Origin: a bacterium
GTDB lineage: Bacteria; Patescibacteriota; UBA1384; VFKW01
DNA length: 64,000 bases
Reading direction: 5' to 3'
Assembly (NCBI GenBank): GCA_030647355.1
Contig: JAUSIS010000013.1
Location: 177,165-241,164 of the forward strand
This document shows positions 1 to 64,000 of the stretch, in pieces. The notes beneath the pieces are model-generated. The model did no database searches, had not been told where the DNA came from, and worked only from the letters and a program-made list of their open reading frames with translations. The position numbers and the translations under genes are program-made. Each line of letters starts with the position of its first letter. Within the stretch, counting starts at the first letter, position 1.

Positions 1-77
1 AACCCGTTAAGCTGGCCTTTTTAAATGTGTAAAAATGTGCTATAATCACTAAATATAAATTTTTCAAAAGGAGAAGA

Positions 78-1697
78 ATGCCTAAAGCAAAACAAACCAA
101 ATATATTTTTGTCACCGGAGGCGTTCTTTCCGGGCTCGGTAAAGGCATCACCGCCGCTTCCATCGGAAACATCTTAAAAGCGCGCGGTTTTTCAATTTAC
201 ATGCAAAAATTCGACCAATACTTAAACGTTGACGCCGGCACCCTAAACCCGGGTGAACACGGGGAATGTTTCGTCACCGACGACGGCGCCGAAACAGACC
301 TCGATCTCGGTCATTACGAGCGATTTACCGATACCAGTTTATCCAAGAATTCCTCAATCATGACCGGCCAAATCTATCAATCAATCCTCGAGAAAGAAAG
401 AAATGGCCAATTTTTAGGCAAAACTATCCAGGTCATTCCCCATGTAACCAATGAAGTCAAAGAACGCATCAAAAAAGCTGCTAAAGAATCCGATTGCGAC
501 ATCTTAATCACCGAAATCGGCGGCACGATAGGGGATTACGAGGGCATGCATTTTATCGAAGCTATTCGCCAAATGCCCTATGACGTTGGGCATGATAATG
601 TTTTATATGTCCATGTCGGTTTTCTCCCATACTTGGAAGTTACTGAAGAATTAAAGAGCAAACCGATTCAAAACTCCGTTCACGACTTGCAAGCCATGGG
701 TATTCACCCCGATGTCATCATGTGCCGTGCCGATCATGTCGTCAGCGAAAATATCCTCAAGAAAGTCGCCCTTTTCTGCGGCGTTGACAAAGACGCCGTC
801 ATCCCGCTGGAAACCGTGCAGAGCGTCTACGAAGTCCCTTTGATCCTGGAAAAATACCAATTGGACAAATTAATTACCAAAAAACTCTGCCTACCCGATA
901 AAAATGGTCGCCAAGACGACTGGGCAAATCTTGTCAAAAAAATCAAGGCACCAAAAAACAAAAAAGTCACCATCGGCCTAGTCGGCAAATACATGGGCAT
1001 GAAAGATACCTATCTCTCCATCACCGAAGCAGTTAAAGCTGCAGCATTTTATTATGAAGCCGATCTTGATATTCAATGGATAGATTCCGAAGAGGTTGAA
1101 AAGAAAGGCACCGATCTGCTAAAAAAAGTTGACGGCATCCTGGTTCCCGGCGGCTTCGGCAACCGCGGCATCGAAGGCAAAATCACCGCTGCCAAATATG
1201 CCCGTGAAAACAACATTCCCTATCTTGGACTTTGCTTAGGACTACAAATCGCCGTGATTGAATTTGCCAGAAATGTCTGCAATCTCAAAGGTGCTCATTC
1301 AACGGAAATGGATCCTAAAACACCTTATCCGGTTATTCATATCATGCCCGAACAAGAAAAACTGCTCGAAGGCAATCAATACGGCGGCACCATGCGTCTC
1401 GGCGCCTATCCCTGCATTTTGAAAGATAAAAGTAAAGCCCTGGAACTCTATGGAGAGAAAAAGATCTCCGAGCGCCATCGCCATAGATATGAAGTGAACA
1501 ATAAATACCGCTCCGAGCTGGAAAAATGTGGCCTAGTCTTTTCCGGTACCTCCCCAAGCGGGCACCTGGCAGAAATCATCGAACTCCCCAATAATCGATT
1601 TTTCATGGCTTCACAATTCCACCCTGAATTCAAATCCAGACCCAATAGGCCGCATCCGCTTTTTGCCGGTTTCATAAAAGCCACAATAAAAAGTTAG
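78..1697 (+). CDS. pyrG: CTP synthase
   Basis: 539 aa. N-terminus MPKAKQTKYIFVTGGVLSGLGKGI is the canonical CTP synthase ATP-binding region. C-terminal type-1 glutamine amidotransferase with GLCLG Cys and HPEF. RBS aaaggag upstream. Confidence 0.95.
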   Translation: MPKAKQTKYIFVTGGVLSGLGKGITAASIGNILKARGFSIYMQKFDQYLNVDAGTLNPGEHGECFVTDDGAETDLDLGHYERFTDTSLSKNSSIMTGQIYQSILEKERNGQFLGKTIQVIPHVTNEVKERIKKAAKESDCDILITEIGGTIGDYEGMHFIEAIRQMPYDVGHDNVLYVHVGFLPYLEVTEELKSKPIQNSVHDLQAMGIHPDVIMCRADHVVSENILKKVALFCGVDKDAVIPLETVQSVYEVPLILEKYQLDKLITKKLCLPDKNGRQDDWANLVKKIKAPKNKKVTIGLVGKYMGMKDTYLSITEAVKAAAFYYEADLDIQWIDSEEVEKKGTDLLKKVDGILVPGGFGNRGIEGKITAAKYARENNIPYLGLCLGLQIAVIEFARNVCNLKGAHSTEMDPKTPYPVIHIMPEQEKLLEGNQYGGTMRLGAYPCILKDKSKALELYGEKKISERHRHRYEVNNKYRSELEKCGLVFSGTSPSGHLAEIIELPNNRFFMASQFHPEFKSRPNRPHPLFAGFIKATIKS

Positions 1698-1797
1698 TTG
1701 CTTCTCAAGCTAAGTCCAAACAATTAAAAAGAGGGGACTGCATGTGCCAAAACACACCACAGCCCCCATAATCATAAAACAGTTTCCCGTCAGCTCA

Positions 1798-3171
1798 TTA
1801 CTCAGATGGCACAGGAATCGGATAGTCGCCATCGAAACACGCCATACAAAACTGATCCTTCGGACAGCGTGTCGCTTCTATCGTGCTCTCCTGGCTCAAG
1901 TAGTTAAGCTGATCGGCGCCGATATAGTCGCGTACTTCCTCAATCGTCTTATCAGCCGCGATCAGCTCGCCGCGCGTTGACATTGCAATCCCATAGAAGC
2001 AGGGATACTTAACCGGCGGCGCCACCACCTCAACCTCCACCCGCAACGCCCCTGCGTCCTTCAGCATGGCAACCGTACCGCCGGTTGTATTTGCTCGGAC
2101 AATGCTGTCTTCCACTTCGGCCAGTCGCTTGCCTGCCACCATTGGCTCTAGAGCCGCGTATTTGTGGCGTACCAAGTCATCCCACCCATCAGGTGCGATG
2201 AACGTTCGACCAAGGTACCGATTCTTGGCAAAACCGTAACCAAACGGTACTCCAGACGCCTCGGCAAAACCGACTGCCGCATGATTGCCCGACTCCGGTA
2301 CCGGTATTACTTTGTCCAGATTAACCGGCTTACATTGCCTCGCCAAGTTCTGGCCTAGCCGATGCCGCACTTCACACACCCACTGGCCCATCATCACACT
2401 ATCCGGCCGGGAAAAGTAGATGAACTCGAAAATGCACAATTTCCGTTTGGCCTCAACCGGCAATTGATAGTGGAACCGATTCCGCCCGTCAATCACCAGC
2501 ATCTCACCGGGAGCTATCTCTCGCGTCGTCTCTGCCCTAAGAAATCCGAAGGCACATGTCTCCGAGGTCAGCAAATAAAACTCCTCGCCCCGTTCGTTTC
2601 TCGATCGCCCCAGATAGAGCGGACGAATGCCAAATGGGTCACGCACCCCGATAAGCTTCCCTTCCGCCAATACCAGAAGCGCATACGAGCCTTCGATTGA
2701 CATACAGGTCTCTATCACTGCTTCCTCGATCGTAGGTGCCGTTGATCGGGAAATCATCGCCGCGATAATCTCCGTATCGCTCGTTGATTCAAACTCGACG
2801 CCCTCCGCCTCCAATTCCTTGCGCAACTCAGCGCTCTTGGGCAGATTGCCATTGTGCACAACCGCAACTTTCCGGCGATCAGTCCTGTAATGGGGATGTG
2901 CATTCAGCAATACTGATTCCCCAGTCGTACTGTAACGCACATGGCCGATCGCCACCGTACCCGGTAATGACTGGATTATATCCTTAGTCAACCCGGTAGT
3001 GACCAAACCGCATCGCTTTTCTGTTCGGATCGTTCCATTGTCCCACGCCGCCTCACCTGCCGCTTCCTGGCCCCGATGCTGGAGCATGTACAATCCCGTA
3101 TACGTATAAGCCGCCGGCAAAAATGGCGTATCGCACTTACTCACCGTCGCTACACCGAACACACCACACAT
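1798..3171 (-). CDS. purF: Amidophosphoribosyltransferase (glutamine PRPP amidotransferase)
   Basis: 457 aa. Begins MCGVFGV (Ntn-type catalytic Cys after Met), then a PRTase domain and a C-terminal Cys cluster (CPKDQFCMACFDGDYP) typical of Fe-S PurF. Confidence 0.92.
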   Translation of the reverse strand: MCGVFGVATVSKCDTPFLPAAYTYTGLYMLQHRGQEAAGEAAWDNGTIRTEKRCGLVTTGLTKDIIQSLPGTVAIGHVRYSTTGESVLLNAHPHYRTDRRKVAVVHNGNLPKSAELRKELEAEGVEFESTSDTEIIAAMISRSTAPTIEEAVIETCMSIEGSYALLVLAEGKLIGVRDPFGIRPLYLGRSRNERGEEFYLLTSETCAFGFLRAETTREIAPGEMLVIDGRNRFHYQLPVEAKRKLCIFEFIYFSRPDSVMMGQWVCEVRHRLGQNLARQCKPVNLDKVIPVPESGNHAAVGFAEASGVPFGYGFAKNRYLGRTFIAPDGWDDLVRHKYAALEPMVAGKRLAEVEDSIVRANTTGGTVAMLKDAGALRVEVEVVAPPVKYPCFYGIAMSTRGELIAADKTIEEVRDYIGADQLNYLSQESTIEATRCPKDQFCMACFDGDYPIPVPSE

Positions 3172-3337
3172 TGTCCTCTCCTCCTGGTTGACCGTATATT
3201 TTTGTCAAGGAACCACATTTCAATTCCTATCTTCCCACTGCCACACTATCATGAGTTTGTCTTAATGGAAACCCAATAATCATTTTTAAACTAAACCAAT
3301 ATGTTGTAGCCCAAGCTTTAGCTTATTTTTTCCAACC

Positions 3338-3368
3338 AAAAAGACGAAACTTCTCAATCTCGTCTTTT
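3338..3368. terminator. Putative hairpin terminator between the Cys-rich peptide gene and purF
   Basis: aaaagacg...cgtctttt inverted repeat (8-bp stem, large loop) with flanking A/T tracts, just downstream of the 3392..3583 minus-strand ORF. Confidence 0.35.
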
Positions 3369-3391
3369 CGTACTTCTTACTGCTTACTTTC

Positions 3392-3583
3392 TTACTGCTT
3401 ATCTTTGTAGCACTCGCATTCGCATTCACCGGTCGTGCAACATTTGCATTGGCACTGGCAGCGTTTCCCTAGATCGCAAACATTGCCTACATGCTCTAGT
3501 TTCTCGTCCACTTCCGGCTTTCTATTTCGCAAAAAGCCCAATATCTCATCCAATTTAGCCAGAATCTCCTCGTCTTTATCCAT
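3392..3583 (-). CDS. Small cysteine-rich protein (metallothionein-like or RiPP-precursor-like), 63 aa
   Basis: Strong SD (AGGAGG). Acidic helical N-terminal half (MDKDEEILAKLDEILGFLRN) then 11 Cys in the last 28 aa (CDLGKRCQCQCKCCTTGECECECY). 52 nt downstream of the VanW gene on the same strand. Confidence 0.5.
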   Translation of the reverse strand: MDKDEEILAKLDEILGFLRNRKPEVDEKLEHVGNVCDLGKRCQCQCKCCTTGECECECYKDKQ

Positions 3584-3634
3584 ATGCCTCCTGATAATTA
3601 TTTACTCTCTAACTATAACACAAACGTCAATACC

Positions 3635-5650
3635 CTACAGGCTGGGCGGTGGCGCAGGCGGAGTTTCGACAACAGGAGTAGCCACCGGAACCGGTACCGG
3701 CGCTACAGGCACAGGTTTAGTCCCCACTAAATACTTCGCTCCCCAGGGCTTGAATTTACTGTTAAAAGTCTGTTTATTGATCTCTTGCCCGCCCCTCACC
3801 ACAGAGTAATTAACCACTACTGTCGCTCCCGGGTGCGATCCTTCCAGTTGCTGTGTCTGCCCAACAAACAATGTATCGGTATTAATATACTGGGCCGCGG
3901 GCGCCGGAATAACATTTGATATCGCAGGAGTCGAAATCGTCGCCACTCTTCCGTCTTTTGTCCCCCAAAAATCAAATGTTAATTTATTGCCTTCAACTCT
4001 TCCTTGCACTAAAATCCACGCTCCCGTATCATTCACAAACCTCAAATCAGGATGGGGCCCGTAAATCGTCGAATCCAATCCCGGGCCTAAATATTTTCCA
4101 TTCCCATCCGTCTCATAATAACCCACCCGATAAGCATGATTCTTCCGTTCCGTAATCTTCAATCCTGAATATAAAGCTGACCGAAATAGGGTAGAAGACA
4201 CCTGGCACAAACCTCCTCCATATTCCGGAATCGTCTGCGAGCCCTTAATAACCAGCCCCTGAACAAACCCGCTTGAGGCATCAACATTGCCAATTGCTTT
4301 AACTGTAGAAAATTCTTCCCCCGGTTTTATAAGCGTCCCCGTTACAATCCTGGCCCCGTTTGCAATATTATGCTTACGTGCATCACTGCTTCCCTTAAAA
4401 TTAGTCGCCCCACTACCGACTATCTCCTTTATTCCCAAATTCATATAATTAGCTTCCGTAACGTCGGGCTCCACCACCTTTACAGCCAGCTCTATATCCG
4501 ATTGCTGACCATCCTGAATTGCCCCTATAATCGGACCTAAGCTGGCATCTTGATCAAAAACATATCCTTCTTTACTCGGTGCCGTCACAGTCAGAACCCC
4601 GTTTGCATCCATACTCAACCTGGCATTCTGCGGCGCTCCGTCAATGTCTTTCGATATCTTTTTCAAATATGACTTGACTTCCTGCTGATCGACATAAGAG
4701 GTCAATTGATATTGGCCTGGAGCACCTTCAACACCAACTGATTTGAATTTTATCCAGTTCGAAAATGTATCGGTCCCCACTACCCAAGCCCCCTTCTGCC
4801 ATTTCAGACTCAATTTACTCTTAAGCATCGTCAAAACCTGCTGGCGGGCATTTTCTGTATCTCCTAATGTCACCTTAGGATGGGAAGTAAAAACTTGGAC
4901 CAAAACCTTCTTTTTTACCATATTATCAAAATTTCGCTTAATTGATTTCTCCAGAGCAACTTTATCCACTCTCAAGCCAGTTCTCTCTTGGACGAAGGTA
5001 ACATTGTTGTTTTTTATCACGCCTGTCGCATCTTTTTCCGGAATATCAACATCCTCCGCTATCTTGCTGACAAAACCATCAAATGCTTCCTTGTCAAAAC
5101 TATACACTGGCAATACCTTGCTAGCCCTGCCTAGAGCCGCTAGGCGACTCCCTAATCGCCTCCAGAAGGTTTTCTCCCTCCCTACCCCATAAACTGCCCT
5201 TGCAGTTTTTGTGGCATCATAGGAAAGCTTGATGTCGCTCAAGGGCAATTCCCAATCTTTATCCTGATACTGAACCGCTATTGTCTCTCCTTCAAACTCC
5301 CTCACCCGTTGACCAACAACTTTTTCAATATCCCGTAACGGCCTACTCCCCACATTCATCCCTGCCATAACTACTCTCGGATACGACTTCTCTCTATAAG
5401 AAAGAATATATATTCCATAAATAATAGCTAAGAGACAGACCGCTAGCACCATAAGTGAACCCCACCGGTAATAACTGGCTTTACCCCTATCTGTTTTTCT
5501 TAAAGATAGACCCAATGCACCCAGAGAGATAAAACTCAAAATAGCCGCTAAATAGTATTTCGCTTTAGCTGGTTTCAAATATCTTCTAATTACCCAAAAA
5601 ACGTCCCATCCCTGTTTCTTGGGTTCTTTTTTGACTTTTTTCTTTGCCAC
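3635..5650 (-). CDS. VanW-domain protein with N-terminal TM anchor and Pro-rich C-terminus
   Basis: 671 aa. Lys-rich N-terminus plus a single TM. VanW-like core (GGGLCQVSSTLFRSALYSGLKITERKNHAYRVGYYE). C-terminal PVPVAPVPVPVATP low-complexity tail. Confidence 0.7.
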   Translation of the reverse strand: MAKKKVKKEPKKQGWDVFWVIRRYLKPAKAKYYLAAILSFISLGALGLSLRKTDRGKASYYRWGSLMVLAVCLLAIIYGIYILSYREKSYPRVVMAGMNVGSRPLRDIEKVVGQRVREFEGETIAVQYQDKDWELPLSDIKLSYDATKTARAVYGVGREKTFWRRLGSRLAALGRASKVLPVYSFDKEAFDGFVSKIAEDVDIPEKDATGVIKNNNVTFVQERTGLRVDKVALEKSIKRNFDNMVKKKVLVQVFTSHPKVTLGDTENARQQVLTMLKSKLSLKWQKGAWVVGTDTFSNWIKFKSVGVEGAPGQYQLTSYVDQQEVKSYLKKISKDIDGAPQNARLSMDANGVLTVTAPSKEGYVFDQDASLGPIIGAIQDGQQSDIELAVKVVEPDVTEANYMNLGIKEIVGSGATNFKGSSDARKHNIANGARIVTGTLIKPGEEFSTVKAIGNVDASSGFVQGLVIKGSQTIPEYGGGLCQVSSTLFRSALYSGLKITERKNHAYRVGYYETDGNGKYLGPGLDSTIYGPHPDLRFVNDTGAWILVQGRVEGNKLTFDFWGTKDGRVATISTPAISNVIPAPAAQYINTDTLFVGQTQQLEGSHPGATVVVNYSVVRGGQEINKQTFNSKFKPWGAKYLVGTKPVPVAPVPVPVATPVVETPPAPPPSL

Positions 5651-5744
5651 TTCTCTCCTTGTAGCTCTTCAATCGAATTGTACCGCCCAATCTCTCCTTT
5701 GTCAAAACCCACTTGTTAAAACGGCCGCCGCCACTCTTCTTTAC

Positions 5745-6170
5745 CTCTTCCTGCTCTAAAAACAGGATGTGCCTTAAAAAGACATCTCGCAAATTTATAA
5801 GCTTGGTCTCTTTTCCTTTTCTTCAAGATTGAAATATGGTGTTTGAGAGGTATCTCGGAGGCATACTCGCCTCCTTTCTCTAAAAAACGAAATATGCTTT
5901 ATTAAAGGTCTCTCGCAGGTGAAGCAAGCTCAGTCTTTCTCGGTCCCATTTCTCTTCCAACCAAGAAGAATGTTGTCTTTCGAGAGGTATCTCGTAGGTC
6001 GAGAGGGCAATCGTCACTTCTCCCCTTCTAAAAACAGAATATGCATTGAAAAGACATCTCGGAGGTTTGCAAGCTTGGTTCCGCCAGCCGGCGGATTGCA
6101 AACCGAGAGTAAGCGCCGTTTGCCGCTGGAGCAAACGGACGCGGTCTTTGAAAAGCATATCCTGTTTTAT
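5745..6170. repeat. Tandem array of about 145-bp imperfect repeats (about 2.5 copies plus one inverted partial copy) with a periodic GRYATCTCG motif
   Basis: Repeated blocks ctaaaaacagRatRtgcNttaaaaagacatctcgcaNN...aagcttgg and gaaatatggtgtttgagaggtatctcggagg...ctcctttctc. Core GRYATCTCGNAGG at 5781, 5849, 5906, 5986, 6053. Inverted copy of aaaacaggatatgc at 6141-6165. Confidence 0.7.
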
Positions 6171-6174
6171 CTCT

Positions 6175-6408
6175 TTATTCTCCCCTCAAAATCTCCTGCA
6201 AAACAGCCCTTGCCAGATTTTCCCGCCTCTTTTCCATCTTTTTATCACAAATGAGTTCGCTGTAGATCGCATCGCCTTCTTGAGCATCTTTATCCAAAAA
6301 ACGCCTCGGCACTACCAATTCTTGCCCCTCATACAAAAGCACCGCCTTTGCCCCCTCAAATCTATCTAAGATGAAATATAATTCTTTTGAATTAATTCTT
6401 TGGGACAA
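6175..6408 (-). CDS. DUF3006-like small protein
   Basis: 77 aa. Pattern ILDRFEGAKAVLLYEGQELVVPRRFLDKDAQEGDAIY resembles the DUF3006 family (IDRFEG..AVLE....VPR..LP..AKEGD). Confidence 0.45.
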   Translation of the reverse strand: MSQRINSKELYFILDRFEGAKAVLLYEGQELVVPRRFLDKDAQEGDAIYSELICDKKMEKRRENLARAVLQEILRGE

Positions 6409-6582
6409 GTTGACCTCCGTTACAAATCCAAAATTCGAATTTCAAATATCAAATCAATACCCAAGCCCAAAATCCAAATCTTGACATTTAGCCATTTGGG
6501 CTTCATTTGGCATTGAAAATTGGAAATTTGACATTAAATCTCCCTCAGTACTTATCAGCTTAATTCTTACCAGCTTATTAGC

Positions 6583-8595
6583 TTATTTCACTATAAACCT
6601 GACAATCAGCAGCGCCACAATATTCAACACCTTAATCATCGGATTGATCGCCGGACCGGCTGTATCTTTGTAAGGATCGCCAACCGTATCGCCCGTAACC
6701 GCCGCTTTGTGCGCTTCCGAACCTTTTCCGCCCAAATTACCTTCTTCAATGTACTTCTTGGCATTATCCCAAGCCGCCCCGCCAGTTGTCATCGAAATCG
6801 CTACAAACAAACCTGTTATAATCGCTCCGACCAGCATTCCACCCAGCGCCTGCGCGCCCAAGCCGAATCCAACGATAAACGGTGCCGCAATCGGTAACAA
6901 TGCCGGAAAAATCATCTCTCTTTGCGCCGCGGCAGTCACGATATCCACACATCTTGAATAATCCGGCTTTACCTTGCCTTCCATTATCCCTTTTCTCTCC
7001 TTAAACTGACGACGCACTTCCTGTACTACCGCACCGGCCGCTTTCCCCACCGCTTCCATCGAAAGCGCCCCAAAGAAGTAGGGGAGTAGTCCCCCGATAA
7101 ATAACCCGATCAATACTTTCGGTTCTTCAATCGAGAAACTAATGTGCTTGCCCATGTCGGCAATTTCTTGCGTATATGCAGAAAACAAGACAATCGCCGC
7201 CAATCCCGCCGAGGCAATAGCATAGCCCTTGGTTACCGCTTTGGTCGTATTGCCCACAGCATCCAGTGGATCCGTCACAGCCCGCACCTTATCACCCATC
7301 TCGGCCATCTCGGCAATTCCTCCGGCATTATCAGTAATCGGACCATAAGCATCAATCGCCACAATAATTCCTGTCATGGATAACATAGCAAACGCCGCTA
7401 CTGCCACTCCATATAATTCAGCCAAATTGTATGAAACCAAAACCCCAGCGGCAATCAGAAGGACCGGCCAGAAAGTCGATCTCATAGATAATGCCAAACC
7501 GGCAATAATATTCGTTCCATGCCCCGTAACTGACGCTTCCGCCACTTTCTGAACAGGTCTGTTCTTGGTAGATGTGTAATATTCGGTAATAATCACCATT
7601 CCTGCCGTCACTACCACGCCAACCAACGAACAATAGAACAGATCCATAACTGTCACGCCTTTCAAACCCTTCATCATCCAGTTTGTGATAGGGTAGAAAG
7701 CCGCAATGGCAATAACCGCCGAAACAATCAAGCCTTTATACAACGCTTTCATAATGTCATTATCTTTACCCAACCTGACAAAGAATGTCCCGATAACCGA
7801 AGCCAAAACTGATACCCCGCCCAAAGCTAGAGGATAGAGAACTGCATTCTCATTGTTTTTAAATAGTAAATTACCCAGTAACATCGCCGCTACAGCCGTC
7901 ACCACATAAGTTTCGAACAGATCAGCCGCCATACCCGCGTCATCTCCGACGTTATCGCCTACGTTATCGGCAATAACTGCCGGATTTCTTGGATCATCTT
8001 CCGGAATTCCCGCTTCCAATTTACCGACCAAATCAGCGCCGACATCGGCTGCTTTAGTATAAATTCCGCCTCCCAATCGAGCAAAAATAGAAATAAGCGA
8101 GGCTCCGAATGCCAAACCAATCAAACTCTTAACATCATGCGTAACAGAATAAAAAACCGTCACGCCAAGTAATGCCAAACCCGCTACCAGTAAACCAGTT
8201 ACAGCACCTCCGCGAAATGCCAAAGTTAAAGCTTGTCCTAAACCCTGTCTGGCTTTCTCGGCTGTCCTGACATTAGCTCTAACTGCTACATTCATGCCAA
8301 TATAACCGGCTGCTGCCGATAAAATCGCTCCCACGGCAAAGCCCCAAGCTGTTGTCCAGCCCAGTTGTTTGACAAAACCAATAACTAAAAATAATACTAA
8401 AGCTACCATCGCTACCACGCGATATTGACGATTCAAATATGCCGAAGCGCCCTGCTGAATCGCTAGTGCGATTTCCTGCATTTTCTTGTTGCCAGCATCT
8501 TGTGATAAAACCCAGCGAATTAAATAAACACCATACAAAATGGTGATAATTGAGGCACCGACTGCCAAACGAACAGGTGTAAGCCACTCTGGCAT
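6583..8595 (-). CDS. hppA: Membrane-bound proton/sodium-translocating pyrophosphatase
   Basis: 670 aa polytopic protein with hallmark H+-PPase motifs ([39 protein letters not shown]). Confidence 0.93.
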
Positions 8596-8961
8596 ACTGC
8601 TCCTTTCTTAATAAATCCAAATGGCAAAATCCTAATTTCCCAATCAAAATCCAAATTTGTAAAAGTCAAAAATTTGAACTTGGGGTTTGAACTTAATTCG
8701 GCATTTGCCATTAGAAATTTGAAATTCTATTATTTCCCCTTAAATTTACCAAAATATCGCTCATCTGTCAAACGCCTTCAATTGTCATTGCGAGGCAATG
8801 CCGAAGCAATCTTTCCTCCTCCACCAACACATGCAATTGATTTTTCCCGTTTTTTAATATAAAATCAACCCAGCCAATAAGAGTAAGGATTAATCCTTGC
8901 CGCCTGAGATCCTGGGATTTATTCCAGGACCAAATCCAGGTCAATTTGGAGGATTCGTACC

Positions 8962-9801
8962 TTGAAAGAGTTAGGTAAAAAGATCAGCGTACCGACACTC
9001 GTAGGAAGCTTCAGTTCTGACGGAGGCATTGCCGGCAAGAGCGTTCCGTTCACAATTCGAGATGAACGAGCTCGCGGTGGACTTATCGAGATTGACCTCG
9101 GGTATCTCGATCCCGGGATCAAGGAAAAACTATTCGCTCTACCCTGGGAAACCGACGACTACCTTGACTTCAACGGGGGACCCCAGATTAGATCCAGCCG
9201 CCGGGGAGAGTTCCAAACCACCGCCGCTCAACTTCTCGCTCTGATTGCTCCTTGCTGGGGTATGACAATCGAGAACATGTCAATCAATGACCCTCGACCG
9301 GAGCAATTCTTCGAAGAAGGTAAGACGCGTTTCCCATATGCAATCTCCGTCACACAGAAGATGCGAGAGGTGGTTATAGAAAGCCAACTCCGTCCACTAC
9401 TAATGGCTCTCTGCCAAGCAACACAACTTCTGCATTACTGCGACTCCATCCAGGACCCAGCAACTCCCCCGCAGAAGCACGACTTCGTCGTCGAGATCAT
9501 GAGGGACATTACGAGAGATCGGCACTTGATACCGTCCAATGATCGTGAGACTTTCAATGAACACTTCTTCCTTTGCGGAGAGAAAGTCAAGGTAGAGAAT
9601 GATCTGCATCACGATCTTGCATGTTGTGTCGCCGATTGGGATTCCAACCCATTCCCGGACGACAAGAGCAACCGAACCGTCGGGCATTTTCTGAGAACGG
9701 TGATCGAATGGCTGTGCCAGAGACACCACCTCGACTTCTCTCTATACCAAGCAGCTATCATCAATTACGCTGACTTGCTCGAAGCACTAAAGACCGACTA
9801 A
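8962..9801 (+). CDS. Hypothetical protein (TTG start)
   Basis: 279 aa, no recognisable domain. Good SD (ttggagga) 8 nt upstream of TTG. Followed by a strong terminator. Confidence 0.5.
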   Translation: MKELGKKISVPTLVGSFSSDGGIAGKSVPFTIRDERARGGLIEIDLGYLDPGIKEKLFALPWETDDYLDFNGGPQIRSSRRGEFQTTAAQLLALIAPCWGMTIENMSINDPRPEQFFEEGKTRFPYAISVTQKMREVVIESQLRPLLMALCQATQLLHYCDSIQDPATPPQKHDFVVEIMRDITRDRHLIPSNDRETFNEHFFLCGEKVKVENDLHHDLACCVADWDSNPFPDDKSNRTVGHFLRTVIEWLCQRHHLDFSLYQAAIINYADLLEALKTD

Positions 9802-9816
9802 GAACCCAGCCTCAAC

Positions 9817-9853
9817 GCCCCGCCCTTTCCCGGTAAAGAGCGGGGCTCTTTTT
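9817..9853 (+). terminator. Rho-independent terminator
   Basis: ccccgc...gcgggg stem followed by ctcttttt. Confidence 0.6.
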
Positions 9854-9861
9854 ATACCATC

Positions 9862-9905
9862 CACCAAGATCTCCAATATCACGATCCTCAAATAAACCCG
9901 TTTCT
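9862..9905 (-). pseudogene. Displaced remnant of the pyrB 3' end (att-like duplicate)
   Basis: atctccaatatcacgatcctcaaataaacccgttt is about 85-90% identical to 11798-11838 inside the pyrB C-terminal codons. Its reverse-complement translation KKRVYLRIVILEIL matches the pyrB C-terminus KNGLYLRMAILEML. Confidence 0.55.
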
Positions 9906-9996
9906 TCCTAAGTGTTGACCTAACTAAAAACTGCTATAAAATTAAGCCGAACAGCACCTTGACGTTTTAATCAATCCAACCTACGGAGGTCAACTC

Positions 9997-11724
9997 GTGA
10001 TTTACACCCTAACGAACAAGAATCCTGGTTTCCCCATCAGTGCCGCAATTATTGCTCAGATTGATGAGGAAAAAAGAGTCCGCCACACCCGCGAGATGAT
10101 TCTACTTTTCGGACTCGGCTCCCAGTTTGATCATCTTATCAAGCAGGAAATAGAAAAGCTGGGCGTCTTCTGTATGGTTGCCGACCCGGCCACTATCTCC
10201 TCTGATGATGTCAAGCAGGTAGCTCCCATCGGAATCATTTTGTCCGGCGGTCCCTCATCTGTTGTTGATGAACCGCCACCACTCGACAAGACCATTCTTG
10301 GACTGGGCATTCCTACCTTAGGCATCTGCCTGGGGCTGCAAGGAATTGCCCAGTATGTCGGCGCCGAAGTCACCTCCGCCTCGCAATCCCCCAGCGGTTA
10401 TCGCGAATTCGGCACCCACATCGCCACTATCACCGAAGACAGCTCATCGGTTAACGCCTTATTCCGTGGTTTGCCGCGGATGATGGATGTACTGGAGAGC
10501 CACGGCGACTGTGTTCAGCCGTCGCCTAAACTGACTATCTTGGCCACAACCGAGAATGCGCCGGTTGCCGCCGCTCGGGGCGCCGCTAAGGAGCATCAGC
10601 ACCTTTACGGTGTCCAGTTCCATCCCGAGGTGGAAGAGACCCAGTTCGGCAGCCGAATTCTGGCGAATTTCTGCTTTGGAGTTTGTGGCGCCAAGGAGAG
10701 TTTCCGGGCTCAGGATGAAGCGGAAATAAAAACCGAGTGGCTACGCCAAGAAATTGGCGATAAGCTTGTCGTTATTGGCCTGTCTGCCGGTTCTGATTCC
10801 TCAACCTGCGCCCATCTTGTCAAGAAAGCCTTGAATGACCAACCCGGACGCGTTCTCGGCGTCTACATTAAAGCTACCGATAGACCCGAAGATGAGGAAT
10901 TCGTCCGCCGGCACTTTGGCAATCAGGACTGGATTGAACTGAAGGTGGTGGATGCTACCTCTCAATTCCTGAAAGCTCTCCGTAACCAGCCGTGGTGGTG
11001 GCCATCTAAGTGGTGTCCGCTCCAGCGCCGCATTACCATGAAGCAGAAGCGCCGAGCGATGAAGCGCGTCTACCATCAAGTCCTTGAGGATGAGATCACT
11101 ATCTTCGCTGCCGCCAAGAACCGCCCACGTGACGAGGTTGTCATTATACAGGGAACCCTGTACACCGACCTTTGCGAAAGCGGCCATGGCTATAACACCG
11201 GTGCCCGTCGAGCCACCATCAAAGAGCACCACAATGTCGGCATTCCCTTCTCTGTTAAGGAGCTCTGTCCTCTGGATGACTGCGTCAAGGACAACGGCCG
11301 TAACATTGGTCGCGCCATCGGCGTGCCAGAGGAACTTTTAACGCGTCATCCCTTCCCCGGACCGGGATTAATAGTCCGGATTGAAGGCGAAGTGACCGCC
11401 GATAAGCTCCGTATTGCCCGCGCCGCCGATAAGATCTGGATAGACGAACTGCGCGATAAGGGCTTTTACCACAAGGTCTGGCAAGCCGGCGTCTTTGTAA
11501 CCCAGTCAGGTACAACCTGCACTAAGGGTGATGACGCCACTTCCGGTCTTGTTATTATCTTTTGGGCGGTGAATAGTACCAACGGCTTTACTGCCCGCGC
11601 TGCTGACCTTCCAATGTCTTTCCTTAGAAGGGTTAGTCAGCGCATGACTAACGAAATCCGTGAGGTGGGAGCGGCCGCATATCGAACTTCCGACAAACCG
11701 CCAACCACCATTGAATTCGGTTAA
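9997..11724 (+). CDS. guaA: GMP synthase (glutamine-hydrolysing), divergent
   Basis: 575 aa, GTG start with GGAGG SD. GATase-1 (GICLGLQ, FHPEV). PP-loop ATP pyrophosphatase with atypical LSAGSDSS. C-terminus DKPPTTIEFG matches the GuaA terminal KPPATIEWE motif. Higher GC than surroundings. Confidence 0.8.
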   Translation: MIYTLTNKNPGFPISAAIIAQIDEEKRVRHTREMILLFGLGSQFDHLIKQEIEKLGVFCMVADPATISSDDVKQVAPIGIILSGGPSSVVDEPPPLDKTILGLGIPTLGICLGLQGIAQYVGAEVTSASQSPSGYREFGTHIATITEDSSSVNALFRGLPRMMDVLESHGDCVQPSPKLTILATTENAPVAAARGAAKEHQHLYGVQFHPEVEETQFGSRILANFCFGVCGAKESFRAQDEAEIKTEWLRQEIGDKLVVIGLSAGSDSSTCAHLVKKALNDQPGRVLGVYIKATDRPEDEEFVRRHFGNQDWIELKVVDATSQFLKALRNQPWWWPSKWCPLQRRITMKQKRRAMKRVYHQVLEDEITIFAAAKNRPRDEVVIIQGTLYTDLCESGHGYNTGARRATIKEHHNVGIPFSVKELCPLDDCVKDNGRNIGRAIGVPEELLTRHPFPGPGLIVRIEGEVTADKLRIARAADKIWIDELRDKGFYHKVWQAGVFVTQSGTTCTKGDDATSGLVIIFWAVNSTNGFTARAADLPMSFLRRVSQRMTNEIREVGAAAYRTSDKPPTTIEFG

Positions 11725-11750
11725 CGACTACTAGACCTTTACCAACCAAC

Positions 11751-11775
11751 GGGGTGCATACGCACCCCTCTTTTT
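11751..11775. terminator. Bidirectional hairpin terminator between guaA and pyrB
   Basis: ggggtgcatacgcacccc followed by tcttttt. Confidence 0.6.
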
Positions 11776-11785
11776 ATTACTCGCT

Positions 11786-12706
11786 TTATCTTACCAACAT
11801 CTCCAATATCGCCATCCTCAAATAAAGCCCGTTTTTTGCCTGGCGAAAATACGCCGCTCTCTTGTCATGATCCACTTCGGGAGCAATTTCCGTTATACGC
11901 GGTAATGGATGCATAATAATCGCCTGTTTATTCAGCTTACGCAAGAGCGCTTTGTCTACCTGATAAACATCTTTCACCTGATTGTAGTCATTTTCCGAGG
12001 CAAACCGCTCTTTCTGTACTCGCGTCATATACAAAACATCAATCTTGCCTAAGATTTCTCCAAAATCCTGCAGTTCCCTGAACTTCACCCCTCTTGCCTG
12101 CATTTCTGCCCTTATCTTCTGGGGAACGGCCAGCCTCGGTGGAGAAATTAAAAAAAATTGACAACTTTTGTAAAGCATCGCCAAATTAAGTAGAGAATGG
12201 ACCGTCCTCCCGTATAGTAAATCGCCTACTAAAGCAATTCTGAGCCCCTCGATTTTCCCCAATTCCTTGCGCATAGTATAAAAATCCAGCAATGCTTGCG
12301 TCGGATGCTCACCCGCACCGTCTCCGGCATTGATAATTGGGACCTCGGAAACCCTTGCCGCCCTCCTGGCTGCTCCTTGAATGTAATGGCGCATAACAAT
12401 CGCATCGGCATACCCGTTAACAACCCTGATAGTATCCTCCAATGTCTCGCCTTTAGATGAAGAACCAAATTGGCCGGCATTCTCACTCGAGATTACCTTG
12501 GCGCCCAATTTTAATGCTGCCGTCTCAAAGGAGAACCGAGTACGGGTACTAGGTTCAAAAAAAAGACAGGCGATGACCTTGTCTTGTAACGGTTTGGGCA
12601 ATGTGCCGGCTTGATCCCATCTTTCCCATTCATCCGTTCTCTGGAATATTTCTTCCAACATCCGGCTATCCTTAAATTGGCCGGAACTCACTAGATGTTT
12701 AATCAT
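11786..12706 (-). CDS. pyrB: Aspartate carbamoyltransferase catalytic subunit
   Basis: 306 aa with STRTR carbamoyl-phosphate motif and HPTQ (ATCase rather than OTCase HPCQ). Confidence 0.9.
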   Translation of the reverse strand: MIKHLVSSGQFKDSRMLEEIFQRTDEWERWDQAGTLPKPLQDKVIACLFFEPSTRTRFSFETAALKLGAKVISSENAGQFGSSSKGETLEDTIRVVNGYADAIVMRHYIQGAARRAARVSEVPIINAGDGAGEHPTQALLDFYTMRKELGKIEGLRIALVGDLLYGRTVHSLLNLAMLYKSCQFFLISPPRLAVPQKIRAEMQARGVKFRELQDFGEILGKIDVLYMTRVQKERFASENDYNQVKDVYQVDKALLRKLNKQAIIMHPLPRITEIAPEVDHDKRAAYFRQAKNGLYLRMAILEMLVR

Positions 12707-12807
12707 ACTCCTCCTTAATGAAGATTATACATCGAGCCGTTTGCTTGTAAAGTACATGAAAAAAACCCGCCGGAAACCCGGCGGGCATGATAGTACATTG
12801 CTTAGGA

Positions 12808-13839
12808 TCAACTCCGACTGGGGATCTTCATATCCTCGGCCTGGTACTTCCTCAGTACCTTCCCGGTGATCATCGCTACGATTATGTCATACCGATCTTT
12901 CGTGTCGTAGATGACCTCATTCGGTACCTGCAGAGACTCCGCCACATAGGCCAGATGCTCCTCGTTTTCCGTGTCCAGGTTCTGCAGACCGACCCCCCAG
13001 GGCGTTCCGACCTCCCGTCCCCAGATTCTGACCGGCTCCTTGTCATAGAAGATCGGGTCGCGGCCCTCCTGAATTGCTGCCGCCAAACCCTCGTAAGTAG
13101 TGAACCGCGATGAATCCGGAGTGAGAACCTCATCTGCCACCTTGCCGTCGAAAGTGTTCTCAAACTTGGTGTCAAGAATGAGAATCCCGCGCTTAGCGGC
13201 ATACTCATAAGCTCTCTGGTAGATAGCCAGATCCATACTTGCCAAACGGCCGCCCTCAAACCCGGTGAGTTCAGCATACCGCTGAATCGTCACCGGCAAG
13301 TCATGGCCCTCTTCAGCTTTCGTCGTCGGCGTAAAGATCGGCCGGGGAAGCTTCTGCCACTTGGAAAGACCAGAAGGAAGGATATTGCCACAGGCAGTCC
13401 CGTCCTTCAGATAATCCTTCCAAACGGATCCGCCGATGTGCGCTCGGAAGATCATCTCGTACTTCCAGATCTTACATCTCTTCACCAGCAGGATGCGTTC
13501 CAACGGCAGCTCAGCGACATCCTTCATGTTCCAGCCGGCCGCTTTCCATCGCCCAACATTCCACCCCCAGGCAAGCAGGTGGTTCGGAATATCTTGGAAC
13601 ACCTGCGTCAGCCAGAAGTGAGTCAGCGCGATCAGCACTTCGCCCTTGCCCTGCACCAAACATGGCAGAACGAAATCGAAGATCGAAAGCCGGTCGGACC
13701 GCATCATCAGGAGCTGATCCGGCTTCCCGGGAATCTCGTACAGCTCTCCGACCTTACCGCGATACAGCAGGATGTAGCCAAGCTTAATCAGCTTGCGGCT
13801 AAACGAGCTCTCGGCTACCTTTTCCGGAATTCTGGACAT
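12808..13839 (-). CDS. purC: Phosphoribosylaminoimidazole-succinocarboxamide (SAICAR) synthase, long form
   Basis: LLYRGKVGELYEIPG...DRLSIFDFV...KGEVL...FW pattern of SAICAR synthetase. Start placed at MSRIPEK (13839) with an aaaggaaaag RBS; the ORF-track start at 13902 is an in-frame upstream Met. Confidence 0.85.
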   Translation of the reverse strand: MSRIPEKVAESSFSRKLIKLGYILLYRGKVGELYEIPGKPDQLLMMRSDRLSIFDFVLPCLVQGKGEVLIALTHFWLTQVFQDIPNHLLAWGWNVGRWKAAGWNMKDVAELPLERILLVKRCKIWKYEMIFRAHIGGSVWKDYLKDGTACGNILPSGLSKWQKLPRPIFTPTTKAEEGHDLPVTIQRYAELTGFEGGRLASMDLAIYQRAYEYAAKRGILILDTKFENTFDGKVADEVLTPDSSRFTTYEGLAAAIQEGRDPIFYDKEPVRIWGREVGTPWGVGLQNLDTENEEHLAYVAESLQVPNEVIYDTKDRYDIIVAMITGKVLRKYQAEDMKIPSRS

Positions 13840-14098
13840 CAGTCTTTTCCTTTCATTTCTATCGTTCAGATTTACCGCAAAACAACAAAGAGTCGCCATC
13901 AACTCCTTGTCATATCATTCACCAGCAGATTATCACATATCTTAAAATCTGACAATCCAATTATTATTAATATCTTCTTCACAATTAAAAGAATCCGATG
14001 AACTCTTTTTAGTATCAAATAATCAACCTCACTAATCTCTAGAAAACTTATCCAGCCCAAATTCACCTTAATTAAGGCAACAATTTTATTCTAATCCT

Positions 14099-14380
14099 TT
14101 ATCTATCAGGCAGCACCGCCTTTAGACCCAATTTAGTTTCAATATTTTTCACCCGCTCTTCCAAAATATAATAATCAGCTTTATGCACCATTTCCGTCAT
14201 TTTGAAATCATGCGCCACTTGGGACCTCTTAAGTAATTCAAATTGCCCATCGTGCTCTTCAAGCTTTTTATGGACACGTCCAAACTCCTTTGCCGTCATC
14301 ACTGCCAAATTACCGACCTCCCTTTCAACAACCTCTCCAACTACGCCCTTGATTTGTCTTAGATCATCCTTAGTCAACAT
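14099..14380 (-). CDS. Hypothetical small protein
   Basis: 93 aa charged, predicted helical. No recognisable family. Confidence 0.35.
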   Translation of the reverse strand: MLTKDDLRQIKGVVGEVVEREVGNLAVMTAKEFGRVHKKLEEHDGQFELLKRSQVAHDFKMTEMVHKADYYILEERVKNIETKLGLKAVLPDR

Positions 14381-14490
14381 TTTGCCTCCGTGTAGTTATT
14401 ATTAATCTCCAACTATCCGCTGTCAATACACATAAGCAGCCGACAATTGAGCTTGGACTCTAAAATTTTTTACTTTTTCATTTCCACTTT

Positions 14491-15624
14491 TTACTTTTGG
14501 AGATTTACCGCTTCCTCATAAACCCGCAAAGTCTCGCTCGCCATCTTTCGCCAAGAATATTTCTTCACTTGCTCTTTACCCAACTGAACCAATTCATCGC
14601 GCCTATTTTTATTATTAATTAACTTATCTAAAACCCGGGCTATGTTATGCGGATCCCTCGGGTCAAAATACTCCGCCGCATCCTGCAAAACCTCCGGCAT
14701 GCAGGAAGTATTCGATGTCGCTACCGGCACCCCCGCCGCCATCGCCTCTAAATGAGTCAAACAAAAACCTTCATACAAAGAAGCCAAAACATAAATCATT
14801 GCCCCGTCATAGATCGCCGGCAAATCTTCCTCCGGAATAAACCCCGTCATCACCACCCCGCCAACCTTTTTCCTGACCTCCTCGGCTTTGGCAATTATTT
14901 CCGGAAAATCAACATTCTGCTTACCACCGATAACTAAATTAATCTCATCTTCATATTGCTCTTTCAAAATCTCATAAGCCTCCAAAAGTGGAATAATGCC
15001 CTTATGCGGCCGCCATTGGCTGATAAACAACAAATATGGTTCTTGTATTTTATACTGACCCAAAATTTCTTTCCTTATTTTTTCATTTGTCTTTCCGTCA
15101 TACTCACTATCAACCGCTTCGTAAGTTACCACTACGTCGTCTGGCTTTGCCCCCAACATCCTCACCACATCCTCTTTTGAAGCCACCGACGGCACGATCA
15201 CTTTCCTTGCCGATCTTGCCGCATGTTTCATAATGTAATCATAAGCCAATTTCCTGATTGGATTTTTTTGCTTCCTGCCCACCGGATACAGACTCATGAT
15301 CAGATCATGTATAGTCACCACAAAAGGCGTCTTGGAAAAAATCGGATGATTAAAATTCGTATAATGAATCAAGTCTAGCTTTTCTCTTTCGATAATTTTC
15401 CCGAATTTCCTCTGCTCATCCAAAGAATAATGGATTATATCCGCCTTCACCGCCTTAAAATTCTCTGCCGGCTGCACCCATTCCTTCATGTCATCACCAG
15501 TTAAGAAAACTACATATTCATTTTTTTTGTCAATCACCGCCAGCTCGTTTATCAATCCGCGCGTATACCGCCCGATTCCCCCCGTTTCCTTTCTGTACAT
15601 TCTGGCATCAATCCCTATTCTCAT
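14491..15624 (-). CDS. Glycosyltransferase family 4 (GT-B, group 1)
   Basis: 377 aa. MRIGIDARMYRKETGGIGRYTRGL N-terminus. C-terminal sugar-nucleotide-binding E..E region typical of GT4. Confidence 0.85.
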   Translation of the reverse strand: MRIGIDARMYRKETGGIGRYTRGLINELAVIDKKNEYVVFLTGDDMKEWVQPAENFKAVKADIIHYSLDEQRKFGKIIEREKLDLIHYTNFNHPIFSKTPFVVTIHDLIMSLYPVGRKQKNPIRKLAYDYIMKHAARSARKVIVPSVASKEDVVRMLGAKPDDVVVTYEAVDSEYDGKTNEKIRKEILGQYKIQEPYLLFISQWRPHKGIIPLLEAYEILKEQYEDEINLVIGGKQNVDFPEIIAKAEEVRKKVGGVVMTGFIPEEDLPAIYDGAMIYVLASLYEGFCLTHLEAMAAGVPVATSNTSCMPEVLQDAAEYFDPRDPHNIARVLDKLINNKNRRDELVQLGKEQVKKYSWRKMASETLRVYEEAVNLQK

Positions 15625-15700
15625 ATCTCTCCTCCTTGTCTTTAGATTATTGGATTGGTTCGCACTTACAGGTACAACCCTTGCCTATGAAGTGAGTCAA

Positions 15701-15744
15701 AGCGTAGTGCCGTCCGAGTTGCTTGCAACCAGGACAAAACGCTC
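15701..15744 (-). promoter_or_regulatory. Conserved 5'-UTR hairpin motif (copy 1), about 77 nt upstream of the GT4 start
   Basis: agcgtagtgccgtccgagttgcttgcaaccaggacaaaacgctc. Near-identical to 55676-55722 upstream of rfbD. Outer AGCGU/ACGCU stem enclosing a GTTGC...GCAAC hairpin. Confidence 0.4.
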
Positions 15745-15782
15745 ACTGAATAGGTATATATCTGACTAGCACTCAAACTTTA

Positions 15783-15811
15783 TTAGCAAATCCGACAAAT
15801 TAGACTATAAT
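15783..15811 (+). promoter_or_regulatory. Sigma70-like promoter for the gtrB-like operon
   Basis: TTAGCA-N17-TATAAT about 45 nt upstream of the 15855 ATG. Confidence 0.4.
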
Positions 15812-15854
15812 CTAGCTGCCTTCATTCTAACACTAAATCAACCATCGAGGAATT

Positions 15855-16811
15855 ATGCCAAAAACAAGCCCTACTTTAGCCATCATCGTTCCATGCTTTA
15901 ACGAGCAGGCGATTTTAGATGACTCAATAACTAAACTGCTCCAAGAGTTAAAAAACCTCATTTCTCAAAAAAAAATAAATTCACACAGCTTTCTTTACCT
16001 TGTAAACGATGGCAGCCAGGACAAAACGCAAAAGATTATTGAAAAAACCCATGCTAAATACCCGTCCAAAGTAAGAGGATTAACTTTCTCTCGTAATTTT
16101 AGCCACCAAAATGCCATTCTAGCCGGTCTTTCCAAGTGTAGCCATAAAGCCGATATTTTTCTCACTATAGATGCCGACCTGCAAGATGATATTACTGTTA
16201 TCGGCAAATTCATTGACGCCTATCTGGAAAAAAATGAAATCGTCTATGGTGTCAGAAAAGACAGAAAAACCGACTCTTATTTTAAAAAAACCACCGCCCA
16301 AACATTTTACAAATTGATGCATCTGATGGGAGTGGAAATAATCTACAACCACGCCGACTATCGTCTAATAAGCCAAAGAGCCCTAGATGAATTGGAAAAA
16401 TTTCAGGAAGTTAATCTATTTCTTCGGGGTATATTCCCACTTCTCGGCTTCAAAAATAAGATCATCCATTACAACCGGCAAAACCGACAAAATGGCAAAT
16501 CAAAATACTCTCTATCGAAGATGCTCTCCCTTACTCTGGACGGAATAACTTCATTTAGTATCAAACCGCTCCGCTTAGTTACTTGGGTGGGATTTTTAAT
16601 TTTTCTTTTTTCACTCATCATGAGCATCTGGGTGATTATTGATAAACTATTCATTGGCCACACCGTGAGCGGCTGGGCATCTACTGTCCTGCCGATCTAT
16701 TTCATCGGCGGCATCCAAATTCTATCCATTGGTATAATCGGCGAATATCTGGGTAAAATATACCGGGAAGTCAAGCACCGCCCGCCATTTATTATCGAAA
16801 AAGAGTTATGA
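15855..16811 (+). CDS. GT2 polyprenyl-phosphate sugar transferase (GtrB/ArnC-like)
   Basis: 318 aa. GT-A fold (IIVPCFNE, NDGSQD, DADLQDD) plus two C-terminal TM helices. Overlaps the downstream GtrA gene. Confidence 0.85.
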   Translation: MPKTSPTLAIIVPCFNEQAILDDSITKLLQELKNLISQKKINSHSFLYLVNDGSQDKTQKIIEKTHAKYPSKVRGLTFSRNFSHQNAILAGLSKCSHKADIFLTIDADLQDDITVIGKFIDAYLEKNEIVYGVRKDRKTDSYFKKTTAQTFYKLMHLMGVEIIYNHADYRLISQRALDELEKFQEVNLFLRGIFPLLGFKNKIIHYNRQNRQNGKSKYSLSKMLSLTLDGITSFSIKPLRLVTWVGFLIFLFSLIMSIWVIIDKLFIGHTVSGWASTVLPIYFIGGIQILSIGIIGEYLGKIYREVKHRPPFIIEKEL

Positions 16812-17218
16812 ACCATCAGAAGCTTAACAGTTCATTTACTCGATTCATTATTGTTGGTGTAATCAACAACGCCATAGACTTTGGCCTACTTAATTTACTC
16901 CATCTTGCATTTCAGTTAAATCTCTACTGGGCAATCAATATTAGCTTTTCCGCATCAACCATCAATAGCTATTTTCTCAATCGCCACTGGACATATCAAT
17001 ACAAATCAAACCAAAAAGACCACCTTAAAAAAATCAGCCAATTCTTCTTTGTTAGTATAGTTGGGTTACTCATGAACAACGGCATAATCTACTTCGTCAC
17101 TAACCAAACTAACCTAAACTACAATTATGGAAAAATTATCGCCACAGTACTTGTAGTTCTGTGGAATTATTCAATCAACAAATCCTGGACTTTCAAAAGT
17201 CCCCGCCAATCTATATAA
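16808..17218 (+). CDS. GtrA-family membrane protein (polyprenyl-P-sugar translocation)
   Basis: 136 aa, 4 TM. FTRFIIVGVINNAIDFGLLNLL is the GtrA signature. Translationally coupled (ATGA) to the GtrB-like gene. Confidence 0.8.
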   Translation: MNHQKLNSSFTRFIIVGVINNAIDFGLLNLLHLAFQLNLYWAINISFSASTINSYFLNRHWTYQYKSNQKDHLKKISQFFFVSIVGLLMNNGIIYFVTNQTNLNYNYGKIIATVLVVLWNYSINKSWTFKSPRQSI

Positions 17219-17237
17219 TCACTGGGTAGGAGTTTTC

Positions 17238-18560
<1,323 letters not shown>

Positions 18561-18664
18561 ACCTCCGTTGTTTTTTAGTAAAATCGCTGCGACTTTACTG
18601 AGCGGTTGACTTTCTCAAGATCGTCAAGTAAAATCCAAATAGAACATAAAAAATAAAATATATG

Positions 18665-18800
18665 TCTTATCAAGAGTGACGCTAGGGAATTGGCCCAGTG
18701 ATCGTCCAGCAACCTTAAATCTAGTAGCTTATATGCTTACTGCTTACCAGCTTACTAACTTATTCGGTGCTAAATCCAAGCCCCAGAGGCAAGATAATAC
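18665..18800 (+). promoter_or_regulatory. SAM-I (S-box) riboswitch in the metK leader
   Basis: tcttatcaagag / gctagggaattggcccagtgatcgtccagcaacc / ggtgctaaatcc / gataa match the SAM-I consensus P1-P2-P3 and P1 closing. The P3 loop carries a copy of the cttactgcttaccagcttac dispersed repeat. Confidence 0.75.
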
Positions 18801-18804
18801 ACTC

Positions 18805-18827
18805 AGCGCCTCACGGCGCCTTTTTAA
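18805..18827 (+). terminator. Riboswitch expression-platform terminator
   Basis: gcgcctcacggcgcc hairpin then ttttt, 30 nt before the metK ATG. Confidence 0.6.
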
Positions 18828-18856
18828 AAATAACAAATTAAGTAAAGGAGCAAAAA

Positions 18857-20023
18857 ATGGAAAGAACACTTTTTACGTCTGAATCGGTTACAGAGGGACA
18901 CCCCGACAAAATGGCTGACCAAATTTCCGATGCGTTGCTTGATGCCCTTCTGGAAAAAGATGAAAAATCCAGGGTGGCAATCGAAACGCTTCTTACTAAT
19001 GGAGTCTGTATCATTGCCGGAGAAGTCACTACCAACGCCTATGTAGATATGGCAAAAATCGCCCGCAAAGTAATCAAGGAAATTGGTTACAATGGCTGCG
19101 GCTTCCATCATGAAACAAGCGGAGTCATGACAGCCATTAAAGAGCAATCTTCCGATATTGCCCAAGGTGTTGACAGCTATGTCAAAACTGAAAGCGGTAA
19201 GATCGTCAGAGAAGATCTCGAGCATCTGGGCGCCGGCGATCAAGGATTAATGTTCGGATACGCCTGCAATGAAACGCCCGAGCTGATGCCCCTGCCAATA
19301 ATTCTCGCTCAACGGCTATGTCAAAAATTAGCATCCGTACGTAAAAAAGGGACTATTACCGGCTTAAGACCAGACGGTAAATCGCAAGTTACCATCGAGT
19401 ACGTTGACGACAAACCAAGCAGAATCCACACTGTACTCATTGCCGCCCAGCACGACCCATATAAAGACATCAAAAAACTCCGCAAAGAAATAACCGATAA
19501 AGTCATTAATCCCGTGCTAAAATCTTATGGACATCGGATAGATTCAAAAACCAAGATTTATATCAACACAACCGGCAAATTTGTCATTGGCGGACCGGAA
19601 GGCGACACCGGCTTGACCGGCCGTAAAATCATCGTTGACACTTACGGCGGCTATGCTCGGCATGGCGGAGGCGCTTTCTCGGGCAAGGATCCGTCCAAAG
19701 TTGACCGCTCCGGCGCCTATGCCGCCAGATGGGTAGCCAAAAGCATCGTCGCTTCGGGATTAGCCGAAAAATGCGAGGTTCAATTGGCTTATGCTATAGG
19801 TAAACCGGAACCGCTTTCTATCTATGTTAATACTTTCCAAACTAGTAAAAAGACTGACGAAGAAATAATTAAAAAAATCTCTGACAACTTCGACTTAAGG
19901 CCTGGCATGATTATCAAAAACTTAGGACTAAGACGCCCGTTATACCGCCAGTGTGCCGCTTATGGCCACTTTGGTCGTCCGGAACTAAACCTCCCATGGG
20001 AAAAAGCTAAAAAAATTAGATAG
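18857..20023 (+). CDS. metK: S-adenosylmethionine synthetase
   Basis: 388 aa. [13 protein letters not shown] and [16 protein letters not shown] motifs. RBS aaaggag. Confidence 0.95.
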
Positions 20024-20150
20024 CTTAATTCTTACCGCTTATTGCTTACCAACTTACTCCCAGTCATTGCGAGGCCTCAGCCGTGGCAAACCCCCCATAT
20101 CCTTCGAGCCCGGTCGAGAAGCTCTTCTTAATTCTTACTGCTTATTTCAC
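20024..20150. repeat. Composite dispersed repeat (family A ends plus family B core)
   Basis: cttaattcttaccgcttattgcttacc at each end of a cagtcattgcgaggcctcagccgtggcaaa...gagcccggtcgagaagctcttc core. About 95% identical to the copy at 22040-22160. Confidence 0.6.
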
Positions 20151-20164
20151 TTGGAGAAAATACT

Positions 20165-21094
20165 ATGCCTATCACCGTACACCACCAACCACCAACCACC
20201 AACCACCAACTAGTTATCGTCGGCTCTATCGGGCTAGACGATATTGAAACACCATTTGGCAAGGTTAAATCAGCTTTGGGGGGTAGCGCCATCTATGCAT
20301 CGCAAGCCGCCTCCTATTTTACCAAACCAAGTGTTGTGAGTATCATGGGCAACGATATACCAGAAGAATACTTGAAAATCCTCAACCGGTTCGATATTTC
20401 CGGCATAGCCCTAACTGAAAAAACCTTTCGTTGGACCGGGTCATACGAATATGATATGAATGAAGCCAAAACCATTGATACAAAACTAAATGCCTTATCT
20501 GAATTTGAAGCCAATGTCCCTAAAAATTATCAAGAGGCAAAATATCTCCTTCTCGGTAACATCGACCCCGACCTGCAACTCAAAGTATTAAGCCAAATGA
20601 AAGACCATCCCTTCACCTTGCTTGATACAATGAATTTTTGGATAACTTCGAAGCGCGACAAACTCGAACAAATAATCAATAAAGTCAACTTTTTGGTGAT
20701 CAACGAGGGGGAAGCAAGACAATTCTGCCAAACACCCAACCTGATAAAAGCCGGAAAAATGTTGCTCAATCTAGGACCAAAATTTATAGTCATCAAAAAA
20801 GGGGAACATGGTGCCTTGTTATTCTCTAATAATGATTTCTTCTCTGCTCCCAGCTATCCCCTGGAAGAATTAAAAGATCCGACCGGTTGCGGCGACTCAT
20901 TTGCTGGCGGGCTAATCGGTTATCTTGCCAAAACCGACCAAATTAGCGAAAAAAACATCAGAAAAGCCATTATTTATGGTACAGCCGTCGCTTCGTTTTG
21001 CGCTGAAGATTTTGGCACCAAGAAAACTATTAAATTAACAATTAAAGATATCGAGGAGCGATATGACTTTCTCACCAAAATCAGACAATTTTAA
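20165..21094 (+). CDS. PfkB-family carbohydrate/nucleoside kinase (probable adenosine kinase)
   Basis: 309 aa. Ribokinase-like fold. C-terminal DPTGCGDSFAGGLIGYL anion-hole motif. Sits between metK and ahcY. N-terminus contains HQPPTTNHQPPTTNHQ from a caccaac x4 DNA repeat (20180-20210). Confidence 0.75.
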   Translation: MPITVHHQPPTTNHQLVIVGSIGLDDIETPFGKVKSALGGSAIYASQAASYFTKPSVVSIMGNDIPEEYLKILNRFDISGIALTEKTFRWTGSYEYDMNEAKTIDTKLNALSEFEANVPKNYQEAKYLLLGNIDPDLQLKVLSQMKDHPFTLLDTMNFWITSKRDKLEQIINKVNFLVINEGEARQFCQTPNLIKAGKMLLNLGPKFIVIKKGEHGALLFSNNDFFSAPSYPLEELKDPTGCGDSFAGGLIGYLAKTDQISEKNIRKAIIYGTAVASFCAEDFGTKKTIKLTIKDIEERYDFLTKIRQF

Positions 21095-21147
21095 ATAAAA
21101 TCTCAAAATGTACTACCAAAAACCCCATAATATGATATAATTAAGAT

Positions 21148-21420
21148 ATGAATTATCAAAAATACACTTGGTATAATCGAAACGCAAAACTAGACAACCC
21201 CGAGACAATCCATCAAGTACTGTCATTTGGGAAAATTGATGAGATCAAGAAGATGGAACACATGCTTGGGTTAGAACAAATCACGCAAGTATATTTAAAA
21301 TATCCAAAAAATATTTATTCCCGACCGGTTTTCGCCTTTATCAACAAATATATTCTCAAAAACAAGGAGCCCATAGATGAGCGAAAATATCTCAAAAATA
21401 CATCTCGAAATCTTGAGTAA
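21148..21420 (+). CDS. Hypothetical small protein, possible antitoxin partner of the AbiEii-like gene
   Basis: 90 aa. Overlaps the downstream nucleotidyltransferase gene by 44 nt. No recognisable motif. Confidence 0.3.
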   Translation: MNYQKYTWYNRNAKLDNPETIHQVLSFGKIDEIKKMEHMLGLEQITQVYLKYPKNIYSRPVFAFINKYILKNKEPIDERKYLKNTSRNLE

Positions 21421-22039
21421 ACAGCAACAAGAAGTTCTGTTAAAACTCCAGCCGGTCCTAAAAGATTTCGTCCTCGGCGGCGGTACGGCGTTGGCGCTAC
21501 AGATCAAACATCGGCAATCTTTCGATTTCGATTTCTTTACTCTAAAACCAATTGATAAAAATCTACTGGAGAAAATTAGTCAACTCGGTTTTTCGTCAAC
21601 TGCGCCAATATTTGATAGCGTTGATGAATTAACTCTGATTATTGACAATGAAATCAAAATAACCTTTTTGTCTTATCCGTTTTCTAAAATATTTAATCTC
21701 GTTTTTCTAGATCAAAACATCCAAACATTCTCCCTCTCCGGCCTTGCAGCCCAAAAAGCTTATACAATCGGTAGGGGTGGAGTCTGGCGCGATTATTATG
21801 ATATTTTTACCTTACTTCGCCACAAATTTTTTACTCTAAAGGAAATCATCGGATTGACCCAGAAAAACTACGGTGACATTTTTAATCCCAAGCTGTTTTT
21901 GTCGCAGCTGGTCTATTTCGAGGACATTCAGGATTACTCCATTGAGCCAATCAATAATAGCTTAAACCCAATAGCTAGTAACGAAGTTAAAGCTTTTTTA
22001 GAAGAAGAAGTAGAAAAATATCTTGAAAGCATCAAATAG
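21377..22039 (+). CDS. AbiEii/AbiGii-family nucleotidyltransferase (type IV toxin-like, DUF1814)
   Basis: 220 aa. N-terminal FVLGGGTALALQIKHRQSFDFDFF matches the LKGGTAL...R.S.DIDF motif of AbiEii nucleotidyltransferases. Confidence 0.6.
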   Translation: MSENISKIHLEILSKQQQEVLLKLQPVLKDFVLGGGTALALQIKHRQSFDFDFFTLKPIDKNLLEKISQLGFSSTAPIFDSVDELTLIIDNEIKITFLSYPFSKIFNLVFLDQNIQTFSLSGLAAQKAYTIGRGGVWRDYYDIFTLLRHKFFTLKEIIGLTQKNYGDIFNPKLFLSQLVYFEDIQDYSIEPINNSLNPIASNEVKAFLEEEVEKYLESIK

Positions 22040-22160
22040 TCTTATTTCTTACCAGCTTACTCCCAGTCATTGCGAGGCCTCAGCCGTGGCAATCCCCCCC
22101 ATATTCTTCGAGCCCGGTCGAGAAGCTCTTCTTACTACTTACTAGCTTATTGCTTACTAG
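22040..22160. repeat. Composite dispersed repeat, second copy
   Basis: cagtcattgcgaggcctcagccgtggcaatccccccc...gagcccggtcgagaagctcttc flanked by cttaYttcttac...gcttattgcttac motifs. Confidence 0.6.
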
Positions 22161-22177
22161 CTTCTGAAAGGAACAAC

Positions 22178-23581
22178 ATGTCACTACCCGCCAAGTCAAA
22201 GGACTACAAAGTCGCCGACCTCTCGTTACACGAGTGGGGTCGAAAAGAAATTGAATCAGCCGAAAAAGAGATGCCAGGACTGATGGCTCTCCGCCAAGAA
22301 TATGGCTCCCAAAAGCCCCTGAAGAGCGCTAGGATAGCCGGTTGCCTGCATATGACTATTCAGACTGCTGTTTTAATTGAAACCCTCTTAGAGCTCGGCG
22401 CAGAAGTTCGCTGGTCCAGTTGCAATATCTTCTCCACTCAAGACCATGCTGCTGCTGCCATTGCCAAAAAAGATATACCTGTTTTTGCCTGGAAAGGTGA
22501 AACAGAAGAAGATTATTGGTGGTGCATCGAGCAAACCCTAAAATTCCCAACCAACCCCTCCGTCATTGCGAGGAACTCCTCTTCCGTCATTGCAAAAGCC
22601 TTTAGCCCCGGACTCGATCCGGGGGAAGAGAAGCAATCTTCCCAAGGTCCCAACATGATCCTCGACGACGGCGGAGACTTAACACTGCTCGTTCACGAAA
22701 AACACCCTGAACTTCTCAAGGACATCATCGGCGTCTCCGAAGAAACAACTACCGGAGTTCACCGGCTTTATCAGATGATGGAAGCGAAAACTTTGAAAAT
22801 GGCCGCCATAAATGTGAATGATTCGGTCACCAAATCAAAATTTGACAATAAATACGGCTGCCGCGAATCTCTCGCCGATGGCATCAAACGCGCAACCGAT
22901 ATCATGATTGCCGGAAAAGTAGTTGTTATCGCCGGTTATGGCGATGTCGGCAAAGGCTGTGCCCAGAGCATGCGCGGCTACGGCGCCCGAGTTATTATCA
23001 CAGAAATCGATCCGATAATTGCCCTGCAAGCAGCCATGGAAGGCTTTGAAGTTCTCACGATGGATCAAGCCGCCGAGATAGGGGACATATTTGTCACCGC
23101 CACGGGCTGCTGTGATGTTATAACTGGTAAGGATTTGGGAAAGATGAAAGACGGCGCAATAGTCTGCAACATCGGACATTTTGATAGCGAAATAGATGTC
23201 AAATGGCTGGAAGATCAAAAAGACATCAAGGAAGAAAACATAAAACCCCAAGTTGATCGGTTTATTTGGCCAAACGACAAATCAATTACCTTACTCTCCC
23301 GCGGCCGTCTCGTCAATTTAGGCAATGCCCACGGCCATCCCAGCTTCGTCATGAGCACCTCCTTCACCAATCAAACGCTCGCCCAGATCGCCCTCTACAC
23401 CGAGAGCAGAAAATACGAAAAAGGAAAAGTTTACACTCTTCCCAAAGAATTAGATGAAAAAGTCGCCCGCCTCCACCTCGACAAGCTCGGCGTCAAATTA
23501 ACTAAGCTTACTAAAAAACAAGCCGACTACCTAGGCATCCCCCAAGACGGCCCTTTCAAACCCGATTCCTATCGTTATTAG
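22178..23581 (+). CDS. ahcY: Adenosylhomocysteinase with a 33-aa in-frame repeat insertion
   Basis: Start at [26 protein letters not shown] (the ORF-track start at 22070 reads through the upstream repeat). NAD-binding [11 protein letters not shown]-terminus ...KPDSYRY. Insertion [33 protein letters not shown] between the conserved LKF and [10 protein letters not shown]. Confidence 0.92.
22550..22648 (+). repeat. Family-B palindromic repeat inserted in-frame inside ahcY
   Basis: 99 nt: two gtcattgc half-sites, palindrome ccccggactcgatccgggg and gaagagaagcaatc. Related to the intergenic gtcattgcgagg...gaagcaatc copies. Length is a multiple of 3 with no stop. Confidence 0.6.
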
Positions 23582-23616
23582 CTTAATTCTTACCGCTTAC
23601 GAGCTTATTGCTTATA

Positions 23617-23650
23617 TTTGCCCCTACAAACCCGACTCCTACCACTATTA
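23617..23650 (+). pseudogene. Short remnant copy of the ahcY terminal codons
   Basis: gcccctacaaacccgactcctaccactattaa versus the genuine 3' end ggccctttcaaacccgattcctatcgttattag (about 80% identity), 36 nt after the real stop and separated from it by a family-A repeat. Confidence 0.4.
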
Positions 23651-23737
23651 ACAATTGTTACTTGGGAATGAATTCCCCTCAATCCTTACTAGCGGCCTAT
23701 AGCCAAGACCACTGAAAAACTTACCCCATAGTAGTCA

Positions 23738-23835
23738 TTGCGAGCAAGGCGAAGCAATCTCTAAACAAGGAACTGATTGCCACGGCCATTAAAAACGGCC
23801 TCGCAATGACAATCTAGAATGTTTTTCAGCGATCC
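23738..23835. repeat. Family-B palindromic repeat plus gtttttcagcgatc arm
   Basis: gtcattgcgagcaaggcgaagcaatc ... ggcctcgcaatgac inverted pair, then gtttttcagcgatc, which is inverted relative to gatcgctgaaaaac at 25167-25181 on the other side of the AAA-ATPase gene. Confidence 0.55.
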
Positions 23836-23847
23836 TATAGCCACCTA

Positions 23848-23887
23848 TTGACAAAAATGACTCCATAAATTATAATAAATTTATGGA
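23848..23887 (+). promoter_or_regulatory. Consensus sigma70 promoter with overlapping palindromic operator
   Basis: TTGACA(23848-23853)-N17-TATAAT(23871-23876). Palindrome ctccataaatt-ataat-aaatttatggaa spans the -10, with a third ctccataaatt half-site just downstream. 50 nt before the AAA-ATPase ATG. Confidence 0.6.
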
Positions 23888-23926
23888 ATTGAACTCCATA
23901 AATTAATCTTAATATAAGGAGTTACT

Positions 23927-25066
23927 ATGACAAAATACACTCAAATACCAAGAGTATATGATAATCTGGAAAAATACTTAAAAAAAAATACCGTACTGGT
24001 GATTTATGGTCCAAGGAGAGTGGGGAAAACTACCATACTCAAAAACTTTCTAAAGAGCTATAAGGGCAAATACAAACTTAGCTCTGGAGACGATATTGAT
24101 GTCCAAGAAATCGTAGGATCCAGCCGCTTTTCTACTATTCTTGAATATGCAAGTAATATAGATCTTTTGGCCATTGATGAAGCTCAAAAGATTAGGGGGG
24201 TCGGTCAGGGTCTAAAAATTATAGTTGATCAGATAGAGGGCATTATTGTCATCGCAACAGGATCATCATCTTTTGATTTGGCTAATCAAGTCGGAGAACC
24301 ATTGACCGGACGCAAGAAGACGCTTACCCTATACCCCATAGCTCAAAAAGAACTCAAAGATTATTTTGGCGTATTTGAATTAAAGAAAAAACTACCGGAA
24401 TTTCTAGTTTTCGGTTCATATCCAACAATCATAACAGCCAAAACAAAAGAAGAAAAAACTCAACTACTTCTCGAAATAGTAAATTCATATCTCTTAAAAG
24501 ATATTTTAGCTTTGGATAATATCAAAAATTCCACTTTCATTATAAATCTCTTAAAGCTGCTCGCTTTTCAAGTTGGATCAGAAGTATCGCTAAATGAACT
24601 CGGCACCCAGCTTAATGCCGATGTTAAAACAGTAGCAAGATATTTAGATCTTCTTGAAAAAACCTTTGTCATAACAAGACTAGGTGGGTATAGTAGCAAT
24701 TTGAGGAAAGAAGTAACAGACAAATACAAATATTACTTCTGGGATAATGGAATTCGCAATGCAATCATCTCTCAATTCAATAATCTGGAGGACAGAAACG
24801 ATGTCGGTCAACTCTGGGAAAATTTCATCGTGATTGAACGGCTAAAGAAGTTGTCGTACGACAATATCTACGGCAATCGCTTTTTTTGGCGGACATATGA
24901 TCAAAAAGAAATAGACTTAATTGAAGAACGAGACGGAAAACTCTTTGGCTACGAAATAAAGTGGGGCACAAAGAAAGTCAAGAATCCCGACGAGTTTTTA
25001 AAAACATACAACAATGCCAGTTTTAAAGTGATAAGTCAGGATAATTACATAGAATTTATCAGCTGA
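23927..25066 (+). CDS. AAA+ ATPase with DUF4143-like C-terminal domain
   Basis: 379 aa. Walker A GPRRVGKTT, Walker B LLAIDEAQ. C-terminal region typical of the ATPase/DUF4143 family. RBS aaggag. Confidence 0.7.
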   Translation: MTKYTQIPRVYDNLEKYLKKNTVLVIYGPRRVGKTTILKNFLKSYKGKYKLSSGDDIDVQEIVGSSRFSTILEYASNIDLLAIDEAQKIRGVGQGLKIIVDQIEGIIVIATGSSSFDLANQVGEPLTGRKKTLTLYPIAQKELKDYFGVFELKKKLPEFLVFGSYPTIITAKTKEEKTQLLLEIVNSYLLKDILALDNIKNSTFIINLLKLLAFQVGSEVSLNELGTQLNADVKTVARYLDLLEKTFVITRLGGYSSNLRKEVTDKYKYYFWDNGIRNAIISQFNNLEDRNDVGQLWENFIVIERLKKLSYDNIYGNRFFWRTYDQKEIDLIEERDGKLFGYEIKWGTKKVKNPDEFLKTYNNASFKVISQDNYIEFIS

Positions 25067-25330
25067 TTAGCCTCGCCTCATTTATCATTCTGAATCTTCT
25101 CCCCCATCATTCTAACCCGTCATATCTTGTCATTCTGAACTGTCAAGTGAAGAAGCGAGATCGCTGAAAAACCTCCTTCGTCATTCCAAAACCGGGTGGC
25201 ACCCAATATTTGGAATCCAGATATGAGGTTAATAGATTCCGGATCCGCCTTGGCTCGAAAGACAGGTCTGGGATCCCATTCCTGAATCAAGTTCAGGACA
25301 GACTCCGACCGGAATGACGATTTTAAAGGC
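25060..25330. repeat. Cluster of gtcattctgaa / cgtcattcc repeat words with a long imperfect palindrome
   Basis: gtcattctgaa (x2), cgtcattccaaaacc ... ggaatgacg inverted about 140 bp apart, and gatcgctgaaaaac. A variant of the family-B gtcattgcgag repeat. Confidence 0.5.
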
Positions 25331-25501
25331 TTTCACTGGGTTTTTCAGCGGACTCGAAGCTTCACTTCACTTCCTACACCGTCAATTTGAAAAAAACCAA
25401 AAATCCAAAGCAAAAGGACCTGTCCCTAAGAGGTCTTACTTATTGATAAACATACCATTGATTATATATTCGAAATACATTAAAATTAAGTTGAGGCAAA
25501 A

Positions 25502-25843
25502 ATGAAACTAAATAAATTGATCAATGAAACAAAAGGGAAATATTTTAGAAAATTTGATCCTGAAATGGTTCACTTTTATCGTACAAAAATGCCTAAAAAA
25601 TTAAATGTTAAAATTCATCAAGATGAAAACTGTAATAAATATTGGGCTGAAATTGATTTTGATGGTAAGTCTTCTAAAGATAAAATTTTTACTCAAGCAA
25701 AAAATCTGAACAATATCGACACTATGATCAATGATGCCATTGCTACATATTATGAAGTACCTTTTATATACGCAAAGCATATAGTAATAAGCAAAAATTA
25801 TGAACCTGAGGGAAAACTCAAAGAAACACTCAGAACTACCTAA
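25502..25843 (+). CDS. Putative HicB-like (UPF0150) antitoxin
   Basis: 113 aa. YWAEIDFDGKSS...FTQAKNLNNIDTMINDAIATYYE resembles the HicB N-domain (Y.A...G...TQGDTLEEALENAKEAIELYLE). Sits 8 nt upstream of hicA. Very low GC. Confidence 0.4.
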   Translation: MKLNKLINETKGKYFRKFDPEMVHFYRTKMPKKLNVKIHQDENCNKYWAEIDFDGKSSKDKIFTQAKNLNNIDTMINDAIATYYEVPFIYAKHIVISKNYEPEGKLKETLRTT

Positions 25844-25851
25844 GGAATAGG

Positions 25852-26076
25852 ATGGGGCTCAAACCTTGTACTGCGAAAAAGTTAATACGCTCATTTATTA
25901 AAAATGGATGTATTATTATTGATGGCGGGAAAGGCTCTCATACAAAAATTAAACACATCAAAACTGGCGCCACAACGACAATCCCAAAAGGAGATCTAAC
26001 CAACGTACGACATGCAATACTCAACTGGGCTGAAAATCTCGGAATCACCAAAGACAATATAGAACAATATTTATAA
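25852..26076 (+). CDS. hicA: HicA-family mRNA interferase toxin
   Basis: 74 aa. LKPCTAKKLIRSFIKNGCIIIDGGKGSHTKIKH...TTTIPKG matches the HicA (YcfA) pattern K..EL...L...G......GSH......TIP.H. Confidence 0.65.
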   Translation: MGLKPCTAKKLIRSFIKNGCIIIDGGKGSHTKIKHIKTGATTTIPKGDLTNVRHAILNWAENLGITKDNIEQYL

Positions 26077-26289
26077 AAGATTACATGGGATTTATCAGCT
26101 AATTAGCTTATCCCACCTGCAGAACCCCGCTAAAGGCGGTAGCCACTTATTAGCTTACAAGCTTATTGCATATTAATATTATCGTTCGAGGCCAGGCCGA
26201 GAACTTAACCTTTTAGTTCTCGATTCTCTTCGATCTCTCGAACAATATTCTATTCTTAATCCTTACAATCTTACCAGCTTATCGCTTGC

Positions 26290-26408
26290 CGGCTCGTAAT
26301 CATCTCGACAAACTCGGCGTCAAGCTAACAAAATTAACCAATAAACAAGCCGACTACCTCGGCCTCCCCGTAGGTGGCCCATATAAAAGTGATAATTACC
26401 GATACTAG
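26290..26408 (+). pseudogene. Displaced copy of the ahcY 3' end, about 2.7 kb downstream of the intact gene
   Basis: Translates to [35 protein letters not shown], against the genuine AhcY C-terminus [35 protein letters not shown]. About 75% nucleotide identity. No upstream ahcY body. Confidence 0.65.
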
Positions 26409-26424
26409 CACGTAGGAATAAATT

Positions 26425-27408
26425 ATGATTATAGCAAAAACACCCATCCGAATTAGTTTTGCCGGGGGCGGAAGCGATCTTCATTCATTCTACAAAAATC
26501 AACTGGGTGCTGTTGTTAGTACCACAATTGATAAATATATATTTGTAACTGTTAATAAAAACTTCGACGCGGGAGTTAAGCTTAAATATTCAAAATCGGA
26601 AGATGTTAAAAAAGTTACTCAACTCAAACACAATCGCGCTAAAGCTATCCTTAATTATCTAAAATTAGATGGAGGGTTAGAAATATCTTCTCTAGCCGAT
26701 ATACCCTCCAAAGGTACTGGTCTCGGCTCGTCAAGCTCTTTCACCGTCGCTTTGCTTCATGCTCTTCATACTTATAAGCAAGAATACGCTTCTCCTGAAC
26801 AATTAGCCCAAGAAGCTTGCCGAATAGAAATTGATATTTTAAAAGAACCAATCGGCAAACAAGACCAATATGCAGCCGCCTATGGTGGCTTAAATTTTAT
26901 CCAATTCAACCCTGATAAATCTGTTTTTGTTGACCCAATCATCTGCAAACAAGAAACCATCCTGAAATTAGAAGGTAATCTCTTAATACTTTTTACAGGT
27001 ATTACACGCAGTGCATCTAGTATCCTGTCAAGCCAGAAAAAGAATATGGAAACTGAAACTAAAAAAACTCAAATAATGAAAAAAATGGTAGCATTGGCTC
27101 GTGATCTAAAAAACGAACTTCAAAAAAATAATGTTGAAGTTTTCGGGCAAATTCTTCACGAAAACTGGTTACTTAAGAAAGAAATGGCGAGCGGTATATC
27201 CAACGACAAAATTGATTACTGGTATAATAAAGCCATGAAAGCTGGTGCTACTGGTGGCAAATTATTGGGTGCAGGAGGAGGGGGATTTCTATTATTTTAT
27301 GCCCCTAAAGAGAAACATGATGCTATCAAGCGATCTCTAAAATCTTTGCGCCCTTTGGACTTTAAATTTGATTACCAAGGAAGTAAAATAATTTTTATCC
27401 ATGATTAA
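26425..27408 (+). CDS. hddA: D-glycero-alpha-D-manno-heptose 7-phosphate kinase (GHMP kinase)
   Basis: 327 aa. PIRISFAGGGSD and GHMP motif PSKGTGLGSSSSFTVALL. Followed by gmhA, gmhB and hddC. Confidence 0.75.
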   Translation: MIIAKTPIRISFAGGGSDLHSFYKNQLGAVVSTTIDKYIFVTVNKNFDAGVKLKYSKSEDVKKVTQLKHNRAKAILNYLKLDGGLEISSLADIPSKGTGLGSSSSFTVALLHALHTYKQEYASPEQLAQEACRIEIDILKEPIGKQDQYAAAYGGLNFIQFNPDKSVFVDPIICKQETILKLEGNLLILFTGITRSASSILSSQKKNMETETKKTQIMKKMVALARDLKNELQKNNVEVFGQILHENWLLKKEMASGISNDKIDYWYNKAMKAGATGGKLLGAGGGGFLLFYAPKEKHDAIKRSLKSLRPLDFKFDYQGSKIIFIHD

Positions 27409-27991
27409 TAAAGGAGAACTCATGATAACAACTGCAAATAAATATTTGGGAGAACTGCAAGAAACTATATCAGGATTGCCACTCAAAACACTTGAGAAAA
27501 TCAAAGACATACTTCTTGAAGCCCACCAGAAAAACCGGCAGATCTTTATGATTGGTAATGGAGGAAGCGCTTCCACCTCCTCCCACATAACTTGCGATAT
27601 TGCCAAAGGTATTCTAGGTCACACTGGCGAAAAAAAATCCAAACGCTTCAAAATCATTTCCCTTAATGATAATGTCGCTCTAATGAGTGCCTGGGCTAAC
27701 GACACCATCTACGACAATATTTTTTCTGAACAAATTAAAAACCTTGCCAAAAAGGATGATATCGTAATTGCCTTAAGTGCCAGCGGTAATTCACCGAACA
27801 TCATTAAAGCCGTTGAGACGGCTAACGAAATTAGCTGCATTACGATTGGCTTGGCTGGTTTCAATGGAGGCAAACTTGCAAAATTAACAGATATTTGTCT
27901 GACGGCTAAAATTGACAAATATGATATTGCTGAAGACACTCATCTGATTCTCGGCCACATTCTTACTAGATGGTTTTTTGAGAATGTATAA
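27401..27991 (+). CDS. gmhA: Sedoheptulose-7-phosphate isomerase (SIS domain)
   Basis: 196 aa. IFMIGNGGSASTSSH and SASGNSPN motifs. Overlaps hddA by 8 nt. Confidence 0.85.
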   Translation: MINKGELMITTANKYLGELQETISGLPLKTLEKIKDILLEAHQKNRQIFMIGNGGSASTSSHITCDIAKGILGHTGEKKSKRFKIISLNDNVALMSAWANDTIYDNIFSEQIKNLAKKDDIVIALSASGNSPNIIKAVETANEISCITIGLAGFNGGKLAKLTDICLTAKIDKYDIAEDTHLILGHILTRWFFENV

Positions 27992-28520
27992 ATCGGATCG
28001 CTCTATCTAAATCCCGCAATATATAGTCCGGTCTATGTATCCAATTTTCGACGAATTGAACCTGTTTTTTACCCCTACCTGTTAAGACTAAAATCGTTCG
28101 ACAACCGGCAATTGCCCCGGCTTCGATCCCTTCTTGAGCATCGTCAATCATAAAAGAATTAGTTAAATCAATATGAAGATCTTGTGCCGCACGTAAGAAC
28201 ATGCCAGGTTTCGGTTTGCGGCAATCGCAATTATCCCCGTACCCATGCGGACAATGATAAAAAGCTCTAATTCTGTCATTTCCCAGAATTTTCTGGATAT
28301 TTTCATGAATATTGTACAAATCATTTTCACTCATTAACCCCCTGCTAATGCCTCTCTGGTTAGTAAGTACCACGCTTAAAAATTCACTTCTGGCAAGTAA
28401 TCTCAACCCCGCCAGCGCATTCTTATAAAACCTAAATTCACCCCATGACTTAATATAATCATGCTCCTTAGTAATATGATTAATCACCCCATCACGATCT
28501 AAGAAAACTGCCTTGTTCAT
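27966..28520 (-). CDS. gmhB: D,D-heptose 1,7-bisphosphate phosphatase (HAD superfamily)
   Basis: 184 aa. AVFLDRDGVIN and VLTNQ HAD motifs. CxHxxxxxxCxC zinc-binding loop as in GmhB. Confidence 0.85.
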   Translation of the reverse strand: MNKAVFLDRDGVINHITKEHDYIKSWGEFRFYKNALAGLRLLARSEFLSVVLTNQRGISRGLMSENDLYNIHENIQKILGNDRIRAFYHCPHGYGDNCDCRKPKPGMFLRAAQDLHIDLTNSFMIDDAQEGIEAGAIAGCRTILVLTGRGKKQVQFVENWIHRPDYILRDLDRAIRFIHSQKTI

Positions 28521-29230
28521 GAAAAACCTAATTCGTCCACCTTGCCCTGAGCCAACCGATAAGTCTCTAGCGTTCCAATATCCAACAAGAACTCTGTCAT
28601 TTTGTAACCATAAAGAGATTGATTATCTTCCAGTAATTTTGGGAATAAATCATGCCCAAAATCGAAAAATTTACCTTCTGGGATATATTTAATGACCTCC
28701 GATTCGCAAAGATAGATACCAGCATTCGCCCAGTTAGTCGTAATTTCTTCTGACTTAGGTTTTTCTTTAAATGATACTATTCTAGCATCTGAATCCATCT
28801 CAACAATTCCTTTACTTTCAGGATGCTCTTCGTAATATAAAGCTATAGTTACCAACCCACCTTTTTTCCGATGAAATTTGGCTAAATTATCTAGATTAAT
28901 GTTCGTTAAATTATCACCGTAGAAAACAAAAAAAGGTTGATCAAAAAATTCTGAAATTTTTTTGAGCGCGCCAGCAGTACCCATAAGCTCAGCCTCCTTA
29001 GAGTATTTTATTGTCATACCGAACTTTTTGCCATCACCAAAATACTCCATAATCATCTCTGGTAAGCAATATAAATTCATCGCACAATCTTTCACACCAA
29101 ATTTTTTCAATAAACGCAACTGATACTCAAGTAATGGCTTATTCCCAATTGGTAGCATTGGTTTAGGGATTTTATCAGTTAGAGGACGCAGTCTGGTTCC
29201 CAACCCAGCCGCTAATATCATGGCCTTCAC
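28517..29230 (-). CDS. hddC: D-glycero-alpha-D-manno-heptose 1-phosphate guanylyltransferase
   Basis: 237 aa. MKAMILAAGLGTRLRPLT...PKPMLPI sugar-1-P nucleotidyltransferase motif. Coupled to gmhB (TGA/ATG overlap). Confidence 0.7.
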   Translation of the reverse strand: MKAMILAAGLGTRLRPLTDKIPKPMLPIGNKPLLEYQLRLLKKFGVKDCAMNLYCLPEMIMEYFGDGKKFGMTIKYSKEAELMGTAGALKKISEFFDQPFFVFYGDNLTNINLDNLAKFHRKKGGLVTIALYYEEHPESKGIVEMDSDARIVSFKEKPKSEEITTNWANAGIYLCESEVIKYIPEGKFFDFGHDLFPKLLEDNQSLYGYKMTEFLLDIGTLETYRLAQGKVDELGFS

Positions 29231-30228
29231 TACTTCTCCTTGTATCCATTCGGATGCTTTTTATACCACTCCCAAGCAGTCTCAATAATTGTCTTCAAAT
29301 CCGAATATTGATTCTTGTACCCCAAGACATCTGACATCTTGCTCGAATCAGCTATTAATCGGGCAGGGTCACCCGGCCGTCTCCCTTCAACAATTACCTT
29401 GAATTCTTTACCCGATATCTTTTTTACCCATTCGATAATCTCTTTCACACTATAACCCTTCTTATTACCACAGTTAAAATAATCGGTACCGCAACCATTG
29501 TCTAAGTATTTCAAGGCAGCTACATGAATCCCGGCAAGATCGCTAACATGGATAAAATCTCTAATACCTGTACCATCTGGAGTTGGATAATCATCGCCGA
29601 ATATTTTAAAAGCCTCTCTCTTGCCTAAAGCAGTCAATATTGCCAGAGGAATCACATGCGTTTCTGGATCATGATTTTCCCCGATCTTACCATCGGGATC
29701 AGCCCCCGATGCACAAAAATAACGCAGCGACACCGACTTAATGCCATAAGCCCTGTCATAAGCCCCCAGAATCTGCTCAAACTGCCATTTAGTTAGCCCA
29801 TAAGGATTCGTCGGGCTTTTTGGATGATCTTCATTTGTGACCTCACTCTGCGGCTCTCCGTAGACAGAAGCGCTAGATGAAAAAACTATTCGCCTTACCC
29901 CATTGCCCCGCATCGCTTCCAATAGATTCATGCCACCAGTAATATTATTATCAAAATACTTGGCTGGATTTTCCACCGAATCAGGCACCGAAGCATACGC
30001 CGCAAAATGCACAACGCCGTCAATCTTATTTTCTGCAAATATTTGGTTCAACTGTTCTTTGTCCCGCAAGTCGCATTTGACTAACTTACCCCCGACTACA
30101 GCATTCTCGAATCCATTCTCCAAGCTATCAACTACCACCAATTCATAGCCCTGTTTCAGTAATTCTTTAACTGTATGCGACCCAATATACCCTGCCCCAC
30201 CGGTCACTAAAATACAATATTTTCCCAT
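29230..30228 (-). CDS. galE: UDP-glucose 4-epimerase
   Basis: 332 aa. ILVTGGAGYIGSH, catalytic YGxxK (YGLTK) and SSSASVYG. Confidence 0.85.
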   Translation of the reverse strand: MGKYCILVTGGAGYIGSHTVKELLKQGYELVVVDSLENGFENAVVGGKLVKCDLRDKEQLNQIFAENKIDGVVHFAAYASVPDSVENPAKYFDNNITGGMNLLEAMRGNGVRRIVFSSSASVYGEPQSEVTNEDHPKSPTNPYGLTKWQFEQILGAYDRAYGIKSVSLRYFCASGADPDGKIGENHDPETHVIPLAILTALGKREAFKIFGDDYPTPDGTGIRDFIHVSDLAGIHVAALKYLDNGCGTDYFNCGNKKGYSVKEIIEWVKKISGKEFKVIVEGRRPGDPARLIADSSKMSDVLGYKNQYSDLKTIIETAWEWYKKHPNGYKEK

Positions 30229-30363
30229 CGTTTCTCCTAAAATTCCCTCTAATATAACTCATCAATTACAATTTTACCAATCCTACGGTAATTTTACAAA
30301 TCAGTTAATAATCTTGTAATATTTAAACCATTTCGTATAATTTAGAGGACGTGAAAGGACAAT

Positions 30364-30834
30364 ATGAGCAAAAAAGAAATCAAATTCGCCCCTCGGGAAA
30401 TCTTCGAACAAATTCTAGAATGGAGCGTGATCCCGACTTTCGATCTAATCATCGAGTATGGAAATCAGGGTATCCTGCTAGTGAAACGGAAAAACGCGCC
30501 ATATAAAAATCAATGGGCATTACCTGGATTAAGGATGTTTAAGGGAGAAGAGATAGATGATGTCTTAGCCAGAATAGCTAAGAATGAGGTAGGTATACAA
30601 ATCGACCCTAAGCAAAAACATTTGATTAACCAATACGTTGGCAAATTTTCTACCGAATACAAGAGACAGGACATATCAACCGGTTATTCTATTAGAGTTG
30701 ACTCTGCGCAACCAATTAACCTTAATAAAGAACATTTTTTCCAATTCCGGATAATCACATCTCATCAACAAATTCCATCCCCAATGGGCGCGATGTATAG
30801 TCACTATCTCAAAGAGTATTTTTCAAATAGATAA
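30364..30834 (+). CDS. NUDIX hydrolase (possible GDP-sugar hydrolase)
   Basis: 156 aa. Degenerate Nudix box GEEIDDVLARIAKNEVG. Location inside the GDP-sugar block. Confidence 0.4.
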   Translation: MSKKEIKFAPREIFEQILEWSVIPTFDLIIEYGNQGILLVKRKNAPYKNQWALPGLRMFKGEEIDDVLARIAKNEVGIQIDPKQKHLINQYVGKFSTEYKRQDISTGYSIRVDSAQPINLNKEHFFQFRIITSHQQIPSPMGAMYSHYLKEYFSNR

Positions 30835-30843
30835 GGAAGTTAT

Positions 30844-31428
30844 ATGGAAATCCAGCGCCAAGAAGCAAAACCAAATTTTCAAGAGCTAAGTCCTGAAATT
30901 GAGACAAAATTAGGATTAAAGCTAGATCACCAGGATAATCGCCGTAAGATCTACATCATAACTGATCCAGAAAAATTTTTACTAGAAAGTGGGGATTTTG
31001 CAGGAATAGGATTTTCTTACTCCAAAATAAAAAAACTATTTGAAAAATATCCTAACGGATTAAAGCAAATGTTCATCATCGAGCCTTCCAACCAAGAGAT
31101 GCAATTAGGCGGACACTATCACACTCCACTCAAATCAGAAGGCACTGGCCAGGAAATCTTTTTATTTATTGACGTGCCAACCGAAACAACAATCAAAGCC
31201 GAGCAATATCAGCTTGACCAATCCAAAGGTTTAATAAGTTATCGCGTAAAAAGTGGCGATGAGATTACTAATGGCCCTTATCAACACCATACTTTCACTT
31301 GCAACGGGCCATTCACCATGATGCAATTAACGGAAGCCAAAACGTTCAAAGATGACGACCTACATCAGTTCTCTGCAGACGATTGGTCGCAAGAAACAGG
31401 GCGCCTAATACCTAAAACAGAAAAATAA
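30844..31428 (+). CDS. Cupin-like protein, FdtA/WxcM-like sugar ketoisomerase fold (tentative)
   Basis: 194 aa. GGHYH and YQHHTF resemble the RGxHAH...WHxxH metal-binding motifs of sugar 3,4-ketoisomerases. Confidence 0.3.
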   Translation: MEIQRQEAKPNFQELSPEIETKLGLKLDHQDNRRKIYIITDPEKFLLESGDFAGIGFSYSKIKKLFEKYPNGLKQMFIIEPSNQEMQLGGHYHTPLKSEGTGQEIFLFIDVPTETTIKAEQYQLDQSKGLISYRVKSGDEITNGPYQHHTFTCNGPFTMMQLTEAKTFKDDDLHQFSADDWSQETGRLIPKTEK

Positions 31429-31603
31429 GAATTTTTTATAGTCAGTAAAACGCAACCATTTGAAAATAATTATATCCTCTACTATTATCCAGAAGTTAAA
31501 ATACTCAGGGATAATATAAAAATAAGTATGAAAATACTCACAGCGGAAATCACTGGTCAAATTGAATAATTTATTATATATTGTTAATAATTGGAAGGTA
31601 GAA

Positions 31604-32440
31604 ATGAATAACGAAGAGCAAGAACATTTTTCAGATATACAGTTACAAGAAGATCCTGAAAAAAAAGACAATAATACCAAAGATAAGACACGGTTTTTCT
31701 CGCGACTTGCGGTTGAGGTCATGGGGTCATTAAGGCTCCATAAAAAAGAGGGGCTTTGGGACAGAAATGAAAAAAACCAAAGAGATTGGGGCAACGTCTC
31801 GGAGCATTGCCTAGTAGAAGTTGCTCGAACAAAAATACTATCTAGAGATCTGGGGCTAAGCGAAGACGAAACCAAAAAACTTACAATAGCCGCAGGTCTA
31901 CATGATTTTTTTAAAAAAGGTGAGAAATCATTTATGGGACAGAGCGGTTTGACCTGGGAGAGTACAGAACTATCCGAAGAAGAATCAAGAAGAATTATGA
32001 GAGAAAATGGATTTAGCGAGGAAATAATTGAACTTGCTCATTCAGTAGGTCATGGCTCATTGTCTAAAGTGGAAGAAATATTAAACAGACAAGATCTGAC
32101 TGAACATGAAATTGCTTTTTTAATAATGCATTATGTTGATGATTATACAATCGATAGTGAGTGGTGTAAGCCAGCTTATGATGAAAAAAACGATTTAGAT
32201 CGAAGGATAGAGAAAAATGAAACCAATCCTCGCTATCAAGTACTAAATCAAGACGGGGTTGGAAGATTTATGGAAAATGAAACAACTTTTCAAGCACAAC
32301 ACAGAATCGGAAAATTAGTGGAGTCAAGAATTGCTCAACTGATAGCAGATCGTTTACATGAGGAAATTAGGCCAACCGCCCTACCAACCCGTATTGATGA
32401 AGAAATTAAAAAAGAAATTGACAAAACCGAGCAAGGTTAA
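31604..32440 (+). CDS. HD-domain phosphohydrolase-like protein
   Basis: Start at MNNEEQ with GGAAGG RBS. H...HD signature (HCLVEVAR...AAGLHDFFK) and a second H-rich segment (AHSVGHG). Confidence 0.4.
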   Translation: MNNEEQEHFSDIQLQEDPEKKDNNTKDKTRFFSRLAVEVMGSLRLHKKEGLWDRNEKNQRDWGNVSEHCLVEVARTKILSRDLGLSEDETKKLTIAAGLHDFFKKGEKSFMGQSGLTWESTELSEEESRRIMRENGFSEEIIELAHSVGHGSLSKVEEILNRQDLTEHEIAFLIMHYVDDYTIDSEWCKPAYDEKNDLDRRIEKNETNPRYQVLNQDGVGRFMENETTFQAQHRIGKLVESRIAQLIADRLHEEIRPTALPTRIDEEIKKEIDKTEQG

Positions 32441-32501
32441 AAATTTATCAGTCTGATTTGTCACAATTTAAAGATATGTATAATAAAAAATTTGGAGATG
32501 T

Positions 32502-33566
32502 ATGAAAAAAGCATTAATCACAGGTATTACCGGTCAAGACGGCTCTTACTTAGCGGAACTACTGCTGGAAAAAGGATATGAAGTCCACGGTATAATACGA
32601 CGCTCATCAACTTTTAACACCTCAAGAATCGACCATCTCTATGCTGACCCTCACATCAATGGCGTAAAACTTTTCCTTCACTATGGCGACCTGTCAGATG
32701 CCAGCAATATCAGCCGATTACTTGCAAAAATAAAACCAGCAGAAATCTACCATCTTGGTTCCCAGAGCCACGTTCGCGTAAGTTTTGACATTCCGGAATA
32801 CACTGCCGACGTTTCAGGCATTGGCACCCTGCGTATCCTTGATGCCATTCGGGAAGCGGACATCAATACTAAATTTTATCAAGCCTCCTCTAGTGAAATG
32901 TTTGGCAAAGTCCAAGAGACTCCACAGAGAGAGACCACTCCATTCTACCCTCGTTCCCCTTATGGGTGTGCGAAGGTGTTTGCCTATTGGATTACCGTCA
33001 ACTATCGTGAAAGCTACAATCTTTTCGCCTGCAACGGAATACTATTCAATCATGAATCTCCCCGCCGCGGTGAAACCTTTGTGACTCGAAAAATAACTCG
33101 AGGACTAGCCCGCATTAAATTGGGTATTGATGAGAAGTTATATTTAGGTAACCTTGATGCTAAGCGCGACTGGGGTTATGCCAAAGACTACGTAGAAGCC
33201 ATGTGGCTAATGCTTCAGCAAGATCAACCGGACGATTATGTTGTCGCGACTAATGAAACTCATAGCGTCAGAGAGTTTGTAGAAGAAAGTTCCAAATATC
33301 TAAATTTTGAACTAGAATGGCAAGGCAAAGGAATAAATGAAATCGGCATTGATAAAACAACTGGCAAAACAATTATCAAAATCGATCCCAAATATTTTAG
33401 GCCATCAGAAGTAGATCTATTAATTGGTGATTATAGTAAAGCCAAAAAACATCTTAAATGGCAACCCAAAGTCACATTTAAAGAACTATCCAAAATAATG
33501 GCGGAAGCCGATCTAAAAAATGAAAGAAAAAACCATTTAACTAAAACTCGGGAGGCAGTTGCATGA
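32502..33566 (+). CDS. gmd: GDP-mannose 4,6-dehydratase
   Basis: 354 aa. [36 protein letters not shown] is the canonical Gmd N-terminus. Catalytic YxxxK. Confidence 0.93.
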
Positions 33567-34498
33567 AAAAAAACTCAAAAATTTTTGTCGCCGGACATCA
33601 GGGTCTAGTAGGTTCGAATATCACCAAAAAGCTTCAGCAGCAAGGTTATACAAATTTAATATTAAAAACATTTTCCGAGCTAAACTTAATGGACTTTGAG
33701 GCGACCAAAAAGTTCTTCGAAACAGAAAAACCGGAATATACTTTTCTGGCCGCTGCAAAAGTCGGCGGGATCTTAGCCAACAAAGATTTCGGTGGAGACT
33801 TTATCTACAACAATTTATCAATTGAGATTAATGTTATTAAAAGTGCGCAACTAGCGAAAGTCACGAAGCTACTTTTCCTCGGAAGCAGCTGTATTTACCC
33901 AAGAGATTGCCCCCAACCAATTAAGGAAGAATATTTGATGACAGGCCCATTAGAAGAAACCAACAAACCCTATGCTGTAGCCAAAATAGCGGGCATTGTG
34001 ATGTGCCAAGCATTCAATAAGCAGTATGGTACCAATTTTATATCTGTAATGCCAACAAATCTTTACGGTCCTGATGATAATTTTGACTTAAAAAACTCCC
34101 ACGTTCTCCCAGCTTTAATCAGAAAAATGCATGAGGCAAAAGAAAGCAATTCGCCAACGGTAGAAATCTGGGGCACAGGCACACCAAAAAGAGAATTCCT
34201 CTTTGTCGAAGACCTTGCCGATGCTTGCGTTTATCTTATGAATAATTATGATGATCCTAGCATAATCAATATTGGGGTCGGCCAAGACCTTACCATTAAA
34301 GAATTAGCCCAAACAATTAAGGAAATTGTCGGTTTTAAGGGTCAGTTGGAATTCGACACATCAAAACCGGACGGCACGCCCAGAAAACTTTTGGATGTAT
34401 CAAAACTTAACTCAACTGGTTGGAAAGCGAAAACAGATCTAAAAGACGGGATCCAATTTTCTTACACCTGGTTCGTTGAACACTGGAAAGATAAATAA
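33563..34498 (+). CDS. fcl: GDP-L-fucose synthase (GDP-4-keto-6-deoxymannose 3,5-epimerase/4-reductase)
   Basis: 311 aa. [22 protein letters not shown] catalytic motif. 4-nt overlap with gmd. Confidence 0.9.
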
Positions 34499-35573
34499 AA
34501 TTGAAGTAAAACCCTTTGAAAGAGATTTAATGCCTGAGCCACACAATAACATATTAAAAAAAGTAAAAATAGGATTACTATCCGAATTTCCGGCACCTAT
34601 AATTTATGGTGGGCTTGAAATGCAATGCGTTAGAACTTTTGGTGCACTACAACAAACAGGACTGGATGTATCTTTGGTAGATTACTATGTGCCTGAACAG
34701 AAAATTGATATTTTGCACATTTTTGGCAACCCCCCCAGTATGTATGAGATATGCGTATCTGCCTCCAAGACTAAAAAAATTGTTATCAGCACTGTGTTTG
34801 GCGGTGCTCAAATTTCTCGCCCTCTATCTTTTGGAATTAAAACTTTATCCAGCATGCTTGAGCTGGCAGGCCAAAAGATTGACCATACTAGAGTACGAGT
34901 TATGCTTGAGCTTGCAAGTCACATTATCAGTTTAAATGAGATAGAAAGAGATTTTATCATTGAACGGTATAATATTGATCCTAGGAAAATAACTATCATC
35001 GCCAACGGCATTGATGATTTTTACTTTAATGTCTCAGCTGAGCCGTTCATTAAGAAATATCAGATCCGGGACTACGTTCTTTTTACTGGAAATATCAATC
35101 CCAGAAAAAACCCGCTGAGGCTTGCACTGGCACTAAACAAGCTGAACGCTAAGGGGGTATTTATCGGCAAGACAGTCGCGACAGAACTGGCCTACGCCCA
35201 AGAGTTCGAGAAAGTGATTAACAGTTCTCTGAATTTATTATGGATTCAAGGGCTGTCAAACAAAGACCCTTTGCTGCCAAGCGCCTACAAAGCATCGGCG
35301 GTGTTTTGTTTGCCAAGTTTTGCTGAGGGACAGAGTTGCTCTGTCCTAGAGGCGATGGCATCCGCGAAGCCGGCCATTATGGCAGATAGGCCCTATGCGT
35401 ATCAAGACGGATTTGAACATTCATTGAAATGTGATCCTAGTAGTGTCGATAGTATCTCTGAAGCAATTAAAGAGGTTCTTAAGCATTCAGAAAAATACAG
35501 CTACCAACTGCCGGATAACTATAATTGGCATAATGTCGCCAACGCAATAATAGAGGTATATAAAAAATTATAA
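34476..35573 (+). CDS. Glycosyltransferase family 4 (GT-B)
   Basis: 365 aa. C-terminal EG..C.VLEAMA...P motif typical of GT4. Confidence 0.65.
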   Translation: MNTGKINKIEVKPFERDLMPEPHNNILKKVKIGLLSEFPAPIIYGGLEMQCVRTFGALQQTGLDVSLVDYYVPEQKIDILHIFGNPPSMYEICVSASKTKKIVISTVFGGAQISRPLSFGIKTLSSMLELAGQKIDHTRVRVMLELASHIISLNEIERDFIIERYNIDPRKITIIANGIDDFYFNVSAEPFIKKYQIRDYVLFTGNINPRKNPLRLALALNKLNAKGVFIGKTVATELAYAQEFEKVINSSLNLLWIQGLSNKDPLLPSAYKASAVFCLPSFAEGQSCSVLEAMASAKPAIMADRPYAYQDGFEHSLKCDPSSVDSISEAIKEVLKHSEKYSYQLPDNYNWHNVANAIIEVYKKL

Positions 35574-35624
35574 GAGTATGTATTAAGTTTAATCTAAATT
35601 ATTTAGTATTAAGGAGACCTCCGT

Positions 35625-36620
35625 ATGATAAAAACAGCCACAACATCAGATAAAAAATCTACTACAGTAATCTGCCCTGTATGCAAAAATAATACAAAGA
35701 AAGTCAGAACACTTGATCAAAAATTTATCTTAAAAGGACTTCAATATTATTATAATGAGTATTTCGATAACAAGATGACTAAAAATTTAAATATTCATGA
35801 CTATTCAATATATAGATGCAATTACTGTACGCTTGAATTTTCCTTGCCTCCAATAACGGGCAATAATGACTTTTATGAATGGGTAACAAGTCACCCAAAT
35901 TATTTTCATTCTAATCGATGGGAATGGCCAACTATTGTAGCCAATCTTGTAAAACAATCAAAGAAAAGAAAAATTAGAGTTCTTGAAGTTGGTTGTGGAT
36001 CAGGTATTTTTCTAAACATGATTAACGGCTTAAGAAATACTGATGTTATTGGCATTGATTCGACTCCTTCAGCAGTGGAAGAATGTCATAAAAAAGGATT
36101 AATGGTTTATCTCGAAACACTAGAATCTTTTTTATCTAAACCAAAACACAAAAACCAACGGTTTGATTATGTAATAGCCTTTCATACTTTGGAGCACATT
36201 GAACGGCCAAAAGAATGGGTTAGTATTATGACTCGCATCTTAAAGCCCAAAGGTACAATTATTCTAAGTACACCTTATTCGCCATTGAGTTTTGAAACCA
36301 AATGGTACGATCCCTTAAATTATCCCCCACACCATATGACACGTTGGAACCAAAGGGCCTATCACGAACTAGCTTCCCAACTCGGCCTAAAAGCGAATAT
36401 TGTGACTTCGCCTTCATCTTCTCTAATAGTCCGTACGCTAATAAGCCTCAATTTGAGTTGGAATAGTGCATCTGAGCCTATGTCTGTGCGGAAGACTTTT
36501 TTACAAGCTATTGTGCATCCGATTACCGTTGTTTGGGAAATCCAGAGACAGTTTAAAAGAGAGAAGGTAAATGGTCGACCAGCTGGCGATATAGCCCTTG
36601 TTCAAATCAACAAAAAATAA
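35625..36620 (+). CDS. Class I SAM-dependent methyltransferase with N-terminal Cys4 zinc ribbon
   Basis: 331 aa. CPVCKNN...CNYC ribbon. Motif I VLEVGCGSGIF. Confidence 0.7.
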   Translation: MIKTATTSDKKSTTVICPVCKNNTKKVRTLDQKFILKGLQYYYNEYFDNKMTKNLNIHDYSIYRCNYCTLEFSLPPITGNNDFYEWVTSHPNYFHSNRWEWPTIVANLVKQSKKRKIRVLEVGCGSGIFLNMINGLRNTDVIGIDSTPSAVEECHKKGLMVYLETLESFLSKPKHKNQRFDYVIAFHTLEHIERPKEWVSIMTRILKPKGTIILSTPYSPLSFETKWYDPLNYPPHHMTRWNQRAYHELASQLGLKANIVTSPSSSLIVRTLISLNLSWNSASEPMSVRKTFLQAIVHPITVVWEIQRQFKREKVNGRPAGDIALVQINKK

Positions 36621-36768
36621 ATAATCCATGCTGTTATAAAAATTGTTTTTAATCAAAATATGTTGAGGAGATAAACATAAACTTTATAATTAAAATTCTA
36701 ACGATGGGAATAATATTATTTTAATCAAGATTATTAAAGAAATACATTATAAGGTATTCGGTCATAAG

Positions 36769-38001
36769 ATGACAGCTGACATGAGTACTTTTTTGAGGTC
36801 ACTTTCGTGGTCATTATTCGGTACTGCAATAAGTGCTTTTCTTTTTTTTATAATTAATATACTAGCAGGAAGATTGCTGGGTCCTACCGAATACGGTAAG
36901 TATAATTTGGTCGCTACGATCTCAGGTGTTTTGGCAGTTTTTATTACACTTGGATTCGATACAACAGTGATAAAATTTGTCTCTTCTACTAAAAAAGAGG
37001 AAGACAAAAATTTTTTTCTATCGAACGCTCTGATAATAATATCGATTTCATCGATCGTAATATTATTATTGGTGGTTACTCTGTCGAGATTCTTAGCGAT
37101 TAAACTGAATACCGACAAGCTGCTCGTAATAATTGGTGCTCTTTATGCTATTATATTTACTTTTAAAACCTTTTTTGATTCTATTATCCGAGCTTTGCAT
37201 AAATTTAAAATTCAAGCATTCGTGAAATCCATCGAAGCATTGGTCGCGACCATATCATTTTTTGTTTTAATTATTGTTTTAGAACACAAAAGCTATGTCT
37301 TTTATGTGTGTGCTGTTTTTATTGCAGCCATAGTTCTTTTATTAATTTATTTTTATCAGATTAAAGCAAGATTTCGAAGATGGAGCGGTAAGCATTTTCA
37401 ATCTGCTAAACCATATGCGATGACTGTATTGGCCACTTCGTTAGCCACTATAGTGACGGTTACAATTGATAGATTTGCAATCAATATTGCATTAGGACCA
37501 AAAGTTTTAGGTATTTATAGTGCTTATCTTATTTCAACCACAATAATTGCGTCTCAAATATCTGCTGCAATTACAAATGTATTTTTCCCAACTATAAGCA
37601 AATCACCAGACAAAATTGGGTTGATGCGAAAGGTAGACAATTTATTAATATGGATAGGGTTCCCTTTTTTAATTATAATGTCATTATTATCAATTGCTAT
37701 TATATTTCTATTTGGAGTGAATTACCATTTAAATTTAATTTATGTATTTCTTTCTTCGTCTGTGGCCTTTTTACAGTTAGCTGCTGTTTTTTATGTAACC
37801 ATAGCTATGACTTCAGAAAAATTATTTGTTTTATACACAAAATTTGCTTATTTAAAATTAATAATAATATTGGTGGTATATTCAGCTTTGTTTGTGTTAA
37901 AGTTAATAAGCATATCAAGTGTTTTAGAAGTTTTAGCCATTGCTTCCATCTATGATATTTTTGTTACCAGATACATTATAGAAAATAAATCAGGAGATTA
38001 G
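36769..38001 (+). CDS. Wzx-like oligosaccharide flippase (MOP superfamily)
   Basis: 410 aa, about 12 TM helices. Adjacent to glycosyltransferases. Confidence 0.65.
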   Translation: MTADMSTFLRSLSWSLFGTAISAFLFFIINILAGRLLGPTEYGKYNLVATISGVLAVFITLGFDTTVIKFVSSTKKEEDKNFFLSNALIIISISSIVILLLVVTLSRFLAIKLNTDKLLVIIGALYAIIFTFKTFFDSIIRALHKFKIQAFVKSIEALVATISFFVLIIVLEHKSYVFYVCAVFIAAIVLLLIYFYQIKARFRRWSGKHFQSAKPYAMTVLATSLATIVTVTIDRFAINIALGPKVLGIYSAYLISTTIIASQISAAITNVFFPTISKSPDKIGLMRKVDNLLIWIGFPFLIIMSLLSIAIIFLFGVNYHLNLIYVFLSSSVAFLQLAAVFYVTIAMTSEKLFVLYTKFAYLKLIIILVVYSALFVLKLISISSVLEVLAIASIYDIFVTRYIIENKSGD

Positions 38002-38003
38002 TT

Positions 38004-38777
38004 ATGCCACAAAAACCTTTTATTACTATCCTAATTCCATCCTGGAACTCTGAATTATTCATCGAAAGAGGAGTACAATCTATTTTAAAAAATAGCTACG
38101 ACAATATTGAAGTCCTTATCATGGATAATAACTCTACCGATCGGGCAAGCAAAATTATTTCAGAATTAAAAGATGATAGAGTTGTCTTCTCCGCACAAAA
38201 AGACAAAAGCATGTATGAAGCATTGAACAGGGGCATTAAAGAGGCCAAAGGTGAGATAATCTGCTGGATTGGATCAGATGACAGATACGACAAAGACGCA
38301 TTAAAAATTATTGCGGATACCTTTAAAGAAAACCCAAGCATTAACTGGCTGGTCGGAGAAGGCAAATTTGTATTTGAAAATGAAAATAATAGAACAATTT
38401 ACCACCAATTGCCGCAAGAAATCACCCCCGGTATTATTATTAACGGAAACCCTTTGATAAGTCCAAGTGTAGCGTTTCGTAAGAACTTTTTTGAAAAAGC
38501 CAACTGCTTTGACGAAAACTATAAATACGCAGCTGATTATGATCTTTGGATAAAATTTGTTCTTATGCAAAATCCTTTCATAATTCGCTCATCATTATCA
38601 TTATTCTCACTTAATGGCGATAATATTAGTTCAAAAAATAAAATCGATATATATAAAGAAACAATCCGAATATTGAATAGTATCAAAACGGAAAAATACT
38701 TTACATCGATTTTCTTGAATAAAATAAGGATGAATCTATTTATTTATTATAATTATATTTGTAGCATGATAAAATGA
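38004..38777 (+). CDS. Glycosyltransferase family 2
   Basis: 257 aa. ITILIPSWNS, MDNNSTD and GSDD motifs of GT-A. Confidence 0.85.
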   Translation: MPQKPFITILIPSWNSELFIERGVQSILKNSYDNIEVLIMDNNSTDRASKIISELKDDRVVFSAQKDKSMYEALNRGIKEAKGEIICWIGSDDRYDKDALKIIADTFKENPSINWLVGEGKFVFENENNRTIYHQLPQEITPGIIINGNPLISPSVAFRKNFFEKANCFDENYKYAADYDLWIKFVLMQNPFIIRSSLSLFSLNGDNISSKNKIDIYKETIRILNSIKTEKYFTSIFLNKIRMNLFIYYNYICSMIK

Positions 38778-39646
38778 GTAACATGAAACAATACTATGTC
38801 TCAATTATCATCCCTTCATTTAATAAGGGAGATTTAATCCTAGGAACAATAGAGAGTGTTTATGCTAGCGACTTTCAAGGTCAGCTAGAAGTAATTATAA
38901 TAGATGATAATTCAACCGATCCAGAAACAATACATGCTTATCAAGTTATTCGCAAAAAATACCCCATGGTTATTATTAAAGAAAACGAACATAAACATCC
39001 TCATACTATCGGCCCAGGCTCAGCACGTAATCTTGGCCTAAAGATTTGCCACGGGCAATACGTTGTCTTCTTAGATAATGATGATCTGATTACACCTAAT
39101 TTTCTTTCCTCGGCCTTAGATACAATCATTTCAAAGCAGGGAATCAGCTTTGTCTATAGCGACATCATCACTTTCGGTTCACAAACAGGCCTAAGAATAA
39201 CCCCAGAATACTCTCTGGATCGTCTTAAAAAATATAACTACATTCCTGTCACTTCCTTATTCAAAAAACAACCTCTTGTAAATGTGGCCGGGTTTAGAAC
39301 CAATTTATTCTCAATGGAAGACTGGGATTTATTCATTAGACTTGGATTAAAGAGATGTTTCGGCCAAAAAATTCCCAAGGAGAAAGAAGCATATTTACTA
39401 TATCGCATTACTAAAGGTCAGGGCGTAAATCAGTCAGCCTCATCTCCTCGGAAACGCTTTGTAGTTAGAAATCAGATACTCAAAGCCAATAAACTTTATA
39501 CCCCAGTATCTATATTTTGGAATATTGCAGCAATAGTATATGCTTCATTATCAAGCTTCTCCCGAGTATCCGAATCACGCGCTTTCGACCTTATAAATCC
39601 AGCCTCAAAGACGAGAATAAATCAACTACTAAGTAAGGCGAAATAA
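38774..39646 (+). CDS. Glycosyltransferase family 2
   Basis: 290 aa. VSIIIPSFNKGDLI, IIDDNSTD, FLDNDD motifs. Confidence 0.85.
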   Translation: MSNMKQYYVSIIIPSFNKGDLILGTIESVYASDFQGQLEVIIIDDNSTDPETIHAYQVIRKKYPMVIIKENEHKHPHTIGPGSARNLGLKICHGQYVVFLDNDDLITPNFLSSALDTIISKQGISFVYSDIITFGSQTGLRITPEYSLDRLKKYNYIPVTSLFKKQPLVNVAGFRTNLFSMEDWDLFIRLGLKRCFGQKIPKEKEAYLLYRITKGQGVNQSASSPRKRFVVRNQILKANKLYTPVSIFWNIAAIVYASLSSFSRVSESRAFDLINPASKTRINQLLSKAK

Positions 39647-39657
39647 CATCGGAGATA

Positions 39658-40281
39658 TTATTCTTTAGAAGCATAGGTAGTAAGATGTTCAGGAAAAGAG
39701 GTTTTCGCCCGATAACCACATTCTTTTAATATCACTTCTAATCTCTTTGAAGTTCGGACATTGTTTCTCATGTGGTATGAAGCAATTGCGAAATTGACTG
39801 CATTTTTATCTAACCAATTTTTCAATGAATCAATAACTTCAATTTCTGCTCCCTCGATATCCATTTTTACAAAATCAATTTTCTCAACCCCAATACGCTT
39901 AATCTCTTCATCAAGTTTAACGGTTTTAATAATTATAGGATTAGTATTATTATCACCATAAATACAAGACGAGCCAGCACCTTGGCCATTATAAAAAGTT
40001 AATTCAGTAGACTTATCCCATAGCCCCTTTTTAATAACAATAATATTTTTAAGTTTATTTAATTTAATATTAGCTAACAATTTTATATAGCTCAAAGGAT
40101 CTGGCTTAAATGCTATTACTTTGCCATTTGGCCCAACCACTTTTGCAGTATAAACTGCAAAAGCTCCAATATAAGCACCTGCATCCACAACGTTGTCGCC
40201 AGATTTTAATTTAAATATAAAATAATTATCAATAAAATTTACCCTGAAATCATTTTCATATTTCGAATTATAAAAAAACAT
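39658..40281 (-). CDS. FkbM-family methyltransferase
   Basis: 207 aa. VVDAGAYIGAFAVYTAKVVGPNGKVIAFKPDP matches the FkbM family. Confidence 0.7.
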   Translation of the reverse strand: MFFYNSKYENDFRVNFIDNYFIFKLKSGDNVVDAGAYIGAFAVYTAKVVGPNGKVIAFKPDPLSYIKLLANIKLNKLKNIIVIKKGLWDKSTELTFYNGQGAGSSCIYGDNNTNPIIIKTVKLDEEIKRIGVEKIDFVKMDIEGAEIEVIDSLKNWLDKNAVNFAIASYHMRNNVRTSKRLEVILKECGYRAKTSFPEHLTTYASKE

Positions 40282-40400
40282 CTCACTTTATTTTTTTGGG
40301 CACGGAAAAATAATTTTATTTTTCCTTCTGGAAAATAACTGGCTATTTGTACTAGCATTCGCTGAATTTCCACTTTGACCATTTGCCTCCTAATAAATAC

Positions 40401-42458
40401 TTAACGTAATTTGAATATAACAACACTGTTATCATGGTATATTGAATGTGATAAGTAATCAGCAGCAAAATATTTATATCTGTTCTTATAATCGTTCCGA
40501 TCGAGATATTTTGGGCTACCAATAAATTGAAGTTTTTTAAATCTTTCAAGTGAATATATCAGATAAACCGAACTATTCATATTTGTAATGCTCTTTTCCT
40601 CTATCTTTGTCTCTTTCCTGGAAATCACTTGACCAGATTTATCATAAGTCAGAATTACAATCCTATTCGGCACTCCATCATCTCTTATCATGCTATCATA
40701 TTTCTCAATTGCCTTTAAGCTAAAGACGTTAAATTTCGAATTCATATCAATTATGGGTATATTTACAAAATTTCGTTCACTATAGGTAGCTATCCCTGTG
40801 CTATGCATTTGAGTTGAAACTAGCACTGAATCTTTCGGAGTGTTTTGTTTGATAAAATTAATTGCCGAAACCTCTTTCCTAGAAAACAATATCCCACGAT
40901 TAGCGGATAAATAAATAATTGCAGAAGTACCAAAAAGAATAACAAACAGCATGAGAACAATTAGGGCTTTTCTTACCCATGGCAAACGATACTCAAAAAG
41001 TTCTAAAAACCTACCAATTAAGAGTACAAAAATTATATCAATCCCAAGACCTAAGAAGATCCATGCTCTCTCTGGTAAAAAAGCAAATGTTGAAATTCTT
41101 GGATATATTTCTGCAATGAAATAAAAAAGTAGTGTAAAAAACATTAACGGAAGATATGGTACCCATCCTCCAATTACATTCTTTCTTTTAATACCTAATT
41201 TTTTAGAAGCAAGAAATATTATTCCAAATAAAAATACTGTAAATAAAAAGGCTAAAGCCCCTAAATACGCATACCAAAATAGACCTTTTGTTCCAGGATA
41301 ATTAAAAACTATCCCATCTGGGTTCAGATAATGATTCACATACCACCAGCGCCAATGCAAACCTGAATTTAATATATCCGTAAAAGAAGGAAAGACCGAT
41401 AGTACCATTTTCAACTTAGAAAGAATATTTAGAATAATTAAATATGGGGAAACGACAAGAAAAATAATAATTAGTTTCTTAAAAAAAGTTAATCTATTTT
41501 TATTAAAAATTTCAATCTCATACAAAAGAAGGCCTATTAAACTCGTAAATAAGATTACAAAACCTAATTCATGATAAAGAATACTAACAATACCTAAAAC
41601 AACCGATGACAAAATCATTTTGAGATCATGATTTTTAAGACCAATGATTGAAAAAATAAGCATAGAAATTGAAAATAATAAAATGAAACTCTGCGGAATA
41701 CTGTATTGAATTTGAAACACCAAATAGGGTGCCGAGAGAAATAATAATGAAAATATTAGATAAGTCGACTTGCCCTTCAGAATATATTTAGTAAGCAAGG
41801 CAGCCGGTAGTAAAAATGATGACATGACAACCGTAGGTAATACATATTGTAATATTGAAAAAACTGATATACCGCTTGCATAATGAACAAGCAATATGAA
41901 CGGTGTAAAGATTGGTCGTCTCTCCAGCACTGGCTGAATAATTGTGCCCATTTTAATCGATTGTTCAATAGTTCCAGCAAGAGTATATGTATCATCGCCC
42001 GGGAAAAAGGGGTAAATTAACCATGAAACAAGATTAATTAAAAACGGGAATGCTAAAATCAGGTAAAATATTAAGTTTTCTTTTCTTGTACCAATTCTTT
42101 TTGGAACATGAATATTATCAACTTTTTGAAACTTAATTATAAGAAAAAGTATAACAGTTATTAAGACAAGTGCAAAAATCTGATTAGCTGGGGTGTAAAC
42201 TTTCGAGATGATCGAAATTACTACCTCCACAATTGTTAATATTGCGATGGAAACTGGTAGCACTGCTATCAAATTGAATGGTTTTACAAAATATTTATCG
42301 ATATTTAAAAAAGATGAAACAAGCAGTCCTGGAATTATGAAAATAAAAAACAAGCCAACGATATTCAAAAAAAATCCAAAATGAAAAAACTTAAAAATAG
42401 CCAAGCTTAAAAAATAAAGAAAAATTAGCGCAATAAAAATTTTATTATTTTTAACCAT
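40401..42458 (-). CDS. Large polytopic membrane protein, putative GT-C-type glycosyltransferase
   Basis: 685 aa. About 13-15 N-terminal TM helices then a roughly 200-aa soluble C-terminal domain. Genomic neighbours are GT2 and Dpm1-like genes. Confidence 0.45.
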   Translation of the reverse strand: MVKNNKIFIALIFLYFLSLAIFKFFHFGFFLNIVGLFFIFIIPGLLVSSFLNIDKYFVKPFNLIAVLPVSIAILTIVEVVISIISKVYTPANQIFALVLITVILFLIIKFQKVDNIHVPKRIGTRKENLIFYLILAFPFLINLVSWLIYPFFPGDDTYTLAGTIEQSIKMGTIIQPVLERRPIFTPFILLVHYASGISVFSILQYVLPTVVMSSFLLPAALLTKYILKGKSTYLIFSLLFLSAPYLVFQIQYSIPQSFILLFSISMLIFSIIGLKNHDLKMILSSVVLGIVSILYHELGFVILFTSLIGLLLYEIEIFNKNRLTFFKKLIIIFLVVSPYLIILNILSKLKMVLSVFPSFTDILNSGLHWRWWYVNHYLNPDGIVFNYPGTKGLFWYAYLGALAFLFTVFLFGIIFLASKKLGIKRKNVIGGWVPYLPLMFFTLLFYFIAEIYPRISTFAFLPERAWIFLGLGIDIIFVLLIGRFLELFEYRLPWVRKALIVLMLFVILFGTSAIIYLSANRGILFSRKEVSAINFIKQNTPKDSVLVSTQMHSTGIATYSERNFVNIPIIDMNSKFNVFSLKAIEKYDSMIRDDGVPNRIVILTYDKSGQVISRKETKIEEKSITNMNSSVYLIYSLERFKKLQFIGSPKYLDRNDYKNRYKYFAADYLSHSIYHDNSVVIFKLR

Positions 42459-43487
42459 CTAAACGACCCACACAATTAACTTCCAATATGCCGTTAAAAA
42501 TAAAGAATAAATTCTGAATCCCGAAGCTGATAGCTCTGAAAATGATATCACAGAACTCAAATATTGCTTTAATTCTCTTTCGCTAACTTTTCTTTCCTCA
42601 ATTATTTTACGCCATTCAATAATTTTATTAAACCAGTGAATCACATCAATATATGATTTCATTTTAATCAAAAACCAACCTGAAACAATTGAATAAATAA
42701 CCACTAATAATTCATTCAGTACAGCTATAGGTAAGATTACTAATAAATACCCAGTAGAGAAATTCTTCAACATAAAAATAATTCTGTTTCTTTCTGCATA
42801 AAATAATTTATTTTTATTTCTTGAGAAAGAGTATTTATGCCAGACCTGAGCATCTGGTTGCAAGTTAATTTTGAAACCAGCTATCCTCGCCCTCCAACTA
42901 AAATCGACATCCTCATGGTACATAAAAAAACTTTTGTCAAATAAACCTAATTGTCTAACTATTTTTGCCGGAATAAACATCGCCGCACCGCTTGCTAAGG
43001 CAATATCCTCAGGCAAACCTATTTCTTTATAATTTTTCCGGTAATTACCGACATAACTCATGCCTAAATAATGCAAGACATTCCCAGATGTGTTAATTAA
43101 ATCTGTTTTCTTCCCGTTCTCGTGTAATAAGATTAAAGGTTGTAAGATTAAGTTTCTTTTTGCAGATTTAATAAGTAAATCTAGGCAATTCTCATTGACG
43201 ATAGTGTCTGGATTCAACAAAAAGATATACTCACATCCGTCATGCATCGCTTTTTCAGCGCCAATATTATTCGCATTAGCAAAACCATAATTCTGCTCGA
43301 GTTTAATAGTCTCAACACCCGTCCATTTTTTTTCAATATATTCCAGTGAGTCATCACTCGATTTATTATCTACAAAATAAACCTTGAAATCCTGACAGCT
43401 TGAATCAAAAACACTTCCCAAACAATCAGGAAGGTACTTTCTGCTATTATACCCAACTATTATTATCCCAACTCTACTCTTCAACAT
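42459..43487 (-). CDS. Glycosyltransferase family 2 with C-terminal TM segment
   Basis: 342 aa. IIIVGYNSRKYL, VDNKSSDD, NPDT motifs. Confidence 0.8.
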   Translation of the reverse strand: MLKSRVGIIIVGYNSRKYLPDCLGSVFDSSCQDFKVYFVDNKSSDDSLEYIEKKWTGVETIKLEQNYGFANANNIGAEKAMHDGCEYIFLLNPDTIVNENCLDLLIKSAKRNLILQPLILLHENGKKTDLINTSGNVLHYLGMSYVGNYRKNYKEIGLPEDIALASGAAMFIPAKIVRQLGLFDKSFFMYHEDVDFSWRARIAGFKINLQPDAQVWHKYSFSRNKNKLFYAERNRIIFMLKNFSTGYLLVILPIAVLNELLVVIYSIVSGWFLIKMKSYIDVIHWFNKIIEWRKIIEERKVSERELKQYLSSVISFSELSASGFRIYSLFLTAYWKLIVWVV

Positions 43488-43809
43488 CCCTCAATCCTAA
43501 TTTCATTACCAAATCCCTCAACTGACGCTCTAATCTATGGGACTTAACATACACTCTATAAGTAATAAAAAATAAGAAAACAAACGCGATCCCCAGATAT
43601 GTACCTATACCTGTATTTTGGTTACCAAATTGGCTATTCAATTCTATAAACAAAACTGGCTTAAGCGCAAATACTGCAATTATTGCCCATGCTATAACCC
43701 AGAATAGAAACATTCCTAAGGTTTCTTTTTTCTTTTTATAATCCAAGTAAGTCTTGGATGCAACTAATATAAATAATATGATAGAAATTATTTTGGCTAG
43801 AAAAATCAT
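43474..43809 (-). CDS. DUF2304-like small membrane protein (GT2 partner)
   Basis: 111 aa, two or three TM helices. Overlaps and follows the Dpm1-like GT2, the usual DUF2304 arrangement. Confidence 0.5.
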   Translation of the reverse strand: MIFLAKIISIILFILVASKTYLDYKKKKETLGMFLFWVIAWAIIAVFALKPVLFIELNSQFGNQNTGIGTYLGIAFVFLFFITYRVYVKSHRLERQLRDLVMKLGLRDVEE

Positions 43810-44507
43810 TTCTGCCTCCCAATTCTAATCGCAATAGACTTTGTTAATATATTCACTGCATTTAAAATATCTTGTCCTTTAGCCCTCGAATAATCAGTAT
43901 AAACTACTTCAATCGGCACTTCTGTAAAAGCTAATTTATTGCGCCTAATTTCCCCTACAATCTCCGAACATATCTCATATCCAACCGAATGTAGCTTCAT
44001 TTTTTTCAACGCGCTTTTGGAAAACGCTTTCATTCCCGATTGAGAATCTGAAGTCCATTTTCTAAAAACAATGAAAGTGATAACATTCATCGTCCAGTTC
44101 CCAAAAACCTTTACAAAAGGCATGCCATTATGATTTTTCATTCGAGAGCCTATCACTACATCTTTGCTATCACTTAATATCGGTTTTATTAAATGCTGAA
44201 TATCCTTAACCCTGTGCTGACCATCTGCATCCATAGTTACAATAATATCCGCTTTCTCCTTCTTTGCCACCTCCAAGCCGGTAATCGTCGCCGCTCCTAC
44301 ACCCATATTTAAGACTAACTTGATCGCTCTATCAGCATACTGTTTCGCAACCTCGTAAGTCCTGTCTTCACTACCGTCATCCACCACAATACTAACAATC
44401 TCATCTATTCCCTTTATTTTCTTCGGCAAAGACTTCAAAACCGCCCCAATCACTTTTTCCTCATTATGGGCCGGTATAACAATCGCTAATTTCATAACAA
44501 CCCTCAA
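43806..44507 (-). CDS. GT2 polyprenyl-phosphate sugar synthase (Dpm1-like)
   Basis: 233 aa. LAIVIPAHNEE, VVDDGSED, DADGQH motifs. Confidence 0.85.
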   Translation of the reverse strand: MRVVMKLAIVIPAHNEEKVIGAVLKSLPKKIKGIDEIVSIVVDDGSEDRTYEVAKQYADRAIKLVLNMGVGAATITGLEVAKKEKADIIVTMDADGQHRVKDIQHLIKPILSDSKDVVIGSRMKNHNGMPFVKVFGNWTMNVITFIVFRKWTSDSQSGMKAFSKSALKKMKLHSVGYEICSEIVGEIRRNKLAFTEVPIEVVYTDYSRAKGQDILNAVNILTKSIAIRIGRQK

Positions 44508-44584
44508 TCAAGCTATATTACTTTATCAACTATTAATCAATCTTTTCTAACTTAACTTTATCTGATACAATTTAAACAAATATT

Positions 44585-45988
44585 ATGGATAAAATCAAAT
44601 ATCTTCTCGAAAATAAAATAATTTATTACTTGATTCTCGCCTGTTTCCTTGTTGGACTTCTTTTTCTTGTTTATCAATATGCCTTACTAACAAATTTTCC
44701 TATCGGCGATGATCCTGCCATTCATATCATATACGCTAAAACCTTATCTTACTCCCAAATTTGGCAACAAATTATTTATCCGCTACCACTTATTATATTT
44801 AAATATCTTCATAACCTCACATCAATTGAATACCCAAAACTCTTTACCTTACTAATCCCAACCTTCCTACTGTTTTCGGTTATAGCTATAAGCATTTACA
44901 CATATGGAATTAAAAAAAACATCCTCATCCCAATTACCGCCGCCATCCTTTTTTCAACTGCTAGGTGGACTATCGATGGATTGAGAATGGGATTGCTCGC
45001 AGAAACCTTCGGTTGGGTCATTTTACTGATTACTCTGATTGGATTGTCAAGACAAAATATCATAATTACTCTTATTGGCAGTATCCTATTGCCTTTTTCT
45101 CATCCTTTTTCCACCGTTGTCTATACTCTCATATTTTTACTTTATTTTATCATCTCAATTAAAAACCCCCTTGAACGAAAATTTTTATTCACCATTGCAG
45201 GTGCTTATTTAGCTTTATTTCTACTGTTCCATTTTTTAAAACCGGAACTCATCGATCGTTTTGTAAATTTTTCCAACCCTGAAGTCCGCGGCTGGGGAGA
45301 ACGCAGTTTCATAAATGTTATCACCGGCGAAGCTCCTTACCGATTCCTTATCCCATTAGTTTCTTTGATCGGTATTATCGTTTCATTTAAGGATTGGAAG
45401 AAACCCGTTATAAAAATATCCTACTTATTATTACTTGTTGGAATGTTTTTTTCTTTCAATCATCTCTTTGGAATGCAATTTATTGTTTTCCGTTTCTATC
45501 CTTATCTGGAAATGGGAATGATCATTTTCGCCGCCATCGGTTTGAACTATCTCATCACAAACCTCAAATATAAATCTACTCCCGCCTTATTATTAACTAT
45601 CATATTTTCCCTAATACTTGCTGCTCCAAATTTCCACATCAATCGCTCCGGTATCAAAATACAAGCTCATGATGTCAGCGCCAAAGCAATCATGCTTCCC
45701 GCTGACCAAGCCGCAATAGAATGGATCGACAAAAACACGCTGCCGACCGACACCATCGCCACCGATATCCGTCATTCTATCTGGATAACAGCGTTAGCCA
45801 ATAGAGCAGCTTTTGATTATCAAAATATCTATTTCGACAGTGTTTTATTAACAAAAGAACCCGATCCAAACTTATTAACAGCCAAATATATCTATTATCC
45901 AATTGGCCACACCATTCCTGAAGAGATAACCCAATTTTACAAACCCATCTTCTCTCAAGACGGTGTCACAATCGAGGTTAAAAAATGA
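44585..45988 (+). CDS. Polytopic membrane protein, putative GT-C-type glycosyltransferase
   Basis: 467 aa, many TM helices. Divergent from the Dpm1-like GT2. Confidence 0.4.
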   Translation: MDKIKYLLENKIIYYLILACFLVGLLFLVYQYALLTNFPIGDDPAIHIIYAKTLSYSQIWQQIIYPLPLIIFKYLHNLTSIEYPKLFTLLIPTFLLFSVIAISIYTYGIKKNILIPITAAILFSTARWTIDGLRMGLLAETFGWVILLITLIGLSRQNIIITLIGSILLPFSHPFSTVVYTLIFLLYFIISIKNPLERKFLFTIAGAYLALFLLFHFLKPELIDRFVNFSNPEVRGWGERSFINVITGEAPYRFLIPLVSLIGIIVSFKDWKKPVIKISYLLLLVGMFFSFNHLFGMQFIVFRFYPYLEMGMIIFAAIGLNYLITNLKYKSTPALLLTIIFSLILAAPNFHINRSGIKIQAHDVSAKAIMLPADQAAIEWIDKNTLPTDTIATDIRHSIWITALANRAAFDYQNIYFDSVLLTKEPDPNLLTAKYIYYPIGHTIPEEITQFYKPIFSQDGVTIEVKK

Positions 45989-46353
45989 TCAAATACGATT
46001 CTAAAAAAACTACCATTTTCCTATTATTATATATTTGCCTTGCCCAATTTACCGATTTCCTTCTGCATCTGTGGTTTTTCATCCCCATTCTTATATTAAC
46101 TATTTTTTACTCTGCCAAAGAAATCAAAAAACAAGAATTTTTGCATCTTGCTATTAATTTCCTAATATTTTATCTTATCCTAGAAAGAGTTATCCGCTTG
46201 CCCTATCTCATTCTGACAAAACATGGTTATTCACTCGCCATCTCTATAATTCTCTCAATTCTCTATATCTGTTTTATTCTTTTTATAATCAATATTTTAA
46301 CTAATTTGGGAATCAAACAATATCGAAAGAAGCTTCCATTGCATCAAAAATAA
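45985..46353 (+). CDS. Small membrane protein
   Basis: 122 aa, 3-4 TM. ATGA overlap with the upstream gene. Confidence 0.35.
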   Translation: MIKYDSKKTTIFLLLYICLAQFTDFLLHLWFFIPILILTIFYSAKEIKKQEFLHLAINFLIFYLILERVIRLPYLILTKHGYSLAISIILSILYICFILFIINILTNLGIKQYRKKLPLHQK

Positions 46354-46356
46354 TAA

Positions 46357-47604
46357 TTATTTCATATTATTCTTTGAGATCATCAAACCACTAATTAAAA
46401 ACATCAAAAATATCCCAACCTGACCTGTATAGATATTAATAAAAAGACCTGAAATTGCCATAGCCAATGTCAATAAAAAGGCCGACTTATATTCCAACAT
46501 CCCATATTTTTTATAACTTGCTGCTAGAAAATATCCAAACATCGCCACAAGCAACCCCATCCCAATTAACCCCAGTTGTTCAAATGTATCCAAATAAATA
46601 TTTTCCGTCCAACGGTTAGTTGTCCCATCCAGACTATACTGCGAAGCCGGCCCAGCTGTCCCCATCCCGCGGCCAACCAACCCGATCTCATTTCTTGTAT
46701 CCCATATTCTCTCATACTGTTTAATCCTGTCTTGAGACGAAGCATAATGAGTCAATAAATCTTTCGTCGATGCATTACTATAAACCACTAATCCCAATCC
46801 AGCCAGCAAAAATAAACCCAAACACAAAGAAGTAACCGCTATCCTTAAATTAAACCTATCTTTCAAATAAACAAATAAAACACTAAATAACATCAATATA
46901 GCCCCGATCAATGCACTCCTACAAAATGTAAGAACCAGTACAACAAAAAATATTCCCAAAAGCCATTTGCTCGTTTTGCCAAATTTTTGAAAAATCCCCA
47001 AACAACATCCTACAAGTGCCATCATATACAAACCGAGAGCATTTGGTCCAGCCAAAACCCCTTGTAGACGAGGTATTTTTAGTGAACCGGAAATATGCTC
47101 ACTAACCAACGCCCCCGTCGAAGACAAACTGGTTGTCAAAGGAATTCTAACCCCGACTAGCTCCAAAATTGCCAGAGCAGAAATAACTGATCCCCCTACT
47201 ATCAAAACTTTATATATCCAGCTCTTCTGCTTTTCAGTCAAATCCATCAGACTAACCGACAAAAACAATACGATCGGCATAAAAATAAACCTAAACCCTC
47301 GGAGCCACTGCATCAAGCTATCTTCTCTCCAAAATACCGACAGCAAACCAAATAAGATAAAAACCACAAAAAGCCACAATGACTTATCTATTTTCTTTTT
47401 CTTCAAATAGACCCCGTACAATGCCATCAAAAAAATCAATCCGACAAACAAATCTCTTAGTAAACTAATCGAAGATTTACCTGTTAAACTCACAATCCAC
47501 GAGCTAAAAGGCAAAAAACCAAGCAATCCAACCAAACCATAAAACACCCACTTATTTATTCTTTCAATTTTTGCTAGATTATTTTTTTCCATTCGTTCTC
47601 CCAA
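46357..47604 (-). CDS. O-antigen ligase/polymerase-like (Wzy_C) membrane protein
   Basis: 415 aa, about 10-12 TM with a large external loop, as in the WaaL/Wzy family. Confidence 0.5.
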   Translation of the reverse strand: MGERMEKNNLAKIERINKWVFYGLVGLLGFLPFSSWIVSLTGKSSISLLRDLFVGLIFLMALYGVYLKKKKIDKSLWLFVVFILFGLLSVFWREDSLMQWLRGFRFIFMPIVLFLSVSLMDLTEKQKSWIYKVLIVGGSVISALAILELVGVRIPLTTSLSSTGALVSEHISGSLKIPRLQGVLAGPNALGLYMMALVGCCLGIFQKFGKTSKWLLGIFFVVLVLTFCRSALIGAILMLFSVLFVYLKDRFNLRIAVTSLCLGLFLLAGLGLVVYSNASTKDLLTHYASSQDRIKQYERIWDTRNEIGLVGRGMGTAGPASQYSLDGTTNRWTENIYLDTFEQLGLIGMGLLVAMFGYFLAASYKKYGMLEYKSAFLLTLAMAISGLFINIYTGQVGIFLMFLISGLMISKNNMK

Positions 47605-48973
47605 CTCCCAACGCCTGACTCCGGACTGCTAATCCCGCTATCCACCCTAACAAAAACCAGATATACGTTATATACAAGGTTGAAAAAAATTGATACTGTA
47701 CGATAATACCTACCAAAGCCGAGATAAGAGCACCTAAATAATAATTATTTTTGTCATTTTTATCCGTTGCCACCTTTGCCTTCAAACCCCAATAAATTAC
47801 AAACCCGAGAAAACTCAATATTACCAGCATCCCCACCAAACCTGTTTCCGCCAATATTTCTAGCGGCTCATTATTTACAATCTGATTCGTTCCATAAACG
47901 GTTGCCTTTCCAGCCGCGTATGGTCCGAAATTACCAATTCCTACCCCAAAAAGCGGCTTGCTCTTCCAAGCCTCGATTGCCAGATCATAAGTACTTTTTC
48001 TATCATTTGTCGAATAATCATTCTGATCAACTGCATGGTTGGTAAACCTGCTGATAGCCATCCTGCTATTTTGGGTATTATTAACTTGTCCAGGGTTCAA
48101 TCGATTGGATTCTATTTTCTGATACCAACCAGCAAACCCAATCATCAAAAATGCAAACCCTGTAATAACTACTCCCTCCCCAACCAATAATAAAACCCTT
48201 TTCCAGTTATCTAATCTCGCGTACATGAGCAGAACTGCCAAAACCATAAACGCCGCCCCAAGATATGCCCCTCTTGAAATCGACAAAACTAACACTGCAC
48301 CAATTAATATGGTTAAAATTCTTCTCCATAAAGCAGAAATTATTTTCCAATCTTTCAATTCAGCAATCATTAAAAATGCCAGTGGTATTATCATAAAATT
48401 ACCCATATAGAGAGGCTCTAAAAACGTCGATTGAATTCTTGGAAAGCCAAATACTAATTTTGTATATTCCAACCGTAAACCAGTAAAAATTGTTGACACA
48501 CCCAAAACATCTCCGATGAATTGATACAATCCAAATAAAGTAATCAAACCAGATACAACCAGCAACGTCTTTATCATTAATTCTTTTTTATCCCTTAAAA
48601 CCAACTGAGATGCTACCAAAAAGACAACACATGCATAGGCGGAAAAAATTAGATAATGAACTCCTCTGCCGATATCGATCGCCCCCCGAAGTGACACCAA
48701 GCAAACCAGTAAATAAACCAACAATAAAAGATAATATTTTTTGACTTTAATTTTCTCTCTTTTCCTCATCCAATCCCAGATAATTATCAAAAAAGAAACT
48801 CCCAATAAAATCTCATTTATTTTAATCGTCGCTCCGGTAATATCAAAAGAGGGGAGTCGCTCAAACGGCAACGATGCTACCAAAATTGCCGGCATCCACT
48901 CTCGCTTAACAACCATCAGCACTGTTCCTATTAGCGCCAAAACCAATATCAACCAAATCAACTTTTCCTCCAC
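47579..48973 (-). CDS. O-antigen ligase/polymerase-like membrane protein (second copy)
   Basis: 464 aa polytopic. Loop containing PLFGVGIGNFGPY resembles Wzy_C. Confidence 0.5.
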   Translation of the reverse strand: MEEKLIWLILVLALIGTVLMVVKREWMPAILVASLPFERLPSFDITGATIKINEILLGVSFLIIIWDWMRKREKIKVKKYYLLLLVYLLVCLVSLRGAIDIGRGVHYLIFSAYACVVFLVASQLVLRDKKELMIKTLLVVSGLITLFGLYQFIGDVLGVSTIFTGLRLEYTKLVFGFPRIQSTFLEPLYMGNFMIIPLAFLMIAELKDWKIISALWRRILTILIGAVLVLSISRGAYLGAAFMVLAVLLMYARLDNWKRVLLLVGEGVVITGFAFLMIGFAGWYQKIESNRLNPGQVNNTQNSRMAISRFTNHAVDQNDYSTNDRKSTYDLAIEAWKSKPLFGVGIGNFGPYAAGKATVYGTNQIVNNEPLEILAETGLVGMLVILSFLGFVIYWGLKAKVATDKNDKNNYYLGALISALVGIIVQYQFFSTLYITYIWFLLGWIAGLAVRSQALGVGRTNGKK

Positions 48974-49773
48974 CCTCGCAACTTAAAATAATTAACCATT
49001 ACTATTGGCCAACGCAACATATCTAAACACATTACCGACCATAATCCATAATGCTTCGCAAAAAACCGCGCTTGGTTTTGATAATACATCTGCTTCTGCT
49101 TCCAACCTACACCAAAGCTCCTCCCGCCCAGATGAACAATCTCCACTTCCGGATACCACGCCACCTTGAATCCCTCTTCTTTCACCCCCTGACACAAATC
49201 CGTATCTTCAAAATACATAAAAAATCGCTCGTCAAAACCGCCAATTTTTTTAAACAAATCCCTTCGAATCAAAAGCACCGCGCCTGTCACCCAATCAACC
49301 TCCGCATAACCCTTGCTGTTCAATTTTGCCTTAAAATTTACATTTCTCCCTAAAAGAGACCATAAACTTGGCTCTCTCCCATACTGCCCAATTTGCTCCG
49401 TTCCTCCATCCTCCAAAACCAATTTCGGCCCTATTGCCCCGACATCTCTATGTCTCCCCATAAATTCCACCATTCTCCTGATCCCATCGTCCACCAAAAC
49501 CGTATCGCTATTTAAAAACAGTAAATATTCTCCCGACGCCATCTTTGCCCCGATATTATTTGCCGCCCCAAAACCCACATTTTTCTCATTTTCCACTACC
49601 CTTACCCAACCAAAGCTAGCTCTCACCGCCTCCACAGAGCCGTCAGACGAGGCATTATCCACTACCGTAACCTCAACTTCATTTTTATCCAAAAACCTCT
49701 CCAAGGACGCCAAGCAGTCAAGCAATAGCTTTTTAGTATTATAACTGATGATTATTATTGATAACTTCACCAT
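48958..49773 (-). CDS. Glycosyltransferase family 2
   Basis: Start chosen at MVKLSIIIISYNTKKLL. VDNASSDGS, FGFGAANN, NSDT motifs. Confidence 0.85.
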   Translation of the reverse strand: MVKLSIIIISYNTKKLLLDCLASLERFLDKNEVEVTVVDNASSDGSVEAVRASFGWVRVVENEKNVGFGAANNIGAKMASGEYLLFLNSDTVLVDDGIRRMVEFMGRHRDVGAIGPKLVLEDGGTEQIGQYGREPSLWSLLGRNVNFKAKLNSKGYAEVDWVTGAVLLIRRDLFKKIGGFDERFFMYFEDTDLCQGVKEEGFKVAWYPEVEIVHLGGRSFGVGWKQKQMYYQNQARFFAKHYGLWSVMCLDMLRWPIVMVNYFKLRGWRKS

Positions 49774-49819
49774 CAACCTATCTTGCTCATAACCCGATAA
49801 AATAATACAATATCCATAG

Positions 49820-51121
49820 ATGGCCGAACAAAAAACAAAAATAGCTTTAATATGCAACGACTATATCGGATCAAAAATGGCTGGACCAGGTATCCGTTAT
49901 TTTGAAATGGCCAAAGTGTTCTCTCAACATTTCGAAACCACCTTATTTGTACCCGACTCCTGCGATTTTAAATCTGACGACTTCCAAATCATCACTTACA
50001 ACTCCGCTAAATCCAGCTCCAGTATAGCAAAAAAACTGGGTAATTGCGACTATGTCATCGCCCAGAACCTCCGCCCTACCCTCATAAAATTTATAAAACA
50101 AAATAAAATCCGCTATATTTCCGATCAATATGACCCTCTCCTCATTGAAATTCTTGAATATACAAAAGGTGATTCCCAACAATTAAAACAAAACACTTCA
50201 AAATTTATATATCATCTGACCATGCTGCAGTTTTTCACTGCTGACCATGTTCTTTGCGCCTCTGAGATTCAAAAAAGTTTCTATCTCGGCTTAATGTCCG
50301 GTAACCAACTTATATCCCCAAATGAATATAAAAATGACCCTGGTCTCAATAATTTTATGAGTTTATTGCCCTTTGGCATTTCCCAAGACAAGCCGATATA
50401 TACAAACCCAAACCAGATGGAAGAAAAATTTCCGCAAATAAAACCTGATGATAAAATTATTTACTGGGGTGGGGGAGTGTGGAATTGGTTCGATGCTCTT
50501 TCTGCCGTCAAAGCAATCGAGATTATCTCCAAAAAACGCTCCGATATTAAACTTTTCTTTTTAGGCACACGGCCTCCCAACCCCAAAATCAAAGAAATGG
50601 CCATGGTAGGGAGAACTGTCGATTATTGTCGCCAGCACAATCTACTTGATAAATTTGTCTTTTTCAATTTTGGCTGGACCCCTTATGAGGAAAGAGTCAA
50701 TTACCTACTTCGTTCCTCTGTCGGCATCTCAACTCATTTTTCTTCACTTGAAACCAGATTTTCCTTTCGCACCAGAGTGCTAGATTATTTTTGGGCCGAA
50801 CTTCCCATGGTCTTAACCAAAGGTGATTATATGGCCGATCTAACACAAAAACATAATCTCGGTCTTGTAGTCGATTATCAAGACTCTACGGCTATCGCCG
50901 CCGCAATTGAGAAAATCATCGATCATCCCGATACTTACAAAATAATGAAAGCCAATATCGTCGAGTTCAAAAAACAATTTTTATGGGAACAATCCGCCAA
51001 AGAATTAATTGAAAAGGTTAAATCAGATAAAATAGTTTTCCATCCCATAAGCCCATCCAAATTTCAAGCCTTACAATTTAATTTTTACTACTGGGGATTT
51101 AGAAAGAAATTTTTCAAATAA
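49820..51121 (+). CDS. Glycosyltransferase, GT-B fold (GT4-like)
   Basis: 433 aa. Two-lobed Rossmann-like organisation with a conserved E in the C-lobe. Confidence 0.45.
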   Translation: MAEQKTKIALICNDYIGSKMAGPGIRYFEMAKVFSQHFETTLFVPDSCDFKSDDFQIITYNSAKSSSSIAKKLGNCDYVIAQNLRPTLIKFIKQNKIRYISDQYDPLLIEILEYTKGDSQQLKQNTSKFIYHLTMLQFFTADHVLCASEIQKSFYLGLMSGNQLISPNEYKNDPGLNNFMSLLPFGISQDKPIYTNPNQMEEKFPQIKPDDKIIYWGGGVWNWFDALSAVKAIEIISKKRSDIKLFFLGTRPPNPKIKEMAMVGRTVDYCRQHNLLDKFVFFNFGWTPYEERVNYLLRSSVGISTHFSSLETRFSFRTRVLDYFWAELPMVLTKGDYMADLTQKHNLGLVVDYQDSTAIAAAIEKIIDHPDTYKIMKANIVEFKKQFLWEQSAKELIEKVKSDKIVFHPISPSKFQALQFNFYYWGFRKKFFK

Positions 51122-51158
51122 TATTCATATAATCAAAAAAGTTACAAAAAAGGTAAAA

Positions 51159-52610
51159 ATGGAACCGGATATTCACGCCAATCCTAATAAAATCGCTTCC
51201 AACACTCTTTTCCAGATTATTTCAAAATTTGCTATCCTTTTATTGTCTCTAATTGCGATTAAAATTATTACCAATACACTTGGTGTCAGCGGTACGGGCT
51301 ACTTTAACACTATTACCACCTATTTCGGGTTCATCATCATTGCCGCTGATTTAGGACTTTTCTCTGTCGCCGTACGCGAAATTTCCAAACAACCGGAAAA
51401 ACAAAGAAAAATTTTATATAACGTTTTTACAATAAGACTGATTTTCTCAACAATCTTTACAATTATCGGTATTTCCCTCGCTTTCTTGACACATTACCCC
51501 TCCCAAATAAAATACGGACTTCTTATTGCTAGCTTATATCCGATTATAAATCTTGTCTCCAGCGTTTATGATATCTTTTTTCAATACAAATTAGAGATGA
51601 AAAAAGTCGCCATTTCTGAACTTTTTTCAAAAATTATTACTACCGTTATTTTACTCATTTTTACTTATTATAAGGTCAATTTTTACATCTTTATGACTAC
51701 CATTCCCATCGCCGCCCTCCTAATATTTATCTGTAAAATCTACCTTAGCCGCAATGAATTAAAGCTCAAATTTGAATACGACAAACCAGTTTATAATAAT
51801 CTATTAAAAATGTCTTTACCTTTAGGTATTGTCTTTATTGTTAATAATTTCTATTTTAAAGTTGACACATTGATTCTCTTTTTCTTTAAAGGCGCTACTG
51901 CTGTCGGTATTTATTCCGTTACCTATCGTATCCTCGAAACCACTCTTTTCACTGGCTCATTTCTTTCAAGTTCATTAAAACCATTACTATCCACCTCTGT
52001 TCACAACGATCCGGCTAAAACCGAAAAAGCCCTCCAGCGCGGTTCGGCCTTCTTGGTTTTTATGGCTTTATTTTTGACCATTTCTTGTGTTACCTTTCCA
52101 AGAGAAATCATCACTCTTTTAAGTAACAACTCCTTCATTTCCGGACAATACGCCCTAGTAATTCTCGGTTTCGTCTCTATATTTATCTATACCGGCGGCT
52201 TACTTGGCGAAATTATGATTGCCCTTGATCTTCGTCGAATTTTAATTCGTAACTCAATATTCATCTTACTTTTCAATGTTATTCTTAATGTCCTGGTTAT
52301 TCCTCGCTATTCCTTCACCGGCGCCGCCGTTACTACCTTGATTTCAGAAATTGTATTATTTACCATCACCGCTACGATAGTAAAAAAATATTTCAAACTT
52401 GCTTTTGATTGGCCTAGAATTGCTAAATTACTTGGTATCGCATTTTTATCAATCCTGCTCGGTTATACCTTCAAAAGCTATACACCATTTCTATTAAATC
52501 TTCCTTTAGTGTTATTATTTTATGCCGTCATTGCATATTTTGCCGACGCCATCCCCAGAGAAATTACCGATAATTATCTCAAAACTATAAAATCCCGTTT
52601 CTCAAGATGA
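51159..52610 (+). CDS. Polysaccharide flippase (Wzx/MOP superfamily)
   Basis: 483 aa, 14 predicted TM helices. N-terminus typical of the polysaccharide biosynthesis protein family. Confidence 0.65.
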   Translation: MEPDIHANPNKIASNTLFQIISKFAILLLSLIAIKIITNTLGVSGTGYFNTITTYFGFIIIAADLGLFSVAVREISKQPEKQRKILYNVFTIRLIFSTIFTIIGISLAFLTHYPSQIKYGLLIASLYPIINLVSSVYDIFFQYKLEMKKVAISELFSKIITTVILLIFTYYKVNFYIFMTTIPIAALLIFICKIYLSRNELKLKFEYDKPVYNNLLKMSLPLGIVFIVNNFYFKVDTLILFFFKGATAVGIYSVTYRILETTLFTGSFLSSSLKPLLSTSVHNDPAKTEKALQRGSAFLVFMALFLTISCVTFPREIITLLSNNSFISGQYALVILGFVSIFIYTGGLLGEIMIALDLRRILIRNSIFILLFNVILNVLVIPRYSFTGAAVTTLISEIVLFTITATIVKKYFKLAFDWPRIAKLLGIAFLSILLGYTFKSYTPFLLNLPLVLLFYAVIAYFADAIPREITDNYLKTIKSRFSR

Positions 52611-52613
52611 TAC

Positions 52614-52640
52614 AAAAATGAGTCGCTAGCGACTCATTTT
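52614..52640. terminator. Bidirectional rho-independent terminator
   Basis: Perfect palindrome aaaatgagtcgc-ta-gcgactcatttt just after the flippase stop. Confidence 0.65.
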
Positions 52641-52694
52641 AATAATTCTTACTGTCCACCCCGACCGAAGTGTCAGGGCTGGCCAACTTACTTT

Positions 52695-52937
52695 TTTTGG
52701 GTTAGCATATGAGGCTACCGAATCACCCAATCTTCTTTCCACCGCCTCATAATTCACTTTTTTACCACTTGCTCACTCTACCTCGTCAATTACTTCAAAA
52801 ACCGTATATCCTTTGCCGGTTCCCAGATTAAAAACTCCAGATTCATCCTTTTCCATTAGCAGGGTTAGGATAATATTAAAAGCTCTCCCCGCTACTTGTA
52901 TTATTGTGTTGTAGGCAACGTTTCTCGCAATAGTCAT
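52695..52937 (-). pseudogene. Decayed fragment of a galE-type epimerase C-terminal region
   Basis: Minus-strand frames read ...RAFNIILTLLMEKDESGVFNLGTGKGYTVFEVIDEVE* and KVNYEAVERRLGDSVASYANP. These match ...KALKLLLDGDKSDVFNLGTGTGYSVLEVLSEVE and KINYKVVDRRPGDPAVSYANP of the intact epimerase at 53568..54749. Frameshifts and stops present. Confidence 0.6.
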
Positions 52938-53006
52938 ATATCTTCCGACCTATTATACCATAAAAAACGGACAATTTCCGCGTCTTAAACTATATTTTAG
53001 CTATAA

Positions 53007-53528
53007 TTACTGGCTCGTTTTATATACAAATAATTGATTACTAAGCAGCTCGTTTTCCGGTAGAACTCTTAATCCTTCCTCCAAGGTCTTTACCGCCTCA
53101 TCTTTAAGATCAAGCTTAAACTGAATTTCAGCTTTTTCAAGATAAAGAGTCACCTGTGAAGAATCTAGTTTGATGGCCGAATCCAAACTTTGCAGAGCAT
53201 CATTGAATTGCCCTTGATTCTTACTATCCATCGCATTCTGATAATAACTCGCCACCGTAGCTTGAGTTTTAGAAGTTATTGGTGGTTGAACCGTTGGTGT
53301 ACTGGTCGAGGGAGAACCTCCGCCGCCAGGGCTGCCGCCCTTAACGTCGGGTTCTGTTTGAGAAGGGGCTGTACTGCCAGGAACATCTGGCTGATCAACT
53401 TGCATCTGCACTGGCGGCTTTGTACTTTTCGGTTTGGAAGAACGAATAAAAATTAAGGAAACGCCCACACAGACAAGAACTATAATGGCTAAGATTACCA
53501 ATTTATGTTTGCCTAAAAATAACCCCAT
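53007..53528 (-). CDS. Membrane-anchored protein with Pro/Ser/Thr-rich linker and TPR-like C-terminal domain
   Basis: 173 aa. One N-terminal TM, low-complexity linker (GGSPGGGGSPSTSTPTVQPP), helical C-terminus. Confidence 0.4.
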   Translation of the reverse strand: MGLFLGKHKLVILAIIVLVCVGVSLIFIRSSKPKSTKPPVQMQVDQPDVPGSTAPSQTEPDVKGGSPGGGGSPSTSTPTVQPPITSKTQATVASYYQNAMDSKNQGQFNDALQSLDSAIKLDSSQVTLYLEKAEIQFKLDLKDEAVKTLEEGLRVLPENELLSNQLFVYKTSQ

Positions 53529-53567
53529 CGATACTCCTCAATATCATTATAACACGCCAGGTAATCA

Positions 53568-54749
53568 TCAGTCACCATATCCTTTGAGATGGGTAGAATG
53601 CCACTTCCAGGCAGTTACTGCCATATCCGCCAAACTATATTTCGCTTTCCAGTTCAGCTTGTCGTTAGCTCGCTTGGGATTAGCATAAGAAACCGCCGGA
53701 TCCCCTGGACGCCGATCAACAACCTTGTAATTAATCTTTCTTCCGCTTGCCTTTTCCACCTCTGATAAAACTTCTAAGACTGAATATCCCGTGCCTGTGC
53801 CTAAATTAAACACATCCGATTTATCTCCATCAAGTAATAATTTAAGTGCTTTCACATGGCCATCCGCTAAATCTAGTGGATGAATATAATCTCTGACACC
53901 CGTTCCATCTTTTGTTGGATAATCGTTCCCAAATACTTGCAGCTTGCCCAAATTTCCTAAAATACTCAAGATAGTTCTTGTCATAAGATTCGTCGGTTCT
54001 GGCTTGTCATCCCCCATCTTGCCGTCCAAACTGGCTCCGCAAACATTGAAGTAACGGAGCGCTACGCATTTAATACCATAAAGTTTATCGTATTTTTCCA
54101 TAATTATTTCATCAAATAATTTGGTTAAACCATAAACCGATGAAGGTATCATAAGCTTAATTTTTTCTTCATCGGTAAGCAATAAATCTTGGCGCAAAGC
54201 AAACATTTGTTGGTAGCTCTCCAATATTTTTCCCAAAAACTCGTTTTTTTTCACTTTCTGCCCGTCCCAGTGACCTTCCAACAAACAAGACTTCCCGGGT
54301 TTAAAATCCTGCAAGTAATTCTCTTCCAGCGGAAAATATTTATCTTCCGGATCGCCATATACAGCTGCGGTTGAAGATTTAATAATATACTTACATCCCT
54401 TTTCTCTCATCACATCAAGCAGTTTAATGAAATTTTCCACATTATTTATCATGTATTTTTTGGGATTTTCCATTGATTCGCCCACCGACAAATAAGCCAC
54501 AAAATCAATCACTGCTTCAATTGGATATGTATCAAACACTCGTCTAACCCCTGCAATATCAGCTAAATCTACAATTTCCAGGTGCAATTTACTACTGACA
54601 CCAGACCCCTGACCACCTAGAGCGGCGCTTAGCGCCGCCTCATGCCCATTCTCTAAACTATCCAGCACCACAACTTCCCAGCCATTATTTATTAGTTCTC
54701 TAACTGTAAAACTGCCAATATAGCCAGCCCCACCAGTTACTAGAATCAT
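53568..54749 (-). CDS. NAD-dependent sugar epimerase, GalE family with about 55-aa insertion
   Basis: 393 aa. ILVTGGAGYIGSF, SSTAAVYGDP, YGLTK, and C-terminus as in UDP-glucose 4-epimerase. Extra segment between VYGDP and YGLTK. Confidence 0.8.
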   Translation of the reverse strand: MILVTGGAGYIGSFTVRELINNGWEVVVLDSLENGHEAALSAALGGQGSGVSSKLHLEIVDLADIAGVRRVFDTYPIEAVIDFVAYLSVGESMENPKKYMINNVENFIKLLDVMREKGCKYIIKSSTAAVYGDPEDKYFPLEENYLQDFKPGKSCLLEGHWDGQKVKKNEFLGKILESYQQMFALRQDLLLTDEEKIKLMIPSSVYGLTKLFDEIIMEKYDKLYGIKCVALRYFNVCGASLDGKMGDDKPEPTNLMTRTILSILGNLGKLQVFGNDYPTKDGTGVRDYIHPLDLADGHVKALKLLLDGDKSDVFNLGTGTGYSVLEVLSEVEKASGRKINYKVVDRRPGDPAVSYANPKRANDKLNWKAKYSLADMAVTAWKWHSTHLKGYGD

Positions 54750-54756
54750 AAAACTC

Positions 54757-55608
54757 CTATCTGGCTTTCAAATAATCTGCCAGCGCCGATTGCCAATCTC
54801 TCATTACTATCCCCAGATTAGCTAATTTTGCAGTAGACAGCACTGAATATTGTGGCCTTTTGGCCGGCCCTGGATATTCATTTGTAGAAATAGGGGAGAC
54901 CTTAATCTCTTTATTTACTAGCCTAAAAATCTCGCATGCGAAATCATACCAACTACAATGCCCGGAATTAACCGCATGGAAAACTCCGGTAACATTTTTA
55001 TCAATCAATTTTTTAATTGCTCCTGCCAAGTCTTTAGTGTAAGTAGGGGAGCCAACTTGGTCGTTAACCACTCCCAAAGTTGTTTTTTCTTCGGCTAATT
55101 TTAGCATGGTCTCAACAAAATTCTTTTTACTTCGAGCTCCATCGAGAAGCCCGTTTTCCCCATAAAGCCAAGCAGTTCGAGCAATAATGTATTCCGGTAA
55201 ATTAGAAATTCTTTTTTCGCCAGCTAACTTGCTTTTCCCGTAAATACTCTGCGGGTTGGTCTGATCGTTTTCTTTGTAGGGCTGTGTTGCTGTTCCGTCA
55301 AATACATAATCAGTCGAGACATAAACAACTTTAGCCCCAACCTCTTTTGCCAATTCTGCAACATTTTCAGTAGCTTCATCATTAATTAAAAAAGTGGTTT
55401 TTTGGTCTGATTCGGCACCGTCAACATTGGTGTACGCGGCTGCATGAATAATGACTGCTGGCTTAAATTCTCTGCCAACCTTGAGCACTTCCTCACGATT
55501 GGTAATATCCATCTCTTCTTTATCGGTTGCCAAAATCTCATCATCGGCAAATACTCTTTTCAACCAATAACCAAGCTGTCCGTTAGCCCCCGTAATTAAT
55601 ATTTTCAT
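54757..55608 (-). CDS. rfbD: dTDP-4-dehydrorhamnose reductase
   Basis: 283 aa. MKILITGANGQLG, catalytic YGKSK. Confidence 0.9.
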   Translation of the reverse strand: MKILITGANGQLGYWLKRVFADDEILATDKEEMDITNREEVLKVGREFKPAVIIHAAAYTNVDGAESDQKTTFLINDEATENVAELAKEVGAKVVYVSTDYVFDGTATQPYKENDQTNPQSIYGKSKLAGEKRISNLPEYIIARTAWLYGENGLLDGARSKKNFVETMLKLAEEKTTLGVVNDQVGSPTYTKDLAGAIKKLIDKNVTGVFHAVNSGHCSWYDFACEIFRLVNKEIKVSPISTNEYPGPAKRPQYSVLSTAKLANLGIVMRDWQSALADYLKAR

Positions 55609-55675
55609 TTTTCTCCTCTGATAAAAACAGGCTTCCTGCTACTTAATCGAGCATATGGTTATGAGGAGAGTTAAG

Positions 55676-55722
55676 CGTAGTGCCGTTCAAGTTGCGTTAG
55701 CAACCTGAACAAAACGCTCTCC
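55676..55722 (-). promoter_or_regulatory. Conserved 5'-UTR hairpin motif (copy 2), about 68 nt upstream of the rfbD start
   Basis: aagcgtagtgccgttcaagttgcgttagcaacctgaacaaaacgctc. About 85% identical to 15701-15744. Same distance from a minus-strand start codon. Confidence 0.4.
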
Positions 55723-55764
55723 GAATGACTATACGCTCGATTTATCATCCCTTTTCCTTAGTTA

Positions 55765-56778
55765 TTATCTATTACTATACTGCTTCTTATAATAATCCTG
55801 ATATTCGCCCGATTTTACTCTTTTCCACCAATCCTCATTATCCCGATACCATTGGACCGTTTTCTCCAACCAGTCTTCAAAATCATGCTCTGGCTCCCAA
55901 CCCAATTCCCGCCTGATTTTACTGGCATTAATCGCATATTTTACATCATGTCCGGGACGATCTCCTACCATTTCAATCTTATCTTCACTCTCTCCCAGTA
56001 TTTTCAGGATCATCCTCGCCACTTCCAAGTTGGTATATTCCCGATGCTGGCTGCCCACCAGATATGTTTCACCTATTTTACCCTTTTCCAAAACCAAATC
56101 TATGGCACGGCAGTGATCAGTCACATAAAGCCAGTCGCGTACCTGATTCCCTGGTTTATAAATGGGGATTTTTTTACCTTCCAAAATATTAGTAACTGCC
56201 AATGGAATAAGTTTCTCCGGAAAGTGATATGGTCCAAAATTATTTGAGCAGTTAGTAATAGTAATCGGCAAGCCGTAAGTGATGTGATATGCCCGCACCA
56301 AATGGTCAGAAGCCGCCTTGCTTGCCGCATAAGGACTACGCGGGTTATATGGACTGTCCTCCACCCATTCTTCCTTAGAATCCAGCTCAATCATCCCATA
56401 AACTTCATCAGTCGAAACATGATGAAACCTTTGTACCTTTAATTCTTTGGCAACATTCAGCAAAACCTGCGTTCCGATCACATTGGTTCGGACAAAAACC
56501 GCCGGACCGGTAATACTCCTGTCAACATGCGATTCTGCGGCAAAATGCACTACTATATCGCAGCCTTGCATAGCCGATTTCACATGCTCATATTCACAGA
56601 TATCACCCTTAACGAATCTATATCTTCCATCCCCGTCAATCTCTTTTAAATTCTCCAAATTTCCCGCATAGGTCAGCGCATCAAAATTAACGATCTCGAT
56701 ATCGCTATGCTCATTAAGCATATAACGAATAAAATTCGACCCGATAAATCCGGCTCCTCCGGTTACAAAAAGTTTCAT
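55765..56778 (-). CDS. rfbB: dTDP-glucose 4,6-dehydratase
   Basis: 337 aa. MKLFVTGGAGFIGSNF, YAASKAASD catalytic motif. Confidence 0.93.
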   Translation of the reverse strand: MKLFVTGGAGFIGSNFIRYMLNEHSDIEIVNFDALTYAGNLENLKEIDGDGRYRFVKGDICEYEHVKSAMQGCDIVVHFAAESHVDRSITGPAVFVRTNVIGTQVLLNVAKELKVQRFHHVSTDEVYGMIELDSKEEWVEDSPYNPRSPYAASKAASDHLVRAYHITYGLPITITNCSNNFGPYHFPEKLIPLAVTNILEGKKIPIYKPGNQVRDWLYVTDHCRAIDLVLEKGKIGETYLVGSQHREYTNLEVARMILKILGESEDKIEMVGDRPGHDVKYAINASKIRRELGWEPEHDFEDWLEKTVQWYRDNEDWWKRVKSGEYQDYYKKQYSNR

Positions 56779-56779
56779 G

Positions 56780-57262
56780 TTACTCCTCTTTTAGTAAATC
56801 CCAATCAAATCCTATTTCCTTATCATATGGATCAATTCTCTCTTCGTCCGGATTCGTGCTGTCGTAGGCTTTCGTTACATGATAAAAAAGCAAACATGGT
56901 TCTTTTGACAATACCTTGTAACCGTGCACCACTCCGACCGGAATCAAAACCAACTTATAGTCATCAGTTCCGCCATAAATCACATCCGTCTGACCATGCG
57001 TTAGGGAATCTTTCCTTTGATCATATAATACTATCGCCGCCTTGCCGGAAGCCAGAAACCATAAATCATCTTGATATTTGTGCCAATGAAACGCCTTTAT
57101 TGTACCCGTGTGGGCAATCGTAAAATTACTCTGTCCAAATTTAGACATCAAATTATCGTCATCCCGCAAAACTTCCATCAAAACACCGGGTTTGATGTCT
57201 TGTTTTAAATCCGGCTTATCTTCCCAAACCTTCAGTTCTTTAATTTTCACTCCATCTATCAT
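56780..57262 (-). CDS. rfbC: dTDP-4-dehydrorhamnose 3,5-epimerase (RmlC-like cupin)
   Basis: 160 aa cupin with HxH..F/W..Y pattern. Immediately follows rfbB. Confidence 0.75.
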   Translation of the reverse strand: MIDGVKIKELKVWEDKPDLKQDIKPGVLMEVLRDDDNLMSKFGQSNFTIAHTGTIKAFHWHKYQDDLWFLASGKAAIVLYDQRKDSLTHGQTDVIYGGTDDYKLVLIPVGVVHGYKVLSKEPCLLFYHVTKAYDSTNPDEERIDPYDKEIGFDWDLLKEE

Positions 57263-57410
57263 CTTTCTACCTTCCTCGCTTAGTTAGTTATTCTTTGTTA
57301 AAAACCCTCGCGCAGACCGAAGCGGGCATGGTGTCGCAAAGCGACGAGCAAGGACGAGCGGGAGCGCAATTTTCTCGCTGGGAAAATTGATAGCGTGTTT
57401 TCGGCAAAGC

Positions 57411-58133
57411 TTAACTAACCGTTTGTTTGGCCTTCTCCGCCATAATATTACTAATACTCAAAAGTCCCTCAAATGTCCCCGCATCTTCCCAAACACCTTC
57501 AATAATATTTACTTTCAATTCTTTCATCTGTAAAAACACATTATTCAAATCGGTTATTTCAATCTCTCCTCGAGCGGATGGCTTCAAATTCTTCGCCAAC
57601 TGAATCACCTGATTATCGTAAACATATAACCCCACCACCGCATAGTTGCTTTTTGGCTTTGTTGGCTTCTCTTCGATCGAGAGAACGCTCATTTTGTCGT
57701 CAAAATCCACTACTCCGAACCTCTCCGGATCTTCCACCTCTTTGGCAAATACCATCCCGCCTTTTTCAAACGATTTAATCTGCTTAGTAAAATCGTGGTC
57801 AAAGATATTATCACCCAAAATCATTGCAACTGACTCCTCGCCTATAAAATCCTCACCTACAATGAATGCATCTGCCAATCCTCTGGGTTCCTCTTGAATC
57901 GCATAACTGAATTTAGCCCCAAAATCTTTGCCTGAACCCAAAAGATGCATAAAATGGCCGGCATGTTCCGGTGCTACGATAATTAATATCTCCTCAATAC
58001 CAGCTTTTACCAATGTCTCAAGCGGATAAAAAATCATCGGCTTGTTATACACCGGCAATAACTGCTTGGAGGTGACTTTAGTTAGCGGTCTAAGTCGTGT
58101 TGCTTTCCCTCCCGCTAAAACAATCCCTTTCAT
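57411..58133 (-). CDS. rfbA: Glucose-1-phosphate thymidylyltransferase (short form)
   Basis: 240 aa. MKGIVLAGGKATRLRPLT...KQLLPVYNKPMIFYPL. Confidence 0.9.
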   Translation of the reverse strand: MKGIVLAGGKATRLRPLTKVTSKQLLPVYNKPMIFYPLETLVKAGIEEILIIVAPEHAGHFMHLLGSGKDFGAKFSYAIQEEPRGLADAFIVGEDFIGEESVAMILGDNIFDHDFTKQIKSFEKGGMVFAKEVEDPERFGVVDFDDKMSVLSIEEKPTKPKSNYAVVGLYVYDNQVIQLAKNLKPSARGEIEITDLNNVFLQMKELKVNIIEGVWEDAGTFEGLLSISNIMAEKAKQTVS

Positions 58134-58277
58134 ATTTTCCTTTCTGACTCAAATTTTCTTTACTTCGAGTTTGCATAGCCCTTCCTCATCATTGCGAGCG
58201 TAATGTGGCAATCTTTCCCTTTCCCAACTTACTTCTTACTGCTTATTGCTTAATTCTTACTAACTTGCCGGCCTTTC

Positions 58278-58832
58278 TTAAAATCTCAAAAAATGTCTAA
58301 CTTTATCTGTAACATGTTCACTCGCCGTTGGATGTTCGGGTAAATACCTTAGTAAAAAATGCCTGACTTCCTCGACCGGCTGATCCTCCAGCAAGAGTGA
58401 TAGGGGTAAGCCAACTTCCACTTTCTCAAAGTGTGCAACCGGACTTGGCTGCTCCGTTATCCAGAAAGATTTCAACTTATCATAGCTATAAACATATCCC
58501 ATGATAACCACGCCATTCTGCCCCAATTCAGCTTTGAATTTTCTCGGCTCGATATGTCCATATTGTGCGAACACAAAGATGAGCAAAATCATTACCAGAA
58601 TTAATGAGTAATCGGCTAAAGTCAACTGATACCCAAAATACTGCGCGGCCGCTACAAACAGGAAAGATAACCCTAGAATCAAAATAACTATTCCAAAGAT
58701 CCAGTACTGATTCTTTGAGTAGTAGTGAAATTCTGCCGCCTCCCAATTAATACTCTCTTTAGGCGCTAGACGTTCTATATGTTTATACTTTTTCTTAATG
58801 TTCTTCTTGGTAATATCCGTGCATTTTTTCAT
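58278..58832 (-). CDS. Hypothetical membrane protein
   Basis: 184 aa with two central TM helices. No recognisable family. Confidence 0.4.
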   Translation of the reverse strand: MKKCTDITKKNIKKKYKHIERLAPKESINWEAAEFHYYSKNQYWIFGIVILILGLSFLFVAAAQYFGYQLTLADYSLILVMILLIFVFAQYGHIEPRKFKAELGQNGVVIMGYVYSYDKLKSFWITEQPSPVAHFEKVEVGLPLSLLLEDQPVEEVRHFLLRYLPEHPTASEHVTDKVRHFLRF

Positions 58833-59023
58833 TTTCCCCTCCTATCTCGAGCAAGCCGAGATAATTACTCACCTGTAATATATCATTGATAGTAAGTGTT
58901 AGTCAATAAAGTTTTATTATCGATGGCAAAAGAAATAATTAAAAAATTACAGTAATCACGCCAGATAAACCACCAGCACACCTGAAATACCTCAAATATT
59001 TGAGATTTTACCATCAATCACAT

Positions 59024-59049
59024 GGCGGGACACCCGGGTCTAGAACCTT
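59024..59049. repeat. GGCGGGACACYCGGGYCTAGAACCTT motif, copy 1
   Basis: Identical-orientation copies at 59024, 60828 and 62059, each in a minus-strand intergenic region. Confidence 0.6.
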
Positions 59050-59082
59050 TATTTACTTCAATATCTCTTTCTTCCCCCTACT

Positions 59083-59649
59083 TTATTGTGCGGCTGGCAA
59101 TTCGGGTGGTAGGGATTGTTGATACAATGTTTGCAACCAGTACGTACCTAGTATTACTAAGCCGACTACTATGATAATAGATAGGATAAAAACAACAACA
59201 CCCCATTTCGTCCATGATTGCTGGACGGCCTTAAATTGTTCCACGTTTTCAAACTTACGGTTCTTCCATGCCCATTCATTACCTTTAATTCCCAGAATGA
59301 TAGCTACGACTAAGGTCATCGGACCAATTAGAGTTAAGAGTATGACACAGATTTGATAGGCAATTGACCAAGCTTGTACGCTACCGTTAATACCAATGAT
59401 ACCCAGGATAACGGTTATAGCTAAACTTAATGGCCCAATGAGAGCAAATAATCCAATCCAAACCCGATTGCCGATTGACCAAATCCATGTCAAGGAAAAA
59501 GCGCCCCAATTCCATCGATTTAACTCTGGAGGAAAAGGTCTATTAGAGCCACCGGCACTCGGAGTTGCATTAGCAGAGGGACCAGTCAGCCTAGACAAAG
59601 TATTGTCTGCAGACGAGGCAGGGGACGTCGAAGATATAGTTTCTTCCAT
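59083..59649 (-). CDS. Hypothetical membrane protein with Pro/Ala/Ser-rich N-terminus
   Basis: 188 aa. Low-complexity N-terminus then about 4 TM helices. Confidence 0.4.
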   Translation of the reverse strand: MEETISSTSPASSADNTLSRLTGPSANATPSAGGSNRPFPPELNRWNWGAFSLTWIWSIGNRVWIGLFALIGPLSLAITVILGIIGINGSVQAWSIAYQICVILLTLIGPMTLVVAIILGIKGNEWAWKNRKFENVEQFKAVQQSWTKWGVVVFILSIIIVVGLVILGTYWLQTLYQQSLPPELPAAQ

Positions 59650-59689
59650 GTTTCCTCCTTATCTATTATACCTGCCAAGTAAGTGATCC

Positions 59690-59860
59690 TTGGCGGAAGG
59701 GGTGGGATTCCTCCTCCCCCGTCGTTTCACTGTGCTGCCGCACCCTGGGCGCTCACATCTCGCTCCCGCCGCATTTGTGCTCGTTATTCCTCGCACGCGG
59801 CCCTCCGGGGCCTGGGAGTCTCGCTGACGGCTCACAAGAAATATTCGCCTTTCCTCCACC
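59690..59860. ncRNA. GC-rich (about 65%) island, candidate structured RNA of unknown class
   Basis: A 170-bp segment with GC content far above flanking DNA, in the gap between two minus-strand CDSs, rich in complementary G/C runs (ggaggaggaatcccacccc, ccccggagggccgcg). No confident match to RNase P, tmRNA or SRP consensus. Confidence 0.3.
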
Positions 59861-59862
59861 TT

Positions 59863-60807
59863 TTACTGCTCATTTTTAAAAAAAGACTCAGCCTGTTTAA
59901 ATGATTTTTCTAGAATATCCAATTGTTCATTTAATCCGTAAAGTGGCGATGTAAGAGATCGCAATCTGAGAACCAATGTATTGGTATCTTCTGAATTTAC
60001 AACTTCATCGGGTCTAAACTCAGGATGTTCAGGATATTGATGCACATGAGCCATAAATGAATCAATATCTTCTTTCACATTTTTTATCGTAATCAAAAAT
60101 AAAGTCCTACTATGGTCAAACCCTTGTCTCTGTTGGCTAATTATTTTTGGATCAACCTTATCAAAATTATCCAGTTGTTTAATTGATGTATCGTGGAGCG
60201 TATTAATCCGTAGCTCAGTCCTCTTAACTTCATCTAGTACTTCAGATTGCACTTTCTCTAATCGTGCAATAACCTCTTCAAATGTGTACCCCTTTTCGGT
60301 AGTAGCTGAGTTTTGGGCAAGCTGTTCGCCTATTTCATGATTTAACTGTATTTTTTCCTTTCCTGTTTGTGCAGCCTTACTGGCCCACTCTTGAGTATCG
60401 GTCGAGATCGGCTCACCGGCAGCTTGTAATATTTTTTCAGCTAACTCGTCCTGCAATATCATTACTTCTCGCTCCAAGTCCTCGCATTCCCTATGCTCCT
60501 TAGGCTCTTGATTATCATCCATAAATCTGTTATTTACCGATATCATAGATCGTAAAAAACTTGCTTCCGATTTACTTGCTCTTAGTTCCGGGACTTTCTC
60601 GGCAAACCCACAGGCAAAAAGCAAACTTTCGGTGTCTTTAATAGTATCACCTGTCAATTCAATTTTAGACAATTCTCTCTTCTGGAGTTCCAGTTTCTCT
60701 CTCGTCGACAAAGTGGGTAATTTACCTTCCTTCTCCCAATCAAACCCGTTGACACCCGGTTCATGTTCCACGATAACCTCCTCATATTTTATTTCTAAAT
60801 CAAGCAA
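59863..60807 (-). CDS. Hypothetical coiled-coil protein
   Basis: 314 aa, highly charged with heptad-like segments. No recognisable motif. Confidence 0.4.
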   Translation of the reverse strand: MLDLEIKYEEVIVEHEPGVNGFDWEKEGKLPTLSTREKLELQKRELSKIELTGDTIKDTESLLFACGFAEKVPELRASKSEASFLRSMISVNNRFMDDNQEPKEHRECEDLEREVMILQDELAEKILQAAGEPISTDTQEWASKAAQTGKEKIQLNHEIGEQLAQNSATTEKGYTFEEVIARLEKVQSEVLDEVKRTELRINTLHDTSIKQLDNFDKVDPKIISQQRQGFDHSRTLFLITIKNVKEDIDSFMAHVHQYPEHPEFRPDEVVNSEDTNTLVLRLRSLTSPLYGLNEQLDILEKSFKQAESFFKNEQ

Positions 60808-60827
60808 TAACCAGGGAAATATTCTAA

Positions 60828-60852
60828 GCGGGACACTCGGGTCTAAAACCTT
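60828..60852. repeat. GGCGGGACACYCGGG motif, copy 2
   Basis: agcgggacactcgggtctaaaacctt, 20 nt upstream of the 59863..60807 start and downstream of tRNA-Ser. Confidence 0.55.
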
Positions 60853-60888
60853 CTGACCCTGTCCTCTGCCACCTGTCTTCTGGATTTG

Positions 60889-60975
60889 CGGTGAGGGTGG
60901 GATTCGAACCCACGGAGCCCTTACGAGCTCAACATCTTAGCAGGATGCTGCCTTCAACCTCTCGGCCACCTCACC
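60889..60975 (-). tRNA. tRNA-Ser (anticodon GCU), class II with long variable arm
   Basis: Reverse complement GGTGAGGTGGCCGAGAGGTTGAAGGCAGCATCCTGCTAAGATGTTGAGCTCGTAAGGGCTCCGTGGGTTCGAATCCCACCCTCACCG. Anticodon loop CT-GCT-AA, GTTCGAATC T-loop. No encoded CCA. Confidence 0.85.
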
Positions 60976-61980
60976 ATATGAATCCAAATACTTCTTAATA
61001 TGTTTAGGATTGTGACTTCCTATTTCTTGAAAATATTTTCTAACATCCTTGGTATCATACAATCTTAAATCTCCACGACAATCTACCTTAGGATGAATAC
61101 CAATCTGCTCTAAAATTATCTTGACCGATTCTATCAAATTCACTGACCGTGAGCTAAATCCTATTTTATAATAAATGTATTGCTTACCTCTCACGGAATA
61201 TCTATGCTTGTACACACATCCATCTGTATCAACCAACCCCCTAACACAAGCTAACGAATATTTCATATCCTTCTTGATCCATTCCGGAATATCAATTTGA
61301 TGTTTAACCTTATTACCCTTAACCAATCCATTCTTTAATAAATACGCTACTAAATTTTTTCTAGAAACCTGAATATTTACTACGGAATTTCGAATTATTT
61401 CGCTGGGCTGAATTCTAAAAAGTTTTATCATCAATTGACAAACATATTTTGCATATTCCCGATCGTCAACCCGATTTAAAGTGATTGTAACCTGATAATC
61501 TGTAATTCCACCATCACCAATCAGTATCCCAAACATTTCTGCTAAATTCACACTTTTTTTGGGGAACAAGACTATTTTTGGACAGCTTATGCTATTTGTC
61601 GAAAAACGCCCTTTGGTTAGCCACCATTCCTCCCACCCTTTTCTCCTTTTCTCCGGATCAGTACAAATTGTTCCATATTTTCTGATTGTTGTCTCTGCAC
61701 CTAATCGGGCAGCTTTTTTTGTTGACCAAAAAGCCGGACGAATTTCAACATCATCTGGTATTTTTATTCCCATATGGCTAACCAACTTATCAACCGCCTT
61801 CTCCGTCATCGAAAAACGCTCCCTCTTCCAATCTGTCAAAGTCCGAACTCCAACTTCGCAGAATACAGACAATTCTAAATTTGACCCAAACACACCCATT
61901 GCTCTGTTTAAAAACTCTGCCTGCTTCCCCTTTAGGAATAACACGCGATTAGAATAATCTTTTTTAATCAATTCCGCCAT
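60937..61980 (-). CDS. LAGLIDADG-family homing endonuclease (double-motif)
   Basis: 347 aa. Two LAGLIDADG motifs (FGILIGDGG and VRGLVDTDGCV). The 3' end overlaps the 5' half of tRNA-Ser(GCU) by 39 nt. Confidence 0.8.
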   Translation of the reverse strand: MAELIKKDYSNRVLFLKGKQAEFLNRAMGVFGSNLELSVFCEVGVRTLTDWKRERFSMTEKAVDKLVSHMGIKIPDDVEIRPAFWSTKKAARLGAETTIRKYGTICTDPEKRRKGWEEWWLTKGRFSTNSISCPKIVLFPKKSVNLAEMFGILIGDGGITDYQVTITLNRVDDREYAKYVCQLMIKLFRIQPSEIIRNSVVNIQVSRKNLVAYLLKNGLVKGNKVKHQIDIPEWIKKDMKYSLACVRGLVDTDGCVYKHRYSVRGKQYIYYKIGFSSRSVNLIESVKIILEQIGIHPKVDCRGDLRLYDTKDVRKYFQEIGSHNPKHIKKYLDSYGEVAERLKAASC

Positions 61981-62058
61981 ATTTCCATTATACTATGTTT
62001 TAAATGTACAATACAGCATCCCGGCCAAGCGGTGGGGGTGAGATTCGTCCAGCTCTTT

Positions 62059-62084
62059 GGCGGGACACTCGGGCCTAGAACCTT
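62059..62084. repeat. GGCGGGACACYCGGG motif, copy 3
   Basis: ggcgggacactcgggcctagaacctt. Preceded at 62030-62053 by gcggtgggggtgagattcgtcc, a degenerate copy of the tRNA-Ser(GCU) 3' end (gcggtgagggtgggattcgaacc). Confidence 0.55.
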
Positions 62085-62171
62085 GTAAGTCCTTCGACTC
62101 GATTCCTCGCTCAGGACATTCGTCTCGTTTGCTCCCTGGTCGAAGACCATGAGCGAGCAAAGCGAGTCGAA

Positions 62172-62261
62172 TGGCGGAGAGTGCAGGATTCGAACCTGCG
62201 AGAGTCTCTCGACCCTTCTGGTTTTCAAGACCAGCGCCATCAACCACTCGGCCAACTCTCC
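62172..62261 (-). tRNA. tRNA-Ser (anticodon UGA), class II, CCA encoded
   Basis: Reverse complement GGAGAGTTGGCCGAGTGGTTGATGGCGCTGGTCTTGAAAACCAGAAGGGTCGAGAGACTCTCGCAGGTTCGAATCCTGCACTCTCCGCCA. Anticodon loop CT-TGA-AA. Confidence 0.85.
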
Positions 62262-62584
62262 ACAAAGGGCTGGATTCAAGACTGTCCCGACCAAACCCCT
62301 GTCCCACTTGAGAGCAATCTATTTGGCAAAGAGAAATAATCATCTATTTTGCCGAGAGATTGAAATCGAGTGGGAGCTCCGGCACCCCACCATTTTATCT
62401 TAATTTACGCTATTAAGCCATTAGATTATATCAGAAAAAGCCCGAAAATCAAGTTATTACGCCTGTACATGCGAAAACCGCATCTCAACAATTGCTGCGA
62501 AAAATCTGTATTTTTGAAATTTGAAATTTGGATTTTGAAATTTACCTGTGTTATATTGTTCCTGTAGAGAAAAAAGGAGAAACT

Positions 62585-64000
62585 ATGGATGATCTCTCAT
62601 CATTCAATCAAACTATGCGTCGCCAAGACGAAGAAACAAACGCTCAAATGCTTGCAGCACAATACAGCGTCCCCTATATAAATCTTATCGGTTATCCAAT
62701 CGCTCCGGACATTCTATCAATAATTCCCCAAGAGCTAGCAGTTAAATATAACTCCATTGCTTTCATGCGAGCCCAAAACAAAGTCCATGTTGCCATACTG
62801 ACCCCGGAAAATCCCGAAATGATCAAATTCCTCCAAGAATTAGCCGTCAAGACAAAATACGAATTCGCCTTTGTTCTCTGTTCTCCCGCCAGCATCAATC
62901 ACGCCCTAGAATTATACAAAACCCTAAAACCCGACCAATCCTCCCATTCGTCCGACCAAATAGACACTTCCCAAACCTCTGCCGATGACATCCTTAAGGA
63001 TGTAAAAAATCTAACCGACCTAAAAGATAAAATCAAAACCATCTCCACCACGCAGCTTCTGGATGTCATTTTCGGTGGAGCAGTAAAAATTGATGCTGCC
63101 GACATCCATCTCGAGCCAGCGGAAAATGGAGTTAGAATTCGCTATCGAATTGATGGAGTCTTGCAGGAAGTCGCCATCCTGCCGCTCGATGTCTATAAGT
63201 CACTCAATTCCCGCATTAAATTTCTCTCCAATCTAAAACTGGACGTGAAAACCACCCCCCAAGATGGTCGCTTCAGCATAAAGACCGGCCCCACCGACAC
63301 CATAGATATTCGTATCTCCACCATGCCTGCCGCCTATGGCGAAATCATTGATATGCGCTTGCTCAACAGTAAAGATGAAATCGTTGACCTTGCCAATCTA
63401 GGAATCCGCCCTGATGCCCTAGCTCTCATCGAAGAAGCCGTCGCCAAACCAAACGGGCTGGTACTAAACACCGGTCCTACCGGTTCCGGTAAAACAACCA
63501 CCTTGTATGCAATACTAAATAAGCTCAACAAACCCGGAATAAAAATAATCACCCTGGAAGACCCAATCGAGTATAAAATACCTAATATCGATCAGGTTCA
63601 AATAAACGCCGAAAAAGGATACACTTTTGCCGCCGCTCTTCGCGCCTCCTTAAGGCAAGACCCGAACATTATTATGGTTGGGGAGATGCGTGACAAGGAG
63701 ACAGCCGAGATCGGTCTGCAAGCCGCTATGACTGGACATTTGGTATTATCAACCCTACACACCAACAATGCACCCGCCTCACTCGGTCGCCTCATGGATA
63801 TGGGTATTGAGCCCTATCTTCTAGCCGGCTCCATCAACCTGATTATCGCCCAAAGGTTAGTACGAAAAGTCTGCGTAAGCTGTAAAGGCAAAGGCTGCTC
63901 TATCTGCAATCATACCGGTTTCAAAGGCCGTATTGCGATCATTGAATGCCTGAAACCTAATGATGTTATAAACAATCTAATTATCCGAAAAGCCCCTCTC
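62585..64000 (+). CDS. Type IV pilus / type II secretion assembly ATPase (PilB/GspE family), 3'-partial
   Basis: RBS aaaggag. N-terminal GSPII-like domain. Walker A GPTGSGKTT, Asp box, Walker B MVGEMRD, His box, and a CxxC...CxxC tetracysteine motif. Runs off the window end. Confidence 0.9.
   Translation, partial: MDDLSSFNQTMRRQDEETNAQMLAAQYSVPYINLIGYPIAPDILSIIPQELAVKYNSIAFMRAQNKVHVAILTPENPEMIKFLQELAVKTKYEFAFVLCSPASINHALELYKTLKPDQSSHSSDQIDTSQTSADDILKDVKNLTDLKDKIKTISTTQLLDVIFGGAVKIDAADIHLEPAENGVRIRYRIDGVLQEVAILPLDVYKSLNSRIKFLSNLKLDVKTTPQDGRFSIKTGPTDTIDIRISTMPAAYGEIIDMRLLNSKDEIVDLANLGIRPDALALIEEAVAKPNGLVLNTGPTGSGKTTTLYAILNKLNKPGIKIITLEDPIEYKIPNIDQVQINAEKGYTFAAALRASLRQDPNIIMVGEMRDKETAEIGLQAAMTGHLVLSTLHTNNAPASLGRLMDMGIEPYLLAGSINLIIAQRLVRKVCVSCKGKGCSICNHTGFKGRIAIIECLKPNDVINNLIIRKAPL

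What the first reader, a model, noticed from the sequence alone, without database searches (positions are those of the whole stretch)
60820..62270. A free-standing LAGLIDADG homing endonuclease lies between two tRNA-Ser genes and overlaps one of them, with a tRNA 3'-end pseudo-fragment and a thrice-repeated 26-nt motif
The double-motif LAGLIDADG ORF (60937..61980) ends 39 nt inside tRNA-Ser(GCU). Upstream of it, at 62030-62053, is a degenerate copy of that tRNA's 3' end (18 of 22 nt), and beyond that is tRNA-Ser(UGA), which is followed by a long imperfect hairpin (62096-62170). The motif GGCGGGACACYCGGGYCTAGAACCTT occurs at 59024, 60828 and 62059 in the same orientation. Homing endonucleases usually reside in introns or inteins. 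A tRNA-flanked free-standing copy with a duplicated tRNA end suggests a past intron or mobile-element event at a tRNA-Ser locus.
Basis: partly seen in the sequence, partly recalled or inferred. Interest (0 to 1): 0.55.

Follow-up and report, generated by a model that had tools for sequence, protein, structure and literature searches.

The report
Homing endonuclease gene fixed beside tRNA-Ser
The endonuclease gene between the two tRNA-Ser genes belongs to a large family in ultra-small (Patescibacteria/CPR) bacteria that always sits immediately in front of a tRNA-Ser gene, a strictly site-specific selfish-gene arrangement that I could not find described in the literature.

Summary
On the minus strand lie tRNA-Ser(UGA), a strong 80-nt hairpin, a 26-nt motif, a significant copy of a tRNA-Ser 3' end, a 347-aa HTH + double-LAGLIDADG ORF that runs 39 nt into tRNA-Ser(GCU), and two more motif copies.

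Comparison with other genomes changes the picture. The protein belongs to a large Patescibacteria family (at least 553 species genomes; 338 clusters at E<=1e-30). In all 76 loci that include the flank, the gene ends between 54 nt inside and 35 nt before a tRNA-Ser gene on the same strand: GCU in 70 loci, UGA in a separate sub-lineage of 6. Syntenic relatives lack the gene.

In most members the last codons (K-H-L, with Leu = TTG in 51/63) double as the -35 box of the tRNA promoter. A -10 box ends 6 nt before the ATG. Both catalytic Asp residues are invariant, and the fold is I-Tsp061I/I-DmoI-like.

Best reading: a free-standing homing endonuclease gene with a fixed site at the 5' flank of tRNA-Ser, mostly inherited vertically. 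There is no sign of an intron.

The pseudo 3' end, the hairpin and the clustering of three motif copies are specific to this genome and only partly explained.

The parts
62172..62261 (-). tRNA-Ser(UGA), complete, CCA encoded
   Evidence: ARAGORN; Rfam tRNA 62.9 bits, model positions 1-71
62092..62171 (-). Long imperfect hairpin that abuts the 3' end of tRNA-Ser(UGA); unique in the window; function unknown
   Evidence: dG -36.7 kcal/mol, z -4.27, 0 of 200 shuffles fold as well; no other copy in the window
62059..62084 (.). 26-nt motif, copy M3 (GGCGGGACACTCGGGCCTAGAACCTT as written on the + strand)
   Evidence: 0 mismatches; 0.00 expected by chance
62029..62053 (-). Pseudo-fragment of a tRNA-Ser(GCU)-type 3' end (T-loop plus the 3' strand of the acceptor stem)
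   Evidence: 17 of 19 nt identical to 60888-60906, 0.01 expected by chance; member of the 28-mer repeat family D1
61987..61992 (-). TATAAT -10-like box that ends 6 nt before the ATG; this position is conserved across the family and is consistent with a leaderless transcript (inference)
   Evidence: sequence; a -10-like box ends exactly 6 nt before the ATG in 32 of 43 scorable relatives, consensus TGnTAnAAT-GGAGaT-ATG
60937..61980 (-). HTH + double-LAGLIDADG endonuclease ORF, 347 aa; the last 13 codons lie inside tRNA-Ser(GCU)
61771..61926 (-). N-terminal helix-turn-helix region (residues ~19-70)
   Evidence: helices at residues 19-31, 34-41, 45-52 and 60-70 in the AF2 model; homologues carry precomputed HTH Pfam hits PF01381, PF12728 and PF13384; weak profile matches to HigA2 and CylR2
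61504..61545 (-). LAGLIDADG motif 1 (LAEMFGILIGDGGI; catalytic D156)
   Evidence: G155, D156 and G157 are invariant in 28 relatives
61216..61254 (-). LAGLIDADG motif 2 (LACVRGLVDTDGC; catalytic D253)
   Evidence: D251, T252, D253 and G254 are invariant
60988..61011 (-). NPKHIKKY, the conserved C-terminal end of the family. Most relatives have K-H-L with Leu = TTG, which forms the -35 box of the tRNA promoter. Here the codon is ATT (Ile), the usual stop is missing and the ORF reads on into the tRNA
60888..60975 (-). tRNA-Ser(GCU), complete; its first 39 nt are also the last codons of the ORF
60827..60852 (.). 26-nt motif, copy M2 (2 mismatches), 35 nt 3' of tRNA-Ser(GCU)
59024..59049 (.). 26-nt motif, copy M1, 33 nt 3' of the 188-aa ORF
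59690..59860 (-). Neighbouring G+C-rich (up to 68%) structured RNA-like element. Its 3' end (GAATCCCACCCCTTCCGCCA) resembles a tRNA-Ser 3' end. Whether it belongs to the system is uncertain
   Evidence: fold dG -71.9 kcal/mol, z -2.86; no Rfam hit; repeat family D1; the G+C maximum of the window

Best explanation
The ORF is a member of a large Patescibacteria family of free-standing homing endonuclease genes. The protein has an N-terminal HTH DNA-binding domain and a compact monomeric two-domain LAGLIDADG nuclease of the I-Tsp061I/I-DmoI type. The family's fixed genomic address is the 5' flank of a tRNA-Ser gene: GCU for most members, UGA for one sub-lineage.

Shown:
- The position is invariant.
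- The catalytic residues are intact.
- The gene is present or absent at the same syntenic site in related genomes.
- The unit is wired into tRNA expression. A -10 box lies 6 nt before the ATG. In most members the last codons carry the -35 box (TTG Leu codon) of a promoter whose -10 box lies 8-15 nt before tRNA +1, the same geometry as in genomes without the gene.

Inferred:
- The enzyme cuts alleles that lack the gene, in or next to the promoter-proximal or 5' part of tRNA-Ser.
- The gene is then copied in by break repair (intronless homing, as for phage T4 SegB in its tRNA cluster).
- Once resident it is inherited mostly vertically.
- It is hard to delete cleanly, because its 3' end holds the promoter of an essential tRNA.

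In this window's sub-lineage the -35 Leu codon and the usual stop codon are lost, so the ORF reads 39 nt into the tRNA. The pseudo 3' end upstream is best read as the relic of a second tRNA-Ser(GCU) copy left by a local recombination event.
For: - Family and place: 532+ homologues, at least 553 species genomes, 338 clusters at 50% identity with E<=1e-30.
- Position: 76 of 76 loci with flanks have a tRNA-Ser on the same strand, with the stop codon -54 to +35 nt from tRNA +1.
- Target specificity: the UGA-linked genes are each other's nearest relatives, as expected after a switch of target.
- Nuclease: both motif Asp residues are invariant. GDGx is present in 75 of 76 and DxDG in 76 of 76.
- Fold: AF2 model pLDDT 86.6. 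The best Foldseek hit is I-Tsp061I (E 1.5e-11, TM 0.74); I-DmoI scores TM 0.62-0.70. The PDB sequence profile also hits 2DCH (E 1.5e-6).
- Empty sites: of 93 tRNA-Ser(GCU) loci from metagenomes with at least 400 nt upstream, none has the gene next to tRNA-Ser(GCU); one (L172) has a distant relative next to tRNA-Ser(UGA). L163 is syntenic with the gene-bearing L054: flanks 82-85% identical, tRNA 96.7%, 85 nt against 1.47 kb between tRNA-Arg and tRNA-Ser. L189 is syntenic with L003, L004, L005 and L008 but lacks the gene.
- Promoter wiring: 47% of loci have a 9/12 or better sigma-70 match, against 6.6% in shuffles. Gene-less loci show the same geometry. TTG is used for the K-H-L leucine in 51 of 63 loci, against 18% of other Leu codons in the same ORFs (p 6e-27). 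The -10 box ends 6 nt before the ATG in 32 of 43 scorable loci.
- Other nuclease genes occupy the same spacer in other genomes: a GIY-YIG gene in L188 (Pfam 9e-15).
- Precedent: T4 SegB is a free-standing endonuclease in a tRNA cluster and recognises the T-loop motif (PMC2330249). Intronless homing is reviewed in PMC3984707.
Against: - No cleavage site or activity is known.
- There is no sign of recent transfer. Species representatives share at most ~79% protein identity (one pair at 98%). In the L003/4/5/8 clade the protein (67-71% aa identity) has diverged about as much as the neighbouring comFC gene (69-75% nt identity).
- Identical proteins sit in the same upstream context in 22 and 16 contigs.
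- Such long vertical residence with an intact ORF is also what a domesticated gene would show.
- The tRNA 5' sequences next to the gene vary a good deal, so a conserved 20-bp target is not obvious.
- The intact tRNA behind the gene would still carry any target that lies wholly inside the tRNA.
- No close relatives were found in viral contigs, so the route of transfer is unknown.
Confidence: 0.6

Rival explanations
1. A domesticated LAGLIDADG protein. Under this reading the HTH-LAGLIDADG protein is a host factor, inherited vertically and kept by selection on the cell. It could be a DNA-binding regulator of the tRNA-Ser promoter that overlaps its own 3' end, or a nuclease used for another cellular purpose. 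Its absence in some genomes would then be secondary loss.
For: - All 76 examined genes are intact, with conserved regulatory architecture at both ends.
- The protein has diverged about as much as neighbouring genes.
- Identical proteins always sit in the same upstream context.
- comFC-gene-tRNA-Ser synteny recurs in several lineages.
- L189 lacks the gene through a deletion that also truncated comFC.
- Nearest-neighbour relations agree in part with the lineage names in the record titles.
- Precedent: WhiA is a domesticated LAGLIDADG + HTH protein, and it appears among the fold matches.
Against: - Both catalytic Asp residues are invariant, whereas WhiA has lost them (my own knowledge of the WhiA structure paper).
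- WhiA-type structures match worse (TM 0.43-0.49) than true endonucleases (0.62-0.74).
- The domain order is reversed relative to WhiA.
- The gene is absent from most sampled tRNA-Ser(GCU) loci, including close syntenic relatives that keep an 81-154 nt spacer with a normal promoter.
- Identity of the protein tracks identity of the adjacent tRNA only weakly (rho 0.11).
- A sub-lineage has moved to tRNA-Ser(UGA).
Confidence: 0.22
2. A relic of an intron or intein event: the endonuclease once lay in a group I intron (or an intein) in a tRNA-Ser gene, and what is seen now is the debris.
For: - Many LAGLIDADG genes of CPR bacteria lie in rRNA insertions or group I introns (PMC11270868).
- There is a tRNA 3'-end fragment upstream of the ORF.
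- The first 24 nt of the transcription unit resemble tRNA-Ser nt 1-24 (12.5 of 24 on average, against ~6 at other offsets).
Against: - No intron family matches at E<=5 in 58800-62700.
- Both tRNAs match the full tRNA model.
- All 76 relatives are free-standing, each with its own promoter-like box and ATG.
- No extein-like flanks are present.
- The closest solved relatives include intron and intein enzymes, but that reflects fold only.
Confidence: 0.04
3. The repeats, rather than the endonuclease, reflect integrase-type or recombinational insertions at tRNA-Ser genes. Under this reading the 26-nt motif copies and the tRNA 3'-end-like sequences are junction (att-like) repeats. They would be left by the insertion of small modules: [endonuclease + tRNA] and [314-aa ORF + G+C-rich element + 188-aa ORF].
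For: - The three motif copies are direct repeats that bracket exactly these two modules.
- Four tRNA 3'-end-like 28-mers lie in the same orientation.
- The region 3' of tRNA-Ser(GCU) varies between strains that carry the identical endonuclease.
- About 25 of the 80 contigs end within ~250-350 nt after the tRNA (my count from the locus lengths and tRNA positions).
- L042 has a similar pseudo 3' end.
Against: - No Pfam integrase or recombinase hit in the four ORFs scanned (58278-61980). The rest of the window was not scanned.
- The pseudo 3' end lies upstream, not downstream, of the intact tRNA-Ser(GCU).
- The motif core also follows tRNA-Ser genes in genomes without any insertion (L163, L118). 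It therefore looks like a normal element of the tRNA-Ser 3' flank.
- The motif has no common RNA fold (z about 0).
Confidence: 0.1

Closest known systems
Monomeric two-domain LAGLIDADG homing endonucleases of archaeal rRNA introns (I-Tsp061I, PDB 2DCH; I-DmoI)
   Same: - Compact ~190-aa double alpha-beta-beta-alpha-beta-beta-alpha core.
- Both LAGLIDADG helices keep their catalytic Asp.
- These are the best sequence-profile and fold matches.
   Different: - Those enzymes are encoded inside introns; this one is free-standing.
- It carries an extra ~135-aa N-terminal HTH domain.
- It is bacterial (Patescibacteria).
- It sits at a tRNA flank, not in rRNA.
Phage T4 SegB (free-standing homing endonuclease in the tRNA gene cluster; PMC2330249)
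   Same: - Free-standing endonuclease gene embedded among tRNA genes.
- Related genomes have the homologous tRNA region without the gene.
- SegB recognises a conserved tRNA motif and drives co-inheritance of neighbouring tRNA genes. That is the mechanism proposed here.
   Different: - SegB is a GIY-YIG enzyme of a phage.
- The family here is LAGLIDADG, chromosomal, found in hundreds of species, and always directly 5' of one tRNA identity (Ser).
- Its ORF end overlaps the tRNA promoter or the tRNA itself.
WhiA / DUF199 (domesticated LAGLIDADG + HTH transcription factor of Gram-positive bacteria)
   Same: Combination of LAGLIDADG domains with an HTH domain in a chromosomal bacterial gene; a detectable fold match.
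   Different: - WhiA has a C-terminal HTH and lacks the catalytic acidic residues (my knowledge of the published structure).
- Here the HTH is N-terminal and both Asp residues are invariant.
- The fold match is weaker (TM 0.43-0.49).
- The distribution is patchy.
LAGLIDADG genes in rRNA insertion sequences of CPR bacteria (PMC11270868)
   Same: Same phylum, same nuclease superfamily, site-specific occupancy of conserved RNA genes.
   Different: Those lie inside 16S/23S rRNA genes, often in group I introns. That paper does not mention tRNA (0 occurrences of the word). This family is outside any gene, at a tRNA-Ser promoter.

Membership tests
LAGLIDADG homing endonuclease (monomeric, two-domain) | Two LAGLIDADG motifs, each with the conserved acidic residue | tested here: met
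   GDGG (D156) and DTDG (D253) are invariant in 28 relatives and present in 75 of 76 and 76 of 76 loci
LAGLIDADG homing endonuclease (monomeric, two-domain) | Family profile match above the curated threshold | tested here: met
   Pfam LAGLIDADG_3, 33 bits against a cut-off of 22.5; the profile covers the second domain only
LAGLIDADG homing endonuclease (monomeric, two-domain) | Double alpha-beta-beta-alpha-beta-beta-alpha fold | tested here: met
   AF2 pLDDT 86.6; Foldseek hits I-Tsp061I (E 1.5e-11, TM 0.74) and I-DmoI (TM 0.62-0.70)
LAGLIDADG homing endonuclease (monomeric, two-domain) | Site-specific double-strand cleavage of a long target | not testable with these tools
   Needs protein and substrate DNA
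Free-standing homing endonuclease gene (intronless homing) | Not inside an intron or intein; has its own expression signals | tested here: met
   No intron family hit; uninterrupted tRNAs; conserved -10 box 6 nt before the ATG
Free-standing homing endonuclease gene (intronless homing) | Same insertion site in different genomes, with related genomes lacking the gene at that site | tested here: met
   76 of 76 loci at the tRNA-Ser 5' flank; empty syntenic sites L163 and L185 and the deletion allele L189
Free-standing homing endonuclease gene (intronless homing) | Enzyme cleaves the gene-less allele and is copied in with flanking markers | not testable with these tools
   No experiment possible. 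No recent transfer events were seen
WhiA-type domesticated LAGLIDADG regulator | Loss of catalytic acidic residues; C-terminal HTH | tested here: not met
   Catalytic Asp residues are invariant; the HTH is N-terminal; weaker fold match, TM 0.43-0.49
Group I intron-encoded endonuclease in a tRNA gene | Ribozyme core flanking the ORF and an interrupted host gene | tested here: not met
   No Intron_gpI or other intron match at E<=5; both tRNAs align to model positions 1-71 without an insertion apart from the normal long variable arm
tRNA-targeting integrative element | Integrase gene plus a direct repeat of the tRNA 3' end downstream of the intact tRNA | tested here: inconclusive
   No Pfam integrase hit in the four ORFs scanned. 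A significant 3'-end copy exists but lies upstream of tRNA-Ser(GCU). A weaker 3'-end-like sequence lies 1.2 kb downstream

The most novel reading that the evidence does not exclude
The family is more than a passenger. By placing the -35 box of the promoter of tRNA-Ser(GCU) (presumed essential and single-copy) inside its own last codons, and in this window the tRNA's first 39 nt inside its ORF, the endonuclease gene has made itself part of the tRNA's expression unit. Either this acts as an anti-deletion 'addiction' device of a selfish gene, or the HTH-LAGLIDADG protein has been recruited to control or protect the tRNA-Ser locus. A further possibility is that the start of the gene (GGAGAT-ATG-GCT-GAA...) is an ancient copy of tRNA-Ser nt 1-24. 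That would mean the element first inserted into the tRNA gene and carried a replacement 5' part plus promoter. This would mirror, at the 5' end and with a homing endonuclease, the way integrative elements restore tRNA 3' ends.
Probability: 0.25. Interest if true: 0.8.

Novelty: new variant of a known kind. Interest (0 to 1): 0.6.

Why it matters
Homing endonuclease genes are normally studied in introns, inteins and phages. This is a chromosomal, free-standing LAGLIDADG family with hundreds of members, all at one address next to one tRNA identity. It would provide:

- a natural series of related meganucleases, with an extra HTH module, whose targets can be guessed from the empty sites;
- a test case for how selfish nuclease genes persist for long periods in tiny genomes;
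- an example of protein-coding sequence that doubles as a tRNA promoter.

It also has practical consequences. It explains a recurrent annotation oddity in CPR genomes (an ORF running into a tRNA). It also flags the tRNA-Arg/tRNA-Ser spacer and the tRNA-Ser 3' flank as variable spots where assemblies tend to break.

Tried and rejected
- Group I intron or other RNA family around the ORF: Rfam at gathering threshold and at E<=5 gave only the two tRNAs plus chance hits.
- Exact 26-nt motif in 80 homologous loci: absent, apart from the same-genome contig L001. Only a 10-nt core recurs 3' of some tRNA-Ser genes.
- A shared RNA fold for the motif: none, z about 0.
- Pseudo tRNA 3' ends upstream of the gene as a family feature: not found. 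The top hits were real upstream tRNAs. Orphan T-loop-like fragments are equally frequent in loci with and without the gene (2.6 against 2.3 per 100 kb).
- Phage carriage: only 23-29% identical, unrelated LAGLIDADG genes in viral contigs.
- Other copies of the hairpin or of the G+C-rich element in the window: none.
- Paralogues of the endonuclease in the window: none.
- Homology between the window's 314-aa ORF and the 320-aa ORF in the same spacer of L102/L167: none (E 0.48).
- Pfam and NCBIfam on the 314-aa and 188-aa neighbours: nothing above threshold.
- Recent horizontal jumps, tested by looking up identical proteins in many contigs: the upstream context is always the same.
- Co-divergence with the adjacent tRNA: only a weak correlation, and tRNAs are too short to be a good host marker.
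- Literature: four full-text searches found no description of a tRNA-Ser-linked LAGLIDADG family in CPR.
Full report
**1. What is in the window**

Read on the minus strand, which is the direction of all these genes, the region holds the following, in order.

- tRNA-Ser(UGA), 62261-62172.
- An 80-nt imperfect hairpin directly after its CCA end, 62171-62092. It has dG -36.7 kcal/mol and z -4.27.
- Copy M3 of a 26-nt motif, 62084-62059.
- A 19-25-nt fragment at 62053-62029 that matches 17 of 19 nt of the 3' end of tRNA-Ser(GCU); 0.01 such matches are expected by chance.
- A TATAAT box that ends 6 nt before an ATG.
- A 347-aa ORF, 61980-60937.
- tRNA-Ser(GCU), 60975-60888. Its first 39 nt are the last 13 codons of the ORF.
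- Motif copy M2, 35 nt further on.
- A 314-aa ORF, a 170-nt G+C-rich element, a 188-aa ORF, and motif copy M1.

The tRNAs are complete by ARAGORN and by the Rfam model. The motif occurs three times and nowhere else in 64 kb. One small correction applies: the middle copy starts at 60827 and has two mismatches to the stated consensus.

**2. The protein**

- Pfam places the C-terminal half in LAGLIDADG_3.
- An alignment of 28 relatives shows both LAGLIDADG motifs with invariant acidic residues, GDGG (D156) and DTDG (D253).
- The AlphaFold model is confident (pLDDT 86.6).
- Its residues ~140-335 match the archaeal intron enzyme I-Tsp061I best (Foldseek E 1.5e-11, TM 0.74). Intein endonuclease domains, I-AniI and I-DmoI (TM 0.62-0.70) follow. 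WhiA comes lower, at TM 0.43-0.49.
- A sequence profile also finds I-Tsp061I first.
- The first ~135 residues are helical, with an HTH. Many homologues carry precomputed HTH_3, HTH_17 or HTH_23 hits.

So this is a compact monomeric LAGLIDADG nuclease with an extra N-terminal DNA-binding module and an apparently intact active site.

**3. The decisive observation comes from relatives**

- The family is large: 532+ proteins in the 90%-clustered collection, at least 553 species-level genomes, and 2078 clusters at 50% identity with E<=1e-3, of which 338 have E<=1e-30.
- The lineage names in the record titles are almost all Patescibacteria/CPR (Paceibacteria, Yanofsky-, Nealson-, Moran-, Kaiser-, Sung-, Uhr-, Harrison-, Yonath- and Staskawiczbacteria). 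Some automated 'TPA_asm' titles carry other names, which I did not verify.
- In all 76 of the 80 fetched loci that extend past the gene (plus the window itself), a tRNA-Ser gene follows on the same strand. The stop codon lies between 54 nt inside and 35 nt before tRNA +1, typically 7-25 nt before it.
- Seventy of these are tRNA-Ser(GCU).
- Six are tRNA-Ser(UGA). The five whose nearest relatives I examined are each other's closest relatives.
- The four loci without a tRNA simply end at the contig edge.
- What lies upstream varies: tRNA-Arg(GCG) on the other strand, comFC, tRNA-Ser(UGA), or a tRNA-Ser with anticodon ACU.

**4. The gene is not universal**

I scanned metagenome contigs for a tRNA-Ser(GCU) sequence type shared by 12 gene-bearing loci. 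The scan returned 120 loci.

- Of the 93 loci with at least 400 nt upstream, none has the gene next to tRNA-Ser(GCU). One (L172) has a distant relative next to tRNA-Ser(UGA).
- Several are clear empty-site counterparts. L163 shares 82-85% identical flanks, the tRNA-Arg, a 96.7% identical tRNA-Ser(GCU) and the tRNA-Ser(UGA) with the gene-bearing L054. It has 85 nt between tRNA-Arg and tRNA-Ser, where L054 has 1.47 kb.
- Nine loci have this short 81-154-nt spacer, with the layout ...TTCAA-TTGACx-17 nt-TAnAAT-~10 nt-tRNA.
- L189 is syntenic with L003, L004, L005 and L008 (comFC 69-75% identical). It lacks the gene together with the 3' part of comFC, so it is a deletion allele.
- In other genomes the same spacer holds other nuclease-type genes: a GIY-YIG gene in L188, and in L158 an HTH protein with a LAGLIDADG-like LLAMLYWAEGS stretch that Pfam did not confirm.

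**5. How the gene is wired to the tRNA**

The 3' end:
- In the 45 nt before the tRNA, 47% of gene-bearing loci have a sigma-70-type match of 9/12 or better, against 6.6% of shuffles.
- The -35 box is TTGA(A/G)A and falls on the conserved C-terminal codons K-H-L-K/R. The -10 box ends 8-15 nt before tRNA +1.
- Gene-less loci have the same geometry, with the -10 box ending 9-14 nt before tRNA +1.
- The leucine after K-H uses TTG in 51 of 63 loci. Only 18% of the other leucine codons in the same ORFs are TTG (binomial p 6e-27). This points to a constraint at the DNA level.
- The end of the ORF therefore appears to double as the tRNA promoter. This rests on consensus matches and codon statistics, not on transcript data.

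The 5' end:
- The consensus is TGnTAnAAT-GGAGaT-ATG-GCt-GAa.
- A -10-like box ends exactly 6 nt before the ATG in 32 of 43 scorable loci, including the window. That is the arrangement of a leaderless message (inference).

Possible tRNA relic at the start of the gene:
- The 24 nt from -6 to +18 of the gene match nt 1-24 of tRNA-Ser at 12.5 of 24 on average, against about 6 at 22 other offsets.
- This may be an old relic of a tRNA 5' end. It may also be coincidence built from a GGAG, an ATG and common second and third codons. I treat it as a lead only.

**6. This window's sub-lineage**

- The window, its nearest relative L002 (57-58% identity) and proteins P0002-P0005 have K-H-I instead of K-H-L.
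- They lack the usual stop and read on into the tRNA. Their C-terminal tails (GEVAERLKAASC, GELPERLK..., GEGARRPR...) are translated tRNA sequence.
- In all, the stop lies inside the tRNA in 8 of the 76 loci plus the window.
- The tail is not conserved and is modelled with low confidence.
- If the tRNA is cut out of a common transcript, the message would lose its stop codon (inference).
- Where the tRNA's own promoter lies in this window is unclear. A 9/12 match lies 79 nt upstream, inside the ORF.

**7. Mode of inheritance**

- I found no recent transfers. Species representatives share at most ~79% identity, apart from one pair at 98% with identical tRNAs.
- In the L003/4/5/8 clade the protein (67-71% aa) has diverged about as much as the neighbouring comFC gene (69-75% nt).
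- Identical proteins seen on 22 and 16 contigs always have the same upstream genes.
- Nearest-neighbour relations agree only in part with the lineage names.
- Identity of the protein correlates weakly with identity of the adjacent tRNA (rho 0.11).
- No close relative is on viral contigs.

The family thus looks like an old, mostly vertically inherited resident that is gained or lost now and then and once switched to a paralogous tRNA.

**8. Interpretation**

The following together fit a free-standing homing endonuclease gene that spreads by intronless homing (reviewed in PMC3984707):
- one exact genomic address across hundreds of species;
- an intact nuclease;
- empty syntenic sites;
- a target switch that follows the protein lineage;
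- other nuclease genes in the same spacer.

Phage T4 SegB is the closest functional precedent. It is a free-standing endonuclease inside a tRNA cluster, recognises the T-loop motif and drags neighbouring tRNA genes along (PMC2330249).

The main rival is domestication. Long vertical residence, strict conservation of both regulatory ends and the WhiA precedent speak for it. Patchy occupancy and retained catalytic residues speak against it. I give homing 0.6 and domestication about 0.2.

An intron origin has essentially no support.

**9. The window-specific extras**

Pseudo 3' end:
- It is statistically real but not a family feature.
- Its acceptor-strand sequence differs from the live tRNA at positions that would pair with a slightly different 5' strand.
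- I read it as the remnant of a second tRNA-Ser(GCU)-type copy left by local recombination (inference).

26-nt motif:
- It has no shared fold.
- Its core, GACCCGRGTG, also lies 22-49 nt 3' of tRNA-Ser genes in L037, L069, L118 and L163, often as a small TCGG-loop-CCGA hairpin. These genomes include ones with and without the endonuclease.
- It is therefore probably a normal 3'-flank element of tRNA-Ser genes. M3 and M2 would belong to the two tRNAs.
- M1 may mark a former third unit. Upstream of it lies the G+C-rich element, whose 3' end resembles a tRNA-Ser 3' end.
- The alternative, that the direct repeats are junctions of inserted modules, cannot be excluded (rival 3).

The function of the hairpin after tRNA-Ser(UGA) is unknown.

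**10. Novelty**

NCBI already labels the protein 'LAGLIDADG family homing endonuclease', so the protein class is known. I found no description of a tRNA-Ser-linked family, of its fixed position, or of the promoter overlap. The work on LAGLIDADG genes in CPR concerns rRNA insertions and does not mention tRNA. I rate it a new variant of a known kind.

Noticed in passing
window 59690-59860 (-): A 170-nt island with the highest G+C content in the window (up to 68%, against 40.6% overall). It folds into a closed multi-branch structure (dG -71.9 kcal/mol, z -2.86). An 8-bp terminal helix and a 3' end, GAATCCCACCCCTTCCGCCA, resemble a tRNA-Ser acceptor/T-arm end. No Rfam family matches it and ARAGORN does not call it. 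It is a possible unknown structured RNA or a decayed tRNA-Ser-derived element.
   Followed up: partly
L015:3844-3933, L025:891-977, L053:3834-3921, L057:3813-3903 (all minus strand): Well-formed class II tRNA-Ser genes with anticodon ACU (loop YTACTAA) lie divergently 60-110 nt upstream of the endonuclease gene. They are only 64-73% identical to the tRNA-Ser(GCU) of the same locus. An A34 serine tRNA is unusual in bacteria.
   Followed up: partly
L188 and L158 (spacer between tRNA-Arg(GCG) and tRNA-Ser(GCU)): In genomes without the LAGLIDADG gene the same spacer can hold other nuclease-type genes. L188 has a GIY-YIG domain protein (Pfam 9e-15). L158 has a 231-aa HTH_38 protein with a LAGLIDADG-like LLAMLYWAEGS stretch, not confirmed by Pfam, that ends at tRNA-Arg.
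   Followed up: partly
L037:~3040-3090, L069, L118:~10135-10175, L163:~695-730 and ~895-930, L054 after tRNA-Ser(UGA): A short conserved element, TTATCGG-N(1-6)-GACCCGA(G/A)TGCC, follows tRNA-Ser genes of several Patescibacteria and forms a TCGG/CCGA mini-hairpin. It shares its core with the window's 26-nt motif. In L037 it overlaps a terminator-like hairpin with a T run.
   Followed up: partly
L042:6020-6048: Another orphan tRNA-Ser 3'-end-like fragment (TTCGAATCCCACCCTCTCCGC) lies 8 nt upstream of tRNA-Ser(UGA), about 900 nt after tRNA-Ser(GCU).
   Followed up: no
loci L002-L081 and L228-L235: About 25 of the 80 genome contigs end within ~250-350 nt after the tRNA-Ser (my count). Many metagenome contigs that carry the gene are only 1.1-1.3 kb long, i.e. 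the gene alone. Strains with the identical endonuclease differ in the genes 3' of the tRNA. The tRNA-Ser 3' flank seems to be a strain-variable spot where assemblies break.
   Followed up: partly
L189:2323-2710: The comFC gene that precedes the endonuclease in relatives (L004, L005, L220) is truncated and interrupted by a stop here, and the endonuclease is missing. This looks like a deletion allele rather than a pristine empty site.
   Followed up: partly
window 58278-58832 (-): The 184-aa membrane protein (motif YSYDKLKSFWI) has look-alikes, judged by eye from translated ORFs, between tRNA-Arg(GCG) and tRNA-Ser(GCU) in L154, L092, L117 and L125. It is apparently a conserved neighbour of this tRNA cluster in Patescibacteria.
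   Followed up: no
window 18664-18800 (+): A SAM riboswitch (S-box) match above the Rfam gathering score: 50.4 bits against 44.4.
   Followed up: no
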